Virus record (IMG/VR): IMGVR_UViG_3300029288_001872 | Span: 96,001 to 160,000 of that record | Source of the DNA: a virus | Taxonomy: Duplodnaviria > Caudoviricetes | Reading direction: 5' to 3' (one strand) | Length of the DNA stretch: 64,000 nucleotides | Shown here: positions 1 to 64,000 of the stretch, in pieces | Layout: each line of letters opens with the position of its first letter | Position numbering within the stretch: position 1 is the first letter of the stretch | Notes under the pieces: model-generated | Seen by the model: only the letters and a program-made list of their open reading frames with translations | Databases searched by the model: none | Told to the model about the DNA's origin: nothing | Made by a program: the position numbers and the translations under genes

Positions 1-458
1 TTTCACATACTTCACGGTCATTGAGGATCGAATCGAAACTAATGTGTCTTATTACCAGCATCCGGGGTCAGCCACAACATTTGGATCGTTCCGTAAGGGC
101 AGATACTACTCCTCCACTTCATACATGCCCCCGAGTGTTACGGAAATAAGGGCACCGTCTGTTAAGGCCCTCATAAGGTGCTATGTCAATCCGCCGGATG
201 GCGAAATTTTGGGGAAGACATCATTTGATGCCAGACATATTCAAGCCCTTGGTAAGAAGAAATTTGGGTTGGAATAACAGGAAATAACATGAATAAAACC
301 AAAACAAAAGAACCTAAAATCGGCTCAAGACAAAACCCAGAAAGAACAGTTCCAAAGGATTGTTTTGAGAAGATGAAAGACGGCAAAGTGGTGGTTGGAT
401 ACAAAGAATATAAACCATTTGAACCATATTCTAAAAGGAAATAAAGGAGGATTAAACA

Positions 459-659
459 ATGCAAGATGAAAGATGTAATGGTTGTAATAAACTGGTAGAG
501 GCTGAATCTGGTATCTTTGAATGCAAAACCTATCCCAATCCTGCGGCAATATGGAAACGTGGTAATTGTCCACTTGGGTCTCACATCATCAAGGTTAAGG
601 AAGAAAAGAAAAGGGTTAATCCTTTAAAAGCCAACAAGCGAGCTAAAAAGGGGAAATAA
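459..659 (+). CDS. PxxKW-family-like cysteine-rich small protein
   Basis: CxxC...CKTYPNPAAIWKRGNCPLGSH and basic tail VNPLKANKR; GGAGG RBS upstream. Confidence 0.6.
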   Translation: MQDERCNGCNKLVEAESGIFECKTYPNPAAIWKRGNCPLGSHIIKVKEEKKRVNPLKANKRAKKGK

Positions 660-673
660 AGGAGGAAATCAAA

Positions 674-979
674 ATGGGTTATTTTACCGAACTTAGAGAA
701 AACATCATTAAAGCCAGTGAAGAAGCAACATTAGAATGGAATAAATCTAGTGTTGTCAGAAAACATGGCCCTATAAATGGGATGTTAGTTTGTCCCCATT
801 GCGGAGTTAAAGGGAAAATTCATGTCAAACCCACCACACAGAAAAGAGGTATTGATGGAGGCAAGGCTACTGCGGCAGTATTCACTTGCGGTTTATCTAT
901 GCTGTTGACCGGATTGTCCAGGATGGAGAAAGCGAACAAACTCTATTGCGAAAGCTGCGAAATGTCGTGGGTTGTGTAA
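674..979 (+). CDS. Zn-ribbon protein with hydrophobic segment
   Basis: CPHC and CESC pairs flank GGKATAAVFTCGLSML; strong RBS. Confidence 0.5.
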   Translation: MGYFTELRENIIKASEEATLEWNKSSVVRKHGPINGMLVCPHCGVKGKIHVKPTTQKRGIDGGKATAAVFTCGLSMLLTGLSRMEKANKLYCESCEMSWVV

Positions 980-1770
980 TATAAAAGAAGTCAATCTTTT
1001 CATAAAAGGAGGATTTATCGCATGGCTAAAATCATCCACATTGTTCCAGTTGAATGTCATTTTGACAAAAATGGTAATTCGTTACCTAAATCTATCAAGA
1101 AATGTGTCAAAGTGGATGACTTCAAGAATTTTGATAGAACTTATGATGGGGAAGGCAAAAGGATTTTTGAGAGGAGGGGATAAGATGAATTTTCTCATTA
1201 ACGACATTATCAATAAAATTTTAGACCATGCATCAATTCTCAACCTTAATGAATACTTTGCACTTTGTTTAATTCATAATATTGGTGAATATATGATGAA
1301 AATTAGTAAAGAAGCCATTAAACAATGGCACCATGATATTTATACAAATGGTATTTCTAACCTTTTTAACAATATTGAAGAGAAATAATCATGGAAAAAC
1401 ATTTTGGGTATAAGAACTTTTGGGTTGAAAAACCAAAAGAGTGTCTTGAATTAGATATACAACAACTTTGGTTAGTAACTAGCACGAATAGACATCATGG
1501 TGGTAGAACCCCTCAAATCTGGGGTCTTGTTAATAATGCAAAGGATGGAATGATTTGGCATGAACAAAAACATAAACATGAAGGTGGATTTTGTGATTTC
1601 TGTCGCGCCGAATGGGTTGATGAAGGTTGGCGCATGATTAAGAAAGTAGACCACGATGGAGCAACGGTTCATTATGAAGTAACTCAAATTGATTTTTTAA
1701 ATAAAAAGGAGGTCTAAATGAATTGATTGTTTAGAATTTTATGGTGTTTGGGAATAAGGAGGTTTAAACT

Positions 1771-2265
1771 ATGCTAAATAAAAAGCAAATAGAGAAAATA
1801 ATGAAATTTAAAGATGTTCTAAACATTGAGGTAGAAAAACAACAAACAACTGTTTGGTCTTCTGATATTTATATGGATGGAGTTTTGTTAGGTAGATATA
1901 AAATAATCTTGAAACTTTATGAAGAAAGCAATTTTAAGACACAACTTGATGACTTTATAAAAATATACAATGTGAGTAAAATGGTTGAAATTGAAAGCGA
2001 ATTTAAAGAGAGAATAGTTGAAGGTCCAATGGGTTCTATTTTTCACCATCCTCATGTATGGAATAATAGTTTTACAGGCGAAACACATGCTTGTTTTGGC
2101 AATATCAAATTTGGCATCATAAGTCTTTTAAAAGACGAAGAATATGACGTATTGATTTCTATCCTGCTTGAATTTTTAAAAAACAGTTTCGGGTGGATAG
2201 GTATAACTCAAAAAGAAATGTTGGAATTTTGGGAAGATAAAGAAGATAAAGTTAGCCAACTATAA
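1771..2265 (+). CDS. E2 (ubiquitin-conjugating)-like protein, paralogue 1
   Basis: FHHPHVW...HACFGN motif shared with five other ORFs in the window. Confidence 0.65.
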   Translation: MLNKKQIEKIMKFKDVLNIEVEKQQTTVWSSDIYMDGVLLGRYKIILKLYEESNFKTQLDDFIKIYNVSKMVEIESEFKERIVEGPMGSIFHHPHVWNNSFTGETHACFGNIKFGIISLLKDEEYDVLISILLEFLKNSFGWIGITQKEMLEFWEDKEDKVSQL

Positions 2266-2776
2266 CTAGTAAATTCTAAAGGAGGTATAAAATGCAAAAT
2301 CCAGAACAATTCAAAGAATCTATTTCTTTGTCAAATGACCAAACATTAAGGATGGGAATTACCTTAACAAATGTTATCTTTAACCATCTTTCTAACGCAG
2401 CCATTATTTTTGACAGACTTCAAGATGTAATTCCATCACCAGAACTTGAGGAACAAAAACAAAAAGTAATTGAAGTGCAGAACGAGGTATTAAACCTCTT
2501 TAACATGATGATCGATGAAAGAGAAGCAAGAGAAGAAAAAGATAAATGATAAACATTGATGGTGAAAAGAATATGGCAATTGAGACTTTGCGCCATTATT
2601 GGCTGAAGGGCAGATTGTCAGATGGCCAATTCTTCAAAGAGGTTATAAAATTAGCAGGAAGAACTGCTTTTCAATTTGATGAATTTAAACTGACTAAATG
2701 GGGTCAAGTTAGACTGCTTGAATTCCCAAAAGGTTGGGCTATCATAAGAAGGAATAAGACCTTATGGATGTTCTGT

Positions 2777-3901
2777 CTAACTACAGACAGCTTTCTGGAT
2801 ATTATCCAAAGACTCCATCCCGAGTCTCAATATGTTAATTGCAGCATTATGATCTCTATCCATAACTAAATTACAATGAGGACAAGAATGTATTCTAACA
2901 GACAAATCTTTATCAACAATTTGACCGCATCTAGAACACATCTTACTAGTATTGCGAGGATTTATGAATTTCACAGACCTACCAGCATATTCTGCTTTGT
3001 AGGTGGTGAAATTCATGAACTGGTTCCAAGCGACATTAGATATGGATTTTCTAATACCTTTGAAAGTTCCTTGTTGCATGTTCTTAATATCAAGTTTTTC
3101 AAAAACTATAATCTGATTTTCATTAATGATTCTTCTAGACAATTTATGTGCGAAGTCTGTTCTTTTATTAACAATCTTAGAATGAATTTTAGCAACTATC
3201 TTCTTAAGTTTCTTCCTTTTAAAAGAACCTTTTTTCGCTTTACTAAATTTACTTTGATATTTAGTGAGTTTATCTTCATCTTGCTTAAAGAATCTAGGGT
3301 TTGGAATACTTTCACCATTAGAAAAAGTAGCGAAATTAATAAGACCCACATCAATACCAATGAATTTATCGACGATAGGCAATTTAATAGTTTCAACTTC
3401 ACAGCTAAAGCAAGAGAACCATTTGTCAGTAGAATCTCTTTTTATTGTAAGTGTTTTAATCTTACCTTCAATTGGTCTATGTTGTTTGATTCTGACAGAA
3501 CCAATTCTAGACATCTTAAGTTTGTTATCAACAAGTTTAAAACCATATTGTGGAAAAGTAAAAGAATTATATCTGTCATATCCTTGAAATCTAGGATATC
3601 CAGGTTTATCGCCAGATTTTATTCTCCTGAAAAAGGTTTTAAATGCTTTGTCAAGTCTATTTTGAGTATCTTGCAAGCATTGGGTAAAAACATCGTTAAG
3701 TTCAGATTTATCTTTCTTCCATTGGGTAAGAAGATTATGAGTATCATACAAACTAAGACTTTTCTTTCCTTCTTCCCAAGATTTCTTTCTAACTTCAAGC
3801 GTTTTATTATAAACCCATCTACAGCCGTCAAGATATTTCTGCAAAGACTTCTTCTGTTTAGAAGTTGGGTAAATTCTGAATTTAAATGTTTTCATACTCA
3901 C
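2777..3901 (-). mobile_element. tnpB: TnpB RNA-guided endonuclease (IS200/IS605 family), no tnpA adjacent
   Basis: N-terminal KTFKFRIYPT; RuvC residues in GIDVG, VFEKL and DRDHNAAINI; Zn finger CSRCG...CPHC. Confidence 0.95.
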
Positions 3902-3907
3902 ATCTAG

Positions 3908-3959
3908 ATTATAACATATGGGGAAAATAATGCAAGCTAGTAGTTCAAATTTTTGTACT
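3908..3959 (-). promoter_or_regulatory. sigma70-type promoter for tnpB with upstream 18-bp palindromic box
   Basis: Minus strand reads AGTACAAAAATTTGAACT-N6-TTGCAT-N16-TATAAT, with the GTG start 7 nt downstream. Confidence 0.65.
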
Positions 3960-4202
3960 AAGGATGAAAATAAAAAATCTTTATATAAAGGAAGTTTCTG
4001 TTGGCATGGTGAAAGTCATATCTTTTATTCTCATGCTGTTAATGAAACCAAAGCATTTCAAAATTGCTGTGTGCAGTTGGCAAAGAAATTGGAATATTCT
4101 GTAGGTGCAATTAGAAATTATTTCAGGAATTCAAATAGATATGAAATCACCAAAGAAAATGAAAAAATATGAAAATAATTCCAATTTAAGTGCATTTTTT
4201 GC

Positions 4203-4230
4203 TTGACAAGGTTTTCAAACCAGATAAAAT
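4203..4230 (+). promoter_or_regulatory. sigma70-type promoter
   Basis: TTGACA-N16-TAAAAT upstream of AAGGAGG RBS. Confidence 0.6.
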
Positions 4231-4268
4231 ATGAACATCAAATCAACCAAATAAAGGAGGAACAAATT

Positions 4269-4535
4269 ATGTTGGAAATTCAAAAGGGAGTACCCATGCC
4301 GGAAGCGGAAGCGAAGACGCGGAAGAATGCAAAGTACCCATTTAAGGGTATGGAAGTCGGTGACAGCTTCATTGCCCCTCTCAAGAAGGATGAGGACATC
4401 GAGAAGGCTATGGTCAAGGTCAATGCCAATGCCCGCAGGTATGGCAAAGACCTCAGCGCCACCTTTGAGACCCGCATCGTCAAGGAAGAGAAGACTGGCA
4501 AGGTCCAGGGTATTGGCGTGTGGCGGACCAAGTAG
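4269..4535 (+). CDS. Small basic phage protein (KYPF..MEVGDSF family), possibly DNA-binding
   Basis: ATG at 4269 follows AAGGAGG; KYPFKGMEVGDSF motif; GC-richer codons than neighbours. Confidence 0.55.
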   Translation: MLEIQKGVPMPEAEAKTRKNAKYPFKGMEVGDSFIAPLKKDEDIEKAMVKVNANARRYGKDLSATFETRIVKEEKTGKVQGIGVWRTK

Positions 4536-4550
4536 GGTGAAGTCAGCCTA

Positions 4551-4593
4551 ATTCCCCCTCCTTTATAAATAGGGAGGGGGAATGGCTTCTTTT
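4551..4593 (+). terminator. Intrinsic terminator
   Basis: ATTCCCCCTCC...GGAGGGGGAAT stem followed by CTTCTTTT. Confidence 0.7.
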
Positions 4594-6979
4594 GATCTAT
4601 AAAAAAGGAGGAATAAACATGAGTTTTTGTGAAAAACTTCAAACAGGATGTCCCGCTTGTAACACAGAAATGGTTCAGAAAGGTTCTATTTTAGGACATA
4701 ATGGTGGATCACAGGATATTTATCAGTGCCCAGGGTGTAAGAACATCGAAATAGGAACACTTTGGATGTTTAGAGCTACCAAGAATTGGGGACTTCAATT
4801 AAAATTAAACAAATTTTTAACCCAATATCAAACTTTAAACGAAGTGATTAAAGAAGACATAGTGAGGTTGATATGAATTGGAAGGAACATCATAATTACG
4901 GAAAAGTTGGTTATTCAATTGGACGCTTTGATTTAATTGTTTGGAGAAGTGAAATAATAACTTTATATAAGGGTGGTGCAGAAGTAATTAAATTTGGGAA
5001 GATGCCCATCGAAGAAGCTAAAGAAAAAGCATTTGATTATATAATTGATAAACTATCCAACCAAGAATTAAGAGAATTATGGAAGGAGGCATAAAATGGC
5101 AACCTTATTTGACGAAAGGCTAAAGTCTCAATATGAAGCAGGCCCAGAAGAATTGGAAAGAAGAGAAAAGGTTTATGACCTTCGTGAAAAAGCAGACAAT
5201 ATCAGAAACGCTTGGGACTCATGGCAAGAGTTCAACAAGTGTCTGCATAGCCTTAATCCCCCACAAGAAATCGTTGATGCCTGGGATAAAATAACTCCTT
5301 GGCTAAAAGAATTGGGAGAAAACACTTTGAAAGACCTTGAAGAATTAGAGGGGATGTAATATGAAACCAACCGTAATTGGAAGGGCTATTACTTCAAGTG
5401 TTTGTGTTTCTTGTGGGAGAATTTTTGACGTAAATAATATTTCTAACTGTCCTTATTGTTGTGGGGCAATTAGAAATATTTGGGAATTAACTAAAGAAAC
5501 ATATTCAAAAGAAACTATAGATAAAATAAAAAAATCGCTAAAGAAGATATAGAAGAAGGGATCGCATTTGGTAAACAGCAAGCGTATTCAAGATTACATC
5601 TTATGGTTCTTTCTCATATTGAATTTATTCATAAACTTTTTAAAATTTGTCCAACTGTGAAGATACAAGGTAAGTTAGAAAGTTATATAGACGTAGTAGA
5701 TACAATAAATAAATTGAAGGAGGAAGTGTAATGAAAGAAATAGCAAAAGACCTTATCTATGTGGAAATTAATGATGACGATACTATTGCTTCATTAAAAG
5801 AAAAATTTATCAATATAATGAAAAAGCACAAGATTAAATACGGGAGTATTAATAAAGACGAAATTATCCGTTTTCATAACATCGAATGGGATGCATACCT
5901 AATTCTATTTCTTGACAATCTTAATATTAGATTAAGAACAAGTATGGTAGCGATGGACTTACCAAAAGAATTAGAATATTAAAGGAGGAATAATTATGAC
6001 ACCACTACCACAAGAAGTTGAAAGAATAATCTTAGATTGGATGTCTGGTCAAGGCGAACTTCTGCATTTTTGGGAAGAAAGAGTACAAAATTATTATACC
6101 TATTATATAATTTGGAGAGTAAAACAATTAAAATCAGATCGAACCTATTTCTTAAGAGTATTTGGCAGTGGAGATAAATGGGATTTATCTCAGGATGCTT
6201 GCAAATAAGGAGGAAGATAATGGATCAACAAGATGAAAAGTGTAAATGGTGTGGTAAACCAAGAAAAGAAATGAACTATCCAGTCCATGACTATTATTAC
6301 CTCCGAGGTATGGAACATTTATGGTTCAAGTGTGGTTCACACTATGCAGCCAAAGGCGGTTGGGAATCACGTTACTTTCCCCAAACATGGACCAAATACG
6401 ATGCTCAATCATCACTTTGTAAGACTATTTCAGAAATTGGAAATGAAACTATTTGGGAAACTCCAAAGTGTGATACCCCTAAATGTGTGTTTTGTTTTGA
6501 TGGACATTGTTATGCTTCTCCAAAAGAGCATGAACATTGTACTCAGCAGAAAGTGAAATAATTTGACAAATAAATCAAAAAAGGAGATATAAAATGTTTT
6601 TAGTAGATAGAGAATTTGTCAATAAACAAGATTTAAATAAAACTTCAATTCACACATTGACTTGCGCTTTATATTATCGCTTAATGGATTCGTTATCAAA
6701 CGTCTCAACAGAAACGTATCCTTGGAAAAGCGATAAAACTGTATATAAAATAGTTATGGCCATCCTAAAAGAATTTGCAGAACGAAACCCATCATAGGAG
6801 ATATAAAATGACAGAGAAGTGTTGGCTAATAATTATTATTTTTTTAGGCGGAGCAGGATTAACCTTTGCCAAAAGATACAAAAATAAGGACAGACAAGCT
6901 GGAGATTGGATAGTTTTCTGGACTCTAATTTTTGTCTTTGGTTTACTTGTCTCAAATTAAAAATTTTCTAAAATTTTTC

Positions 6980-7008
6980 TTGACAAACCTTTTAGCCTAT
7001 AGGATAAT
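6980..7008 (+). promoter_or_regulatory. sigma70-type promoter
   Basis: TTGACA-N17-GATAAT before AAGGAGG and ORF 7029. Confidence 0.55.
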
Positions 7009-7028
7009 CTTCCAAAAGGAGGAAAAAT

Positions 7029-7610
7029 ATGTCTGACTTTCAAACTGCTCTAAAACAGGTTGCGGCCAAACCCAAGGCCAAGAAGCAAGAAATCCCTTTC
7101 CTTAAAATCCCCCAGCGAATTAAAGACGCAGTGGATACCTTCCAATCTGCCAAGAAAAACAAAATCCAGGCAGAAGCTACCATGAAGGAAAAAGAAGCCG
7201 TCATAATTGACTTCGTTAGAGAGAAGCAAGACCTTGATGGTTTTGCTGATAAGTATCATAATTCTTATGCTTTGAAAGGTGAAGAACATGAAATCAAAGT
7301 TATCTATGCAAACAAATGGTCTATAAATCCTGAGTCAAAAGTTGAACTGAAAAGACTTTTGAAAAGAAATTACAATGGTTTGATAAAAGAAAGTTATTCA
7401 TTAAGTTTAAAGAAAGAAGTTTTTGAAGATGAGCAATTACAAAAGGATTTGTTATCGCTTGTCGGTGATAGATTCAAAGACTTCTTTGAAAGCAACTTAA
7501 TTTTAAGTGTGGTTGAAGATTTCAGCCAAGAAATATATCAAATGGTTGATAAGGATGGATTGAAGTTGTTGAGAAGCCTTTGCCAACAAAGTAAACCAAG
7601 TTTGAAATAA
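7029..7610 (+). CDS. Hypothetical protein
   Basis: 193-aa ORF with promoter and strong RBS. Confidence 0.6.
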   Translation: MSDFQTALKQVAAKPKAKKQEIPFLKIPQRIKDAVDTFQSAKKNKIQAEATMKEKEAVIIDFVREKQDLDGFADKYHNSYALKGEEHEIKVIYANKWSINPESKVELKRLLKRNYNGLIKESYSLSLKKEVFEDEQLQKDLLSLVGDRFKDFFESNLILSVVEDFSQEIYQMVDKDGLKLLRSLCQQSKPSLK

Positions 7611-9936
7611 AAGGAGGGATATATGAAATTTTCAACGATCCATCATTGCAAAGAATTAACTGCAATTGAACCAAATAATGAATTGATTGTCTATATCCAA
7701 GACGAAAAAATAGCATCTTTATATCAAACAAAAGCAGGTTGGTCTTTAAACTTATCTAATATGGATGATATTAAAGCTATCAAAATTTTCTTTTGTCCCT
7801 TTTGTGGAAAGGAATTATCAAAAGAAAATAAGGAGAAATAATCAATGCTTCTTTATATGATTTGTGCTTGTTGGGATAATGGTTATGGTGGTTATGGGTA
7901 CAGAGACCCAAAATCATATACAGAAAGGTTTTATTTCCTTTTGTTTAATTCTACTTATGAACAAAATCCATGGATTTGTAATAATATCTTTAGTGCAAAT
8001 GACGGAAGTGATGTTGAATTTATTCCAAGTGGAAACTAAAAGGAGGGATATATGAAATTTAAATTGAAACTCTTCCATGAAAAATTTATATTGTTCCCGA
8101 GGGTTTGTGATAAGTGTAGGAATTATGTTTTCCTTGAACGAATGTGGAGATTTAAAACTAACGCACAAAATGGTTTTGGGACTAATATATTATGGCCTTT
8201 GTTTCTTTGTAAATCTTGTGCTCCAAATATAGTCTTAGCAAAAAAGTATTTTTCTCAAAATAAATTGTAAATCCTCTTCTTGCTAAAAATGCTCTATTTT
8301 AACTAAAAGGAGGAATAAATTATGTATCAATTCAAAGTTTCTGGCCCATGGTGGAAGATTAAACATCCAAAGAAAAATTATCCTTGGCCTTGCATAAGTG
8401 ATATGAAAAGAATCATAACCATATATGATGATATTTTAAACAAGACTGCGCCAAACACTTATACTAAGGTTACTGGATTATGTTGTTGTAATATCCAAAT
8501 TCCAGATGAAGATACCATTGAAATGAATGAAGAAAAGAAGTTGATTATGACAAATTTTACTGAGATGTGTGGGGGAAAATAATATATGAAAAACTCAACA
8601 GTCACAGATAAATTTACTGGTGAGAAAATCAGAGTTATTAAGCCTTATGGCAGAACGTATTATCAAAGATTGCACGAACTCGTGGAAAGCAACAATAATT
8701 TTCATCCATGCAAAACTTGTGGCAACCCTGTGCAAGAACCTTTAATTTGTCAATTTTGCGGTGAAACTGAACCTAATTAAAAAGAAAGGAGAAACAATCC
8801 ATGTCCTACGACATTTCGTTATGTGACCCAATTACCAAAGAGGTCTTACATCTTGAAGAGCCACATCAATTAAAAGGTGGAACTTACGCACTTGGTGGCA
8901 CCACTGAAATGTGGTTAAATGTGACATATAATTATTCACCTTTCTTTCGTAAAGTCATTGATAAGAATAAGGGCATAAGAAAAATATATGGTCTGACCGG
9001 AGAAGAATCAATTCCTATTCTTGAAAAGGCTATGAGTCAATTAGGTAATGATATTGATGAAGATTACTGGAAGCCAACAGAAGGGAATGCAAAAGACGCT
9101 TTGAAAAAATTGTTGATCTTGGCACAAACAAGACCTGATGGAATTTGGATGGGAGATTAATTTGATGAAAAACAATCCGAAAGCAAAATTCTGGAAGCCT
9201 GCACCAAATCAAAAGAACACCATAACTATTCTACCAAAAGAGGATCATCACTTACTGCACGATTATTTTATTACCAATCATAAAGCTGAGAATAAAAATA
9301 TACAACCGGATATAAGACGCGTTGTTGATTACGAGAATGAACCTTTTGGTTATGCTAAAGAAGAAATAGTTTTGGGAGGGCCAATGCCAAGGTTTGCTGA
9401 TTATACAAAAGAAATGGGTGGAGGCTGGGAAGTAGTTGATGACACCATAAGAAGAACAATACCAAGAATCAATTGGGAACAAGTAAGAAATGAAGAATAT
9501 TGGGAAGAATGGCATTTTGAAAGATACAAACTTTTCCATACTAAAGAATTTAAAAGATGGAGTTTACATTTTAATTTTAATATTATTGGACATTTGCCTC
9601 ATGACATACCGAGAGAAAGAGTCTTCACATGGGCAGAAGAACACATACTCTCTAGATGGCTTCATGATGAAAAAACCATAGAAGAATCAGGAGGTGATCC
9701 AAATATGTCGTTCGAAAAAGAACTACCTATCAATGTCACATTGGAAAGAGCCAAAATTGTCAATGAATGGGTTCCTAAAGAAATAACTGATTACGGAACC
9801 TTGGCAAATCGTTGTTCCAAACTATGGAATTGCGACTTAAGTATAAAAGAAGCAGAACAACTTCTTGAAGAAGCCTATATTGTCCTCAAAACAGAGGGAA
9901 TAAAACCAAATTTCTTCAAAGAACGAAATTGAGCCT

Positions 9937-10022
9937 AGTACAAATTTTTGTACTTATGTCAAAAAAATAATTTCGAGAAAGTGAAGAAATTTCTTGACAA
10001 GCCAATCATAAAAATTTAAGAT
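9937..10022 (+). promoter_or_regulatory. Palindromic box and promoter of the ubiquitin-like operon
   Basis: AGTACAAA-TT-TTTGTACT at 9937-9954; TTGACA(9994)-N17-TAAGAT. Confidence 0.65.
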
Positions 10023-10045
10023 AATTACATAAGGAGGACAAACGA

Positions 10046-11362
10046 ATGTGGCTCATGCTTGACAATCACCTTGACGCAGAAAAAATCTTGACCAAGGCTT
10101 TGATACCTACCTTGCTTCACACAATTACTGCCCCAAGAGAAATCAAAGGGTTGGCCTTCCCGGAAGAAGAAAAAGACAAGGTTCTTAAACTTCTGAAATT
10201 AGAAGAAAAAACCTGGACAACGATTAAAACCAATGACGATAATGTTCTTCTTCTGGAAGCACAAGGAAGGGTCATCAAAATTGGTGGTCATCTTCAAACT
10301 TGGAATGAATTTTCTCCAGTTTTAGAAGAATATGCAGAATTACTCAATGTTAAAATAGTAGTTTCAAACCCACATAAGAATCAGATAGGAAAAGGAGTAA
10401 CTTTAGAACCAGAGGCAGAAGAAGGAACTTTGTTTATAAAGTTCTATGCCTCTCCTAAAAAAACCAAAGCAAAATCATACAAAGAAGTTTTCGGTTTTAA
10501 ATTAGGAACAAGTCAAAGTGATGGGGTAGAACCTTCTGGCCAAGGACAACCAATTGTTGATCCTGTTTCTGAGACCACCATTGCAGAAGTAATTGGCGAC
10601 AACCTTTATGTTCTTTTTGATTTGCCTCATAATGATGGTTTGAAAAATAGCCAAGAAATTATGAGACAAATCATGGAACAATATTCTCTTCTACAAAAAT
10701 CGCCAGAAGAATTAAAAAAATGGAGGGAAGAAGCAAAAGAAAGAGAGGCGACTAAAACAAAAGACGCCTATGTTAAAGAATGTTCAAAAAGGTTAAAAGC
10801 GGTAAAAAACGGATTGATAGAAGATATTGAGGAAAACGAAAACGAACTAAATGCTTTGGGCCAAAGAATTACCGAGTTGATAAGACAAATTGACGAAAAG
10901 AAGAAACAACTCTTCGGGTTTGACGACCTTGAAGACAGAGAAGAAAGATTTTCCCAAGAATATGATAAGTTGTTAGAACTACCTCATGTCAAGAAAGTTT
11001 TGGTTGAAGAAGGCAAGGTTAAAGTTTTCACTAACACCATCTTTCTTGAAAGCGATGGAAAAGTCTATGAGATGGGAGATTATCGCATTGATATTCCTAC
11101 GCAAGACACCGATTTAAAAATTGCCAATCTAAGAATGGAAGAACTGACTGGGCAAACATATTTCCACCATCCTCATGTTTCTGGAAATAAAGATGGCGCA
11201 ACTCCTTGTTTGGGAAATATTTCAGAGGGTGTTATGCGTCTAATTGGTGCATATGAATTTTCAGTAGTAGCACAAATTCTCATTGAATATCTACATAGTA
11301 GTAGATATCAAGATGAATTGACAGCTTACTGGAAGCCAATTAAAAAACAAAAAACCGCGTGA
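10046..11362 (+). CDS. Coiled-coil protein with C-terminal E2-like domain
   Basis: FHHPHVSGNKDGATPCLGN resembles the E2 HPN...C motif; adjacent to JAB, E1 and Ubl genes. Confidence 0.75.
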   Translation: MWLMLDNHLDAEKILTKALIPTLLHTITAPREIKGLAFPEEEKDKVLKLLKLEEKTWTTIKTNDDNVLLLEAQGRVIKIGGHLQTWNEFSPVLEEYAELLNVKIVVSNPHKNQIGKGVTLEPEAEEGTLFIKFYASPKKTKAKSYKEVFGFKLGTSQSDGVEPSGQGQPIVDPVSETTIAEVIGDNLYVLFDLPHNDGLKNSQEIMRQIMEQYSLLQKSPEELKKWREEAKEREATKTKDAYVKECSKRLKAVKNGLIEDIEENENELNALGQRITELIRQIDEKKKQLFGFDDLEDREERFSQEYDKLLELPHVKKVLVEEGKVKVFTNTIFLESDGKVYEMGDYRIDIPTQDTDLKIANLRMEELTGQTYFHHPHVSGNKDGATPCLGNISEGVMRLIGAYEFSVVAQILIEYLHSSRYQDELTAYWKPIKKQKTA

Positions 11363-11395
11363 ATAAAATCTAAAGAATATCATAAGGAGGAATAA

Positions 11396-12202
11396 ATGAA
11401 AATTGAATCGGTAGTTCCAATCATTGTCATAACCCCAGACGCCAAGGCAAAGCTGGATGCCTATATCGGCATCTGTAAACAAGAAATCAGTGGTTTGGGT
11501 GTAGTAAGGAGACTCCCTGGTTGGAAATTTCTTATCGAAAACATCATCTTGTTTTCCCAAGAAGTTACAGCAGGAACAACAGACCTTGACGAAGAAACTC
11601 TTCACCAATTCTTAACTGAAGCTGTAAACCAGAACTTGGACCCCTCGGTTTTAAAGTTGTGGTGGCATAGCCATGTCAACGGGTCTTGTTTTTGGTCTGG
11701 TATTGACACCGGGACTATCGACAAAGCGTTGTTAGGTGACGATTGGATGCTATCCATTGTAGGTAACAAAAAAGGCGAATACAAATGTCGTCTTGATACT
11801 TACGATCCAGTCCGTATAGCATTAGATGAACTATCACTACAATTGCAACAAACAGTTGACGTTGGCCTTTGGAAGCAATTGAAGGCCGAAGTTAAAGAAA
11901 AAGTGAGAAAGAAGAAATATACCACATATCAAGCAGGCGGTTGTGGAATTTGGGAAAAAGGAAAAGTTTGGAGTCAAAATAAGTGGGTGTGGCCGGATGA
12001 AATTGATGACCAACCTATCCTGCCTAAACATTCTTCAAAACGTTCTTGCGGGGAATGCAAGGATTTCATTGAAGGAAAAAAGACTTGCAAACAAAACTTT
12101 GCTAGTGGAAAATTTATGGCTGCTTGCAGACTATTTGAACCTATCCAAATAGGCGAAAGTGAAGAAACAAAAGAACAAGACTTGCAAGTGGGGATGGTTT
12201 AA
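11396..12202 (+). CDS. JAB/MPN+ (JAMM) metallo-isopeptidase
   Basis: E...HSH-x7-S-x2-D motif: KQEISG ... WWHSHVNGSCFWSGID. Confidence 0.9.
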   Translation: MKIESVVPIIVITPDAKAKLDAYIGICKQEISGLGVVRRLPGWKFLIENIILFSQEVTAGTTDLDEETLHQFLTEAVNQNLDPSVLKLWWHSHVNGSCFWSGIDTGTIDKALLGDDWMLSIVGNKKGEYKCRLDTYDPVRIALDELSLQLQQTVDVGLWKQLKAEVKEKVRKKKYTTYQAGGCGIWEKGKVWSQNKWVWPDEIDDQPILPKHSSKRSCGECKDFIEGKKTCKQNFASGKFMAACRLFEPIQIGESEETKEQDLQVGMV

Positions 12203-21754: not shown

Positions 21755-22741
21755 ATGGTTAAATGTCCAGAAAGCATTGAGGAATTACAAGAATTAGAAA
21801 GATTATTACCTCTTTGTAAAAAAACTTTATATGAAACTGCTCAAGCAAAACTAGAGAGTGGTGCTGCTTCTAGCATTAGAGATGCTGCACGACAAATAGG
21901 TGAAGAGACAGGACGCTCACCGGGAGTTATACGAGTTGCAATTCAAAGAGAGGAACGCGAGCGCATGGCAACAATGTTGCCACCTTGTGAAACAGAGTTA
22001 CAAGGTGATGAAAAACACCCACCTCAACCCATAACAGTTTCTCAACTTTGTAAAGAAACACTAAAAGATGGCGAAACAGAAGGTGATGAAAAAATCTGTC
22101 TGTGGTGTAAAGATTACGATTATGAAAAAGAAGTGTGTTGGCGCTTTAAATGTGATATGTGGGCACAAAGTCTTGGTTGTGATAATTGGAAACACATTGA
22201 AGATGACGAAGAAGAAGACCAAGAGGATGCCAAAGAATCTAAACCATCTATTTGTTCATTAATGACTGGCGATCAAGAATCTTACACACCAGAAAAATAT
22301 ATTGAAGCAGCAAGATTAACAATGGGGAGTATAGATTTAGACCCAGCATCCAACGAATTCGCCCAAAAAACAGTTAAAGCCACCACCTACTACACCAAAG
22401 AAGAAAATGGGTTAGATAAAAACTGGGATGGAAATATTTTTCTTAATCCACCTTATAGTCATCCAGATATAAAACACTTCGTAGATAAATTACTTTCTGA
22501 ATTAAAACCAAATCAACAAGCAGTCTTATTAACAAACAATAATACTGATACAAACTTTTTTCATAATGCAGCAAGAAAAGCATCAGTAGTTTGTTTTACA
22601 AAAGGAAGAATAAATTTTAACAAATTAGACGGAAGCACATCAAGTCCTACTAATGGACAAGTATTCTTTTATTTTGGTGAAAATACAGATGAGTTTATTA
22701 AAAACTTTTCTGAATTTGGTTTAATGATGGTTGTTATATGA
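21755..22741 (+). CDS. DNA N6-adenine methyltransferase (phage Dam type) with N-terminal extension
   Basis: YTP, IDLDPAS, FLNPPYS, GRINF. Confidence 0.88.
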   Translation: MVKCPESIEELQELERLLPLCKKTLYETAQAKLESGAASSIRDAARQIGEETGRSPGVIRVAIQREERERMATMLPPCETELQGDEKHPPQPITVSQLCKETLKDGETEGDEKICLWCKDYDYEKEVCWRFKCDMWAQSLGCDNWKHIEDDEEEDQEDAKESKPSICSLMTGDQESYTPEKYIEAARLTMGSIDLDPASNEFAQKTVKATTYYTKEENGLDKNWDGNIFLNPPYSHPDIKHFVDKLLSELKPNQQAVLLTNNNTDTNFFHNAARKASVVCFTKGRINFNKLDGSTSSPTNGQVFFYFGENTDEFIKNFSEFGLMMVVI

Positions 22742-23178
22742 CAATTAGATTTAGGAATAAATTCGAAAACTCAAAACCAGCAGGATTCGATGGCGAGTTT
22801 GATTGGGATTTTTTGTTACCTGCTTTTAAAGGTACAAAAATAGAGCCTATGGATTTTGATTGTGTAGTTGAAAGAAGAGGACATTTCCTTATTTTTGAAA
22901 CTAAAAGCAAAAACAAAGAAGTCCCTTTGGGTCAACAAATAACTCTTAAAAACTTAGTTATATTAGGTGAAGGAAAAGTTCATGTTATAATTTTGTGGGG
23001 GAAAACACCAAATGAAGTATCATCAATGGAAGAATGGTATTATGAAGATGGAAGACAAAAAATTTTCCATAGAAATAATTGTTCTTCTGATTTTATTTTA
23101 AAATTAACTACAAAATGGTTTAGTTATATAAACCAAGAAAAGAAATTCTCACAACTATCTCTAAAAATTAAAAAATAA
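22738..23178 (+). CDS. PD-(D/E)xK nuclease-like protein
   Basis: MDFDCVVERRGHFLIFETK...GQ. Confidence 0.55.
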   Translation: MTIRFRNKFENSKPAGFDGEFDWDFLLPAFKGTKIEPMDFDCVVERRGHFLIFETKSKNKEVPLGQQITLKNLVILGEGKVHVIILWGKTPNEVSSMEEWYYEDGRQKIFHRNNCSSDFILKLTTKWFSYINQEKKFSQLSLKIKK

Positions 23179-23803
23179 CCAAACCTATGCCATTACCACC
23201 GCTTGAACAAACTGATCAACAATACACAAATGCTTTCAACAGATATAAAACCAACACAGAAAGAAATAACCAAGCATTGAAAAATTACATTCTTAAACAA
23301 ATATTCAACAACCATGATATAGGCATCATAGTTAAGAAAGATGACAATTTTCGTGATATAAACAAACTGTACATTGAAACATTTACCAAAATTAATTCAG
23401 AAGAAGAATACACACCATCTGAATTATATACCAACAAAAACGCTTGGTTATATTGTATAGGCGACCAGCAAACAATTTGGATATTTGGGTGTAAACAACT
23501 AAAAGAATTGCTTAGACCAAGTAGTATGAAATGTAAGTTTAAAAATACTATATTTGGTTTTGACTTTGGTGAATATGAAGATTGTTTTGATAATTGTGAT
23601 GACTGGTTAGAATGTAGAAGAACTAAAGATAGGAAATACGAATTAAAAACTTCTGTGGTGTCAAAAGGATATATGATGCCTGTTGAAGATGCAGACAAGT
23701 TTTGTTTGAAGAAGGTGGAAGTTGAATAATTTGTTTTAGGTCAACTTTTTCATGACAAGACTATTAGATTATGATAAACTAATATATATGGAGAAATTAA
23801 ATT

Positions 23804-24061
23804 ATGCAGGACAATTTTGATTTATCTTCTTTGTTAAAAACAAATGAAAATTCTAATGATGAAAGTTTCAAAGAATTTTTCAGTAGTCGCAACATATCAC
23901 AAAATAAATTAGCAGAAACCATTGGTATTTCTGTTTTCATTATGCATTGTTGGTTAAATAATAAAATTAAAATACCTGAAAAGCGAATTAAACAATTAGA
24001 AGAATTAAAAAACATGATTATTGATTGGGAGAAAGAAAATGGAAAGAAATTCAATTCGTAG
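23804..24061 (+). CDS. XRE-type HTH regulator
   Basis: ISQNKLAETIGIS...WLN; promoter resembles the one before 21024. Confidence 0.7.
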   Translation: MQDNFDLSSLLKTNENSNDESFKEFFSSRNISQNKLAETIGISVFIMHCWLNNKIKIPEKRIKQLEELKNMIIDWEKENGKKFNS

Positions 24062-25059
24062 AAAAGAAGATAATAAAAAATTAGGAGAAATAAAAAATGG
24101 ATAAAAGAGAAAACAATTTAATAAACTTATATTACAGTCTTTGTGAAGCAACTTATAACATAGAAGAATTTATTAATAATAATGAAGAAAAATCCAAAGT
24201 TTTTATAAATTTTGAAAGGATAAAAAATCTATGCAAAATCTATAGCAAAATTAAAAAGATACAAGGAGAGTTATTAAATACATATCCAATTAATTTTGAT
24301 GAAAGTAAATTAATTGGAGAAGAAAAACCAGAATGGGATAAAAAGTCGGGCCTTACTGAAGAAGAATGGGAAGAATCTGATTTTGGCAAAGGTTGTGAAT
24401 TTGGTCTTTGTTATAATTGTGAGTCCTTAGCAAATTGTCTTGTTGAACTTAATGAAGATTATAAAGTATCAGAAGATGGAACAGAATATGTTAAACCAAA
24501 AAAAGGTATAATTGTCAAAAGGAAATTTTAAATGAGTTATAATTATAAAGAAGAATTAAAAAAATGGAAGAATCAAAAACCATCAGAACGATTTTGGGAT
24601 TTATCATGTGGTGGTGCTAAAGGAGAATTTTGTGATGGACCTTGTGGTGGCGTAGAAGTATATCGTGGTGATTTTAAAGGATTGTTAAAGAAAATTAAAA
24701 AATTACAAGAAGATGACAAATCTTAAATTCCTACCAATCAAATATCTTCCAGAGATATCCAAACAAGATTGGAAAATTATTAAAGCCAATTCTAAATATC
24801 CAAAATTGGTGTCTGCAATATATCTCGCTTTTATAAGTTATCCAATTATAAAATGGACACCAGAAATAATAATTGAATATATCTTTGATAATGAACATTT
24901 ACAACAACACAAAGATTTAGAAATATATAGATATAAATTAGATTATGAAGATGAAGAAGAATGTTGGCCTATTTATAGAAGATATCTTATTTTTAGAGCT
25001 ATGTTAGATTTCACCCAAATTGCTAAAAATCCAAACTTTGAATTTAGTGGAGTCAAGAA

Positions 25060-26796
25060 ATGGTTAACGAAAGAGAAGAAATTTGCCGACAAACTAGTGA
25101 AGAATATACCGAGTTGGTGGCCGATAAACCGAAACTCAAAAGCCAACACATCCCAGGACACATCCTACAACTAACACTGGCCAATGGTGTCACACCTCTA
25201 GACAAAGAAATTCTTGCAGTCATAAATAGAATGGTAAGATATGCGCCATCAGACCAATTCATAGCTAATGAATTAGGTCATTCAAAAGAAACTATCAAAA
25301 AAGCAAGACAATTGATGGAAAAGAAAGGTTTGTGTATTTCAAACAAAGAAAAAAAGAAAAAGAAAAGATTCAAAGTAGATTTGCCAGACCCGCCTAAAAA
25401 AACGATGGAAGAAGGTTTAGTCATTGATTCTGTAATAATGAATATTTTTGGAAATTCATTACTGCGACAAGTAGTTGCTGTTGATTGTGGATTTCCAAAA
25501 CATGCAGATGGATGGAAGGCATGGAAAATTGGTATTTCAAAAAGGCACTTTTTAAGACAAAAAGACATACTAAAATTTATGGGTGTATTGAAGTCTATAA
25601 AGAAAATTATGGGTGGTTTAGGGGAAGTTCTGTCATACCAAGAAAGGGAAGTTCTGTCATCATTCCAGGGGAAGTTCTGTCCTTCTTTTGGTAAAGAAGT
25701 ATTTAGTAAAGATATTCTAGGTAATTCATCTTCTTTATCTAAAGATAAAGAAGATAAGAAGTTGGACAAGCCAACTTCTATAAATGGTGAATTTTCAAAG
25801 AATGAATTTTCAAATGAAACCTCTTGCTCATCAAAAGATAATAAAATGTTTTTAAAAAAACAAACACCTCTTGCCACTATCAATAATGAAACCTCTTTGG
25901 AAAATTTAATTATTCCGAATTCTGAAACTAAGAAGGACAAACTTATGGAAGATGCCGCTTTTGAAACCAAACCTAGATTATACGAATTGTTAGACAAGGT
26001 ATCAACCAAACCAAAACCTAAAAAGAAAAAGGCTCATCGCAAATGTCAAGAATTGGAAGAAATGCTGATTTGCTTTCCGAAACTTCCGAAAGTTAAAATT
26101 ACCGAAAATTCATATTTGAAATGCGCCAAAGTAATAAAGGATTTGGAAAATGGTTTGTATGAAACTTATGGTATGGAAATGGTGAATTTAATTGCTGCTA
26201 ATTTAGAAGAAACAGGAATAACCAAAAGCCAGGTCTTGAAAGTATTCAGAAATAAATATTCCAAAGAAGAAAGGTTTGAATTTTATTTAAGACTTGAAAA
26301 ACTAAAAGACCCAACTTATCTTCCTAATTTAAAACAGAATGGTTTGAATATAGGAAATGCTCTATATAATCCTCACGCTATGGGCATCAAGTCTTGGTTA
26401 GTTTATGTTATGATTAAACCACCTGTCAAGAAACTTGAATGGACTGATGATGAATTACAACAAAGAAATAATGCTTTGAAACAATTAAAAGAAGCATGGG
26501 AAAATATGAATGACAACAGAATTGATAATGCTTTGAAATGGCTGCATATCCATTACAAGAAAGACTTGGTTGATAAAGGTGATAAAGATGGTAATTTAGG
26601 CGAATTATGTAGTGGTGGTTTTGATAAATTCATAAGCAGATATATTGCGTGGATGATGGTTTACTATGGCGAAATGGTTGATAAAGATGATGCTATAGTT
26701 AATGTTGGATGGTTAGATAAGAAGTCTAAACCATTTAGAAAATTTATGGAAACATATAAAGATTATATGGACCATTTAATGGAATGTGTAAATTAA
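25060..26796 (+). CDS. Putative replication initiator (HTH-containing)
   Basis: HTH-like SDQFIANELGHSKETIKKARQLMEKKG; internal direct repeats; precedes the helicases; start codon uncertain. Confidence 0.5.
   Translation: MVNEREEICRQTSEEYTELVADKPKLKSQHIPGHILQLTLANGVTPLDKEILAVINRMVRYAPSDQFIANELGHSKETIKKARQLMEKKGLCISNKEKKKKKRFKVDLPDPPKKTMEEGLVIDSVIMNIFGNSLLRQVVAVDCGFPKHADGWKAWKIGISKRHFLRQKDILKFMGVLKSIKKIMGGLGEVLSYQEREVLSSFQGKFCPSFGKEVFSKDILGNSSSLSKDKEDKKLDKPTSINGEFSKNEFSNETSCSSKDNKMFLKKQTPLATINNETSLENLIIPNSETKKDKLMEDAAFETKPRLYELLDKVSTKPKPKKKKAHRKCQELEEMLICFPKLPKVKITENSYLKCAKVIKDLENGLYETYGMEMVNLIAANLEETGITKSQVLKVFRNKYSKEERFEFYLRLEKLKDPTYLPNLKQNGLNIGNALYNPHAMGIKSWLVYVMIKPPVKKLEWTDDELQQRNNALKQLKEAWENMNDNRIDNALKWLHIHYKKDLVDKGDKDGNLGELCSGGFDKFISRYIAWMMVYYGEMVDKDDAIVNVGWLDKKSKPFRKFMETYKDYMDHLMECVN
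25622..25681 (+). repeat. Three direct repeats GGGAAGTTCTGTC (candidate iterons)
   Basis: Copies at 25622, 25646 and 25669. Confidence 0.8.
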
Positions 26797-27015
26797 AGGA
26801 TATAGGATGGATAAATTATGAAACATTATAAAATTGGCTCAAGATTCTTAATTAATGGTGAAAGATATATTCTTACACAGGTAAATCAGTTTGAAGTATA
26901 TCTTGTTAATGTTACAACTGGCGCACAATTTGATAATAAAATTTCTTTTGAGTCTATATCAGAAAAAGACTTTAAAGACATCTGCAAGAAAGATTATAAA
27001 TTGGTTGGGTAATTA

Positions 27016-28401
27016 ATGTTATCATTAATAGTAGATTCAAGACTAAGACTTCCTCTTGGACAACTTTCGCCAGAATTATTGGAAAAGATAAAGAAAGAGT
27101 TTACGTTCAGAAATCCTCAATATTTTCAGGCAAAAAACTCAGGAAGGTCAACGTGGAAAGTCTCAGAGTATATTCGCGGGTATAAACTATCAAAAAGAGA
27201 ATTATACATACCAAGAGGTGCAACATCTAATGTTATTTCATTATTAGAAGATGATGGAATAGAATATCAAGTAATCAACAATACTAGAATGTTGCCAAAA
27301 GTCGATTTTGAATTTCATGGTGAATTGAGAGAGACACAAATAGAACCTGTTAAAGCTATTCTAAGTCGTAAGTTCACAACTTTATCTTCGCCTGTAGCGA
27401 GTGGCAAGACTTGTATGGCATTATATACTGTAGCAATTAGACAGCAGCCTGTGTGCGTTATGGTACATACCCGTGCGCTCGCAGATCAATGGTGTGAAAG
27501 AGCAGAGCAATTTCTTGGACTTGACAAAAAAGATATTGGAAGAATTGGCGATGGTAAGAAAAACATAACAAATTTTACCGTAGCTATGATGCAAACTTTA
27601 GCTAAATGTAGCAAAGAAGTTGCACCATATTTTGGATATTTCATAGCTGATGAAGTTCACAGATGCCCGTGTTCTACTGCGATTAAAGCCACATCTGGAT
27701 TTGATTCAGCTTTTGCTACTGGTTTAAGTGCGACTCACAATCGCAGAGATGGAATGACTCCGCTCATCTACTGGACCGTGGGGCCTCTAACTGGGGAGGT
27801 TGGTTTGGGTTCTTTGGTCAGAGAAGGTAGTGTTATGATGGTAGAGCCTATAATTAGAGAGACTAATTTTAGAAGCAGCCTTTTGGAACCATCGTGGGTT
27901 GACTTAGTTACAGAACTTTCTCAAGATCAAGAGCGAAATGAATTAATAATTAATGATGTATATAAAGAATCAAGAAAAAGCATTTGTGTAATTTTATCAG
28001 ATAGAAAAGCACATTGTGAATTATTAACTTCTATGCTTGTCAAGATGAATGTCAGAGTTGAAATGGTAACTGGCGATGTAGGTGGAATTGAAAGAGAAGA
28101 AATATTGAACAGATTGAAGAATGGTGAAGTTGAAGTTCTTGTGGCAACAGGTCAATTATTAGGAGAAGGATTTGATGAAAAGTCTTTGAATTCTTTATTT
28201 CTTGTTACTCCTGTTAAACATTATTCAAGACTAGTACAATATTTAGGTAGAGTTTCAAGGGTGACTGAAGAAAAAATTAAAAATGGAATTAAGAGTAAAA
28301 TTTTTGATTATACAGATATTCATTGTGACTTTTTGATGAGAGCCGTGGAAGAGCGTCAACGTACTTACAGAAAACTAAAAAAAGAAAGTTTGAAGAATTA
28401 A
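27016..28401 (+). CDS. SF2 DExH helicase
   Basis: ASGKT, DEVH, GLSAT, GEGFD, QYLGRVSR. Confidence 0.92.
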   Translation: MLSLIVDSRLRLPLGQLSPELLEKIKKEFTFRNPQYFQAKNSGRSTWKVSEYIRGYKLSKRELYIPRGATSNVISLLEDDGIEYQVINNTRMLPKVDFEFHGELRETQIEPVKAILSRKFTTLSSPVASGKTCMALYTVAIRQQPVCVMVHTRALADQWCERAEQFLGLDKKDIGRIGDGKKNITNFTVAMMQTLAKCSKEVAPYFGYFIADEVHRCPCSTAIKATSGFDSAFATGLSATHNRRDGMTPLIYWTVGPLTGEVGLGSLVREGSVMMVEPIIRETNFRSSLLEPSWVDLVTELSQDQERNELIINDVYKESRKSICVILSDRKAHCELLTSMLVKMNVRVEMVTGDVGGIEREEILNRLKNGEVEVLVATGQLLGEGFDEKSLNSLFLVTPVKHYSRLVQYLGRVSRVTEEKIKNGIKSKIFDYTDIHCDFLMRAVEERQRTYRKLKKESLKN

Positions 28402-28405
28402 ATAT

Positions 28406-29941
28406 ATGGCAGATGAACCTCAATTTACAAGAAAGCGCCTCGATTTTTCGATAGAGGGGAGGATATTAACTTCTCTCATTATGTCTGATAAGTTTATTCA
28501 GAACATCGCTCCAATGCTAAAGATTGAATATTTTACAAACACTTTCTCTCGCGCTATTGCCGTTTGGTGTCTTGATTACTATAAGATTTATGGAAAATCT
28601 ATCAAAAAAGATATTCAAAATGTTTATGAATCAAATAGACGTTCTGGTCAGATAAGAGAAGACGCAGATTTGATAGCTTCTTTTTTGCAAGGGCTTTCCA
28701 CTAAATTTGAAGAAGAATTGGAAGAAAGCGAAGCATATAATTTAGAATATCACTTAGATCAGGCAGAAGCATATTTCAAAGAAAGAGCATTAACTTTACT
28801 TTCTGATAATTTACAACAAGCACTTACTAATGGAAGAATCTTAGAAGCACATGAAGCAGTAGCTACATTCAGAGTACCAGACAGGGTTATGGAAATTGGT
28901 TCTGAACCATTTGACAATCCAGATTTGGTTAAGAAAGCATTGGAGAAGAAAGAAGGTTTTTTTAGAATACCAGGACACTTGGGCGAAATGATGGGTAGTT
29001 TTAAGCGAGGAAGTTTAGCAGCTTTAGCAGCGCCGATGGCTGGAGGCAAAACCACCGCTATGATAGACTTCGCCTTGCAAGCCTATTACAGCAGATTAAA
29101 TGTAGCTTTCTTCTCACTTGAAATGGCAGAAGATGAAGTAACAGAAAGAATGGCAAGAGCCATTACTGCATCACCTAGAAAATCAGGCAAATATTTATTT
29201 CCAGTTTGGGACTGTTTAAATAACCAATTAGGAACTTGCAAAAAGAGAGGTTTTGAAAATCCTACTATAGCAAGAAGTATTCAAAAAGGTAGAAGCACTA
29301 TAATTGAAAGAGACGAATTTCCAGTGCATAATTATCGACCATGTATTCAATGTGATAAATTTAAAATTACTGCATGGTGGGAAGAAATTGAAAAGAAAGG
29401 CATATCAACTAAAGAAGCCATACAGAAATTCCAAGGTTTGAAAGAAACATTTTCTTCTAGATTCAAATTGGTATCATGGCCAATGTATTCAGCAGGATTA
29501 CAAGAAATTATTTCTTGTTTAAGAATATGGGAAAACATGGAAGGGTTCATACCAGATTTAATAGTGGTAGATTACGCTGATTTGTTGAAACCAGAATCTA
29601 ACCAGAAAGAAGAAAGACACAATCTAGATAGAATTTGGAAAGGGTTGAAAGCCTTGTCTCAGTCTACTAAAACTTTGGTTTTGACAGGGACGCAGACTAG
29701 AAGAAGCACTTTGGAAAAAGGTGAGGTTGGACAAGCTGACATGGCAGAGGACATAAGGAAATTGGCTCATGTGGATGCCATGTGGGGTTTGAGCCAGACG
29801 CCTGATGAGAAGAGGTGGGGTCTAGCCAGGATAGGAATGCTGAAACAGAGGCATGACGAATTTGATGTAGTTTCACAGTGTTACATATTGCAACAGTTGA
29901 AATGTGGTCAGTTTTGCTTGGATTCTAGACTCAAAAAATAA
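28406..29941 (+). CDS. dnaB: DnaB-like replicative helicase
   Basis: APMAGGKT, FFSLEM, VVDYADL, TQTRR; Cys-rich insert. Confidence 0.88.
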   Translation: MADEPQFTRKRLDFSIEGRILTSLIMSDKFIQNIAPMLKIEYFTNTFSRAIAVWCLDYYKIYGKSIKKDIQNVYESNRRSGQIREDADLIASFLQGLSTKFEEELEESEAYNLEYHLDQAEAYFKERALTLLSDNLQQALTNGRILEAHEAVATFRVPDRVMEIGSEPFDNPDLVKKALEKKEGFFRIPGHLGEMMGSFKRGSLAALAAPMAGGKTTAMIDFALQAYYSRLNVAFFSLEMAEDEVTERMARAITASPRKSGKYLFPVWDCLNNQLGTCKKRGFENPTIARSIQKGRSTIIERDEFPVHNYRPCIQCDKFKITAWWEEIEKKGISTKEAIQKFQGLKETFSSRFKLVSWPMYSAGLQEIISCLRIWENMEGFIPDLIVVDYADLLKPESNQKEERHNLDRIWKGLKALSQSTKTLVLTGTQTRRSTLEKGEVGQADMAEDIRKLAHVDAMWGLSQTPDEKRWGLARIGMLKQRHDEFDVVSQCYILQQLKCGQFCLDSRLKK

Positions 29942-30571
29942 TTTCAAGAAATTTGAAAATAATTCTTGACAAAGGGTTTTGAGGGTCTATAATATAGGAA
30001 AACTAAGAAGGGGGAGGAAATTTTTGGATACAACTCATGAAGAAGAATTAAAAATTCTAGGCAAAGAATTGATGGGTTGGACCCTTTTTGGAATTTCTCC
30101 TATAACTGGCGTGTTTGGCGCAAGATGGTTATTTTACCCCTTTGAAGATTATGGCACTAAATTTGAATTTTTTGATGATAAAAATTGTATTGATTTTATA
30201 AAATGGAACCCGTTTGAAAACACTATTCAAACCTTTGGAATAATAGACAAATTAATTGACAATGGGTGGAAAGTTTTTAGCCTTGAATATGACAATTTAT
30301 ATAATGATGGTAAATGGAAGGCTTTATTTTATAAACTAGGAAACGCAGTAGGTTATGGAGAAACTAGAGAAGAAGCAATTTGTTTTGCTGCTCTTGAAAC
30401 TTTGGAAACAATTGAAGAAGAATCTTATGTTTTTCAAGGTTATAGATTTTGGAAATGTTGTCACCAAAATATTGCCTTTGGTCATTTTTCTAATTGTCCG
30501 ATAGTATTGAAAAAGAAATTAGAATTGGAATTAAAAAAGAAATCTAATGTTATAGATAAAGAGGGAAATCA

Positions 30572-31561
30572 ATGAGAATCTTAAGACATCTTAAAGTCCC
30601 AACTGGTGACATTTTGGTTGCCCAAGGTGAAAAAGACCAATTAGAAATGCTTTCTTTGGGTGATTATGGCAAAGAAGTAAACCTAAAAGCTGATTTCATG
30701 GGACTTTCTAGACCTCTTGACCAAGTTTCTCATTGCAATCTTCTTCCTTTGACTGAAAAATGGGTAATTACAATATCTACTCAATACGGTTGCTCAATGA
30801 ATTGTACTTTTTGTGATGTTCCAAAAGTTGGTCCTGGCAGAAACGCCACATTTAAAGACCTCATACATCAAGTTCTAACTGGTATTAAATTGCATCCAGA
30901 AATTACCCATACAAACCGGCTTAATGTCCACTTTGCTCGTATGGGCGAACCTACTTGGAACCCAAACGTATTAGATGCAACAAAATGGATGAAAGAACAT
31001 TTGGATGCAGAATATAAAGTTCATCCTGTAGTTTCTACAATGATGCCAAAGAATAATATTTGGTTAAAAACTTTTATTCACACTTGGATGAGAATCAAAA
31101 ATCGCTTATATCTTGGCAATGCTGGTTTGCAACTCAGTATCAATTCAACTAATGAAAAAGAACGAAATGAAATGTTTTCTGGTAACGCATTGTCTCTTAA
31201 AGACATTTCAAAAATTATGGAAGGTATTATTCCGGCAGGTCGCAAAATCACTCTTAATTTTGCGATTGCTGACTATGAAATAAATCCAGAAATCCTTTTG
31301 GAATATTTTGACCCCGACTACTTTATCATCAAACTAACTCCGATGCATAAAACAGAGAAAGCACTTCAATTTAACATTAAAACTAATGGTGATTATACGA
31401 CTTATCATCCATATCAAGAAATTGAAGAAAAATTAAAAGTTGTTGGATATGACGTTCTTGTTTTTATCGCTTCTGAATATGAAGATATGGGTAGAATAAC
31501 TTGTGGTAATGCTATTTTATCTGGGACTCTTCCAGAATGTCCTTATGAGGAATTAATATGA
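30572..31561 (+). CDS. RlmN/Cfr-like radical SAM protein
   Basis: ISTQYGCSMNCTFC, RMGEP and C-terminal ITCGN. Confidence 0.8.
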   Translation: MRILRHLKVPTGDILVAQGEKDQLEMLSLGDYGKEVNLKADFMGLSRPLDQVSHCNLLPLTEKWVITISTQYGCSMNCTFCDVPKVGPGRNATFKDLIHQVLTGIKLHPEITHTNRLNVHFARMGEPTWNPNVLDATKWMKEHLDAEYKVHPVVSTMMPKNNIWLKTFIHTWMRIKNRLYLGNAGLQLSINSTNEKERNEMFSGNALSLKDISKIMEGIIPAGRKITLNFAIADYEINPEILLEYFDPDYFIIKLTPMHKTEKALQFNIKTNGDYTTYHPYQEIEEKLKVVGYDVLVFIASEYEDMGRITCGNAILSGTLPECPYEELI

Positions 31562-32100
31562 ATTCATGGATAGATGATTTAATTGTGTTTTTAATGGGAG
31601 TTTTCGCTTTGCTTTTATGTGTTGCTATCTTTGCTTTACCAATAGAATATTATTCGGCCAAAAGTAAAATAGCTGAATACAAATCAGTCCAAACTACTTT
31701 GGAAAACGCTCGTGAAAATAAAAATGCTAATCCTTATGAAATCGCCGCTATCCAACAAAAAGTAGTGGATAGCAATAAATGGTTGGCTAATAAACAATAT
31801 TGGAATGATACTATTTTAGGTTGGTATATTCCTGACGAAGTTGATGATTTGAAGCCGATAAGGTAAATTATGAACATTCTATGTAAAAGTTGTGGTGATC
31901 CCATCAACCATCTTTCCCTTTTGTTGAAAGGAGAAGAAGTTTTTGGCAATGGTTCTGCAACCAATGAAGGAGATTGCCTATCTTGCTACTTCATCAAGAA
32001 CCCGATAGGAAGCGAACCCGAGTAGTGCAAGGATTTGGAAAGATGGGGTTGTCTTGATTTTATGAACTGAAAATTATTTTCAATTTTCTCAACTTTTCTC

Positions 32101-32129
32101 TTGCGCTATGGGTTTTGAAATTCTATAAT
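32101..32129 (+). promoter_or_regulatory. sigma70-type promoter
   Basis: TTGCGC-N17-TATAAT; same type also near 18704 and at 54436. Confidence 0.6.
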
Positions 32130-32185
32130 ATAGGTAATGAAAGATTGTGGTAGAAGAATAGAATTTAAACTGTAGAGGAGGGATT

Positions 32186-34216
32186 ATGGACTTTAGGATG
32201 GTCAAGATAGCCATAGCAAAACAGTTTGAGAAACTTCAAGGTTACAATCTGTTTCGGTCAAGGGTTGGTAAGGAAGAAATGTGGCAGACATATCTTTCCA
32301 GTTTTCCAAATGGGTCAAATCCCATCTTTCGTGAGCGAACAGAACATGATTGCAGTTGTTGTCGGCAATTCATTGGCGCGGTTGGGAACATTGTGGCTGT
32401 GGTTGATGGAAAATTGGAAAGTATTTGGGATTGCAATGTACTTGGCGAACCAGATTATCAAACTGTAACTGATGCTATGGCCACCTTGGTCAAATCAAAG
32501 CCGATTGAATGTGAATTTTTTAATCCAGAAAGAATTGCTGGGACGGACAAAAACTTTGAGCAGTTGACCGAAGGAGTTAAGACTTGGGAACATTTTTTTA
32601 TCAATATCCCCAATAAATTTGTTAAACCAAAAGTCGCTATTGGTCCTTTACTCTCAGAATCATGTTCGAACCATGATGTTTTCTTGCGAAGCCTTAATGA
32701 GATTACCACAGAATCTATTAACATAGTGCTTGAACTCATAGGCCAAAATTCCCTCTATCGCGGAGAAGAAAACAAGTTTGCAGTGGATTCATTCCGAGTC
32801 CTAAAAAAGAACTTTGATAAGATTGAACTTGATTCCGATAAGGATATTTTTGTTTGGGATAATCTTAAAGAAACTCCCTTGTCTGTAACCAAAATCCGCA
32901 ATACTGCTATTGGCACATTGCTCACTGATCTTTCAGAAGGAGTTGATATTGAAGTTGCAGTGAGATCATTTGAAGCTAAGGTAGCCCCGGCCAATTATAG
33001 GCGTCCTACAGCCCTAATAACTAAAGGGATGATCGAACAAGCGAAGATGAAATTAGAGGAATTGGGGCTTACCTCAGCTTTGGAACGCCGCTTTGCCTCC
33101 CTTGAAGACATTTCTGTAAACGACATTCTATTTATTGATCGTCAGATAGAAACACAAGTGAATACTGACATCTTTGATGAATTATCTGCGGGGGTTCAAC
33201 CCAAGAACAGGAAAAATTTTGATAAGGTTGAAGAAGTTCCGGTAGAAAAATTTATTAAGGATGTTCTCCCTCAAGCTAAATCAATGGAAATCCTATTTGA
33301 AAATCACCAAGCAGGAAGTCTTGTAAGTTTGGTGGCTCCAGTTGACCCAACTTCAAGAGAACTTTTCAAATGGGGCAATAAATTTAGTTGGACGTATAAT
33401 GGAGAAGTTGCCGATTCTGTCAAAGAACGGGTGAAAAAAGCTGGTGGAGTTGTAGAAGGAGACCTATGTTGTCGCCTTTCTTGGTTTAACTTTGACGATC
33501 TTGACCTTCACATGAAAGAGCCAAGCGGGTATGAAATATTTTATGGAAATCGCAATAAGACTTCCTCTTCTGGTGGTCGTTTGGACGTAGACATGAACGC
33601 TGGTCGTGGTCAAACCAGAGAGCCGGTTGAGAACATCTTTTATCAAACTAAAAATCGGATGAAAGAAGGGGTTTACACTCTCAAAGTCCATAATTATCAT
33701 AAACGAGAAGTTGATAATGTCGGTTTTGAAGTAGAAGTAGACATTGAAGGAATAATCAACCGTTTCTCCTATATTCAACCTGTTGCTAATCAAGCCGTAA
33801 TTTTTGTTGCTGAAATTAAATACACTAAAAAAGACGGCTTTGAAATTGTCAAATCATTGCCGAAACAAACCCAAGTTGGAAGGGAAATATGGGGAATTAA
33901 GACTAATAGTTTTAATCAAGTCCGTGCTATGATGTTATCGCCCAATCATTGGAACGGCCATTCCATAGGGAATAAACACTACTTCTTCATATTGGATGGT
34001 TGTGTTAATGATGGCCCTGCTAGGGGTTTTTATAATGAATTTTTGAAAGAAGAACTGAATGCTCATAGAAAGGTCTTCGAGATTATAGGCTCCAAGACCA
34101 GACTTGCCAATAGTGGTGAACAACTGAGTGGGCTTGGTTTTTCATCAACCAGAAGAGATAGTTTGGTATGTAAGATCAAGGGAAATTTTACTCGCACTAT
34201 AAAAATCATTTTCTAA
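32186..34216 (+). CDS. Large conserved phage protein with YfaP/DUF2135-like C-terminal region
   Basis: HDCSCCRQF; DDLDLH...GGRLDVDMN...PVENI. Confidence 0.55.
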   Translation: MDFRMVKIAIAKQFEKLQGYNLFRSRVGKEEMWQTYLSSFPNGSNPIFRERTEHDCSCCRQFIGAVGNIVAVVDGKLESIWDCNVLGEPDYQTVTDAMATLVKSKPIECEFFNPERIAGTDKNFEQLTEGVKTWEHFFINIPNKFVKPKVAIGPLLSESCSNHDVFLRSLNEITTESINIVLELIGQNSLYRGEENKFAVDSFRVLKKNFDKIELDSDKDIFVWDNLKETPLSVTKIRNTAIGTLLTDLSEGVDIEVAVRSFEAKVAPANYRRPTALITKGMIEQAKMKLEELGLTSALERRFASLEDISVNDILFIDRQIETQVNTDIFDELSAGVQPKNRKNFDKVEEVPVEKFIKDVLPQAKSMEILFENHQAGSLVSLVAPVDPTSRELFKWGNKFSWTYNGEVADSVKERVKKAGGVVEGDLCCRLSWFNFDDLDLHMKEPSGYEIFYGNRNKTSSSGGRLDVDMNAGRGQTREPVENIFYQTKNRMKEGVYTLKVHNYHKREVDNVGFEVEVDIEGIINRFSYIQPVANQAVIFVAEIKYTKKDGFEIVKSLPKQTQVGREIWGIKTNSFNQVRAMMLSPNHWNGHSIGNKHYFFILDGCVNDGPARGFYNEFLKEELNAHRKVFEIIGSKTRLANSGEQLSGLGFSSTRRDSLVCKIKGNFTRTIKIIF

Positions 34217-34234
34217 TCAAAAGGAGGAATTGCT

Positions 34235-34645
34235 ATGACTGAAATTAACAATTTGTTTGCAGTGGCTTCACGTTTGAAATTTCGTTTTGAAACTCCCAGA
34301 GGTTCTTTGACAGTTGAAGACCTTTGGAACTTGCCTTTAACCAGCAGAACCGGCAAAGTTAATCTTGATGATATTGCTCGCAGCCTCTATCGAGATGTAA
34401 AAGATATGGGAGACGAGGTATCTTTTGTTGCTCCGATTCAAAAAACTGATGAAATCCCTGGACTCAAACTCGAATTGGTTAAGTATATCATTTCAGTTCT
34501 TGTTTCTGAGCGCGATACAGCAGCACAAGAGGCGGTCAGAAGAGAAAAGAAACAGCGGCTCTTGGAACTCATCGTCAGGAAGGAAGATGAAACATTGGCT
34601 GGCAAGTCTTTGGATGAACTGAGAGCCATGGTAGAACAACTGTAA
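34235..34645 (+). CDS. Conserved phage protein
   Basis: FRFETPRGSLTVEDLWNLPL; strong RBS. Confidence 0.55.
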   Translation: MTEINNLFAVASRLKFRFETPRGSLTVEDLWNLPLTSRTGKVNLDDIARSLYRDVKDMGDEVSFVAPIQKTDEIPGLKLELVKYIISVLVSERDTAAQEAVRREKKQRLLELIVRKEDETLAGKSLDELRAMVEQL

Positions 34646-34651
34646 CCGTGT

Positions 34652-34728
34652 CGGCCCTTGGCGCAGTCTGGTAGCGCACTTGCCTTGGGCGCAAGGGGTC
34701 CTTGGTTCAAATCCAAGAGGGCCGACCA
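34652..34728 (+). tRNA. tRNA-Pro(TGG)
   Basis: CGGCCCT/AGGGCCG acceptor stem, CTTGC-CTTGGGC-GCAAG arm, GGTTCAAATCC, CCA. Confidence 0.95.
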
Positions 34729-34740
34729 TGTTTTGGGTAT

Positions 34741-35086
34741 GGGAAGATTAAACCATCTTGCGAGCAGGTGGGTGGGGTGCAGCCTGAGAAAGAAATAAGG
34801 AGTCGCTGACCGTCTTTGAAGTTCTTTCTGAATAGTGCCTCTTATATGTTCGGTGCCACTTGTTGGCTTGATATGGGGTAATGCCCAGCCGGACATGACC
34901 ACAGAAGGGACGCCTTCTGTTTGTAGCCCCAGGTCTCACCTACCTGTCTGAATAAGAGAATAGGTGGCTCTGGTGTGAGCGTACTGCCTCTGGACAAAAT
35001 CAGAGGTAGCTTGGCAGAGGCAAGTGTCAGCACTAGTCGCAAAGCGTCTGGCAGAGTCGTTAAACGTCTCGAAGCGGCTTGTTTCT
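34741..35086 (+). ncRNA. Candidate large structured ncRNA
   Basis: GC-richer intergenic tract with several hairpins and long-range complementary segments. Confidence 0.6.
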
Positions 35087-37091
35087 GTTAAGTTTACATT
35101 TTTTAGAGAGGAAGTGAGTATGAAAATAATTGATGTTTCTGATAACTTACAAAAATTGAATTTACACAATACTTTTTTGTCCATAAAACTTTTGAAACTA
35201 CTTGCTATAAAGAATAATTACATTTTTATTACAGGGAATCAAAAGAAGAAAAACAAATGAATCTTATTTCTAGACAAGACCTTAAAAAAGCAATTAAAGA
35301 AGTAAATGAAAAATTCAAGATAAAACAAAGTCTTGCTGTTTCAACAGAAGATTTATCTAGTTTCTTGCGCTCTGTTTATATCAAACAAAAAGAAGCGATG
35401 CCTAAATTTGCAAGACAAGTGGCAGAATTGATACCGGAAGAAGAAACTTGTCCTGAATTTGGTTATGGATACAATCCTAAAGAATGCCAAGGATGCGATG
35501 AAGGACAAGAATGTAGGAGATTATCAGACCTGGCAGCAAAAGGTGATTATGATCCAGTTAAAAGATTTGTGGATAAATATGGAAACGTCCAACCTGTGAA
35601 TGTCATGTTTGATATTATTTGCAGAGAACCAGATATAGACAAGAATGAATTTGAAAAGAGAGTGAAAGCAACTGGAATAGACTATAGTTATCATGGTTTT
35701 GATTTGGCATGGAGAATGACGCAAAAGGTTGTCGCTGGGTTGAGAAGGCACAAATGGATGAAATAATGGAAGAATTAATAATTACACAAAAATATCTTCA
35801 AGATAATCCAAATTTTATCTTCGTCTTCGGGGATAACCATTTGAGGGAAGGAAAGGCTGGCGCAGCAAAATTAAGAGACCTTCCTAATTCCTATGGATTT
35901 ATCACAAAGAAGTTCCCAAACAATGACATCAAAAGTTTTTACAAACCAGAAGAATATAAACTCGTCTTTGAAAAAGAATTAGACAAATTGATATTTCAGA
36001 TTGTAATGCACCAAGATAAGACCTTTCTAATTAGCAAATTAGGCAGCGGCCTTGCAAACCGCTTTCATATTTGGGAAAAGGTTATCGAGCCAGAATTAAA
36101 AACACTGACTAGATATAAGAATGTAAAACTTTTATGGATGTAATAAATGAGAAACAATAGTTTAAAAGATGAAAGTTTAAAAGATAAAATAACAAAAGAC
36201 TTTCCAGAAATTTATTCAGACTGTTTCGATTTTTCTATTGGAGAAGGATGGTACAAAATTGTTTATAATTTAACAGAATCAATAAGTAAGATTGACAAAA
36301 ATGTAAAAGTTTTACAAGTGAAGGAAAAACTAGCCCTATTGAGATTCTACATCTCAATTCCAAACGAAGAAACAGTTGATGAAATTTATGTGTTAATTAG
36401 GAAAGCGATGGAAGAATCAAGTAAAACTTGTGAATTTTGTGGCACCAAAAAGAATGTTACTAAGGAAGGTGAATTTTGGGTAAAAACCTTGTGTAATAAA
36501 TGTAGAGAAAATTTATGAAAACTATCTACATTGTTTTTGGTAGTGAAGGAAGTTATGATGACTATCATGAATGGGATATTAAAGCATTTATTTCTAAAGA
36601 CAAAGCAGAACAATTTGTTGAATTGTTGAAAGAAGAAGCAAAAAGAGTAATTGAATATAATAATACTATTGGGAAAAAATATCCTTTTCCAAATAATGAT
36701 GGAACACTAAAAGACAGGAAAGAAAAGTTATCAGAATATCAAAGGATAAATGAATTAAGAAGAAGCGAAATAACCGAAAACAAGTATGATTCAATGACAT
36801 TTGAAGATAATCCTGAATATAACATAAAAGAACTTGAATTGGATGAAACACTACCTGTAGAAATAGTAGAATAAAATAAACACTGGAGAATTGAAAGAAA
36901 ATGACTTTAGACTGTGAATTTAACCCAGAAAAGAATCGCCCTTTGACCTTAAAGGAATATAGGGATGGTTTGTCTCATGCCAAGGCCGTGTATATGCTAG
37001 GTGGAGAAGAACAACTTGCAGTGTGTGAACACTGTGCTGAGATTCCTTTGTTGGTGAAGAAGTATAAGATAAAGAAGATGATAGAGGGATA

Positions 37092-38405
37092 ATGGAAGTT
37101 TCTTACATTATAGAAAGACTTTGTGGTTGTGGCTACCAAGTCTATATTGCAGGAGGAAGTGTAAGAGACGCCTTGGCTGGTCTACCATCCAAAGATGAAG
37201 ATATAGTTACTAATGCCACACCAGAAGAAATTGAAAAGATGTTTTCTGGCCACGATATAAAATTTGTTGGCAAACAATTTCTTGTAACTCTTGTGGACGG
37301 CATAGAAGTAGCCACATATCGCAAGGATGATTATGGCGGTTTATCTGATAAGAATTGTGAAGTATCCTTTGTTGAAACTTTGGAAGAAGATTTAGGTAGG
37401 CGTGATTTCACTATCAATTCCCTTGCGAGGTGTGAATTTACAGGAAAAATTCTTGACCCTTATAACGGCCAAGAAGATTTGAAGAAAAGAATAATTCGTT
37501 TTGTGAATAATCCAAAAGACAGAATTTATGAAGACCCAAATAGAATAATCAGAGCTTGCAGATTTCTTGCTAAGATTGATGGTAGTTTTGAATGCAAAAC
37601 TTTTGAAGCATTATGTGAACATTCTCATTATGTTCGAGATCATGTTGCTAAGGAAAGAATTAGACTTGAAATATTAAAGGCATTGGAATTACCAAAACCA
37701 TCTTTGTTTTTCCAAGCATTGTTTGAAATTAATGCTTTGCAATATATTTTTCCAAGTATGATTCCATGTGCTGACCACCATCACGGCAAACATCATAGAG
37801 AAGATATTTTTACTCATTTAATGATTGTTGGTGATTCTATTTCTTCTAAATATCCTTTATTAAGACTATCAGGATATTTACATGATGTTGGCAAACCAGA
37901 ATCATATTCAGATGATGGTAAATTTATAAATCATGAAAACGTTGGTGCTAATATAGTTGTAAAAGAACTACAAGACTTGAGATTTTCTATGGATGAGGTT
38001 TCTAAAGTATCAAATTTGATAAAATGCCATATGTATTCAATTAAAGATATTTCACCAAAATCAATTAGAAAGTTATTGGTTTTTCTCAATGAATTAGGTT
38101 TAGATTATTCAGAGTTTTTGAGGTTGAGAATTGCAGATAGAATTGGTAATTTAGCTAAACCAAATTTTACTTTAAAAGAAATCAAAGAAGTTCTGTTTAA
38201 GTTTAAAAATGTTATAGATGAAAAGACTCCGTTTAATGTTAAAAATCTAATGATAAATGGCGATGATGTCATGAATCTTCTTAATCTTGTTCCTGGAAAA
38301 AAAGTAGGAGAAATCTTAAAAATGTTGTTTGAATATGTTCTTGAAAATGGACCTGAGTATAATACTAGAGAAAATCTACTTGAGCAATTAAGAGAGATGG
38401 AATAA
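37092..38405 (+). CDS. CCA-adding / poly(A) polymerase family nucleotidyltransferase with HD domain
   Basis: GGSVRD, KDEDI, DLGRRDFTINS, EDPNRIIR, LHDVGK. Confidence 0.93.
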   Translation: MEVSYIIERLCGCGYQVYIAGGSVRDALAGLPSKDEDIVTNATPEEIEKMFSGHDIKFVGKQFLVTLVDGIEVATYRKDDYGGLSDKNCEVSFVETLEEDLGRRDFTINSLARCEFTGKILDPYNGQEDLKKRIIRFVNNPKDRIYEDPNRIIRACRFLAKIDGSFECKTFEALCEHSHYVRDHVAKERIRLEILKALELPKPSLFFQALFEINALQYIFPSMIPCADHHHGKHHREDIFTHLMIVGDSISSKYPLLRLSGYLHDVGKPESYSDDGKFINHENVGANIVVKELQDLRFSMDEVSKVSNLIKCHMYSIKDISPKSIRKLLVFLNELGLDYSEFLRLRIADRIGNLAKPNFTLKEIKEVLFKFKNVIDEKTPFNVKNLMINGDDVMNLLNLVPGKKVGEILKMLFEYVLENGPEYNTRENLLEQLREME

Positions 38406-39286
38406 TGGCAAGCATTGTAACAAACCTCGCTAAAAGAGGATTAATCAAACCTCCTTCGTATGCAATTGACACCCAGTATGAAATTATTACTGGTAGTGTT
38501 TCATATGGTGTGTCTTCTGGTTCTTCTGACCTTGATGTTGTTGGATTTTGCATTCCTTCCAAAGAAATTGTATTCCCCCATCTTGCAGGAATAATTCAAG
38601 GTTTTGGTTCTCACGGAGAAAAGTTCAATCAGTTTCAACAACATCACATAGAAGACAAAGAAGGAAGAAAAGAGTATGATTTAACAATTTATAACATTGT
38701 AAAATTTTTTCAATTGTGTATGGAAAATAATCCAAATATGGTGGATTCGCTTTTCGTAAGTCAGAGATGTGTTTTACATATTACCAAAATTGGGCAAATG
38801 GTGAGGGACAATAGAAAAGAATTTTTACATAAAGGTTGCTTTTACAAATTTCGCGGATATTCTTACAGCCAATTGCACAAAGCGAGAATCAAACAACCAA
38901 CAGGGAAAAGAAAAGAAATTGTAGATAAATTAGGATTTGACCCAAAATTTCTTTATCATTGTGTAAGATTGTTGGATGAAACAGAACAAATACTCATTGA
39001 AGGAGATTTAGACCTTGAAAGAAACAAAGAATATTTAAAAGAAATTAGAAGAGGAGAGGTATCATTAGAAAGAGTTGAAGAATATTTTCAAACAAGAGAA
39101 AAATATCTTGAAGAAGTTTATCAAAAATCAACCTTGCCTCATTCTCCAGATGAACAAAAAATTAAGAACTTGCTCCTTTCTTGCTTTGAAGAATTTTATG
39201 GAAATCTTGATGGTTGTATAAAAACGCTTGGAACTACAGAACAGATTATCAACGATTTGAAATTAATTGTAAATAAATATAGTTAA
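38405..39286 (+). CDS. Pol-beta superfamily nucleotidyltransferase
   Basis: GSVSYG...SSDLDVVG; NNPN; YHCVRLL. Confidence 0.85.
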   Translation: MASIVTNLAKRGLIKPPSYAIDTQYEIITGSVSYGVSSGSSDLDVVGFCIPSKEIVFPHLAGIIQGFGSHGEKFNQFQQHHIEDKEGRKEYDLTIYNIVKFFQLCMENNPNMVDSLFVSQRCVLHITKIGQMVRDNRKEFLHKGCFYKFRGYSYSQLHKARIKQPTGKRKEIVDKLGFDPKFLYHCVRLLDETEQILIEGDLDLERNKEYLKEIRRGEVSLERVEEYFQTREKYLEEVYQKSTLPHSPDEQKIKNLLLSCFEEFYGNLDGCIKTLGTTEQIINDLKLIVNKYS

Positions 39287-39843
39287 ACATTTCATAATGG
39301 ATACATCATAATGGCTATAAAATTCTCTTGGGAGAAAATTGTTGAAGGTCGTTTTAAAATGTCATTAGATGAGGCATGGGAACTTGAATCAGGTAAAAAC
39401 AAAAATGATGAAAAAATTTGGTATCAAAGAATAGGAATTAGACATGATGGTTACATAATTTTAAAAAGTTTAGACCCAGTATTGTTTGAGGCGTGGACAC
39501 CTAAACAAAAACAAACATTAAGAATTATAGCTAATAAATATCCAGAAATTGTAATAGATGAATATTATGAAGGTCAAGAAGGAGCTATTGTTTTTCCACC
39601 AAAATATCTACATGAAGTTGCCGAAACATTAGGCGCTAAGAAAAAAAGGAAGTTGACTGAAATTAAAAAAGATGAACTTGCAGAAAGGATTAGGAAGTAT
39701 AGATTTAAACCTTAATTTCACGCCTGAGAGAGCGTAGAAAAGGCTCAAAAACAAGAGATAATCTGAAATAGGTAGTTTGACAAGTCTTAGTAAAAATTTA
39801 TCAAAATAGAGGCTATTTAATTCAAGTTAAAAAAGGAAAATAA

Positions 39844-40824
39844 ATGAATAAAGTTAATGTTATCAAGGTATTAGACAGTATTTCGCCTATTTTATCTGAG
39901 GATTATGACATTATCCACTTCAATCAAGATTCCATTTATGCCGAAAGCAACATGATAGGAATTTCTTGCAATTTGGATTTTGGCTTCAAGGCTTCAATTA
40001 GAGGTATTGAATTAATAAAATTACTTAAAAAGATGTCTGGCGATGAAGTAGAGTTTAAACTCACAGACAAAACTTTGTCAGTCAAAGGTGGCGGTTTATC
40101 AGCCAAGTTTAAGAAATATGATAAAGAAAAAACACCACCAGATTTCACTGAATTAGAATTTAAAGAAGTACCAGACAATTTTATTGAAGCAATAACTGCT
40201 TGTTTACCTTCTGTATCAGATAAAGATATTCAAGGAATTTTAACTGGTTTGCATATTGACAATGCTTTAATGTATGGATGCAATAATGTTTCTGTGACTG
40301 AATATGAAATACCAGATATGGATGTAACATTTACACTTCCGAAACAAACTGCTTCTTTGCTGACTAAATTTAATCCAAAATACTATTATATTACTGATAA
40401 CAAGGCCATATTTGCCAATGAAGATAAAACTTCATATTTGTGGTCTGTGCTTATGGCTGGTGCTTATCCAGTTGAGAATATGGTTAAATTGTTGTCTAAA
40501 GAAGGTGATATTTTCTCTTTACCAGAAGAAATAGGTAAAAGAGCAGATATTGTAAGTCTGTTTGCCTATGATGCTCAAGACGGCAGTTCTTTTATTGAAG
40601 TAGATATACAACCAGATAAGATTGTATTAGGCGGTAACAAGTCTTTTGGGAATTTGGAAGATGTGATGGAATATAAGTCGGAAGGAAGTGTGAAGTTTCA
40701 TGTGAATAGTTTGTCTTTGAATCGAGCTTTGTTGATAGATAACAAATTTACATATTGTGGAAATTTCATTGTTTTTGAAAACAGCCAAGTCCGGCATCTG
40801 GTTTGTCTAGTTGACCACGCTTGA
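39844..40824 (+). CDS. DNA polymerase III beta-clamp-like protein
   Basis: Size, LTGLHI and MAGAYP motifs, replication context. Confidence 0.7.
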   Translation: MNKVNVIKVLDSISPILSEDYDIIHFNQDSIYAESNMIGISCNLDFGFKASIRGIELIKLLKKMSGDEVEFKLTDKTLSVKGGGLSAKFKKYDKEKTPPDFTELEFKEVPDNFIEAITACLPSVSDKDIQGILTGLHIDNALMYGCNNVSVTEYEIPDMDVTFTLPKQTASLLTKFNPKYYYITDNKAIFANEDKTSYLWSVLMAGAYPVENMVKLLSKEGDIFSLPEEIGKRADIVSLFAYDAQDGSSFIEVDIQPDKIVLGGNKSFGNLEDVMEYKSEGSVKFHVNSLSLNRALLIDNKFTYCGNFIVFENSQVRHLVCLVDHA

Positions 40825-40844
40825 TAACAGAGTAAATTAGATAA

Positions 40845-40959
40845 GGTATGGTCGGGTCAGGTTTGGTATGGTTGGGTCTGGTGTGGTGAGGTCAGGTAGG
40901 GTTAGGTAAGGTGTGGTAAGGTGAGGGTGTAAGTCTAGAAAATTAGGCTTACACAGTTT
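40845..40959 (+). ncRNA. GGT-NN pentamer array (16 perfect units) with 3' hairpin; candidate gapped guide RNA
   Basis: NN = AT CG CA TT AT TG CT GT GA CA AG TA AA GT AA GA; stem 40927-40937 with 40944-40954, then AGTTT. Confidence 0.88.
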
Positions 40960-40986
40960 TAAAGAAATTAAAAAGGAGAATTCAAA

Positions 40987-41241
40987 ATGCTAATGACACC
41001 ACAAAATAAAGATTGGGATGACTTTTGCGCCATTCTGGAAGGTCCAGAGGGATGCGATTTTAAGAAAGACGAAAAAGGAAAAATCACCTGGAAATGCGAC
41101 AGTAGTATGAATAGGCCGCTTGCCATTAAAATTCTTGCAGAATATTTTCCAGAAATAGATATTGAAGGTTCGTTAGAATATTTCAATGAGCACGGTGGTC
41201 TTTGTGATTGTGAAATTCTATTTAATGTAGGTGAGGAATGA
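40987..41241 (+). CDS. DUF2695-like protein
   Basis: HGGLCDCEILFN. Confidence 0.6.
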   Translation: MLMTPQNKDWDDFCAILEGPEGCDFKKDEKGKITWKCDSSMNRPLAIKILAEYFPEIDIEGSLEYFNEHGGLCDCEILFNVGEE

Positions 41242-42032
41242 CAGAAAAGAATTTAGAAGGTTGGACTTGGATTATTGGTACTCCAAAATGGCATTATATG
41301 AGAAAAGGTTTTTCTCTATGTGGAAAATGGATGTTACTTGGTAATCCAACTTTGGAACAAGGCAAACCTTTTTCTCTAGATAATTGTAAGGCGTGTAAAA
41401 AGAAATTGTTTAGTGAATATCCCAAAAAGGAGAAGAAAACCAATGGGTCCAAAAAGTTGTTATGAATGCAATAATAAAGATTTGTGTGCTATTCTTTTTT
41501 GTTTTCAGAAAGCAATGGAAGAGAGTCCTACGCTTCCCGTAGTGGACAGTGATGATTTTGAACACAGACTATACGAACTGCTTGGCCAAGATTGTTTGTA
41601 TTATAATTAAAGGAGATAAATAAGATGCCTACAATTAAAATTCCAGCAGAATTGGCAAGAGCTATTGTTTATGATGATACAGATGAGGGTGAATTAATTG
41701 AAGAAGAGATTTTTGATAGTGGCAGATGGTCTATCACCTATAAGGCTATAATTAAATATCAAGATAAATTTTACAAAACATTTTATAGAGTAGGTGCTAC
41801 TGAAGCACAAGAAGAAAAGCCTTGGGAATATGATGATGAAGCAGAATTAGTAGAAGTTAAGCAAGTAGAAAAAATGGTTAAAGTTTGGGAAAAAGTTGTT
41901 GATTAATGAAAACTAAGAATCAGGATTTAGATATCGGGGAAGATTTTGTTTCTGTTCCCAAAGAAGATTTAGATGTTTTCTTTCCACATATAGAAGGTCA
42001 ATATCATGCTGTTTGTCTTAATAATGGAATAA

Positions 42033-42644
42033 TTGGGCCATTATGTAAAAATAATAAAGATTCTATTTGTATTATGGGTTCTTTTGAAAGACCAAGGAAT
42101 TTTTATCATGCTTGGGACGGGAAAAATTGTTGGAAATGTCCTTGTGGATAACATACCAGAAATTATAAAACCATTCACAATTTTAGTGAAGAAGTTGATC
42201 GTTACCAATAAAACTTCTGAATGGTGTAAACTTCCTTATCCAAATCATCCAAAAGGTTGTCCTAATTATAACAAAAAGTTATTTTGTCCTCCCAATCATA
42301 TTGACATTAATAAATATTTTGATTTATCAAAACCATTATATTTCGTATTTGCAGAATTTGATTTAGAGAAACATTCAAAAAGAATGAAAGTTTTACATCC
42401 AAATTGGACAGAAAGACAATGTAAATGTTGTCTATATTGGCAATCAAAAGTTAGAAAACAATTAACTGAAAATATTAAGTTAGTATCAATGGTTTTAGGA
42501 ACTGATAGAACAACCAGTTGTCCAGAAGCAATGGGAGTAAATGTATTCGCTACTTGTGCTTTATCTGGTCTTAAATTGGAAAGAACAAGAGATTTGAAAA
42601 TAGATAGACATATAGCTTTAATAGGATATAAAATAGGAGAATAG
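42033..42644 (+). CDS. DUF2284-like metal-binding protein (start uncertain)
   Basis: GCPNYNKKLFCPP; PEAMGVNV. Confidence 0.6.
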   Translation: MGHYVKIIKILFVLWVLLKDQGIFIMLGTGKIVGNVLVDNIPEIIKPFTILVKKLIVTNKTSEWCKLPYPNHPKGCPNYNKKLFCPPNHIDINKYFDLSKPLYFVFAEFDLEKHSKRMKVLHPNWTERQCKCCLYWQSKVRKQLTENIKLVSMVLGTDRTTSCPEAMGVNVFATCALSGLKLERTRDLKIDRHIALIGYKIGE

Positions 42645-43103
42645 ATGGCAGATTTTGACAATAATAGATTTGCTTCAAAAAATCAAGAATGGGAAACACC
42701 AATAGAACTTTTCAACTTCTTGAATGAAGAATTTAATTTCACTTTTGATGTATGCGCTGATGAAAATAATAAGAAAACAAATAATTATTTTTCAGAAGAA
42801 GATGACGCTTTAAGTAAAGAATGGAATGGCATCTGTTGGATGAATCCTCCATACAAAGATTTGAAACTGTGGGTCAAGAAAGCCTATCTCGAAAGCAGAC
42901 ACAAAGATTGCACTGTTGTCTGTCTTGTTCCTGCTAGAACTAATACTAACTGGTTCCATGAATATTGTATGAAAGGTGAAATAAGATTTATTAAAGGCAG
43001 ACCTAAATTCAAAGGATGCGAACATGGTCTGCCACAACCACTTGCAATAATTGTATTTGGATTAGATTATTCAAATAATTATAAATCTGTAAAGTTGAAA
43101 TAG
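42645..43103 (+). CDS. DNA N6-adenine methyltransferase (phage Dam type)
   Basis: WETP, FDVCA, WMNPPY, VPART. Confidence 0.92.
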   Translation: MADFDNNRFASKNQEWETPIELFNFLNEEFNFTFDVCADENNKKTNNYFSEEDDALSKEWNGICWMNPPYKDLKLWVKKAYLESRHKDCTVVCLVPARTNTNWFHEYCMKGEIRFIKGRPKFKGCEHGLPQPLAIIVFGLDYSNNYKSVKLK

Positions 43104-43145
43104 ATAATGACTCCACAAAAGGTGGTTATATTTTGAGAGAGATTA

Positions 43146-44015
43146 ATGAAAATATGTTGGGAGAATTTAGAGAAAGTAAGGCTAAGGGGTGGAAATTTTT
43201 ATTCTGGGAATATTCCTTTATTTTATATTGAAGAATGTACAGTTTGTAAAGAGTCTTTTTTAACTAAAAAGTTTGGGTTGTTTTGTTCTAGAGAGTGTGA
43301 ACATGAGAAAGAAAGACCGCTTTGTAAATGTGGATGTGGTAAATACACCACTTGGCATAAAATAAAATTAAAATGGAATGAATTTCTTCATGGGCATCAA
43401 TTTAAAGGGAAGAAACATAAAGAGGAGAGTATAAAAAAACAATCGGAATCTAAAAAAGGAAAGAAACATTCAGAAGAACACAATAAAAAGATAGGACTAA
43501 GTGGGATTGGGAGAGTACAATCAGAAGAAACTAGAAAAAAGAGAAGTGAATCATTAAAAAAACACAATTATGCTCCAGAGCGAATAGAAAAATTAAAATT
43601 AATAGGGCGTGAAACTTCATTAAAAAGAAGAGGATATCACCATACAGAAGAATCTAAAAAGAAGATGAGTGAATCACAGAAGGGAAAGATAGGGATGGCT
43701 GGAGAAGATAATCCGAATTGGAGAGGAGGAGTTTCTTTTTTACCATATCCAATTATTTGGGATAATAAACTCAGAAATGAAATAAAAACAAGGGATGATT
43801 TTAAGTGTCAAAATCCAGAATGTTATTGCAATGCAAAAAGACTTAATGTTCATCATATTGATTATGATAAACAAAATTGTTCCGAATTTAATTTAATAAC
43901 ATTGTGTGTTGGATGTAACAGTAGAGCCAATTATAATAGAGAATATTGGCAAGGACTTTACCAATGGATGATTTCGGAGAAATATTTTGAGTTTTTTTCA
44001 TGCACATGTTCATGA
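43146..44015 (+). CDS. HNH homing endonuclease with NUMOD3-like repeats
   Basis: HSEE/HTEE..KKMS repeats; NPNWRGG; VHHIDY...NLITLC..CNS. Confidence 0.88.
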   Translation: MKICWENLEKVRLRGGNFYSGNIPLFYIEECTVCKESFLTKKFGLFCSRECEHEKERPLCKCGCGKYTTWHKIKLKWNEFLHGHQFKGKKHKEESIKKQSESKKGKKHSEEHNKKIGLSGIGRVQSEETRKKRSESLKKHNYAPERIEKLKLIGRETSLKRRGYHHTEESKKKMSESQKGKIGMAGEDNPNWRGGVSFLPYPIIWDNKLRNEIKTRDDFKCQNPECYCNAKRLNVHHIDYDKQNCSEFNLITLCVGCNSRANYNREYWQGLYQWMISEKYFEFFSCTCS

Positions 44016-45432
44016 TGAATTTAGTACTCTCGATGGAGAAGGAAAACCGGAGACCTATGTTCAAGAAGCAAGTCGTCTTGGTTTTAAATATCTGGCAGAA
44101 ACAAATCACGGAAATTGTGATGGCTTCTTAAAGTTTCAAGAAGCATGTCTCAAAAACAATATTACACCGATTTATGGCGTGGAACTCTACATAGTCCCAG
44201 ACATTACCAAAAGAGATAAATATGAAAAGAAATATCATATCACTGTTTTGATTCAAAACAAGATTGGGTTTACCAATGTCCTAAAAATGCTTACCATAGC
44301 TAACCTTGAAGGCCATTATTATAGACCACGAATTGATCCATCGGTATTACTTAAACATTATGAAGGTCTGGTCTTTATGACTGCTTGTGTATCTTCTTTC
44401 ATCAATATGGAAGGAGGAACAGAATTATTATTAGAATTACACAAGAAAGTTCCAACCTATCTTGAATTGATGCCACATAATTATCCTATCCAGAAAGAAA
44501 TCAATTTAAAGAAATTAGAATTAGGAAAGAAATATAACATTCCATTTAGTGCATCGAACGACTGCCACTACGCAAAACCAGAACACGCCAAGGCACAGGA
44601 AATGCTTCTTGCTATTCAGAAAAAAGCTAAATGGGATGACCCAAAAAGATGGAAATTTGATTTTGGTGGTCTGTATTTAAAATCTGAACAAGAAATGGAA
44701 CAAGCGTTCATAGAGCAGAATTGTGTTCCTAAAGAAATTTGGCGGCCAGCTATGGATAATACTATGGAAATAGCCAAACTTTGCGAAAATTTTAAAATCA
44801 GAAAAAGAAAAGTTTCTTTGCCAAAAGTCTATGGCTATGAACATAGAGATGAAACCGAATTGATGAGGGAAATAATTGAAAATGGGATGAAAGAAAGAAA
44901 AATAGGCAATTATGAAACATATAGAAATAGAGTAGAAGAAGAATTTGAAATAATTTGTAAACTTAATTTCCAAAGATATTTCCTTATAGTGTGGGAATTG
45001 ATAGAATATTGTAAGAGAAATAATATTGGTGTCGGCCCTTGTCGTGGGTCATCAGGTGGGAGTCTAATCTGTTATTTGATGCATATCACAGATATAGACC
45101 CAATAAAATATGGCCTTATTTTTGCAAGATTTATTTCTATGGAGAGGTGTTTCGTAGAAAATACAAAAATGATAATAAATAATAAGATTGAAGAGATAAA
45201 AAATGCAAAAATTGGTGATTTTATTATAAACAAATATGGAGAATTAGATAAAATAAAAAAAATTCATAAATATCAAGTAAATAAAAAACTTTTAAAAATT
45301 TATTTTAATGGAGATTATGTAATTTGTACTAAAAATCATAAATGGATAGTAGTTGATAAAAATGGAAATACAGTTGAAAAAAAAGCAGATCAAATAATTA
45401 TGAAGGAGGATAAATTAATAAGAATTAAATAA
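43987..45432 (+). CDS. dnaE: DNA polymerase III alpha N-terminal part + N-intein
   Basis: PHP motif HAHVHDEFSTLDG, RGSSGGSL, then intein block A CFVENT at 45148 and block B CTKNHKW. Confidence 0.93.
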   Translation: MSFFHAHVHDEFSTLDGEGKPETYVQEASRLGFKYLAETNHGNCDGFLKFQEACLKNNITPIYGVELYIVPDITKRDKYEKKYHITVLIQNKIGFTNVLKMLTIANLEGHYYRPRIDPSVLLKHYEGLVFMTACVSSFINMEGGTELLLELHKKVPTYLELMPHNYPIQKEINLKKLELGKKYNIPFSASNDCHYAKPEHAKAQEMLLAIQKKAKWDDPKRWKFDFGGLYLKSEQEMEQAFIEQNCVPKEIWRPAMDNTMEIAKLCENFKIRKRKVSLPKVYGYEHRDETELMREIIENGMKERKIGNYETYRNRVEEEFEIICKLNFQRYFLIVWELIEYCKRNNIGVGPCRGSSGGSLICYLMHITDIDPIKYGLIFARFISMERCFVENTKMIINNKIEEIKNAKIGDFIINKYGELDKIKKIHKYQVNKKLLKIYFNGDYVICTKNHKWIVVDKNGNTVEKKADQIIMKEDKLIRIK

Positions 45433-45455
45433 TATCAATTAGAGGTAATTAGAAA

Positions 45456-46286
45456 TTGGGAAAGAATAAGAGAAATCCTGGAATATATATTATTAGAAAT
45501 ATAAAAACAAATAAAGCCTATATTGGAAGTTCTGTCAATCCTACTAATAGATTAAAAGAACATTTTAGTTCTCTATTAAAAGGAAAACATCATAGCGTTT
45601 ATTTACAACGTAGTTATAATAACCACAAAAAGGAGTGTTTTGAATTTGGAGTAATTGAAAATATAGATGATGAAAAAGATTTAATAAGTAGAGAGCAATA
45701 TTGGATCGATTTCTTTGATAGTTATAATAATGGATATAATGTTTGCCCTAATGCTGGAAATTCTTTAGGAAGAAAGGCTACAGAAGAAGAAAAGAAAAAA
45801 GCAAAAGAACGTATGTCTGGTGAGAAAAATCCCATGTATGGAAAAACACATACAGATGAGGTGAAAAAGAGATTATCTGAAATTCATACAGGATTAGAAG
45901 TGACTCAAGAATTTAGAGAGAAAATGTCTGAAATTACAAGTGGTGAAAACAATGGGATGTATGGTAAGAACCATACAGAAGAAACTAAAAAGAAACAAAG
46001 GGAAATTAAAATTGGTTTATATGAAGGGGAAAATAATCCAAATTATGGGAATAAATGGAGTAAAGAAGCAAGAAAAAAGATGAGTGAAAATGTAATAGCT
46101 TCTGGGAGAGTAAGTGGTGAAAACAATGGGATGTATGGTAATTTTAAAATAAAGAAAGAAGAATGGAATGAAATCATATATGATATTAAAGAAAAGAAAA
46201 TAAAGGTTTCGATTATCGCTAATAAATATAATGTACACGTACAAACAATTTATAGTATTTTAAAGGCAAAATTTGATAATGAATAA
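45456..46286 (+). CDS. GIY-YIG homing endonuclease with NUMOD3 repeats
   Basis: PGIYIIRN...AYIGSS; GYN; NPMYGKTHT repeats. Confidence 0.93.
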   Translation: MGKNKRNPGIYIIRNIKTNKAYIGSSVNPTNRLKEHFSSLLKGKHHSVYLQRSYNNHKKECFEFGVIENIDDEKDLISREQYWIDFFDSYNNGYNVCPNAGNSLGRKATEEEKKKAKERMSGEKNPMYGKTHTDEVKKRLSEIHTGLEVTQEFREKMSEITSGENNGMYGKNHTEETKKKQREIKIGLYEGENNPNYGNKWSKEARKKMSENVIASGRVSGENNGMYGNFKIKKEEWNEIIYDIKEKKIKVSIIANKYNVHVQTIYSILKAKFDNE

Positions 46287-48732
46287 AAACATAAACATTA
46301 AAGAATTAGTAACTATAGATAAAATAGAAGAGATTGATTATAATGGTTATGTTTATGGATTGACAATTGAAAATGATCCATCTTATTGTTTAGAAAACAA
46401 CATTATAACAAAAAATTCCGATCTACCAGATATTGATGTTGACTATGAAGATATAAAAAGAGAAGATGTAAAAAAGCATTTAAGAGATTGTTATGGAGAA
46501 TACAATGTGGCAGGAATATCAACATTTTTAACATTAAAAGGGAGAGGAGCATTACGAGATGTAGCAAGAGTTTTTGATTTACCATTAAGAGAAGTTGATT
46601 TAGTTTCAAAAGAAATAGAAACAAAATTAGACGGAGACAAACTTTGCGGGCATACAATTGAAGAAGCATGTAAAAAATCTGAAATTGTTGCTTCATTTAA
46701 AAAGAAATATCCAGAAACAGTTCAACTTGCAATAGATTTGGAAGGACAGACAAAAGCAGTTGGTCAACATGCGGCTGGTATAGTTATTTCTGCTGATGAT
46801 TTGAGAAAAGGAGAAAGATGCAATCTCTGTGTTAGAAGCGGAGAAATTGTAGTTAATTGGGATAAAGAAGACGCAGAACAAATGGGTTTAATGAAACTTG
46901 ATGTTCTTGGTTTAACTTCTTTGACTATTATTAATTCTACTAAGAAATTTATTAAAGAAAATTACGATGTTGATATAGAATTAGATAAACTTACATTAGA
47001 TGACAAAGAAATATATGAAGAAATTTCTAAAGGGAATAATGTAGGTTTGTTTCAATTGAACTCACATGGTTTAACTGGGTTGTGCAAAGAAATGGGAGTA
47101 AAAGAATTTAATGACACAGTTCTTGCTACTGCCATCTTCCGACCAGGAGTATTGGGAAGTGGAATGGCAGATGAGTATATTAAAAGGAGGAAAAATAAAA
47201 AGGAAATAAAATATATTCATCCAAAATTAAAAAAATATACAAAAGACACACTTGGAATTGTTTTATATCAAGAACAAGTAATGTGGGTTATGTATGAACT
47301 TGCTGGCTTACCTTGGTCTGTTTGTGATAAAGTAAGAAAAGTAATGGGTAAATCTCAAGGGGATGCAAAGTTTCAAAAATTTAAACAACAATTCATTGAT
47401 GGATGTAAAAAGAATAAAACATTATCAGAAAAAGAAGCAGATAAAGTTTGGGATACATTAGCTTCATTCTCAAAATATGGATTTAACTTAAGCCACGCTA
47501 CTGCATATTCTATGATAACTTATTATTGTGCTTATCTAAAATATTACTATCCTAAAGAATTTCTATGTGCTTGTTTGACCTATGGTGGTGAAGATAAGAA
47601 AGCAGAATATGTCAATGAAGCAAGAAGATTAGGTTTAGAAGTAAGTTTACCAAAAATAAACAAATCGCTTGCTGATGTTTGGTATCCCAACAAAGATAGC
47701 AATATTATTTATGCGCCATTGACTGAAATAAAAGGTGTAGGTAAAACACAAGCAGAAAAAATAATTGAGCAGAATACTAACAAGAAAGTTGGTTTTTTCA
47801 CTATCATGGACCAGTCTGTTGTGCCTGCAAATTCTACTGATGAATTATTGAATAAAGTAGGATTTTACAAAAAAACTTCTTTGACGCAAAAAGAATTGAT
47901 GAAAGCCAGACAATACCTAAATTTTAATCCATTGACTGGTATGAACAGATTTAGTAGATTGCCAAAAGATTTGGATTATTCAGATGATGATATTATTAAA
48001 TGTAATTTGGAAGGATTTAAAGGCAATCTAATTGAAATAAAGAAATATGTAAAGAAGATAGAATGTGATAAATGTGAATTAAGAAAAGAAGCAAAGAAGC
48101 CTGTTTCATCATCATTTGGTAGATATAATATAATGGTTTTGGGCGAAAGTCCATGGATTGATGAGGATCGAGAAGGACTTGGGTTTGTTGGTAAAACTGG
48201 CAAGGAAATATTATGGCCAGAGTTTAAAAAACATGGATTACATAGAGATATGTTTCACATCTCGAATGTGATTAAATGTAAAATTAAGAATCCTTCAAAA
48301 AAACAAATACCTCCTTGTTCACATCACATCATAGAAGAAATAGAAAATTTAAAACCAATTTTAATCTTGGCTTTTGGAAATACCAATGTAAGATTTTTCA
48401 AAGAACAAGATGGTGGAATAATGAAATTGAATGGTGAAACTGAATGGTCAGATAAATTTCAATGCTGGATTTGTTGGTCAATTCACCCTTCTGCTGTCAT
48501 CTATCATGATGCTGAAAACAGACCACTATTTGAAAAAGGAATTAAGAATTTTGCAGATAAAATAAATATGATTGGTGGCAATTGGTTGAGAAAGAATAAA
48601 GAACAAATACTTATTAAAAAATGTTCTTATGGCGGTAAATTTGGAATAGATAATAATGAGTATGAGGAATGCTCCCAATGCAAAATCTGGTTTGATTGTA
48701 CTAAAATTGCGATGAATGAGGATTTTAAATAA
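46273..48732 (+). CDS. dnaE: C-intein + DNA polymerase III alpha C-terminal part + family-4 uracil-DNA glycosylase domain
   Basis: VYGLTIE...IITKN|SDLPDIDVD; HAAG; YGFNLSHATAY; then GESP..ED..G..FVG, SNVIKC, IHPSA. Confidence 0.92.
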   Translation: MIMNKNINIKELVTIDKIEEIDYNGYVYGLTIENDPSYCLENNIITKNSDLPDIDVDYEDIKREDVKKHLRDCYGEYNVAGISTFLTLKGRGALRDVARVFDLPLREVDLVSKEIETKLDGDKLCGHTIEEACKKSEIVASFKKKYPETVQLAIDLEGQTKAVGQHAAGIVISADDLRKGERCNLCVRSGEIVVNWDKEDAEQMGLMKLDVLGLTSLTIINSTKKFIKENYDVDIELDKLTLDDKEIYEEISKGNNVGLFQLNSHGLTGLCKEMGVKEFNDTVLATAIFRPGVLGSGMADEYIKRRKNKKEIKYIHPKLKKYTKDTLGIVLYQEQVMWVMYELAGLPWSVCDKVRKVMGKSQGDAKFQKFKQQFIDGCKKNKTLSEKEADKVWDTLASFSKYGFNLSHATAYSMITYYCAYLKYYYPKEFLCACLTYGGEDKKAEYVNEARRLGLEVSLPKINKSLADVWYPNKDSNIIYAPLTEIKGVGKTQAEKIIEQNTNKKVGFFTIMDQSVVPANSTDELLNKVGFYKKTSLTQKELMKARQYLNFNPLTGMNRFSRLPKDLDYSDDDIIKCNLEGFKGNLIEIKKYVKKIECDKCELRKEAKKPVSSSFGRYNIMVLGESPWIDEDREGLGFVGKTGKEILWPEFKKHGLHRDMFHISNVIKCKIKNPSKKQIPPCSHHIIEEIENLKPILILAFGNTNVRFFKEQDGGIMKLNGETEWSDKFQCWICWSIHPSAVIYHDAENRPLFEKGIKNFADKINMIGGNWLRKNKEQILIKKCSYGGKFGIDNNEYEECSQCKIWFDCTKIAMNEDFK

Positions 48733-49089
48733 ATGACTAAATTTATCCTTTCTTTAGAAACTACTGTTGATTATGATAAAGCTATTGAAGTTGGTGGAAC
48801 AACTAATAAAGAAGAAGCGATTGAAGGTTTGAAAAAGGTGTTGGAAGAATTAAAAGAATTTATATTGGAAGGACAAGAATTAGAAGATTGGATTGAAGTA
48901 AAAACTTCATTTAGAGAGGAAGAATAAATAATGGTTGACATATCAATTGAAATAAAATGTACTTGTGGAAATGTTTTGGAAGCAGAAGTTAAAAATGACA
49001 GGTTTGGCGTTCAATATGTTCTTATAGAGCCTTGCGAAAGATGCCTTGAAGAAGAATATTATAGAGGCAAGGATGAAGGAAGATAATTT

Positions 49090-49959
49090 ATGAAGTGTTT
49101 TTATCATTCTTCTGATCTTGACGGCTTTTGTTCGGCAGCCATTGTCAAATATAAATATCCAGATTGTGAATTGTTTCCAATTAATTATGGAGATGAATTT
49201 CCATGGGAGAAAATTGCAGATAAAAACGAAGTAGTTTTTATGGTTGATTTTGGATTACAACCATTCAGTGATATGGTTCTTTTAAACAAAAGATGTTGGT
49301 TGATTTGGATTGACCATCATGGAACTGCTATTCAATCTGCTATTGAAAGTAAAGAAGAAATTAATGGTTGTAGAATTGAAGGACAAGCAGGTTGTGAACT
49401 GACTTGGGATTGGATTTTTGGGACTAAAAGACCAAAAGCGGTAAGTTTATTGGGGAGGTATGATATATGGCAATATAAAGATAATAATGAAGTTTTACCT
49501 TTTCAATATGGTATAAGAATAGAAGAAACAGACCCAAGAAATCCAAAAGTAATGAAAAATCTTTGGATACCTTTGTTTAATGGCAATAACTGCAATTCAA
49601 TAATTCAGGAAGGTCATACCATATTAAAATATGAGAATCAAGTTAATGAAAAATTTTGTAAATCATACGCTTTTGAAACAGAATTAAGAATTCCAGAAGG
49701 TGTTCTTGGTAAAACATATAATCTAAAGGCAATTTGTCTCAATAAAGGTTTCAATAGTTCAAAAGTATTTGAATCTGTTTGGGACAACAATAAATATGAT
49801 ATCATGGTAGGTTTCTGTAGAAGAAATAAAAAATGGGATGTAAGTTTGTATTCTGACAAATTAGAAATACATTGTGGTGAAATTGCTAAGATTTTCAAGG
49901 GTGGTGGTCATGCAGGAGCGGCTGGATGTCAAGTTGATGAATTACCTTTTGATTATTAA
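49090..49959 (+). CDS. DHH/DHHA1 phosphoesterase
   Basis: YHSSDLDG, WIDHH, GGGHAGAAG. Confidence 0.9.
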   Translation: MKCFYHSSDLDGFCSAAIVKYKYPDCELFPINYGDEFPWEKIADKNEVVFMVDFGLQPFSDMVLLNKRCWLIWIDHHGTAIQSAIESKEEINGCRIEGQAGCELTWDWIFGTKRPKAVSLLGRYDIWQYKDNNEVLPFQYGIRIEETDPRNPKVMKNLWIPLFNGNNCNSIIQEGHTILKYENQVNEKFCKSYAFETELRIPEGVLGKTYNLKAICLNKGFNSSKVFESVWDNNKYDIMVGFCRRNKKWDVSLYSDKLEIHCGEIAKIFKGGGHAGAAGCQVDELPFDY

Positions 49960-50179
49960 GGAGTAAAAACTTATGGCTTGTGTTTGTTGGAGTTGCCATG
50001 GCAAAGGAAAATTTATTTATCCTATATATGAAAGATGTTCTGAAAACAATGAAGGCGCAATAAATCTTATGGGAAAATTCATTCATATTGTAGGTGAAAA
50101 AGAAGTTGATTGTCCGAATTGTGATGGTACAGGAATTATTTCTCGCAAACAAATTCCAAATTACTTCTTTGGAGACTAA

Positions 50180-50635
50180 ATGAACATCTACTTTGCAGCA
50201 CCACTATTCACCATGGCAGAGAAAGAATTCAACAAGAGGCTTGCAACTACCATCGAAGAAAAAGACAAAAATATTAATATATTTCTTCCACAAGAAAATT
50301 CTGTCTTTGATGAATATGGTGAATTTCTTTCAAAAGAAACGTTTGATTCTGATTTGAAAGCCATAGACAATTGCGACTTGGTATTGGCGATTTTAGACGG
50401 TTCTGACGCTGATTCGGGTACTTGCTATGAATGTGGATATGCTTACAACAAAAAGAAAATCCTTGGCATAAGAACTGATTTCAGGTCTGGTGAAGAAGAT
50501 GGTCTAAATGTGATGTTGAGACACGGGGTTGATGACTTGATATTCTATCCTTGTAATGAGAACCCGCCTGATGTTGATTGTTTGGCTTGGATGATAATCG
50601 AGAAGATACGAGCAATGTTTGGAGAAGATTTTTGA
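50180..50635 (+). CDS. Nucleoside 2-deoxyribosyltransferase family protein
   Basis: IYFAAPLF, FLPQE, DSGTCYECGYA. Confidence 0.9.
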   Translation: MNIYFAAPLFTMAEKEFNKRLATTIEEKDKNINIFLPQENSVFDEYGEFLSKETFDSDLKAIDNCDLVLAILDGSDADSGTCYECGYAYNKKKILGIRTDFRSGEEDGLNVMLRHGVDDLIFYPCNENPPDVDCLAWMIIEKIRAMFGEDF

Positions 50636-50781
50636 GGTTTAAAAAATGACTTATGATACTGGATTTCAAACTCAATGTCCAGAGTGTGGTTTTTGGACCG
50701 ATTGTTATCAAATAAGATGTTTTGGAAGATGCAAAGACTGTCAAGACAAGAAAGACAAAGAAATCATAAAGGAGAAATAAA

Positions 50782-51225
50782 ATGGCTACTACTTACACGG
50801 ATGCTCCAATTGAAGAAATGGCGAATAAACTAATTGAAAAGTATGAAGAACTTGAAGATTGTTTTGATGCAAAAATAAAATATCTTTTCAAAGGAAGCGC
50901 GAAGTCTTCCTACATCGGAAAATGCAGTAAAGCGACAGGTAAGTGGCGGTTCTTGACCGGCGACCTCGACTACGTAGTAGAAGTATGGGAACCTTATTGG
51001 ACCGTGGCTTCTGACAAACAAAAAGAAGCATTGCTGTATCATGAACTAAGGCATGTTGAAAAGAAAATAAAAGAAAATGATGATGGTGAAGAAACGGTAA
51101 CATGGAAAGTCAGGAAGCATCATGAAGAAATTTTTGTAGATGAGATTGAACATTTTGGTTCATGGAATGACGGCCTCAGCAATCTTATGGGTGCTTTCTT
51201 GGCACAAAACATTGGGAAAAGATAA
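50782..51225 (+). CDS. Putative phage metallopeptidase
   Basis: ALLYHELRH...RKHHEE. Confidence 0.7.
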   Translation: MATTYTDAPIEEMANKLIEKYEELEDCFDAKIKYLFKGSAKSSYIGKCSKATGKWRFLTGDLDYVVEVWEPYWTVASDKQKEALLYHELRHVEKKIKENDDGEETVTWKVRKHHEEIFVDEIEHFGSWNDGLSNLMGAFLAQNIGKR

Positions 51226-51592
51226 TGAAAATTAAATGGGAAGTTGAGGATGGTTATGTTGGCAAATCAAGACCGCATCATCTTGAGATAGATGATGATG
51301 AATTAGAAGGATTGTCAAAAGAAGAAGTTGAAAGTTATATCAACGATTCTGTTCAAGAAGAATTTGAGCAAAATGTTTATCCTGTGTGGGAAATCGTGAA
51401 AGAATAGATGTACATCTACTGGCGCATACAGCAAGACTTGACTTGCCTTGGCGAAATAATTCAGTTTAAAGACCCAGTTTTCATTAATGCAATTCGCAAA
51501 TGGGTAAAGAAAAATTTCACCGGAATAATGTTAGCAGAAGAAATTTCTTCTGGACGTTGTTTCTTCAAAATTGAAAATAAGAAGGTTTATCA

Positions 51593-52216
51593 TTGACCTA
51601 TAAGATTTTTCCAGAAACAACAGTCCAAGAATCTGCCAAGATTATTCAGTCTATAAATTTTGACCAAAACCAGATTTTGGCAGATATAGTTAATCTTCAT
51701 ACTGGATTAATTGAATTAGATGTATGTTATGGAAGTGGTTGCTTCTACCGTAAGATACCAAAACCAAAATATTGTTTTGATTTAAACCCTAGAAAGCCAG
51801 GAATAATTGCAGCAGATGTGAGACATTTACCATTGAAAGATAATTCTATATCATCTGCAATTTTTGATCCTCCATTTTTAGCAAGAACTGGTCCTGGTGC
51901 AACATTAAAGGCCAGATTTGGAGAATTAGTTGGGACTATTCAAGTCTTGTGGGAGATTTATTATGATGGTATGGAAGAATTATATAGAGTTTTGAAAACC
52001 AAAGGATGGATGGTTGTAAAATGTCAGGATGGTGTCCTTTCAGGAAAGAATAATAATACTTATGGAAAAATTTGTAACAAGGCAGAAGAATTAGGATTTG
52101 TTTGGAAAGATTTATTTATATTGTTAGCCAAACATAGAATGCAACATCCGCGCCCACATATTCAACGTCACTCGCGTAAATTTCATTCGTACTTTATTGT
52201 ATTTTATAAGAAATGA
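51593..52216 (+). CDS. DNA amino-methyltransferase
   Basis: LDVCYGSG, FDPPF, YRVLK. Confidence 0.82.
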   Translation: MTYKIFPETTVQESAKIIQSINFDQNQILADIVNLHTGLIELDVCYGSGCFYRKIPKPKYCFDLNPRKPGIIAADVRHLPLKDNSISSAIFDPPFLARTGPGATLKARFGELVGTIQVLWEIYYDGMEELYRVLKTKGWMVVKCQDGVLSGKNNNTYGKICNKAEELGFVWKDLFILLAKHRMQHPRPHIQRHSRKFHSYFIVFYKK

Positions 52217-52225
52217 GAGAATATT

Positions 52226-52819
52226 ATGAAAACTATTATAATTAATAATAAAGAATACAAACTCATTCCTTATGGATATTGTTATTGTGGTTGTGGGAAG
52301 AAAACTAATATTAGTAAAGAAAATGGCAATGGATATAAAAAAGGAGAACCAAAACGGTATTTTTATAGGCACCAAGAAAAATTAAAAAATCACCATTTGT
52401 GGAAAGGAGGAAGAGTTGTTGATAAAAGTGGTTACATTTTAATTTATAATCCAGAACATCCAAGAGCAAGTTATGGATATGTTAGAGAACATATTCTTGT
52501 AATGGAAGAGGCTATAGGTAGACAACTTAAAAAAGAAGAAATAGTTCATCATATTGATGAAGATAAAGGGAATAATTACATAGGAAATCTAATCTTATTT
52601 GCTAATGGAACAATGCATAAAAAATTTCATAATAGATTGCTAGCTTTTAAAATTTGTGGTCATTATGATTGGAGAAAATGTAAATTTTGTAAGAATTATG
52701 ATGATATAAGCAATATGCATGAGAATTATAATAAAAGAACTAATTGTTATAATTATTACCATAAAAAATGTCAGAATTTATACCAACTAAATAAAAGAAG
52801 GGATAAGCAATGCCATTAA
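52226..52819 (+). CDS. HNH homing endonuclease
   Basis: CYCGCG, WKGG, YVREH, VHHIDEDKGNN..GNL. Confidence 0.85.
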   Translation: MKTIIINNKEYKLIPYGYCYCGCGKKTNISKENGNGYKKGEPKRYFYRHQEKLKNHHLWKGGRVVDKSGYILIYNPEHPRASYGYVREHILVMEEAIGRQLKKEEIVHHIDEDKGNNYIGNLILFANGTMHKKFHNRLLAFKICGHYDWRKCKFCKNYDDISNMHENYNKRTNCYNYYHKKCQNLYQLNKRRDKQCH

Positions 52820-53715
52820 ATCTCACATACCGTCCCAAATCGTTAGATGAATTTTATGGAAATGTAAATTTAAAAGAATCTATTGCTTCTATTTTTGAAA
52901 GAGAAGACAAACCAAGAGCGTGGCTTTTCACAGGGCCGAGAGGATGTGGCAAGTCATCAATGAGCAGGATTATAGCAGATAATTATGGTTGCAATAAAGA
53001 GGATTATCAAGAGTATGATTTAAGCAATACCGGTGGAATAGAAGAAGCTAGAGAAATTAAACGAACAGTGAATTATAAACCATTAGCAGGTAAATATAAA
53101 TTCTATTGCTTAGAGGAAATACATCGTTCATCACCAAATTTCCAAGATGGATTATTAAGAACAGTAGAAGAAGGACCAGAACACGCTATTTTTATCCTTT
53201 GTACTACAGATGCTCAAAAACTTATCCCAGCTTTAAAATCAAGATGTTTTCAATATGAAGTGAAACCTTTACAAACACCAATAATGATGGGTTTGTTAAG
53301 AGATATATTGAAGAAAGAAAACGTAGAAAACTTTCCCAAGGAAGCATTGGATTTAATAGTTGAATTTTCTAAAGGTATTCCTAGAGAAGCTATAATTTTA
53401 TTGGATGAAGTCATAGATATACCAACAGATGAAGGTGTCATAGCATTTCTTAAAGAAAAGAAGGCATCAGAAGAAGCAACTGAAAGTCTTGCTAAACTAT
53501 TGTTGCAGAAAGCAGATTGGAAAGAAGTGTCCAAAGCATTGAAAGCGATGAAAGAGCAAGATTCAGAAAAGACAAGAAATGCTGTGTTGGGATATTGCGG
53601 CAAGGTGTTGTTGGACAGTGGGAATAAAAGAGCAGGAATGATTATGGATATTTTTGCTTTGCCGATGTATTCATTTAATCTATTAGTATTAGCAAGTTAT
53701 AAGGTGGTGTTGTGA
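52810..53715 (+). CDS. dnaX: Clamp loader, DNA pol III gamma/tau-like AAA+ ATPase
   Basis: YRPKS, GPRGCGKS, EEIH, FILCTT, KSRC. Confidence 0.9.
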   Translation: MPLNLTYRPKSLDEFYGNVNLKESIASIFEREDKPRAWLFTGPRGCGKSSMSRIIADNYGCNKEDYQEYDLSNTGGIEEAREIKRTVNYKPLAGKYKFYCLEEIHRSSPNFQDGLLRTVEEGPEHAIFILCTTDAQKLIPALKSRCFQYEVKPLQTPIMMGLLRDILKKENVENFPKEALDLIVEFSKGIPREAIILLDEVIDIPTDEGVIAFLKEKKASEEATESLAKLLLQKADWKEVSKALKAMKEQDSEKTRNAVLGYCGKVLLDSGNKRAGMIMDIFALPMYSFNLLVLASYKVVL

Positions 53716-54296
53716 TTAGGGAAGAAATAACAAAGTTAGAAAAGAAATATAAAACTATCTATATTGACCCACCTTGGCCAGAAAGAGGAGGTGGAAAAAT
53801 CAAAAGGGGAGCAGATAAACATTACCCTCTTATGTCTATCAACGAAATCCTTGAATTAAAAATTCAGTCTTTAGTTCAAGAAGATGGGGCACATCTTTAT
53901 TTATGGGTGACTAACAATTTTTTACTTACTGGTTTGAAGGCAATGGACAGATGGGGATTCAGATATGTAACTATAATCACTTGGGCAAAAGATAAAATTG
54001 GATTGGGGCAATATTTTAGAGGTCTCAGTGAACATCTCCTTTTTGGAGTATGTGGGAAACTTCCTTATCGTTTTAAAGAAAATGGAAAGCGCGCCCAAGG
54101 AAAGACTTTAATTTTTAGTCCTAAAACTAAACATTCTGAAAAACCAGAAGAATTTAGAAGAATGATTGAAACAGTAAGTTATCCTCCTTACTTAGAAGTT
54201 TTTGGGAGAAATAAATGTATTGGTTGGGATGTTATTGGGAATGATGTTTCAGAATTTCTAAAAAATAGTTCTAAAACCAATGATTTAGGTTTTTAA
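53712..54296 (+). CDS. MT-A70 family adenine methyltransferase
   Basis: IDPPW, HYPLM, LYLWVT, HSEKP, LEVFGR. Confidence 0.92.
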   Translation: MIREEITKLEKKYKTIYIDPPWPERGGGKIKRGADKHYPLMSINEILELKIQSLVQEDGAHLYLWVTNNFLLTGLKAMDRWGFRYVTIITWAKDKIGLGQYFRGLSEHLLFGVCGKLPYRFKENGKRAQGKTLIFSPKTKHSEKPEEFRRMIETVSYPPYLEVFGRNKCIGWDVIGNDVSEFLKNSSKTNDLGF

Positions 54297-54304
54297 ACCA
54301 CTAT

Positions 54305-54380
54305 GCGGGGATAGCTCAATTGGTAGAGCGCAGACCTTCCCGGTCTGAGGTTGAAGGATCATACCCTTCTCCCCGCTCCA
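54305..54380 (+). tRNA. tRNA-Gly(TCC), atypical loops
   Basis: GCGGGGA/TCCCCGC acceptor, CAGAC-CTTCCCG-GTCTG arm, T-loop ATCATAC, TCCA end. Confidence 0.85.
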
Positions 54381-54411
54381 ATTCCAAGAGTCCAAAAAAT
54401 TTTACCTCTAG

Positions 54412-54464
54412 AGTACAAAAAATTGAACTTTTCTATTGCGCCCACCTTCCAGAAATTCTATAAT
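54412..54464 (+). promoter_or_regulatory. Palindromic box plus promoter
   Basis: AGTACAAAAAATTGAACT-N6-TTGCGC-N17-TATAAT. Confidence 0.65.
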
Positions 54465-54468
54465 ATAG

Positions 54469-54768
54469 ATGAGAGAAGAAACCATGAAATTTTTAATTAA
54501 GCACTTTCCCCAGATTCCTTGCAAACCTTTTGAAATTCCAGTAGAAAATGTGGAAGAGGCGGTCAAAATCATGGATATTTTGGCCGACTATGACTTATTT
54601 CAATTTTACAATAAAATTAAACCAGATTATGCAAATACCACCGTTCTTTGTATGTGGGACGAAGAAGAAAAAGATTGGATTGATTGGTATATAGAATTAG
54701 AAGATGGCAATTATTTTGATGATCCACAGGAATATCTGGAATATTTAGAAAACAAAAAGGAGGAATAA
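54469..54768 (+). CDS. P22 gp17-like protein (often annotated superinfection exclusion)
   Basis: HFPQIPCKPF...LADYDLFQ...KPDYAN. Confidence 0.65.
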   Translation: MREETMKFLIKHFPQIPCKPFEIPVENVEEAVKIMDILADYDLFQFYNKIKPDYANTTVLCMWDEEEKDWIDWYIELEDGNYFDDPQEYLEYLENKKEE

Positions 54769-54946
54769 ATTGTCAGTTTCTTATTTTGATCCAGAATGTT
54801 TTTGTCCATTTTGTGAATGGGTGGGTGATTATGATGATACGATTTCAGATTTTATTCAAGAGGTTTATCTATGCCCTATTTGTAGAAAAGAAGTTAGAGA
54901 TATGAAGACAGACAATAATATAGCCAAAGGGAGAATAAATGATTAG

Positions 54947-55624
54947 ATGAAAATTTGTTGGGATAACTTAGAGATAATATTTTTAAGTAGAAATGGAACT
55001 TTTAGAAACACAAAAAATGGAAATATTTTACAAGAACACGAGAAATGCAGAGTATGTAAAGAACCATTTTTGGGAACAAAAACTGGACAATATTGTAGCC
55101 ATAAATGTGCAATGGAATCAGAAGAAAGAAATGGAAAAATAGGTGAAATTCACAAAGGAAGAATATTCTCAGAAGAACACAAGTTAAAACTTCACATTGC
55201 TCAACAAAATAGAAAACCAATTTCAGAATCAACTAGAAAAAAGATGAGTGACGCTAGAAAGAAAAACAATCCGAGTTATGGTGGTCTTTCTGAAGAACAC
55301 AAAAAGAAAATAGGCGATGCGGGAAGAGGAGAAAAAAGCCATTTTTGGAAAGGAGGAATTGCTTATGAGCCATATTGTCCTTTATGGGGGAATAAAGAGT
55401 ATAAAAATTGGATAAAGTTTGAAAGAGATGAGGGGGAGTGTCAGAACCCATTATGTGAACATAAATCAAATAGATTGACATTGCATCATATTAATTATGT
55501 AAAGAAAGATTGTAGGCCAGTAAATTTGATAACTTTATGTAATTCTTGTAATAGCAAAGCAAATATAGATAGAGAATGGCATACTGCTTTTTATCAAGAA
55601 ATTATAAGAAGAAAGTTAATATGA
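54947..55624 (+). CDS. HNH homing endonuclease, paralogue of 43146
   Basis: Shared MKICW(D/E)NLE start; LHHINY...NLITLCNSCNS. Confidence 0.85.
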   Translation: MKICWDNLEIIFLSRNGTFRNTKNGNILQEHEKCRVCKEPFLGTKTGQYCSHKCAMESEERNGKIGEIHKGRIFSEEHKLKLHIAQQNRKPISESTRKKMSDARKKNNPSYGGLSEEHKKKIGDAGRGEKSHFWKGGIAYEPYCPLWGNKEYKNWIKFERDEGECQNPLCEHKSNRLTLHHINYVKKDCRPVNLITLCNSCNSKANIDREWHTAFYQEIIRRKLI

Positions 55625-56738
55625 TGTTCTAATGGAGGATAAATGAAACTTTTACATATTACACCACGAAGATGGGGGAAAACAACAAGTTGTATTTCTG
55701 AATTTATAAAATATTGTGATTCTGGCGAATTTGGTTTATTGATTTTTCCAACATATCAGGTGAAAAAGATTTATCTGAATAAAATTCCACTTCAATTAAA
55801 AGATTTTGTTGTTTCTCTTGAAACTTACAACGGATTTGGTCTTGGGATTTCTGTGAATAAATTATTCTTAGATGAATTTGATATGATTTATCAGAAGAAT
55901 TTGAGAACTTTAATTAACGACTTAGATTTCCCAGATATAGAAGGGTGGACAACCGCCAATAAAATTTATGATAGAAATTTATTTGAAGCGGCAAAAGAGA
56001 ATAAGAAAAGTAAAACTTTTTTGAATCGTTATCAATATGACTATTTTGTCAAAAATAAAAAATTAGATGAATATATTTATCTTTATGACAGTATTTTGAC
56101 AGACACAGATTCAAAGATTATTCAACATGATTATACAAATAGACATTTAGCTTTAGAAATGATAAATGAAGCGCGTCAAATGTTGGATGAAGAAACTTTT
56201 TGTTGTGAATTTGAAGGACAATTTTTAACCATATAAACAGGAGAAATTAACTAATGCCTAAGTTTAAAGTACGCCATTTGATGTTTGTGCCTTACTGGGT
56301 TTACACGGAAGTTGAAGCAAAAAGTGTAGATGATGCCATTGAAGAATGGAACGAATCAGAGGAACCAGGAGAAATTGATTTTGACAACATGCCAGAAGAT
56401 ATTGATTTTGTTTATGACTTTGATGCGGCTGAAATAGAAATAAATGGTGAATTTTGTCCCATCTATGAATCTGAAGATGACGAAGATGGAATTGTTGGGA
56501 ATGCATAAATGAAAAAATTTAATATCAGATATCCAAAATACATTCCTTACTGGGCATATGCCGAAGTTGAGGCAGAAAACATTGATGATGCGTTGGAACT
56601 TCTTGAAGATGAACCTGACAGATATGAATTGGACGTTGGAGAAGAAGTTGTTGAAATGCACGAATCAAACGCTATTGAATTTGCTGAACTTGAAGTTGAC
56701 GGAAAGTATATTTCTGTTGATTTAGTAGGAGATGATTA

Positions 56739-57284
56739 ATGAATGATTATGCTAAAGATATTTCTATTCAAAAAGATTCATTAGATTCTGAATGGTTGAC
56801 TCATCCAGATAAAGTTTATCAATATGCTAAACTTCATGCCGATGCTACAGATGAAAGAAATCGAACTAAAGAAAAACTCAATGTGGTTGATTCTGAATTG
56901 TGGCTTAAAGCAAGAAGCAATCCAAAAGACAATCTGCCTGATGTGCCTGAAAATAAAATAAGTGAAGCAGTAATCAAGGCATGGATAATCACTCAGCCAA
57001 ACTATAAAGAAGCATTGGAAGAATATCTAAAGGCTTGCCACAAGGTTGATATTCTTAAAAGCGCGGTAAACGCTTTGGATGCCAGAAAAGCAGCATTGGG
57101 AAATTTAGTCAGTTTATGGCTTGCGAAATATTTTTCTACACCAAAAGTGGAAGAAAGTTATAGGGAAGAAGTTGAACAATCAGTTGAAGAAGATTTTAGA
57201 AAAGTTCAACTTGAAGGACTTAAAGATATGGAACCACAACTAAAAACACTAAAGAGGAAGAAGAAAAATGAAGGATCAGATTAA
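56739..57284 (+). CDS. UvsY-like recombination mediator (tentative)
   Basis: Helical protein with ISEAVIKAWI...ALDARK; lies near SSB and RecA genes. Confidence 0.5.
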   Translation: MNDYAKDISIQKDSLDSEWLTHPDKVYQYAKLHADATDERNRTKEKLNVVDSELWLKARSNPKDNLPDVPENKISEAVIKAWIITQPNYKEALEEYLKACHKVDILKSAVNALDARKAALGNLVSLWLAKYFSTPKVEESYREEVEQSVEEDFRKVQLEGLKDMEPQLKTLKRKKKNEGSD

Positions 57285-57764
57285 TTCAATAATTAGTCAA
57301 ATAGTTGATGTGGTTGAAAACATAAGCGAAAACGAAAAGCTATGGACTGCGCTTACTAAAATAATGAACCAAGCAAAGAATAGTGCAATTGAAGTTGGTG
57401 CTACAAACAAGGAAGCAATTGCTTTTGCTTTAAGACTCGGCGAACAATTTCAAATCGCAAAACCAACATGAAATACATAGACTTTTCAATTATGCAACAA
57501 AATGGTATGGTGGAATATCCAGATGGTCAATGTTCGCATGGATATCCAGAAGATATTGACTGCCCAGAATGTATAAAAGATAGATATAATGATGAAATTA
57601 TTATCTTAGAGGAGGAATTAAACAACAGAGATGAACTACTTTTGAAAATAAAAGATTTTTTGTTTGGTTTATCTAATTCAACGAAAGCGATAGGTTTATG
57701 GGAAGAAATAGAAGAAATTCTTCCAGAAGATGAAAGAGGATTTTAAATTTTAAGGAGAAGAAGT

Positions 57765-58784
57765 ATGAGTTTATCAGAAGAACAGAGAAAGAAATTGTAT
57801 GATGAACACGCGATGGATGGAGCACATCAACAATCTTACAACAGTAGGGATGCAGGTGGTTTCAAAGGTATCTTTGACAGGGAAAAATGTCAGAAGTATG
57901 GAGTTAATTTCTGGAAGGCTCAACCAGGAGAACATTTAATTGACATTCTTCCATATTTAGCTGGTGAAAATGCGCCTTATGTAGATGGAGTGAAAGCCAA
58001 ACCTGACTCTCCGGCTTATGTGGTGGACATCTATGTGCATCAGAAAGTTGGGATAAATAACGATCAATACATTTGTTTACAGAAATCATATCGCAAGTAT
58101 TGTCCGATTTGTGATGAGATGGAAAAAGGAGAATATACACCAGAAGAATTGGATGGAATGCGTTCTAAACGTAGGGTTATTTATGCTGTTCTAGATTTAG
58201 ATGCAACTTCTAAGGGTGTTCAAATTTGGGAAACTTCTCATTTCAAAATGGAAAAGAAGTTGCAATATCGAGCAAAACGTCCTCGTGGTGGGGGTTATGT
58301 AAACTATTCTCATGCTAAGAATGGGAAGTCTATTGCTTTCACTGTTCTAACAGACCAATATAAAAATTATGATGGTCACGATTTCATTGATAGAGACGGA
58401 CCTATTGATGAAGACCTTTTGGCAAAGGTTCCTTGTCTGGACGATTTGTTGCATATTCCCGATGCTGATGAAGTTAAACGAGCCTTTTTTGGCCAGGAAG
58501 GGGATGAACCAGAACAAGAAATGGTAAAAGAAAGAGAGCCAGAACTAGAAAGAACAATGAAATATGCGCCTGAACCAGAACATGAATCTGGTGATAAAGA
58601 AGAAGTAAAAGAAGTTGCAACAAACAAAAGTAATAAATGTCCAATCGGGGTGACATTCGGGGCTGACTTTGATCAATACGAAGATTGTGACGAATGTGTT
58701 GTTCGTGTTGAATGTAAGCGAGAAAAAGAAGGTCCACCCAAAGATAATGTAACACCTATGCCTCGTCGTAGGAAGAAGGAATAA
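57765..58784 (+). CDS. gp32-like ssDNA-binding protein
   Basis: IDILPY, H...C...CPICD, GVQIW, acidic tail, terminal Cys4 motif. Confidence 0.6.
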   Translation: MSLSEEQRKKLYDEHAMDGAHQQSYNSRDAGGFKGIFDREKCQKYGVNFWKAQPGEHLIDILPYLAGENAPYVDGVKAKPDSPAYVVDIYVHQKVGINNDQYICLQKSYRKYCPICDEMEKGEYTPEELDGMRSKRRVIYAVLDLDATSKGVQIWETSHFKMEKKLQYRAKRPRGGGYVNYSHAKNGKSIAFTVLTDQYKNYDGHDFIDRDGPIDEDLLAKVPCLDDLLHIPDADEVKRAFFGQEGDEPEQEMVKEREPELERTMKYAPEPEHESGDKEEVKEVATNKSNKCPIGVTFGADFDQYEDCDECVVRVECKREKEGPPKDNVTPMPRRRKKE

Positions 58785-58808
58785 ACAGAAACTTTTTCTG
58801 CTGACCTA

Positions 58809-58837
58809 TTGACAAACATTGGGAAAAATTCTACAAT
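58809..58837 (+). promoter_or_regulatory. sigma70-type promoter for the RAMP gene/array locus
   Basis: TTGACA-N17-TACAAT; leader hairpin CCTGTCCCATC/GGTGGGGCAGG at about 58883-58911. Confidence 0.65.
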
Positions 58838-58991
58838 AAAGATAGTCAAAATTTTCATTTCCCATCCTCCTAAACCCCTAACCCTGTCCCATCTGAAAAT
58901 GGTGGGGCAGGAACTTTTGCCAAAAATTAGGCGCTATGTCCCAGCGTTAAACCAAGGGACTTAAACCATAAAAGAGAGAGGTAAGCAAAAA

Positions 58992-59651
58992 ATGGCAGCA
59001 AAGAAAGACGTAACTGGAATTGTTCCAAGAAAAGATGTGGCAATCCCGCCTCCACAATTTCAAACTGTTGAGTTTACAATTGTTGGTGATGCTCCTTATG
59101 TCCAACAAAGATTTTCTCAGAAGGCAATTGAGCAAATCAAGGCGGTCCAACTGGCAGGTTCCAAGAGCAAGAAAGGAAAGGCTCGCGAACCAAAAGATTT
59201 TCAAGAATGTTATGAACAAGCTAAACACATTTCGACAGAAGGCTGGTGTGGTATTCCTGCATCTTCCTTTCGTGCTGCAATGATTTCTGCTTGTCGTTTG
59301 GTTGGGTTTAAGATGACTTTGGCTAAACTTTCAATTTTCATTCCTGCTGATGGTTTTGATGTGGTTGATGGAACACCATTGATTAAGTTTTCTAAAGGCG
59401 AACCGCGCTATGTTGAACACGCTATGAGAATTCCTGGTATTGGTGGCGGAGGTACAGATATTCGCCCTCGTCCGATGTGGGACCCAGGTTGGGAAGCAAA
59501 AGTGCGTGTCACTTTTGATGAGGCGCAATTTTCCGCGGAAGATGTAACCAATTTGATGATGAGGGTTGGTATGCAAGTTGGTTTGGGTGAAGGTCGCCCC
59601 GATTCCAGAAGTAGTGTTGGTATGGGATGGGGGACTTTCCAACTGAAATAA
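58992..59651 (+). CDS. Stand-alone RAMP (Cas7/Csm3-like) protein
   Basis: Beta1 VEFTIVGDAPY; GIPASSFRAAM similar to RAMP IPGSSLKGA; C-terminal G-rich loop GLGEGRP-x5-GMGWGTF. Confidence 0.8.
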   Translation: MAAKKDVTGIVPRKDVAIPPPQFQTVEFTIVGDAPYVQQRFSQKAIEQIKAVQLAGSKSKKGKAREPKDFQECYEQAKHISTEGWCGIPASSFRAAMISACRLVGFKMTLAKLSIFIPADGFDVVDGTPLIKFSKGEPRYVEHAMRIPGIGGGGTDIRPRPMWDPGWEAKVRVTFDEAQFSAEDVTNLMMRVGMQVGLGEGRPDSRSSVGMGWGTFQLK

Positions 59652-59703
59652 AATAAGTGTTCTTGAGGGGGTTCTTATAAAGAGAATCTTCTCAAGAAAT
59701 TAT

Positions 59704-60370
59704 GGCAGGCGTGACGACACAAGTTCAGATAGGGAGAGATGCGTTGGGGTGAGTCTTGGACTGTTAAGGCAGGTAAGACATGGCAAGTAAGACATGGCAA
59801 GTTGCAACCAGATATGTTATGGCGGTTTAAGTTATGGTTCGGCAGGCTATGCTAGTCGGGCTGAGGCTGGTTGAGACCCGTTAGGTTATGGCAGGTGTGA
59901 CATGACAAGTGATATACGATTAGTTGAGTTAGGTTTTGGTTGATCGTGTTATGGTTTGGCAGGCCAAGAGTGATGAGATATGTCTTGGTAGGTTAAATTA
60001 TGGCGGGGAGTATCATGACACGGCAGGTATGACGAGACGCCACGAGAGAAGACAAGGAGTGTTGCTGTGCGACTTAACAAGGCAGGCAATTCCTCCTCTT
60101 GGCTAGTCGGGGCTTGGCAGGCGTGTTGAGACTTTACAAGTTGAGTGTAATGAGTTAAGTTCTGTCACGATAGGGTTAGGCAAAGCAGGTACGACGACAC
60201 AAGTTATGGTAAGTTCTGGGTGTTACAATGTGTTGGGTTCAGGCAAGGGTGGCAGGCTATGCTAGTCAGGTTGAGATTAGTTGAGATGATTTCTGGCGAG
60301 TTAAGACATAGCAGGTAGGATGAGTTACGTCCTGATAAGGTTTGTTCTGTCCTGATTTGTCAAGGCAGGC
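59704..60370 (+). repeat. Array 1: 11 units of degenerate (GNN-NN)n pentamers delimited by (G/A)GCAGG
   Basis: Delimiters at 59704, 59768, 59841, 59890, 59958, 60022, 60081, 60116, 60184, 60251, 60310, 60364; unit lengths 4+5n or within a small indel of it. Confidence 0.9.
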
Positions 60371-60401
60371 AAGATAAATAATTAACCACAAGGAGAACTA
60401 A

Positions 60402-60890
60402 ATGATGGTAAAGAAACATTTGGATGAGTTGAACCAAATTATGGAAGAAAATGGTGGATTACTTCGAGCGGAAGATGTTGTTGAATTCGCCAAAAATCCT
60501 AAGACAACTTTGCATAATGCGTTTGAGTGGGATGATAAGAAGGCTTCTTATAAATGGAGGTTATTTCAAGCCAATCAACTCATCAGAGTTGCAGTTACTA
60601 TTCTCCCAAGAGAAAACCAAGAACCCATTATGGTTCGGCCTTTCGTCAGTTTGAAAGAAGACAGATATAATGGTGGAGGTTATCGTTCCACACTGGAAGT
60701 AATGGAAAGTCCAATTCTCAGAAAAACGCTATTGGATGAAGCTAAAGAGGATATGCAAACTTTCATGGATAAATACAAATCTTTGGAAGAACTTGCGGAA
60801 GTCTTTGTTGCAATGGAACCTTTAATTGTTCCACCACCCACTAAAGGACAAAGAAAGTATAAAAGGGTTGAACAACAATTATCAGCTTGA
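60402..60890 (+). CDS. Conserved phage protein embedded between the two arrays
   Basis: LRAEDVVEFAKNPKTTLHNAFEWDD...WRLFQANQLI; RBS AAGGAG. Confidence 0.7.
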   Translation: MMVKKHLDELNQIMEENGGLLRAEDVVEFAKNPKTTLHNAFEWDDKKASYKWRLFQANQLIRVAVTILPRENQEPIMVRPFVSLKEDRYNGGGYRSTLEVMESPILRKTLLDEAKEDMQTFMDKYKSLEELAEVFVAMEPLIVPPPTKGQRKYKRVEQQLSA

Positions 60891-60900
60891 TGTTTTATAT

Positions 60901-61264
60901 GGCAGGTATGGCACGTTTCGATTTGGTAGGACATGGTGTGTTTGGTCGCATTCTGGTACTTCAAGGCAGGTGTAACAAAGACGAGTCGAGATGAGTTCGG
61001 TTGTGGTGAGTTTTAATATGGAAAGATACGTTGAGGTTCGATACGGCAGGTAAGACAAGATAAGACAAGGAGTGGTGCTACTTGCCCCGATTTGTTAGGT
61101 TGAGGAGTTATACGGCAGGTCAGACGTGTCCGGTTGAGACAAGACATGGTGGGATATGACACGGTTTGTCGGGTTGAGATAAGCAAGGCATGGCAGGCGC
61201 GGCAGGTTGAGGCATGGCGCAATGTGACGTGGTGCGCTGGGGCAAGACAAGAAGAGACATAGCA
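60901..61264 (+). repeat. Array 2: pentamer units delimited by GGCAGG
   Basis: Delimiters at 60901, 60965, 61045, 61114, 61192, 61201 and a terminal AGCA at 61261. Confidence 0.9.
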
Positions 61265-61287
61265 ATTTTATTTTGAAGGAGAAATAA

Positions 61288-62388
61288 ATGGCAGGACCAA
61301 AGAAAAGAGAAATATCAGATACGGTAAGTCAAATCAAAGAAGTTGCAAATTCTCCTATTGTTACTGATGATTCACGGGTGGATTTCCTTGATTCTGGAAG
61401 TACATTGTTGAATTTGGCGGCAAGTCAATTTGGTAAGAATGGAGGTTGGGCGCGAGGTCGAATTATCAATATTGTCGGTGATAAAAGTTCAGGTAAATCA
61501 ATCACTTGCATTGAAGCCTGCGCTAATGCCTTCTACAATATTGGAAAGGTAAAATCAAAAATTTATCCAGATGTCCAACAAATTAATATAGTTTACAATA
61601 ATTCAGAAGGGGTTCTTGACTTCCCAATCGAAACCATGTACGGTAAAGCATTTAATGAGTCGGTCAATTGGATTCAAACGCCGATTGCAGAATCTTTCGG
61701 ACGTGACTTTCAACAACGCCTTGCTGCTTTGAAGAAAGGTGAATTTATGTTATATGTTGTTGATTCAATTGATTCTTTGGTGTCTGAGGCTGCCGCAAAA
61801 AGAATGAGTCAAGTGTTGTCAGATAAAAAAGTAGATGGTAGTTATGGTGTTGAAAAAGCAAAATTTTTTAGTTCTGAATTCTTTAATCATCTTTGTGGAG
61901 CAATGAAGGGGAAAGATGCGACATTGATTTGTGTGTCTCAAGTTAGAGAAAATATCTCCACAATCAGTTTTGGAGAACGATATTATCGCACTGGTGGAAA
62001 GGCATTTGATTTTTATAGTCATCAAGTTTGTTGGCTTGCAGTTGTTGAAAAATTAAAAAAGACATTTCGTGGTCAAGAAAGAGTATACGGTGTAAAAACA
62101 CGAGCAAGATTTAAGAAATCTAAAGTATCAAAACCTTTCAGAGAAGCAGATTTTACAATTTTATTTGACTATGGTTTAGACAATGTTTCATCATTGGTTG
62201 ATTATTATTTCGGTCCAAAAGCGAAAGAAATTGAATGGAAAAACGAAAAGTTAAAAACACAAGATTTTCTCCAGCGGCTTGATAATTCACCAGAAGATTT
62301 GGAACTTTTGAAAGACTTGGTTGAAAAAGATTGGCTTGAAATTGAAGAACATGTCAAACCGGAACGCAAACCGAGGTGGACAGATTAA
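61288..62388 (+). CDS. recA: RecA/UvsX-like recombinase
   Basis: DSGST, GDKSSGKS, VVDSI, SQVRENI, TGGKAFDFY, SKVSKPFRE. Confidence 0.93.
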   Translation: MAGPKKREISDTVSQIKEVANSPIVTDDSRVDFLDSGSTLLNLAASQFGKNGGWARGRIINIVGDKSSGKSITCIEACANAFYNIGKVKSKIYPDVQQINIVYNNSEGVLDFPIETMYGKAFNESVNWIQTPIAESFGRDFQQRLAALKKGEFMLYVVDSIDSLVSEAAAKRMSQVLSDKKVDGSYGVEKAKFFSSEFFNHLCGAMKGKDATLICVSQVRENISTISFGERYYRTGGKAFDFYSHQVCWLAVVEKLKKTFRGQERVYGVKTRARFKKSKVSKPFREADFTILFDYGLDNVSSLVDYYFGPKAKEIEWKNEKLKTQDFLQRLDNSPEDLELLKDLVEKDWLEIEEHVKPERKPRWTD

Positions 62389-62900
62389 TGTACAAAATAT
62401 TAAAATACCCATTCCAAATAACTGATAATTTCACCATTGAAATGCCTTATGATTCAAAAATTCTTAATACCTTTTGTCAAAATGATATTCCTTGTATGTG
62501 GGCATTAATAAATCCAGATAGAAAAATACAAAAACGCAAATTTACCATCATAGGCACAGGCCATCCAATAGAAGAAACTTACAATTTAGAACATATATCT
62601 ACTTTTTCACAATTTGACGGTAAATTCATCTGGCACCTTTTCGAGATAAAATAATGCCAGATGATGACAAGAAGTTTGAGGCCATAGCGATTTCCGCGGA
62701 TTTGATAGCTGAACAATTATTAATCGGTTTTGGAACTATGGATGTTGATGCAGCAAGCAGTTTGCAATTAGGTATGGTCAAGGCTTTGGCTGTAATGTGG
62801 GCTGCTTGTTCTAATGGCGATTCTAATGAAATATTTCACAAAATAATGGAAGCGATGCCGCCATTAGCAAATTTAAAACAGGCAGGATGGGTGCAATAAT

Positions 62901-63425
62901 ATGGATTACGAATATTATTTTTCAATATGCGATAAAGTAGCAGAAGTGACTAAGTGTTTGAGTGTTAAAAGAGGTTCCATAATTATCACACCAGATAAAA
63001 CCATTGTCAGCATGGGTTATAATGGCCCACCACGCAATGTAGCTCATTGTAATAGTGAAGAAAGGTTAGATTGGTTATGTAAACAATTAAAAAACACACA
63101 CGTTGGCGATATCAAAGAATATTTATTAGATAATGGTTGGGGTCAAAGTTGTCCACGAAGGATTTTAAAATTTAAATCTGGGGAAGGTTTACAATTTTGT
63201 CCTGCTGGACACTCAGAAGCTAATGCCATTTTTAATGCAGCAAGACATGGAATTAATCTTAAAGGTTGTTATTTAATTCATAATACTTGTCTTCCATGTC
63301 AAGAATGCAGTAAGGCGATAATTAATTCTGGTATTGTAAAAGTTATCACTAGAAACCTACCAGATTATGATACAGGAAGTAGATGGCTTCTTGAGAAAGC
63401 TAATGTTGAAATTGTTCAAGTATAA
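62901..63425 (+). CDS. dCMP deaminase
   Basis: GYNGPP, HSEANAI, PCQEC. Confidence 0.92.
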   Translation: MDYEYYFSICDKVAEVTKCLSVKRGSIIITPDKTIVSMGYNGPPRNVAHCNSEERLDWLCKQLKNTHVGDIKEYLLDNGWGQSCPRRILKFKSGEGLQFCPAGHSEANAIFNAARHGINLKGCYLIHNTCLPCQECSKAIINSGIVKVITRNLPDYDTGSRWLLEKANVEIVQV

Positions 63426-63807
63426 AAACAAATAATTCAAATTAAAAGAGAGGAATAAACAAAATGAATTTCACACCTGAAGAAATTAAAGAATTGCAAG
63501 AAATGGTTGGTGTTTATCTTGAGATGGCTGAAGTTGTCAAACCAGTAGCAGAAGATATTGTTAAAAGCATTTTGCAATATGGTCCTGTTCTAAGAAAATT
63601 ATTTGATGCCATCATAGATTACCAAAATGAAAGAACTATTGCAACTATCAAACAATTTAAAAAAGCTGGTCTTGAACTTAACAACGATCAGGTTCTTGCT
63701 TTGGTTCTTGGGAATAAAATGAGTTTTACAGATGTGTTGAAAAATATTAGTATAAATAAATAACAAGGAGGGAAGCCAAAATCTTACTATGAAAGTTAAG
63801 TTTGATA

Positions 63808-64000
63808 GTCAACCACCCTATAACTATTAAAATGTTATGAACTTTAAGTTCGAGGTTGACCAGACTCAGCTAGAGTCACAAGACTATCGGGCTACGTTAA
63901 TTGAATCATGACACCTTGGGATGCGCGCCAGTCCCATGCTCTGTCAACTAACATTAAACAGACATACGGGGTTGAAGTCAGTGTGTTGGTTGTAAAAAGT
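63808..64000 (+). ncRNA. HEARO/IscB omega-RNA-like element, 5' part (truncated by window end)
   Basis: GTCAACC (63808) pairs with GGTTGAC (63854), followed by CAGACT, CTACGTT, GACACC..GGATGC..CCAGTCC..CTCTG, ATTAAACA, CAGTGT. Confidence 0.75.

Follow-up and report, generated by a model that had tools for sequence, protein, structure and literature searches.

We find that a short array of GGT-NN pentamers directly behind the sliding-clamp gene of a phage is probably a stand-alone VIPR vrRNA gene, predicted from its sequence to be aimed at the clamp alleles of rival relatives while the allele of its own carrier is spared. The array is part of a cassette of ~143 nt (leader, 12 guide units, four near-constant units and a GGG-hairpin tail) that appears to have been inserted immediately behind the clamp stop codon. 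The stretch of DNA analysed here (the window, 64,000 nt) belongs to a phage genome of 189,632 bp and 34% G+C. Five haplotypes of the clamp locus show how such a guide is deployed, lying beside its carrier's copy of the target, which is predicted to be insensitive, and reading the alleles of close relatives. The value of the locus lies in this arrangement and in its evolutionary signature rather than in a new mechanism, the kind of element and the recognition code having already been published.

VIPR, first described in 2026 with Escherichia phage SUSP1 and a Pseudomonas fulva prophage as type examples, combines a small ancestral RAMP protein (Vipr) with vrRNAs of 9-16 GGY/NN repeats that end in a structured 3′ tail, and its natural targets are competing phages and satellites (bioRxiv 10.64898/2026.04.26.720920). 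One Vipr protomer sequesters each GGY, and double-stranded DNA is read by the NN pairs, each unit passing over one base that is usually the wobble position of a codon (bioRxiv 10.64898/2026.04.26.720920; 10.64898/2026.04.26.720927); the structures show thumb-driven periodic base flipping (bioRxiv 10.64898/2026.04.26.720927). Seven VIPR types have been published; those characterised bind and silence DNA and do not cut it, nucleases occurring in some published types only, and the authors find no self-target at an NN match of at least 80% in their sets. Solo vrRNAs that lie away from vipr and match self less well than non-self are described from F5 satellites and VIPR-null SUSP1-like phages, where they redirect the effector of another element (bioRxiv 10.64898/2026.10.15.759431).

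Anatomy of the array behind the clamp gene

Table 1. Features of the clamp locus and of the main VIPR locus, in window coordinates.
Feature	Position	Strand	Evidence or remark
Sliding-clamp (DNA polymerase processivity factor) gene, 326 aa	39844..40824	+	phrog_947, E 4e-22
Clamp site for the G001 guide (codons IDNKFTYCGN)	40735..40764	+	20/20
Own near-target, last 11 codons and TGA	40789..40824	+	18/24 against units 1-12
Cassette leader, a second stop (TAA) and then ~17 nt ending in GATAA	40825..40844	+	alignment with the empty L044 site
Putative guide proper, GGT-NN units 1-12	40845..40904	+	21-22/24 on rival clamp tails
Units 13-16, near-constant 3′ module, NN = AA GT AA GA	40905..40924	+	shared with other arrays
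Putative vrRNA tail and end of insert: GGG, 11-bp hairpin (40927-40954), then AGTTTTAAAGAAA	40925..40967	+	
vipr, 219-aa RAMP (Cas7-like) protein, candidate effector	58992..59651	+	phrog_4652
Main VIPR locus arrays, units starting GGCA, pentamers G-N-Y + NN	59700..61264	+	
162-aa accessory gene interrupting the main-locus arrays	60402-60890		phrog_15946, function not known

The array (40845-40924) consists of 16 pentamers, all of them with a perfect GGT scaffold (16/16), and the GGT-NN pattern is matched 23 times in the window against 0.03 expected. Directly 3′ of the last unit lie GGG, the 11-bp hairpin (MFE -14.7 kcal/mol) and AGTTTTAAA, and array and hairpin together form a discrete insertion that is absent from three relatives. 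A weak -35/-10-like pair at 40811-40838 (9/12 match) would place +1 on the first base of the array, and we take it as a lead only. A consensus terminator scan at the array gives no match; the hairpin could double as a terminator. An Rfam search of the array returns no family, blastn of the locus against 50,697 phage records no match, and a search of IMG/VR for the constant tail motif of the arrays 0 matches.

When the NN of units 1-12 are read as the first two bases of consecutive codons, they mirror the last 12 codons of the clamp gene in frame and end on its stop, as the preliminary description had noticed. The window's own tail, VRHLVCLVDHA-stop, agrees with them at 18/24 bases and 7/12 dinucleotides, and the 6 mismatched read bases fall in 5 units (1, 4, 5, 11 and 12). 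No other site in the 189.6-kb genome suits units 1-12 as well as this tail, 56 nt upstream of the array. Of shuffled guides, 17-22% attain 18/24 somewhere in the genome; the shuffle and position figures taken together indicate that the match is locally non-random, at roughly 1e-4 by our estimate. The best self site thus scores 0.75, below an NN match of 80%, and when all 16 units are used the best site in the genome is an unrelated one (22/32, or 0.69), with the clamp tail at 21/32 (0.66).

The last four NN had been expected to cover sequence past the stop codon, and here the expectation fails, their match to the post-stop sequence being 1-3/8 in all five clamp haplotypes. The 25 nt that close the clamp array (units 13-16 and GGGTG) also close the array at genome positions 1116-1195, whose units 1-12 match G001, a complete relative genome of 187,988 bp, at 24/24 and whose last four units are likewise unmatched there; similar ends close other arrays of the genome. 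From the shared 25 nt and the unmatched post-stop sequence we infer that units 13-16 are part of a constant 3′ end and not of the guide. At the other end of the array, the GATAA that precedes it was considered as a possible 17th unit; this reading agrees with G001 but breaks down in the homologous case, that of the array carried by G001 itself.

The genome contains about ten GGT-NN arrays at dispersed positions; all lie on the + strand, each starting a few to ~25 nt past the preceding stop codon. The layout of GGG, hairpin and T run recurs behind most GGT arrays of this genome and of G001, with hairpins of 11-16 bp whose stem sequences are unrelated.

Clamp alleles of relatives and a putative reciprocal guide

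Five clamp haplotypes were compared, further ones being drawn from a 90% protein cluster, with no outgroup to order events; the clamp proteins of these relatives are 93-96% identical to that of the window. Scans for the clamp protein in IMG/VR and in JGI metagenome contigs each returned only G001, and P0002-type clamp loci (52% identity), which have no array, are too remote for a useful comparison.

The insertion site is polymorphic among the five, with arrays in the window and in G001 and none in L044, L053 and L054/L055. L044 is empty, its stop codon being followed by 20 nt and the next gene, and it has a tail of the same V..V..A type as the window, which units 1-12 match at 17/24. L053 has a small ORF in place of an array and a tail of the I..V..S type that is matched at 22/24 and includes both of the Leu codon families (TTG and CTG) spelled by the guide, and L054/L055 are empty, with the polymerase gene following, and have a tail of the I..I..N type matched at 21/24. 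G001 carries a different array at the same site, and its tail, IRHLICLVDHS-stop, is exactly the peptide that had been predicted from the NN string (I-R-H-L-I-C-L-V-D-H-S-stop); at 21/24 it is the unique best site in that genome, a score reached by 0/1000 shuffled guides.

An in-frame NN match of at least 80% holds for units 1-12 on these three alleles (22/24, 21/24 and 21/24) and not for all 16 units, for which the best match on any allele is 24/32 (0.75), below the 80% rule of the VIPR authors. We note as a point against reading the array as a VIPR guide that the 80% match depends on leaving out units 13-16. No allele among the five haplotypes matches all 12 guide units, the exact 12-unit target pattern has 0 matches in IMG/VR, and a pattern degenerate at the Leu and stop positions matched only G001 there.

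Taken at face value, these scores suggest that the guide reads rival clamp alleles better than its own, and that two of the alleles so read are array-free. The proposal that an array-free allele is the target is therefore upheld by L053 and L054/L055 and contradicted by L044, the only array-free allele that matches no better than self; the matched alleles also include that of the array-bearing G001. The site read in the clamp gene lies 20-56 nt from the point of insertion of the cassette.

The array of G001 has 13 units, against 16 in the window, and spells IDNKFTYCGN. The two arrays share a homologous leader end, a homologous hairpin and GGT in every unit, and their NN strings are unrelated; the hairpin of G001 keeps its stem through a compensatory T-A to C-G double change. 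We find that the G001 guide scores 20/20 on the window, L044 and L053, 18/20 on L054/L055 and 16/20 on its own allele, and since it spells the window-type allele perfectly, the targeting would be reciprocal. When the clamp gene, cut into 9-unit windows, was scanned in reverse against both genomes, these two arrays alone emerged as GG-scaffold guides, and no guide in the same two genomes was aimed at the window-type clamp tail. The clamp 3′ end thus appears, on sequence grounds, to be a site of reciprocal, allele-specific conflict between phages.

Divergence is concentrated in the same tract. In both comparisons with G001, the read positions (codon positions 1-2) of clamp codons 286-327 show 0.27-0.30 differences per site, against 0.025-0.035 in codons 1-285 (Fisher p 2e-11 to 6e-15), so that read positions diverge 8- to 12-fold faster there and wobble positions 1.5- to 1.8-fold faster; over these 40 contested codons, the positions seen by a guide change at about ten times the rate found in the rest of the gene. 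Locus 1116 bears the same signature from target to array (0.31 vs 0.03). The hyper-divergent tract from target to array is compatible with co-conversion, but its differences are concentrated at read positions, and its wobble positions are not saturated.

The tail codons had also been described as unlike the rest of the gene, which is true to a moderate degree: their codon usage is in the lowest 3.4% of 11-codon windows genome-wide and third lowest of 316 in the gene, and their GC3 is 0.45 against a mean of 0.26. Between the window and the array-free L044, 3 of the 4 possible codon-family switches (Arg, Leu and stop) have occurred in the last 12 codons, against 2/56 elsewhere in the gene (p = 0.001). 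Two of the window's switches raise the similarity to the window's own guide. Self-escape by recoding was considered and is ruled out, the switches not lowering the match to that guide; they might reflect pressure from an unsampled guide. The switches speak for the suggestion that the cassette came with a recoded gene end; against it, L044 has the tail type predicted to be insensitive and no cassette, so the tail did not need to arrive with it. The locus offers a natural data set on target escape from a wobble-blind guide, by amino-acid changes and by Leu, Arg and stop codon-family switches.

A better fit to the relative than to self recurs at other arrays that are present in this phage and not in G001. 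The array at a glycosyltransferase-like gene matches the G001 allele, which is array-free there, at 24/24 and its own at 16/24; that at a dTDP-sugar epimerase gene scores 28/32 against 22/32; and that behind a GHMP kinase gene scores 20/24 against 17/24, its site lying just downstream, on the opposite strand and outside any open frame. The primase array (19703-19762) fits the array-free allele of G001 no better than its own, so that the preference for non-self is frequent and not universal.

Candidate effector, predicted action and alternatives

The effector would most simply be the phage's own 219-aa Vipr, the sole copy in the genome, encoded 18 kb from the clamp array. Its AlphaFold (AF2) model has a pLDDT of 83, a Foldseek search with this model gives Csm3/Cas7 subunits as top matches (prob 1.0, TM about 0.45-0.5), and the family counts >6900 homologues; a PDB sequence search with the protein found no match. 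Among the ORFs around vipr (57.8-63.4 kb) there is no other cas gene, and the 162-aa accessory protein has no Pfam match and no recognisable (nuclease) domain. Two units of the main-locus arrays, parsed by eye, give RecA-like peptides.

In the action that we propose, the array would be expressed and its RNA loaded with Vipr, one protomer binding each GGT and exposing the NN pairs, as in the published VIPR work. The filament would then pair with double-stranded DNA in steps of three bases, of which only the first two are read, and the resulting R-loop would act as a roadblock. The guide would spell the rival tail I-R-H-L-[I/V]-C-L-V-D-H-[S/N]-stop, and the carrier's own V..V..A allele would be spared through the 6 read bases that differ in 5 units. 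In mixed infections the guide is predicted to block transcription or replication at the clamp locus of related phages, presumably at a cost to their fitness. Silencing at 21-22/24 and sparing at 18/24 are both predictions that hinge on the mismatch tolerance of Vipr. The clamp protein is diffusible, so that in a mixed infection complementation may make up for a rival's silenced clamp gene; the roadblock on the DNA may instead be what does the harm. At an essential replication gene, the locus lets allele-specific exclusion between near-identical phages be put to the test.

The GGT-hairpin arrays might instead be cognate to a RAMP-like protein of the G001 type, and would then, in co-infection only, redirect the rival's effector onto the rival's clamp gene, a use of solo guides with published precedent (bioRxiv 10.64898/2026.10.15.759431). 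This protein of G001 (188 aa, 126575-127141) is 22% identical to the window Vipr by tblastn and is encoded ~1 kb from a GGT-hairpin array; G001 is without the window's vipr-accessory locus, gp32 being followed there directly by uvsX, and the gene for the 188-aa protein is absent from our phage at the homologous site. The main-locus arrays of our phage, moreover, with their G-N-Y units, GGCA delimiters and no hairpin tails, differ in architecture from the GGT-hairpin arrays, and every well-matched solo array present in this phage and not in G001 points at G001-type alleles. We nevertheless consider such a hijack unlikely, if deserving of attention: GGT falls within the G-N-Y pattern used at the phage's own locus, so its own Vipr may accept it; GGT-hairpin arrays occur in G001 too and hence are not specific to genomes without the 188-aa protein; and that protein is linked to Vipr by the one tblastn match.

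We also raise, tentatively, a further role for solo vrRNAs that stand directly behind the gene they read in rivals and are linked to an insensitive allele, that of RNA-guided allele-drive (marker-exclusion) cassettes: in mixed infections the filament would stall replication or transcription at the rival allele, and recombination-dependent repair would copy the guide and the insensitive gene end into the rival. If true, this would yield mosaic, fast-evolving 3′ ends and reciprocal guides at the clamp locus, and would amount to an RNA-programmed counterpart, free of nuclease, of the homing seen in T4-like phages.

The preliminary description had leaned towards homing proper, with a cassette that arrived with a recoded gene end and targets the array-free allele. 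As RNA-guided intronless homing of a selfish cassette with an immune gene end, this would mean that the target, once damaged or stalled, is repaired from the array-bearing genome and that the cassette is thereby copied into the rival. The geography of the locus is that of the free-standing homing endonucleases of T4-like phages: presence and absence at one site, two array-free alleles that match at 21-22/24 against 18/24 for self, a target close to the insertion point, and a divergent tract that spans target to array at this locus as well as at locus 1116, whose guide scores 24/24 on the G001 allele that has no array. The excess of codon-family switches and the rare codons of the window tail also speak for it. 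Homing is nonetheless rather improbable. No nuclease was found, the accessory protein having no recognisable domain, and characterised VIPRs silence and do not cut; L044, which has no array, shares the immune tail type; and the window and G001 share the flanks of the cassette yet differ in their gene ends. Two of the window's switches go towards its own guide, the wobble positions of the tract fall short of saturated divergence, contrary to what simple import from a distant donor would lead one to expect, and no recombinant haplotype showing transfer is present among the five.

It is very improbable that the 18/24 match to the own tail is itself functional, with the filament weakly binding its own DNA and attenuating read-through from the clamp gene to the replication genes that follow. 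In favour, the self site outscores all others in the genome and is directly upstream, and the arrays stand in 3′ flanks, where they could be co-transcribed, but three other allele types match better than self, the mismatches are spread over 5/12 units, the G001 guide is aimed at another part of the gene, with its lowest score on its own allele (16/20), and the VIPR authors' sets are free of self-targets at the 80% level. Least probable of all is that the array has no function, be it a repeat in decay, a coincidental likeness or no more than a terminator region: taken by itself, the self-match lacks genome-wide significance, but 16/16 units keep a perfect scaffold around varying NN, the hairpin carries a compensatory change, several of the about ten arrays have significant targets in the relative, and a chance origin is ruled out by the pentamer count (23 vs 0.03) and by the shuffles for the rival match (0/1000).

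Relation to known systems

As a candidate stand-alone vrRNA gene, the clamp array shares with VIPR its GGY and NN pentamers, in a number within the published range of 9-16, and a phage-encoded candidate Cas7-like effector, presumably directed against competitors; it may also share the reading of two bases with a skip on the wobble position and a structured 3′ tail. It differs in its tail, which is GGG, a simple hairpin and a short T run here and a pseudoknot in SUSP1; in its last 3-4 units, which look constant rather than target-specified; in its position, 18 kb from vipr and behind a replication gene; and in its target, a rival allele of an essential replication gene here and a satellite or prophage regulator in the published cases. 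The phage's own locus differs too, having G-N-Y units with GGCA delimiters, and we could place the system in none of the seven types.

With the published solo vrRNAs it has in common a stand-alone guide, a self-match below the non-self match and a setting of conflict between close relatives. This phage, however, has vipr, and at 18 kb from it the array is a borderline 'solo' under the published 20-kb rule; the published targets are vipr, other vrRNAs, satellites and host REP decoys, whereas the guide described here adjoins its carrier's own copy of the targeted gene and a relative has the mirror-image guide at that site. Searches of two VIPR preprints for the words 'homing', 'allele' and 'clamp' gave none, and the allele-linked, reciprocal arrangement was not found in them.

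The seg and mob genes of T4-like phages are free-standing homing endonuclease genes responsible for intronless homing and marker exclusion. The clamp cassette resembles them in being small, in lying between conserved genes and in occurring in some relatives and not in others; its predicted target is in the adjacent conserved gene of relatives, its carrier's allele is apparently protected by polymorphisms, and its flanks are locally hyper-divergent. This likeness is geographical only, the cassette having an RNA guide and a RAMP protein encoded in trans, with no nuclease identified.

The RAMP fold of the 219-aa protein likens it to Csm3/Cas7, as the Foldseek result indicates. The system differs from Class 1 CRISPR in having no repeat-spacer array, in a sequence identity of ~10%, and in its periodicity, which is 5 nt of guide to 3 nt of target against 6/6.

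Solo arrays and the alleles of the relative

Two stand-alone GGT-NN arrays of the phage genome containing the window (G000) fit the allele of the adjacent gene carried by the complete relative G001 better than their own. Units 1-12 of the array at the glycosyltransferase-like locus match 24/24 bases on the G001 allele and 16/24 on their own, and G001 carries no array at this locus; over the stretch between target and array, codon positions 1-2 are hyper-divergent from G001 (0.31 vs 0.03 per site). Likewise, the first 16 units of the dTDP-sugar epimerase array, which contains two degenerate units mid-array, match the G001 allele at 28/32 bases and their own at 22/32, and the array is again absent from that site in G001. 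At uvsX, a 24-unit array lies immediately 3' of the gene in G001, with a guide that matches the C-terminal region of the window UvsX at 31/42 and its own at 25/42.

Positions of arrays, compared alleles and associated features
Feature	G000 genome or window	G001 or other piece
Glycosyltransferase-like locus: array; G001 allele	1116-1195 (piece L003)	117934-117969
dTDP-sugar epimerase: array; G001 allele	186370-186464 (L002:10371-10465)	113666-113713
uvsX: compared region; G001 array	window ~62203-62265	82587-82706
Primase: array; array-free G001 allele	window 19703-19762	47880-47960
NAD-dependent epimerase arrays	185027-185121	112664-112763
Four GGC/GTC-type arrays		86989-88623
H4 small ORF		L053:1832-2041
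-35/-10-like pair	window 40811-40838
gp32-uvsX interval	window 58992-61264	81346-81498
188-aa RAMP-like gene; G000 counterpart	9493-9699	L040:6575-7138
Contig-end repeat	189499-189632, 1-134

Arrays with partial matches

The primase array appears to be a hybrid: its own primase codons are reproduced exactly in units 4-12, the three "constant" end units included, units 1-2 agree with the array-free G001 allele, and neither G000 nor G001 contains a good full target. Behind the NAD-dependent epimerase gene, the two phages share 19 identical NN units, with one additional 5' unit in G001, and the fit of these arrays to the tail of the adjacent gene is no better than ~0.70-0.75, with an Arg CGN/AGA family difference included; a third allele is presumably what they actually target. 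No significant target is found in G000 or G001 for four further G001 arrays, which have GGC/GTC-type units, GGATTT-type ends and no hairpin, and whose unit style resembles that of the main VIPR locus of G000, though G001 lacks that vipr.

The clamp locus

In the array-free clamp haplotype H4 (piece L053), a small ORF of ~63 aa separates the clamp gene from the DUF2695 gene. The initial bases of this ORF (TGATAATATGGGA) are also found in the leader of the G001 array cassette, suggesting its replacement or truncation by the cassette. A -35/-10-like pair (TTGACC, 16 nt, TAAATT), a weak 9/12 match in an AT-rich genome, has its -35 element within the conserved clamp tail and would place a putative +1 at the first array base.

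RAMP genes and contig ends

The two phages, ~85% identical, share GGT-hairpin solo arrays and carry distinct RAMP genes at distinct loci. The gp32-uvsX interval carries an insert of vipr, arrays and an accessory gene in G000 and nothing in G001; the RAMP-like gene of G001 (22% identical) has as its G000 counterpart a 68-aa zinc-ribbon-like ORF. A ~130-nt repeat at both G000 contig ends, within a glycosyltransferase-like gene, appears to be an overlap left by assembly of a map that is circular or circularly permuted, not true terminal repeats.

What the first reader, a model, noticed from the sequence alone, without database searches (positions are those of the whole stretch)
58992..61264. Stand-alone Cas7-like RAMP gene with non-CRISPR pentamer arrays: candidate RNA-guided system using a gapped code
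Seen: a promoter, a 219-aa RAMP-fold gene, a hairpin (59660-59698), array 1, a 162-aa gene and array 2, with no other cas genes and no repeat-spacer CRISPR. Each unit is (G/A)GCA followed mostly by 9-15 pentamers. Each pentamer is a mostly G-starting triplet (GGT, GGC, GAC, GAT, GTT, GTC) plus a free dinucleotide. Established: Cas7-group RAMPs polymerise along guide RNA with a fixed period. Inference: each subunit grips one triplet and displays one NN, GGCA marks processing boundaries, and each unit is one guide. From memory, a recently reported phage RAMP + GGY/NN RNA family (VIPR) has this architecture, so novelty should be checked against it. The degenerate triplets and GGCA-delimited multi-guide arrays may be a variant.
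Basis: partly seen in the sequence, partly recalled or inferred. Interest (0 to 1): 0.97.

Follow-up and report, generated by a model that had tools for sequence, protein, structure and literature searches.

The report
Phage VIPR system, staggered guide arrays
This is a real RNA-guided VIPR system (a lone Cas7-like protein, a small partner gene and two arrays of five-base-coded guide RNAs) of the kind first described in 2026 preprints, carried on a 2.4-kb cassette in a 190-kb uncultured phage, and one guide exactly spells a recombinase gene of rival phages, so it is a well-supported new member of a known kind.

Summary
The stretch has a promoter, a 219-aa gene, a 17-bp hairpin, an 11-unit pentamer array, a 162-aa gene and a 5-6-unit array. 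There are no cas genes and no CRISPR array.

- **Protein:** it folds as a Cas7/Csm3 RAMP (Z about 12). It is homologous to the characterised SUSP1 Vipr: hhalign 94-95%, a PDB entry named "SUSP1 Vipr protein" at E 6.8e-6, and the same phrog_4652.
- **Array units:** they run G-[A/G/T]-Y-NN, end in GGCAG, and overlap the next unit by 1 nt. That fits the "staggered vrRNA arrays" of the VIPR preprint.
- **Target:** read by the published 1-nt-skip rule, unit 61118-61182 matches 26/26 bases in the uvsX/recA genes of five other viral contigs. The phage's own uvsX is mismatched.
- **Mobility:** two sister phages lack the whole 2.36-kb cassette.
- **Conservation:** seven related loci all keep vipr, this partner gene and an adjacent period-5 array.

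Beyond the finding, the same genome has one vipr gene but at least nine dispersed, terminator-tailed (GGT-NN)n solo guides.

Verdict: a new member of a known kind. This scan has already met staggered-array VIPR systems in several other genomes. Array-1 targets remain unknown.

The parts
58809..58837 (+). Sigma-70-like promoter, shared with VIPR-less sister phages, where it drives uvsX directly
   Evidence: 11/12 consensus match. It is conserved in L025 and L026.
58885..58911 (+). Leader hairpin of the ancestral uvsX transcript, just upstream of the cassette's left junction
   Evidence: -20.7 kcal/mol, z -5.2. It is kept in L025 and L026, with altered loop and stem bases.
58914..61273 (.). 2.36-kb VIPR cassette (vipr, array 1, vap, array 2) that two sister phages lack
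   Evidence: In L025 (UvsX 97% aa) and L026 (66%), the promoter/leader joins straight to the uvsX ribosome-binding site.
58992..59651 (+). vipr: 219-aa minimal RAMP, the only one in the 190-kb genome
   Evidence: AF2 pLDDT 94. Csm3/Cmr4/Cas7 hits at Z about 12. hhalign to SUSP1 Vipr 94-95%, E about 1e-7. PDB 36pp 'SUSP1 Vipr protein' E 6.8e-6. phrog_4652 shared with SUSP1 Vipr. A single genomic hit.
59660..59698 (+). 17-bp hairpin between vipr and array 1, with no U-tract after it
   Evidence: -21.7 kcal/mol, z -6.8. Its role (stability or processing element) is inferred.
59704..60385 (+). Array 1: 11 staggered vrRNA units bounded by (G/A)GCAG, with a 14-nt tandem duplication at 59768-59802
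   Evidence: Lag-5 periodicity, segmentation, Tandem Repeats Finder. Targets were not identified.
60402..60890 (+). vap-like accessory gene: 162 aa, phrog_15946, FEWDD motif, winged-helix-like N-terminal 100 residues
   Evidence: A homologue lies within about 1.3 kb downstream of vipr in 7 of 7 related loci. VIA Z 5-6.7, winged-helix chains only. It is not similar to SUSP1 vap1.
60901..61264 (+). Array 2: five full units plus one 9-nt mini-unit
61118..61182 (+). Guide with a proven natural match: 13 pentamers whose NN, read with a 1-nt skip, equal 26/26 bases of uvsX/recA in five IMG/VR contigs
   Evidence: in frame, coding strand, QVREKIGITFGD. Controls: every other reading position or skip length gives at most 21/26.
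60970..61117 (+). Two guides (60970 and 61049) that spell other UvsX motifs
   Evidence: 12/16 and 10/14 degenerate-codon matches to UvsX homologues, against shuffled maxima of 10 and 9. 24/32 and 21/28 bases in L028, L029 and L026.
61288..62388 (+). The phage's own uvsX, now downstream of array 2. Its copy of the 61118 target site is mismatched and one codon longer.
   Evidence: Pfam RecA and phrog_97. Own site 61939-61980 reads QVRENISTISFGER. By hand count it matches about 15/26 bases.
19703..19810 (+). Solo vrRNA: 12 GGT-NN pentamers, then GGG, a 15-bp hairpin and U-rich run
   Evidence: Its NN match 19/24 bases of the gene end 82 nt upstream.
40845..40960 (+). Solo vrRNA: 16 perfect GGT-NN pentamers, then GGG, an 11-bp hairpin and UUUU
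   Evidence: Its NN match 21/32 bases of the gene end 10 nt upstream.

Best explanation
This is a VIPR (Viral Interference Programmable Repeat) system with staggered guide arrays.

Shown here:
- The 219-aa protein is a Vipr, a minimal Cas7-like RAMP homologous to the characterised SUSP1 Vipr.
- Each array unit is a run of about 10-16 pentamers G-D-Y-N-N that ends in GGCAG. The last G of that motif doubles as the first base of the next unit.
- At least one unit, read with positions 4-5 as codon positions 1-2 and every third target base skipped, equals a conserved uvsX/recA motif of other phages, while the phage's own uvsX escapes.
- The whole locus is a cassette that sister phages lack.

Inferred, from the published mechanism for SUSP1:
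- The arrays are transcribed from the old uvsX promoter and cut at the GGCAG junctions.
- One Vipr protomer binds each pentamer, burying the triplet and presenting the NN.
- The filament then binds double-stranded DNA of a co-infecting rival phage and silences transcription of essential genes such as uvsX.
- The locus has no nuclease. The partner protein looks like a winged-helix nucleic-acid binder and probably assists.
For: Protein identity:
- Fold: Foldseek top hits are all Csm3/Cas7. VIA gives Z 12.2-10.
- Homology to an experimentally characterised Vipr: the profile hits SUSP1 ORF agp039 at E 2.3e-7, and that SUSP1 locus shows the published one upstream plus three downstream vrRNAs. hhalign gives 94-95% over the full length. 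PDB 36pp_D 'SUSP1 Vipr protein' scores E 6.8e-6. Both proteins fall in phrog_4652.

Arrays:
- Lag-5 periodicity, the pentamer logo and the 1-nt overlap at unit junctions.
- Units are unstructured: z -1.2 and +0.9.

Target:
- Five exact 26-base hits, all in frame inside uvsX/recA.
- Loci fetched independently through UvsX homology give 24/26 and 22/26, and only for positions 4-5 with skip 1.
- Two further array-2 units spell UvsX motifs above shuffled controls.

Conservation and context:
- 7 of 7 related loci have vipr, this vap and an adjacent period-5 array. Most carry (G/C)GCAGG junctions.
- Sister phages lack the cassette.
- The published mechanism is read.
Against: - No expression, processing or binding data exist for this locus.
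- Only one of about 16 units has an exact database target.
- Four other array units gave no exact hit in viral contigs, and two of them none in genomes.
- Array-1 units match neither UvsX, Vipr nor Vap homologues above shuffled controls.
- Position 2 of the triplet is not G in two thirds of pentamers, unlike the canonical GGY.
- The VIPR type (I-VII) could not be assigned, because the preprint's supplementary tables are not held.
- The vap fold match is weak, Z below 8.
Confidence: 0.9

Rival explanations
1. The locus is a decaying or inactive VIPR remnant. The vipr gene persists, but the arrays have drifted: position 2 is degenerate, and there are internal frame slips and a mini-unit. They no longer act as guides.
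For: - Position 2 carries only 0.27 bits of information, and several units have internal -1 shifts or poor pentamers, for example 60081-60115.
- Most units have no identified target.
Against: - A 26/26 in-frame match to rival uvsX cannot survive drift.
- G1 (86%), Y3 (91%) and the junction motif are maintained.
- C is excluded from position 2 (3%), which points to selection rather than drift.
- The residue that stacks on G2 in SUSP1 (Trp178) aligns to a Gly that is invariant across this clade. Relaxed position 2 therefore looks like a clade property.
- The vipr and vap ORFs are intact, and the models are confident.
Confidence: 0.05
2. The pentamer arrays are DNA-level or protein-binding elements (bent DNA, a centromere-like or Chi-like array, a transcription attenuator). 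They merely sit beside an RNA-binding RAMP and are not guide RNAs.
For: - The tracts are strongly strand-biased and G-rich with a fixed period.
- A hairpin precedes array 1.
Against: - The variable dinucleotides carry target information under the published code.
- The same arrangement recurs next to vipr homologues down to 32% identity.
- In SUSP1 such tracts are expressed and co-purify with Vipr.
Confidence: 0.02
3. It is a degenerate or minimal class 1 CRISPR-Cas module (type III or type IV-like) that has lost its other genes.
For: The best structural matches are Csm3, Cmr4 and type VII Cas7.
Against: - There is no repeat-spacer array.
- There is no Cas1 and no Pfam RAMP-family hit anywhere in the genome.
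- PADLOC and NCBIfam give nothing.
- Sequence homology runs to Vipr, not to any Cas7 family.
Confidence: 0.01

Closest known systems
VIPR systems with staggered vrRNA arrays (bioRxiv 10.64898/2026.04.26.720920, fig. S18 legend and type-classification methods)
   Same: - Phage-borne two-gene locus (vipr plus an accessory gene).
- Long flanking non-coding arrays of pentamers, with units abutting through a 1-nt overlap.
- Relaxed repeat consensus.
- 1-nt-skip reading, with skip bases on codon wobble positions.
- Targets in competing phages.
   Different: - The type (I-VII) is not assignable here.
- The triplet is G-[A/G/T]-Y rather than GGY.
- The junction motif GGCAG and its conservation across the clade are documented here from sequence only.
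- The cassette sits between the uvsX promoter and uvsX, and carries anti-uvsX guides.
Type II VIPR of Escherichia phage SUSP1 (Vipr, vap1, four vrRNAs; structures in bioRxiv 10.64898/2026.04.26.720927; PDB 36pp)
   Same: - Homologous Vipr (phrog_4652) with an RRM core.
- The G-loop Asp/Glu-x-Arg-Pro, the thumb Arg (R138 aligns to R160) and the Y3-contact Arg (R179 aligns to R202) are retained.
- The solo guides elsewhere in this genome copy the SUSP1 layout: a strict GGT-NN tract plus a structured 3' tail.
   Different: - About 19% identity.
- The G2-stacking Trp178 aligns to an invariant Gly, and there is an 8-residue insertion after the G-loop.
- The accessory gene is unrelated (phrog_15946 versus phrog_5926).
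- The vipr-adjacent guides lack hairpin or pseudoknot tails and are concatenated.
Cas7-family backbone subunits of class 1 CRISPR effectors (Csm3, Cmr4, type VII Cas7)
   Same: - The same RAMP fold (Z about 12).
- Polymerisation along a guide with a fixed period.
- Thumb-induced base flipping.
   Different: - Period 5 with three bases buried, instead of period 6 with one base flipped.
- No repeat-derived handle, no Cas partners and no spacer acquisition genes.

Membership tests
VIPR system | A Vipr protein homologous to characterised Vipr proteins | tested here: met
   - Profile against the SUSP1 genome: E 2.3e-7.
- hhalign: 94.2-94.7%, full length.
- PDB 36pp_D 'SUSP1 Vipr protein': E 6.8e-6.
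- Both proteins fall in phrog_4652.
VIPR system | A minimal single-RRM RAMP fold with a glycine-rich loop and a thumb | tested here: met
   - pLDDT 94.
- Z 12.2-10 over 150 residues to Cmr4, Csm3 and Cas7.
- The C-terminal loop is Gly-rich, with invariant G193, G201, R202 and G214.
- The thumb is inferred only from the beta-hairpins at 129-146 and 155-176 and from the alignment of R160 to SUSP1 R138. It was not inspected in 3D.
VIPR system | A minimal locus: vipr plus an accessory gene, no other cas genes, no CRISPR array, long flanking non-coding DNA | tested here: met
   - ORF map.
- No Cas1 or Pfam RAMP in the genome.
- No repeat-spacer array.
- vap is conserved in 7 of 7 related loci.
VIPR system | vrRNA genes made of tandem pentamers, with a conserved triplet (GGY or a related consensus) alternating with a hypervariable NN | tested here: met
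   199 pentamers: G 86% / D / Y 91% / N / N. Position 2 is relaxed. The preprint allows related consensuses such as NNNGG, YNNNG and NNNNG.
VIPR system | Targets follow the 1-nt-skip rule (NN x NN x ...), with skips on wobble positions | tested here: met
   - Unit 61118 matches 26/26 bases in five viral uvsX genes, in frame.
- Other skip lengths or reading positions give at most 21/26.
- This is shown for one unit exactly and supported for two more.
VIPR system | vrRNAs are expressed, processed and co-purify with Vipr, and the complex binds dsDNA and represses transcription | not testable with these tools
   This needs small-RNA sequencing, pull-down and reporter assays.
VIPR system, staggered-array architecture | Adjacent vrRNAs share a 1-nt overlap, so the end of one marks the start of the next | tested here: met
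   - Most units are followed by a -1 frame step at GGCAG|G.
- GGCAGG spacing is 4 mod 5 in most cases, here and in L001, L002, L010 and L011, where it holds for 19 of 27.
- Only the figure legend of the preprint could be read.
VIPR type II (SUSP1-like) | A vap1 accessory gene, and vrRNAs with strict GGY plus a conserved structured 3' tail next to vipr | tested here: not met
   - vap is unrelated to vap1, and there is no phrog_5926 in the genome.
- The adjacent arrays have no tails.
- The dispersed solo guides do have that layout.
Hammerhead-interspersed VIPR arrays | Hammerhead ribozymes between the guides | tested here: not met
   No Rfam family matches at E up to 1 in 58700-61400.
Class 1 CRISPR-Cas | A repeat-spacer array plus multi-subunit cas genes | tested here: not met

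The most novel reading that the evidence does not exclude
A single Vipr with a relaxed second-base pocket (the G2-stacking Trp is replaced by an invariant Gly) may serve two differently made guide classes in one 190-kb phage.

- Class 1: about 16 concatenated, junction-processed guides inside a mobile cassette, aimed at distant rivals' core genes such as uvsX.
- Class 2: at least nine stand-alone, terminator-tailed strict GGT-NN guides scattered through the genome. Each sits just downstream of a gene whose variant 3' end it spells.

That would make VIPR a genome-wide network of guide-plus-escape-allele units, not one locus. None of five related phage records searched whole has such solo guides.
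Probability: 0.4. Interest if true: 0.7.

Novelty: new member of a known kind. Interest (0 to 1): 0.5.

Why it matters
VIPR is a months-old discovery, and its natural biology rests on a few clades. This locus adds four things.

- **A natural target.** A staggered-array guide is matched exactly to a rival phage's recombinase gene, and the carrier's own allele escapes. This ties the published gapped code to a degenerate-triplet clade.
- **Evidence of mobility.** The whole system moves as a 2.4-kb cassette that hijacks an existing promoter.
- **A structural rationale.** The Trp-to-Gly change in the G-loop offers a reason why the second triplet base is free in this clade.
- **A compact test bed.** One Vipr and two guide architectures allow a direct test of how vrRNAs are made and loaded.

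None of this changes what kind of system it is.

Tried and rejected
Target searches that found nothing:
- Exact 1-nt-skip patterns for units 61049, 60905, 59708, the 60970 core and solo S4 found nothing in viral contigs.
- Units 59708 and 60905 found nothing in genome contigs.
- Only unit 61118 matches the uvsX-bearing target contigs G004, G007 and G008.
- Array-1 units do not match the phage's own genome above background, the sister loci, or Vipr and Vap homologues in sense or antisense.

An ambiguous hit:
- Unit 60026 gave one exact 22-base hit. It lies in frame in an NlpC/P60-like ORF of a GC-54%, 175-kb microbial-mat contig.
- By my own rough estimate, about 0.1 such hits are expected by chance in a collection of that size. 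I do not count it as a target.

Ideas rejected:
- A second Vipr that would serve the solo guides: not found with the clade profile, SUSP1 Vipr or phrog_4652.
- Position 2 of the pentamer as an encoder of the skipped base: 3 of 12 agreements in unit 61118, counted by hand. This is chance level.

Technical dead ends:
- The vap fold got nothing from Foldseek.
- The genome search does not draw relatives for a virus record.
- The preprint's supplementary tables are not held, so no VIPR type was assigned.
Full report
**1. What is there**

The window is part of a complete 189,632-bp, 34% GC uncultured phage genome. The finding lies between a gp32-like gene (57765-58784) and a UvsX/RecA-like gene (61288-62388).
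- a strong sigma-70-like promoter at 58809-58837;
- a 219-aa ORF at 58992-59651;
- a 17-bp hairpin at 59660-59698 (-21.7 kcal/mol, z -6.8);
- a non-coding stretch at 59704-60385;
- a 162-aa ORF at 60402-60890;
- a second non-coding stretch at 60901-61264.

Both non-coding stretches have a sharp 5-nt period. Identity at lag 5 is 0.40-0.42, against 0.20-0.28 at neighbouring lags, and the ORFs lack the signal. A frame-tracking segmentation gives 199 pentamers:
- position 1 is G in 86%;
- position 2 is A, G or T in equal shares, with C at 3%;
- position 3 is a pyrimidine in 91%;
- positions 4-5 are close to free.

Units of about 10-16 pentamers end in (G/A)GCAG. The next unit usually starts on the last G of that motif, so GGCAGG spacing is mostly 5k-1. 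Array 1 has 11 units, one of them poor, plus a 14-nt tandem duplication. Array 2 has five full units and a 9-nt mini-unit. The units are unstructured as RNA (z -1.2 and +0.9). No Rfam family, hammerheads included, matches the region. The genome has no Cas1, no Pfam RAMP hit and no repeat-spacer array.

**2. The protein is a Vipr**

Pfam, NCBIfam, PADLOC and a single-sequence PDB search find nothing. The protein nevertheless has thousands of metagenomic homologues.

- **Fold.** With an 87-sequence alignment, AlphaFold2 gives pLDDT 94. All top Foldseek hits are Csm3/Cas7. VIA gives Z 12.2-10 over about 150 residues to Cmr4, Csm3 and type VII Cas7.
- **Link to SUSP1.** The VIPR preprint characterised the system of Escherichia phage SUSP1. 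The clade profile hits one SUSP1 ORF, agp039, at E 2.3e-7. That ORF is flanked by one upstream and three downstream GGT-NN RNAs, exactly as published.
- **Further support.** Profile-sequence alignment is full-length at 94-95% probability. The profile also hits PDB 36pp, which the depositors named "SUSP1 Vipr protein", at E 6.8e-6. Both proteins fall in phrog_4652.

Mapping the published RNA contacts through the alignment:

| SUSP1 residue | Published role | Aligned residue here | Status in this clade |
|---|---|---|---|
| Asp177 | reads G1 | Glu200 | majority residue in the alignment consensus |
| Arg179 | reads Y3 | Arg202 | invariant |
| Arg138 | thumb, contacts G2 | Arg160 | nearly invariant |
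| Trp178 | stacks on G2 | Gly201 | invariant Gly |

As an inference, this fits a logo that keeps G1 and Y3 but frees position 2.

**3. The arrays are vrRNA arrays of the staggered kind**

The preprint describes three relevant features: vrRNAs of 9-16 pentamers; alternative consensuses (NNNGG, YNNNG, NNNNG); and "staggered arrays", in which neighbouring vrRNAs overlap by 1 nt so that the end of one marks the start of the next. The -1 step at GGCAG|G is that layout.

It is a property of the clade. Seven related loci were examined: Cyanophage Cy-LDV1, Gordonia phage Ecliptus and five IMG/VR contigs.
- All seven have vipr, a homologue of the 162-aa gene within about 1.3 kb, and an adjacent period-5 array.
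- Most have (G/C)GCAGG junctions spaced 4 mod 5, for example 19 of 27 spacings in L011.

**4. The code works here, and one target is identified**

A note from this scan suggested that array-2 dinucleotides spell RecA motifs. I tested this.
- **Exact match.** Unit 61118-61182 was read as NN x NN x .... It gave five exact 26-base matches in IMG/VR. All lie in frame, on the coding strand, inside UvsX/RecA-like genes only 35% identical to this phage's UvsX (QVREKIGITFGD). By my own estimate, 26 fixed bases are expected far less than once by chance in that collection.
- **Extent of the guide.** The match stops exactly at the 13 pentamers. The trailing (A)GCaa-GGCat-GGCag does not pair, so GGCAG behaves as a handle.
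- **Controls.** On the target contig, and on two UvsX loci fetched independently by protein homology, only positions 4-5 with skip 1 score high (26/26, 24/26 and 22/26). Every other reading position or skip length gives at most 21/26.
- **Self-escape.** The phage's own site (61939-61980, QVRENISTISFGER) is one codon longer. By hand count it matches about 15/26, below the preprint's 80% threshold.
- **Two more units.** Units 60970 and 61049 spell other UvsX motifs above shuffled controls: 12/16 against 10, and 10/14 against 9.

Array-1 targets were not found. A single 22-base hit of unit 60026, in a bacterial-looking NlpC/P60 gene, may be chance.

**5. The locus is a cassette**

Two sister contigs (UvsX 97% and 66% identical) keep gp32, the promoter and its leader hairpin, and then run straight into the uvsX ribosome-binding site. 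Window ~58914-61273 is absent from them. The VIPR module therefore sits as a 2.36-kb insertion or deletion between the uvsX promoter and uvsX. It is presumably transcribed from that promoter. It also carries guides against other phages' uvsX.

**6. The accessory gene**

The 162-aa protein (phrog_15946, invariant FEWDD-region residues) is unrelated to SUSP1 vap1. Its model has pLDDT 85. Foldseek finds nothing. An exhaustive VIA search returns mainly winged-helix nucleic-acid-binding domains over residues 1-103, at a weak Z of 5-6.7. A sub-threshold Pfam EAP30 hit points the same way. This fits the preprint's statement that several types carry DNA-binding vap genes, but it is not proof.

**7. 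Beyond the finding**

The genome has only one vipr. It also has at least nine stand-alone guides on the + strand.
- Each has 12-21 strict GGT-NN pentamers (GGT in 94%), then GGG, a hairpin of variable sequence and a U-run.
- Two lie in this window, at 19703 and 40845.
- For four of the nine, one of the three best own-genome matches under the skip rule lies within 8-301 nt upstream, in frame, in the preceding gene. These solos therefore spell variants of the neighbouring gene's end, as other notes of this scan proposed.
- In five related phage records, GGY runs occur only next to vipr.

Whether the one Vipr loads both guide classes is open.

**8. Verdict**

This is a genuine VIPR system, a known kind since the 2026 preprints. 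This scan has already met the staggered-array form in several other genomes. Here it is a well-supported new member, with an identified natural target, a defined cassette boundary and a plausible structural reason for its relaxed triplet. Expression, processing at GGCAG, Vipr loading and silencing are all inferred from SUSP1 and not shown here.

Noticed in passing
window 19703-19810 and 40845-40960 (also genome 1116, 12072, 185027, 186370, 187584, 188736, 188839): There are at least nine stand-alone (GGT-NN)12-21 guides, each ending in GGG, a variable-sequence hairpin and a U-run. All are on the + strand and intergenic. For four of them, the skip-rule reading matches the 3' end of the gene just upstream at 19/24 to 27/38 bases.
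   Followed up: partly
window 58914-61273 versus L025 and L026: The whole VIPR locus is an insertion or deletion relative to two sister phages. It lies between the uvsX promoter/leader and the uvsX ribosome-binding site, and both junctions share a short TTTTG microhomology.
   Followed up: yes
L014-L018 (IMG/VR contigs, GC 47%; G007 is 44 kb): These rival-phage contigs carry a uvsX that matches guide 61118 exactly. No other guide of this phage matches the parts of those contigs that are available (at most 47% complete).
   Followed up: partly
L032 6805-6836 (175-kb microbial-mat contig, GC 54%): Unit 60026 matches 22/22 bases, in frame (MDADKKVAALK), in a secreted NlpC/P60-like gene. It is a single hit and could be chance.
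   Followed up: partly
window 59768-59802: A 14-nt tandem duplication (2.5 copies) inside one guide unit shifts the pentamer frame by -1. Units 59704/60184 and 59841/60251 share their 5' halves, which suggests that guides arise by duplication and divergence.
   Followed up: no
L012 (genome 182000-189632): Five of the solo guides are interleaved with a sugar-nucleotide and glycosyltransferase gene cluster at the right end of the genome.
   Followed up: no
window 58885-58911: The stable leader hairpin upstream of uvsX/vipr is conserved in sister phages, with changed loop and stem bases.
   Followed up: no
L008 3600-3950: A relative in the same Vipr clade uses CGCAGG rather than GGCAGG as the unit junction.
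   Followed up: no

What the first reader, a model, noticed from the sequence alone, without database searches (positions are those of the whole stretch)
60965..61191. Dinucleotides of array 2 spell conserved RecA motifs of a non-self allele, skipping every wobble base
NN were read as codon positions 1-2, with ambiguous residues resolved by eye. Unit 61114 = CA GT CG GA AA AT GG AT AC TT GG GA AA, i.e. QVRENIGITFGEK; the own recA has QVRENISTISFGER at 61939-61980. Unit 61045 = AA AA AA AA GT GC TT CC TT AG GA GT AC, i.e. KKNKVALPFREVT; own KKSKVSKPFREAD at 62113-62151, 8/13 identical dinucleotides. Unit 60965, allowing one extra base, gives VKDDERVDFINT(D/E)ST; own VTDDSRVDFLDSGST at 61360-61404, 8/15. 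The first two are closer to the canonical RecA motifs (QIREKIGVMFG, KNKVAPPF) than the phage's own gene. Inference: guides recognise NNx-NNx targets in recA of related phages, unaffected by synonymous third-position escape. They have mRNA sense, so they would pair with the DNA template strand.
Basis: partly seen in the sequence, partly recalled or inferred. Interest (0 to 1): 0.96.

Follow-up and report, generated by a model that had tools for sequence, protein, structure and literature searches.

The report
Phage VIPR guides aimed at rival recA
The five-base repeats upstream of this phage's recA gene are guide RNAs of a VIPR system, a CRISPR-like phage system first described in 2026. Three of them spell conserved RecA motifs of other phages while skipping every third codon base, so this is a clean new example of a known kind.

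Summary
The stretch 60965-61191 holds three guide units. Each starts with GGCAGG and runs in pentamers of G-(A/T/G)-(C/T)-N-N.

**Match to the phage's own recA.** Read as codon positions 1-2, the NN strings match in frame at only 58-70% of NN bases.

**Match to other phages' recA.**
- Unit 61114 matches all 26 NN bases in five IMG/VR contigs. Each hit is in frame, at the loop-L2 motif of a RecA only 35% identical to the phage's own. It also matches 25/26 and 24/26 in others.
- Unit 60965 reaches 25/30.
- Unit 61045 reaches 21/26.
- Guides with shuffled NN order do not reach these scores, and a shuffled pattern found nothing in the same database.

**What the system is.** This is the "1-nt skip" code of VIPR systems (bioRxiv 10.64898/2026.04.26.720920). 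The 219-aa gene at 58992-59651 folds as a Cas7-like RAMP, which fits Vipr.

**Locus.** The cassette (vipr, array 1, a 162-aa gene, array 2) sits between the recA promoter and recA. Two relatives lack it there.

**Self-protection.** The phage's own recA escapes unit 61114 through a one-codon insertion.

Other windows of this scan have found VIPR before. New here are recA as a natural target and the guides lying next to the phage's own resistant allele.

The parts
58809..58837 (+). Promoter-like site (11 of 12 consensus bases). It is homologous to the promoter that lies directly upstream of recA in relatives that lack the cassette.
58992..59651 (+). vipr: a 219-aa stand-alone Cas7-like RAMP protein, the only one in the genome
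   Evidence: AlphaFold model pLDDT 86. Foldseek matches to Csm3/Cmr4/type VII Cas7, probability 1.0. hhalign to the SUSP1 Vipr C-terminal G-loop region, E 9e-5. 6954 homologues, none named. Single copy in the genome.
59704..60400 (+). Array 1: about 12 GGCAGG-headed pentamer units. Their targets were not found.
60402..60890 (+). 162-aa accessory gene in the position of a vap gene (phrog_15946, function unknown)
   Evidence: It holds the same position after vipr in the unrelated phage contig L212. No significant fold match. Not similar to SUSP1 Vap1.
60901..60964 (+). Array 2, unit 1 (12 NN); target not found
60965..61044 (+). Array 2, unit 2 (15 NN, one extra base after pentamer 2). It targets the N-terminal RecA motif; the own copy is at 61360-61404.
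   Evidence: Own gene 21/30; foreign recA 25/30 in L122, L123, L131 and L156; 19/20 over ten units in L164
61045..61113 (+). Array 2, unit 3 (13 NN). It targets the RecA motif whose own copy is at 62113-62151.
   Evidence: Own gene 18/26; L120 21/26; 2 of 200 shuffles reach 21
61114..61191 (+). Array 2, unit 4 (13 NN). It targets the RecA loop-L2 motif; the own copy is at 61939-61980.
   Evidence: 26/26 in L126-L130, 25/26 in L165, 24/26 in L121, L134 and L170; own gene 15/26
61192..61270 (+). Trailing short unit and a fifth unit (about 11 NN); target not found
61288..62388 (+). The phage's own recA/UvsX-like recombinase (366 aa), the guide-resistant allele. It has a one-codon insertion in the loop-L2 motif at 61939-61980.
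   Evidence: Pfam RecA 5e-20, PHROG UvsX-like, alignment of homologues

Best explanation
Array 2 is a tail-less array of VIPR guide RNAs (vrRNAs).

According to the published mechanism, Vipr protomers bind one pentamer each, sequester the fixed triplet and expose the NN pair. The NN pairs then base-pair with two of every three bases of one strand of dsDNA, forming a gapped R-loop that blocks transcription.

Shown here by computation:
- the array grammar
- a Cas7-like RAMP gene beside it
- three guides that match, in frame and with the skipped base on the wobble position, conserved motifs of recA genes of other phages better than the phage's own recA

Inferred:
- The units are transcribed from the promoter at 58809 together with vipr, the 162-aa gene and recA.
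- They are cut at or near the GGCAGG heads and loaded into Vipr filaments.
- On co-infection, or on meeting a resident phage, they bind and silence the rival's recombinase gene.

The phage's own recA is spared. It differs at 30-42% of the NN bases, and at the loop-L2 site it carries an extra codon that breaks the register.
For: **Grammar.** G at every fifth base, triplet G-(A/T/G)-(C/T), free NN, 11-15 units per guide.

**Natural targets.** The exact 26-base gapped pattern of unit 61114 is found in five IMG/VR contigs, where about 3e-5 hits are expected by my own estimate. All five lie in frame in a RecA homologue at the loop-L2 motif. A shuffled pattern gave 0 hits. In 92 RecA loci the three guides reach 26/26, 25/30 and 21/26, against shuffled maxima of 21, 23 and 21.

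**Unbiased scan.** A scan of every offset and phase of array 2 puts the best windows exactly in the predicted NN phase of these three units. Array 1 gives only low-complexity noise.

**Wobble blindness.** The sites in L129 and L165 differ at 11 of 13 third positions but at only 1 of 26 NN bases.

**Self versus non-self.** The own gene scores 15/26, 18/26 and 21/30, all under the 80% threshold the VIPR authors used.

**Protein.** RAMP fold and a G-loop region that aligns with SUSP1 Vipr.

**Conserved cassette.** vipr, array, 162-aa gene, array also occur in the unrelated contig L212.

**Sister phage.** L211 (RecA 98% identical) has orthologous guides with different NN that again match foreign recA (19/20) better than its own (13-15/20).

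**Published mechanism.**
Against: - There is no RNA evidence for transcription or processing of these units, and the processing site is unknown.
- Units in this array lack the 3' tail of the studied type II vrRNAs, and their fixed triplet is more degenerate than GGY.
- No exact natural target was found for units 60965 and 61045. The best are 83% and 81%, just above the published threshold, and for unit 61045 2 of 200 shuffles do as well.
- Unit 60965 has a 6-base step that might break its register.
- The protein has no detectable sequence match to SUSP1 Vipr by tblastn. The profile match is weak (probability 60%).
- Silencing a diffusible, possibly complementable function such as RecA is not obviously harmful to a rival.
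Confidence: 0.88

Rival explanations
1. RNA-guided allele exclusion or homing. Guide and resistant allele form a linked selfish module. Binding, or cutting by a partner, at the rival's recA next to the insertion point provokes repair from the VIPR-carrying genome and copies the cassette into the rival. Free-standing homing endonucleases of T-even phages work this way.
For: - The cassette is inserted precisely between the recA promoter/leader and recA, and is absent there in relatives L119 and L120.
- The guide sites lie 70-830 bp from the insertion point.
- Solo vrRNAs elsewhere in the genome also match the gene directly upstream: A5 27/38 with z 5.1, and A3 with nine consecutive NN.
Against: - The sensitive alleles found are far too diverged for homologous repair (RecA 35-68% identical).
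- The close relative without the cassette (L119, 97%) already carries the resistant allele.
- No nuclease is seen in the cassette.
- Published VIPR of this architecture silences rather than cuts.
- Across 166 arrays in other viral contigs, only 2 show a self-like match nearby.
Confidence: 0.07
2. Autoregulation. The guides bind the phage's own recA weakly, through 58-70% NN pairing, and tune its expression.
For: The best self-hits of two guides lie in the phage's own recA, in frame. Array 2 lies in the recA leader.
Against: - Foreign alleles match much better, up to 100%.
- The own gene has a register-breaking codon insertion at one site.
- The partial self-match is what homology between the own and the targeted genes predicts.
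- The published analyses found no self-hits at or above 80% NN match, the cutoff used for calling natural targets.
Confidence: 0.03
3. Chance or composition. AT-rich NN strings resemble AT-rich codon starts and the RecA reading is pareidolia. A variant is that the tract is a binding site for an oligomeric RNA-binding protein (TRAP-like) with no guide role.
For: The self-matches alone are only modestly above shuffled-order controls. A 20-base sub-pattern gave one hit outside any recA.
Against: - Five exact 26-base in-frame hits, all at the homologous RecA motif, against an estimated expectation of about 3e-5.
- 0 of 200 shuffles reach the observed value for two guides.
- A shuffled pattern gave 0 hits.
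- The correct phase wins an unbiased phase scan.
Confidence: 0.01

Closest known systems
VIPR systems (Vipr + vrRNA), bioRxiv 10.64898/2026.04.26.720920, 10.64898/2026.04.26.720927 and 10.64898/2026.10.15.759431; type II of Escherichia phage SUSP1 is the studied example
   Same: - A small stand-alone RAMP protein.
- Guides built from 9-16 pentamers with a fixed triplet and a free NN.
- A one-base skip in the target that falls on the codon wobble position.
- Targets in genes of competing mobile elements.
- No self-hit at or above 80%.
- An accessory gene after vipr.
- Solo vrRNAs scattered in the genome.
   Different: - The fixed triplet here is G-(A/T/G)-(C/T), not GGY.
- Units are joined head to tail with a GGCAGG head and no 3' pseudoknot tail, most like the 'staggered' arrays that the paper mentions only in a figure legend.
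- The accessory protein is unrelated to Vap1.
- The protein is too diverged from SUSP1 Vipr for tblastn.
- The natural target is a core recombinase gene of other phages, not a satellite recombinase, a prophage regulator or a vipr gene.
- The array sits in the leader of the phage's own resistant allele.
VIPR arrays with non-canonical repeat units (bioRxiv 10.64898/2026.10.21.760802, Fig. S10)
   Same: Five-base period with a trinucleotide degenerate at one or more positions, next to a Vipr-like fold.
   Different: That survey reports no targets. The patterns named there (WGT/NN, TGH/NN) are not the one seen here.
Class 1 CRISPR backbone (Cas7/Csm3/Cmr4 filaments on crRNA)
   Same: The protein fold. 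One protomer per fixed step of guide RNA, with bases periodically taken out of pairing.
   Different: No repeat-spacer array, no other cas genes and no adaptation genes. The step is 5 bases with only 2 pairing, against 6 with 5 pairing.
Free-standing homing endonucleases of T-even phages (e.g. SegG, MobE)
   Same: A selfish insert between conserved genes that acts on a neighbouring gene of rival genomes while the carrier's own allele is resistant.
   Different: Recognition here is by RNA, no nuclease was found, and the sensitive alleles seen are too diverged for homing.

Membership tests
VIPR system | Small stand-alone RAMP protein (RRM core, glycine-rich loop, thumb) not linked to cas genes or a CRISPR array | tested here: met
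   Model pLDDT 86. Foldseek top hits are Csm3/Cmr4/type VII Cas7, probability 1.0, E about 1e-4. Only one such gene in the genome. No repeat-spacer array in the window.
VIPR system | Sequence homology to an experimentally studied Vipr (SUSP1 YP_009199429.1) | tested here: inconclusive
   tblastn against the phage collection does not reach SUSP1. Profile against SUSP1 Vipr aligns 65 C-terminal residues including the G-loop, probability 60%, E 9e-5.
VIPR system | Guide made of 9-16 tandem pentamers, a conserved trinucleotide alternating with hypervariable NN | tested here: met
   11-15 pentamers per unit. The triplet is G-(A/T/G)-(C/T), looser than GGY. NN differ between sister phages.
VIPR system | Natural targets follow the 1-nt skip rule at 80% NN match or more, with the skipped base on the wobble position | tested here: met
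   100%, 83% and 81% for the three guides, all in frame in recA.
VIPR system | No self-target at or above 80% NN match | tested here: met
   Best self-matches are 58%, 69% and 70%.
VIPR system | Accessory (vap) gene beside vipr | tested here: inconclusive
   The 162-aa gene keeps the same position in L211 and L212. It has no Pfam family, no significant fold match and no similarity to Vap1.
VIPR system | vrRNAs are expressed, processed and co-purify with Vipr; the RNP binds dsDNA | not testable with these tools
   Only DNA runs hold this sequence.
CRISPR-Cas (class 1) | Repeat-spacer array and further cas genes (Cas1/2, Cas5/6, large subunit) | tested here: not met
   No such repeats. Neighbouring genes are SSB, the 162-aa gene and recA.

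The most novel reading that the evidence does not exclude
In this phage, guides are kept physically next to the phage's own guide-resistant alleles of the genes they attack: recA beside array 2, and at least one or two further genes beside tail-bearing solo vrRNAs. Guide plus resistant allele would then behave as a linked poison-antidote module. Recombination spreads it as a unit, and it has shaped the sequence of conserved motifs in essential phage proteins, for example the extra codon in RecA loop L2.
Probability: 0.2. Interest if true: 0.7.

Novelty: new member of a known kind. Interest (0 to 1): 0.42.

Why it matters
This is an independent, purely computational confirmation of the VIPR gapped code in a distant branch of the family: a degenerate triplet, a tail-less array and a different accessory gene. 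One guide has a perfect natural target.

It adds a new class of natural target. That class is the conserved catalytic motifs of a core recombinase (RecA/UvsX-like) of other large phages, where escape would need amino-acid changes.

It also shows how the carrier protects itself, through changes in codon family and a one-codon insertion that breaks the register.

The placement of the guides next to the phage's own resistant allele is unusual. Only 2 of 166 arrays in other contigs show anything similar. This gives a testable lead on how guide and immunity stay linked in mosaic phage genomes.

Tried and rejected
- **First idea.** Before checking codon matches I thought of TRAP-like binding sites for a ring-shaped RNA-binding protein. 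I dropped this after the in-frame matches.
- **Rfam.** Nothing in the arrays at gathering threshold.
- **Similar DNA in the phage collection.** None.
- **Exact full patterns of units 60965 and 61045.** 0 hits in viral contigs.
- **13-unit pattern of unit 60965 in metagenome contigs.** 0 hits.
- **11-unit pattern of unit 61045.** 0 hits.
- **10-unit pattern of unit 60965.** One hit, not in a recA, taken as chance.
- **PDB sequence search with the 219-aa protein.** No match.
- **Fold search with the 162-aa protein.** Nothing significant, only weak winged-helix-like rows.
- **Units 60901 and 61201.** No target in the own genome or in the RecA loci.
- **Array 1.** No recA targeting.
- **Is 'guide next to a self-like gene' general?** No. 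Only 2 of 166 arrays in other viral contigs reach z of 3 or more.
- **Sequencing runs.** No RNA holder is listed. I did not lay reads.
- **Cluster look-up of four Vipr homologues.** No names or accession numbers.

Full report
**What is there.** The window is part of a 189,632-bp phage genome with all genes on the + strand. Two intergenic regions, 59704-60400 and 60901-61270, are G-rich and C-poor. They are built from units that begin with GGCAGG and then have a G at every fifth base. In the phase set by that G, each pentamer is a semi-constant triplet G-(A/T/G)-(C/T) followed by two free bases. The three units of the finding start at 60965, 61045 and 61114. Unit 60965 has one 6-base step after its second pentamer.

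**Check against the phage's own genome.** I slid each NN string along both strands of the whole genome with a spacing of three.
- Unit 60965 scores 21 of 30 bases at 61360. This is the single best of about 380,000 positions.
- Unit 61045 scores 18 of 26 at 62113, tied best of three.
- Both sites are in frame in the recA gene (61288-62388; Pfam RecA 5e-20, UvsX-like PHROG).
- Unit 61114 scores only 15 of 26 at 61939 without a gap and 20 of 26 if one codon of the gene is skipped.
- With shuffled NN order as the null, over +/-7 kb and all frames, these self-matches are modest (11, 78 and 295 of 300 shuffles reach them). On their own they would not carry the claim.

- Seven recA loci from IMG/VR and 80 from metagenomes were fetched by protein similarity.
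- The exact 26-base gapped pattern of unit 61114 found five IMG/VR contigs. I estimate about 3e-5 hits by chance.
- In all five the hit is in frame in a RecA homologue that is 35% identical to the phage's own. It lies at the loop-L2 motif, which there reads QVREKIGITFGDK.
- A pattern with the same dinucleotides in shuffled order found nothing.
- Over 92 loci the best scores are 26/26, 25/26 and 24/26 for unit 61114, 25/30 for unit 60965 and 21/26 for unit 61045. All are at the homologous positions. Of 200 shuffles, 0, 0 and 2 reach these values.
- I scanned every offset and phase of array 2 with ten-unit windows. The top windows fall exactly in the predicted phase of these three units. Array 1 gives only low-complexity noise.
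- The sites in L129 and L165 differ at 11 of 13 third codon positions but at 1 of 26 NN bases. This shows that the code ignores synonymous change.

**What it is.** A literature search and earlier notes of this scan led to the VIPR preprints. VIPR systems consist of Vipr, a small RAMP protein of phages, and vrRNAs made of 9-16 pentamers in which GGY alternates with hypervariable NN. The NN pair with dsDNA targets with one base skipped per unit, and in natural targets the skipped base falls on the wobble position. Binding assays, reporter repression and phage defence assays support this, as do cryo-EM structures. The authors call natural targets at 80% NN match or more and found no self-hits at that level.

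The present locus fits this description.
- The 219-aa gene at 58992-59651 has no Pfam family and belongs to a family of nearly 7000 unnamed proteins.
- Its model (pLDDT 86) matches Csm3, Cmr4 and type VII Cas7 chains with Foldseek probability 1.0.
- Its C-terminal strands and glycine-rich loop align with SUSP1 Vipr in a profile comparison (E 9e-5, probability 60%). tblastn does not connect the two.
- It is the only such gene in the genome.
- The 162-aa gene between the arrays (phrog_15946) holds the same place in the unrelated contig L212. There vipr (69% identical) is likewise followed by a GGCAGG-punctuated array, this gene and a second array.
- Its fold gave no significant match, and it is unrelated to SUSP1 Vap1.
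- Tail-less head-to-tail units resemble the 'staggered' arrays mentioned in the first preprint. Looser triplets have been reported by others.

**Locus history and self-protection.**
- In relatives L119 (RecA 97% identical) and L120 (66%), the SSB gene is followed by a promoter, a short hairpin leader and recA.
- In this phage the same promoter and hairpin (58809-58920) are followed by the 2.4-kb cassette and only then by recA.
- The cassette is therefore an insertion into the recA leader, or a loss in the relatives. Array 2 probably lies on the recA transcript.
- The phage's own RecA and its two closest relatives carry an extra residue in the loop-L2 motif (QVRENISTISFGER) that all other homologues lack. 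This breaks the register for unit 61114.
- At the other two sites the own gene differs by amino-acid changes and by switches between the two Ser or Arg codon families.
- Sister contig L211 (RecA 98%) has the same cassette, but with a truncated vipr and a shorter array 1. Its array 2 keeps orthologues of units 60965 and 61045 with different NN, lacks unit 61114 and has other guides. Its guides also match foreign recA (19/20 over ten units) better than its own (13-15/20). Guides therefore turn over quickly between near-identical phages.

**How it most likely works.** Shown by computation are the grammar, the RAMP gene, and the in-frame, wobble-skipping matches that are better on non-self than on self. 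The rest is inferred from the published system. Transcription would start at the promoter at 58809 and the transcript would be cut into units. One Vipr protomer would load per pentamer and form a gapped R-loop on the recA gene of a co-infecting or resident phage, silencing it. All three guides have coding-strand sense and so would pair with the template strand. In the published assays either strand works.

**Rivals.**
- *Homing-like allele exclusion.* The insertion geometry makes this attractive. However, the sensitive alleles found are too diverged for homologous repair, the cassette-free close relative is already resistant, and no nuclease is seen.
- *Autoregulation of the own gene.* This is unlikely, because foreign alleles match far better.
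- *Chance.* Excluded for unit 61114 and improbable for unit 60965. It is least well excluded for unit 61045.

**Guides beside self-like genes.**
- The genome also holds nine solo (GGTNN)13-21 tracts, each ending in a hairpin and a T-run.
- A5 matches the gene just upstream at 27/38 (z 5.1, 0 of 300 shuffles).
- A3 has nine consecutive identical NN in frame 80 nt upstream, though another site 1.3 kb away scores higher overall.
- A4 gives 21/32 at the last codons of the clamp gene, which is not significant by shuffling.
- In 166 comparable arrays of other viral contigs only two show such a nearby self-like match. This arrangement is therefore special to this phage rather than a general VIPR property.

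**Verdict.** The mechanism is already published, and other windows of this scan have found VIPR before. This is therefore a new member of a known kind. Its useful particulars are a perfect natural target in a core recombinase gene, a visible self-escape by codon insertion, and guides linked to the phage's own resistant allele.

Noticed in passing
window 63808-64000: HEARO RNA (the omega RNA of IscB-type HNH nucleases), 96.8 bits, cut off by the window end. This would be a second RNA-guided element in the same phage.
   Followed up: no
window 19703-19767 and 40845-40924; genome C1 1116, 12072, 185027, 186370, 187584, 188736, 188839: Nine solo (GGTNN)13-21 vrRNA-like tracts. Each follows a gene's stop codon and ends in a shared ...GGTAAGGTGAGGG motif, a hairpin and a T-run. 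Only one vipr gene serves both this strict GGT dialect and the looser G-N-Y arrays.
   Followed up: partly
genome C1 184964-185020 (outside the window) and window 19596-19622: Solo guides A5 and A3 match codon positions 1-2 of the gene just upstream. A5 scores 27/38 with z 5.1, and A3 has nine consecutive NN. A3 has an even higher overall score (21/26) at window 20999, which I did not examine.
   Followed up: partly
L211:2083-2559: In a sister phage contig (RecA 98% identical) the vipr gene is cut short after about 157 residues and array 1 is shorter. This is either a decaying system or an assembly fault.
   Followed up: no
window 58785-58990 versus L119:2860-3000 and L120:2860-2990: The whole VIPR cassette sits between the recA promoter/hairpin leader and the recA start codon. 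Two relatives have promoter, leader and recA with nothing in between.
   Followed up: yes
L121:2190-2530: In one relative the gene upstream of recA ends in a run of more than 300 bases of GAA/GAG codons. This gives false high scores to purine-rich wrong-phase windows in gapped scans.
   Followed up: no
search_dna_similar hit H1, BK059895.1 31484-32080: Cyanophage Cy-LDV1 encodes a protein 59% identical to this Vipr, annotated as hypothetical. Gordonia phages Ecliptus, ODay and UmaThurman have 31-32% homologues.
   Followed up: no
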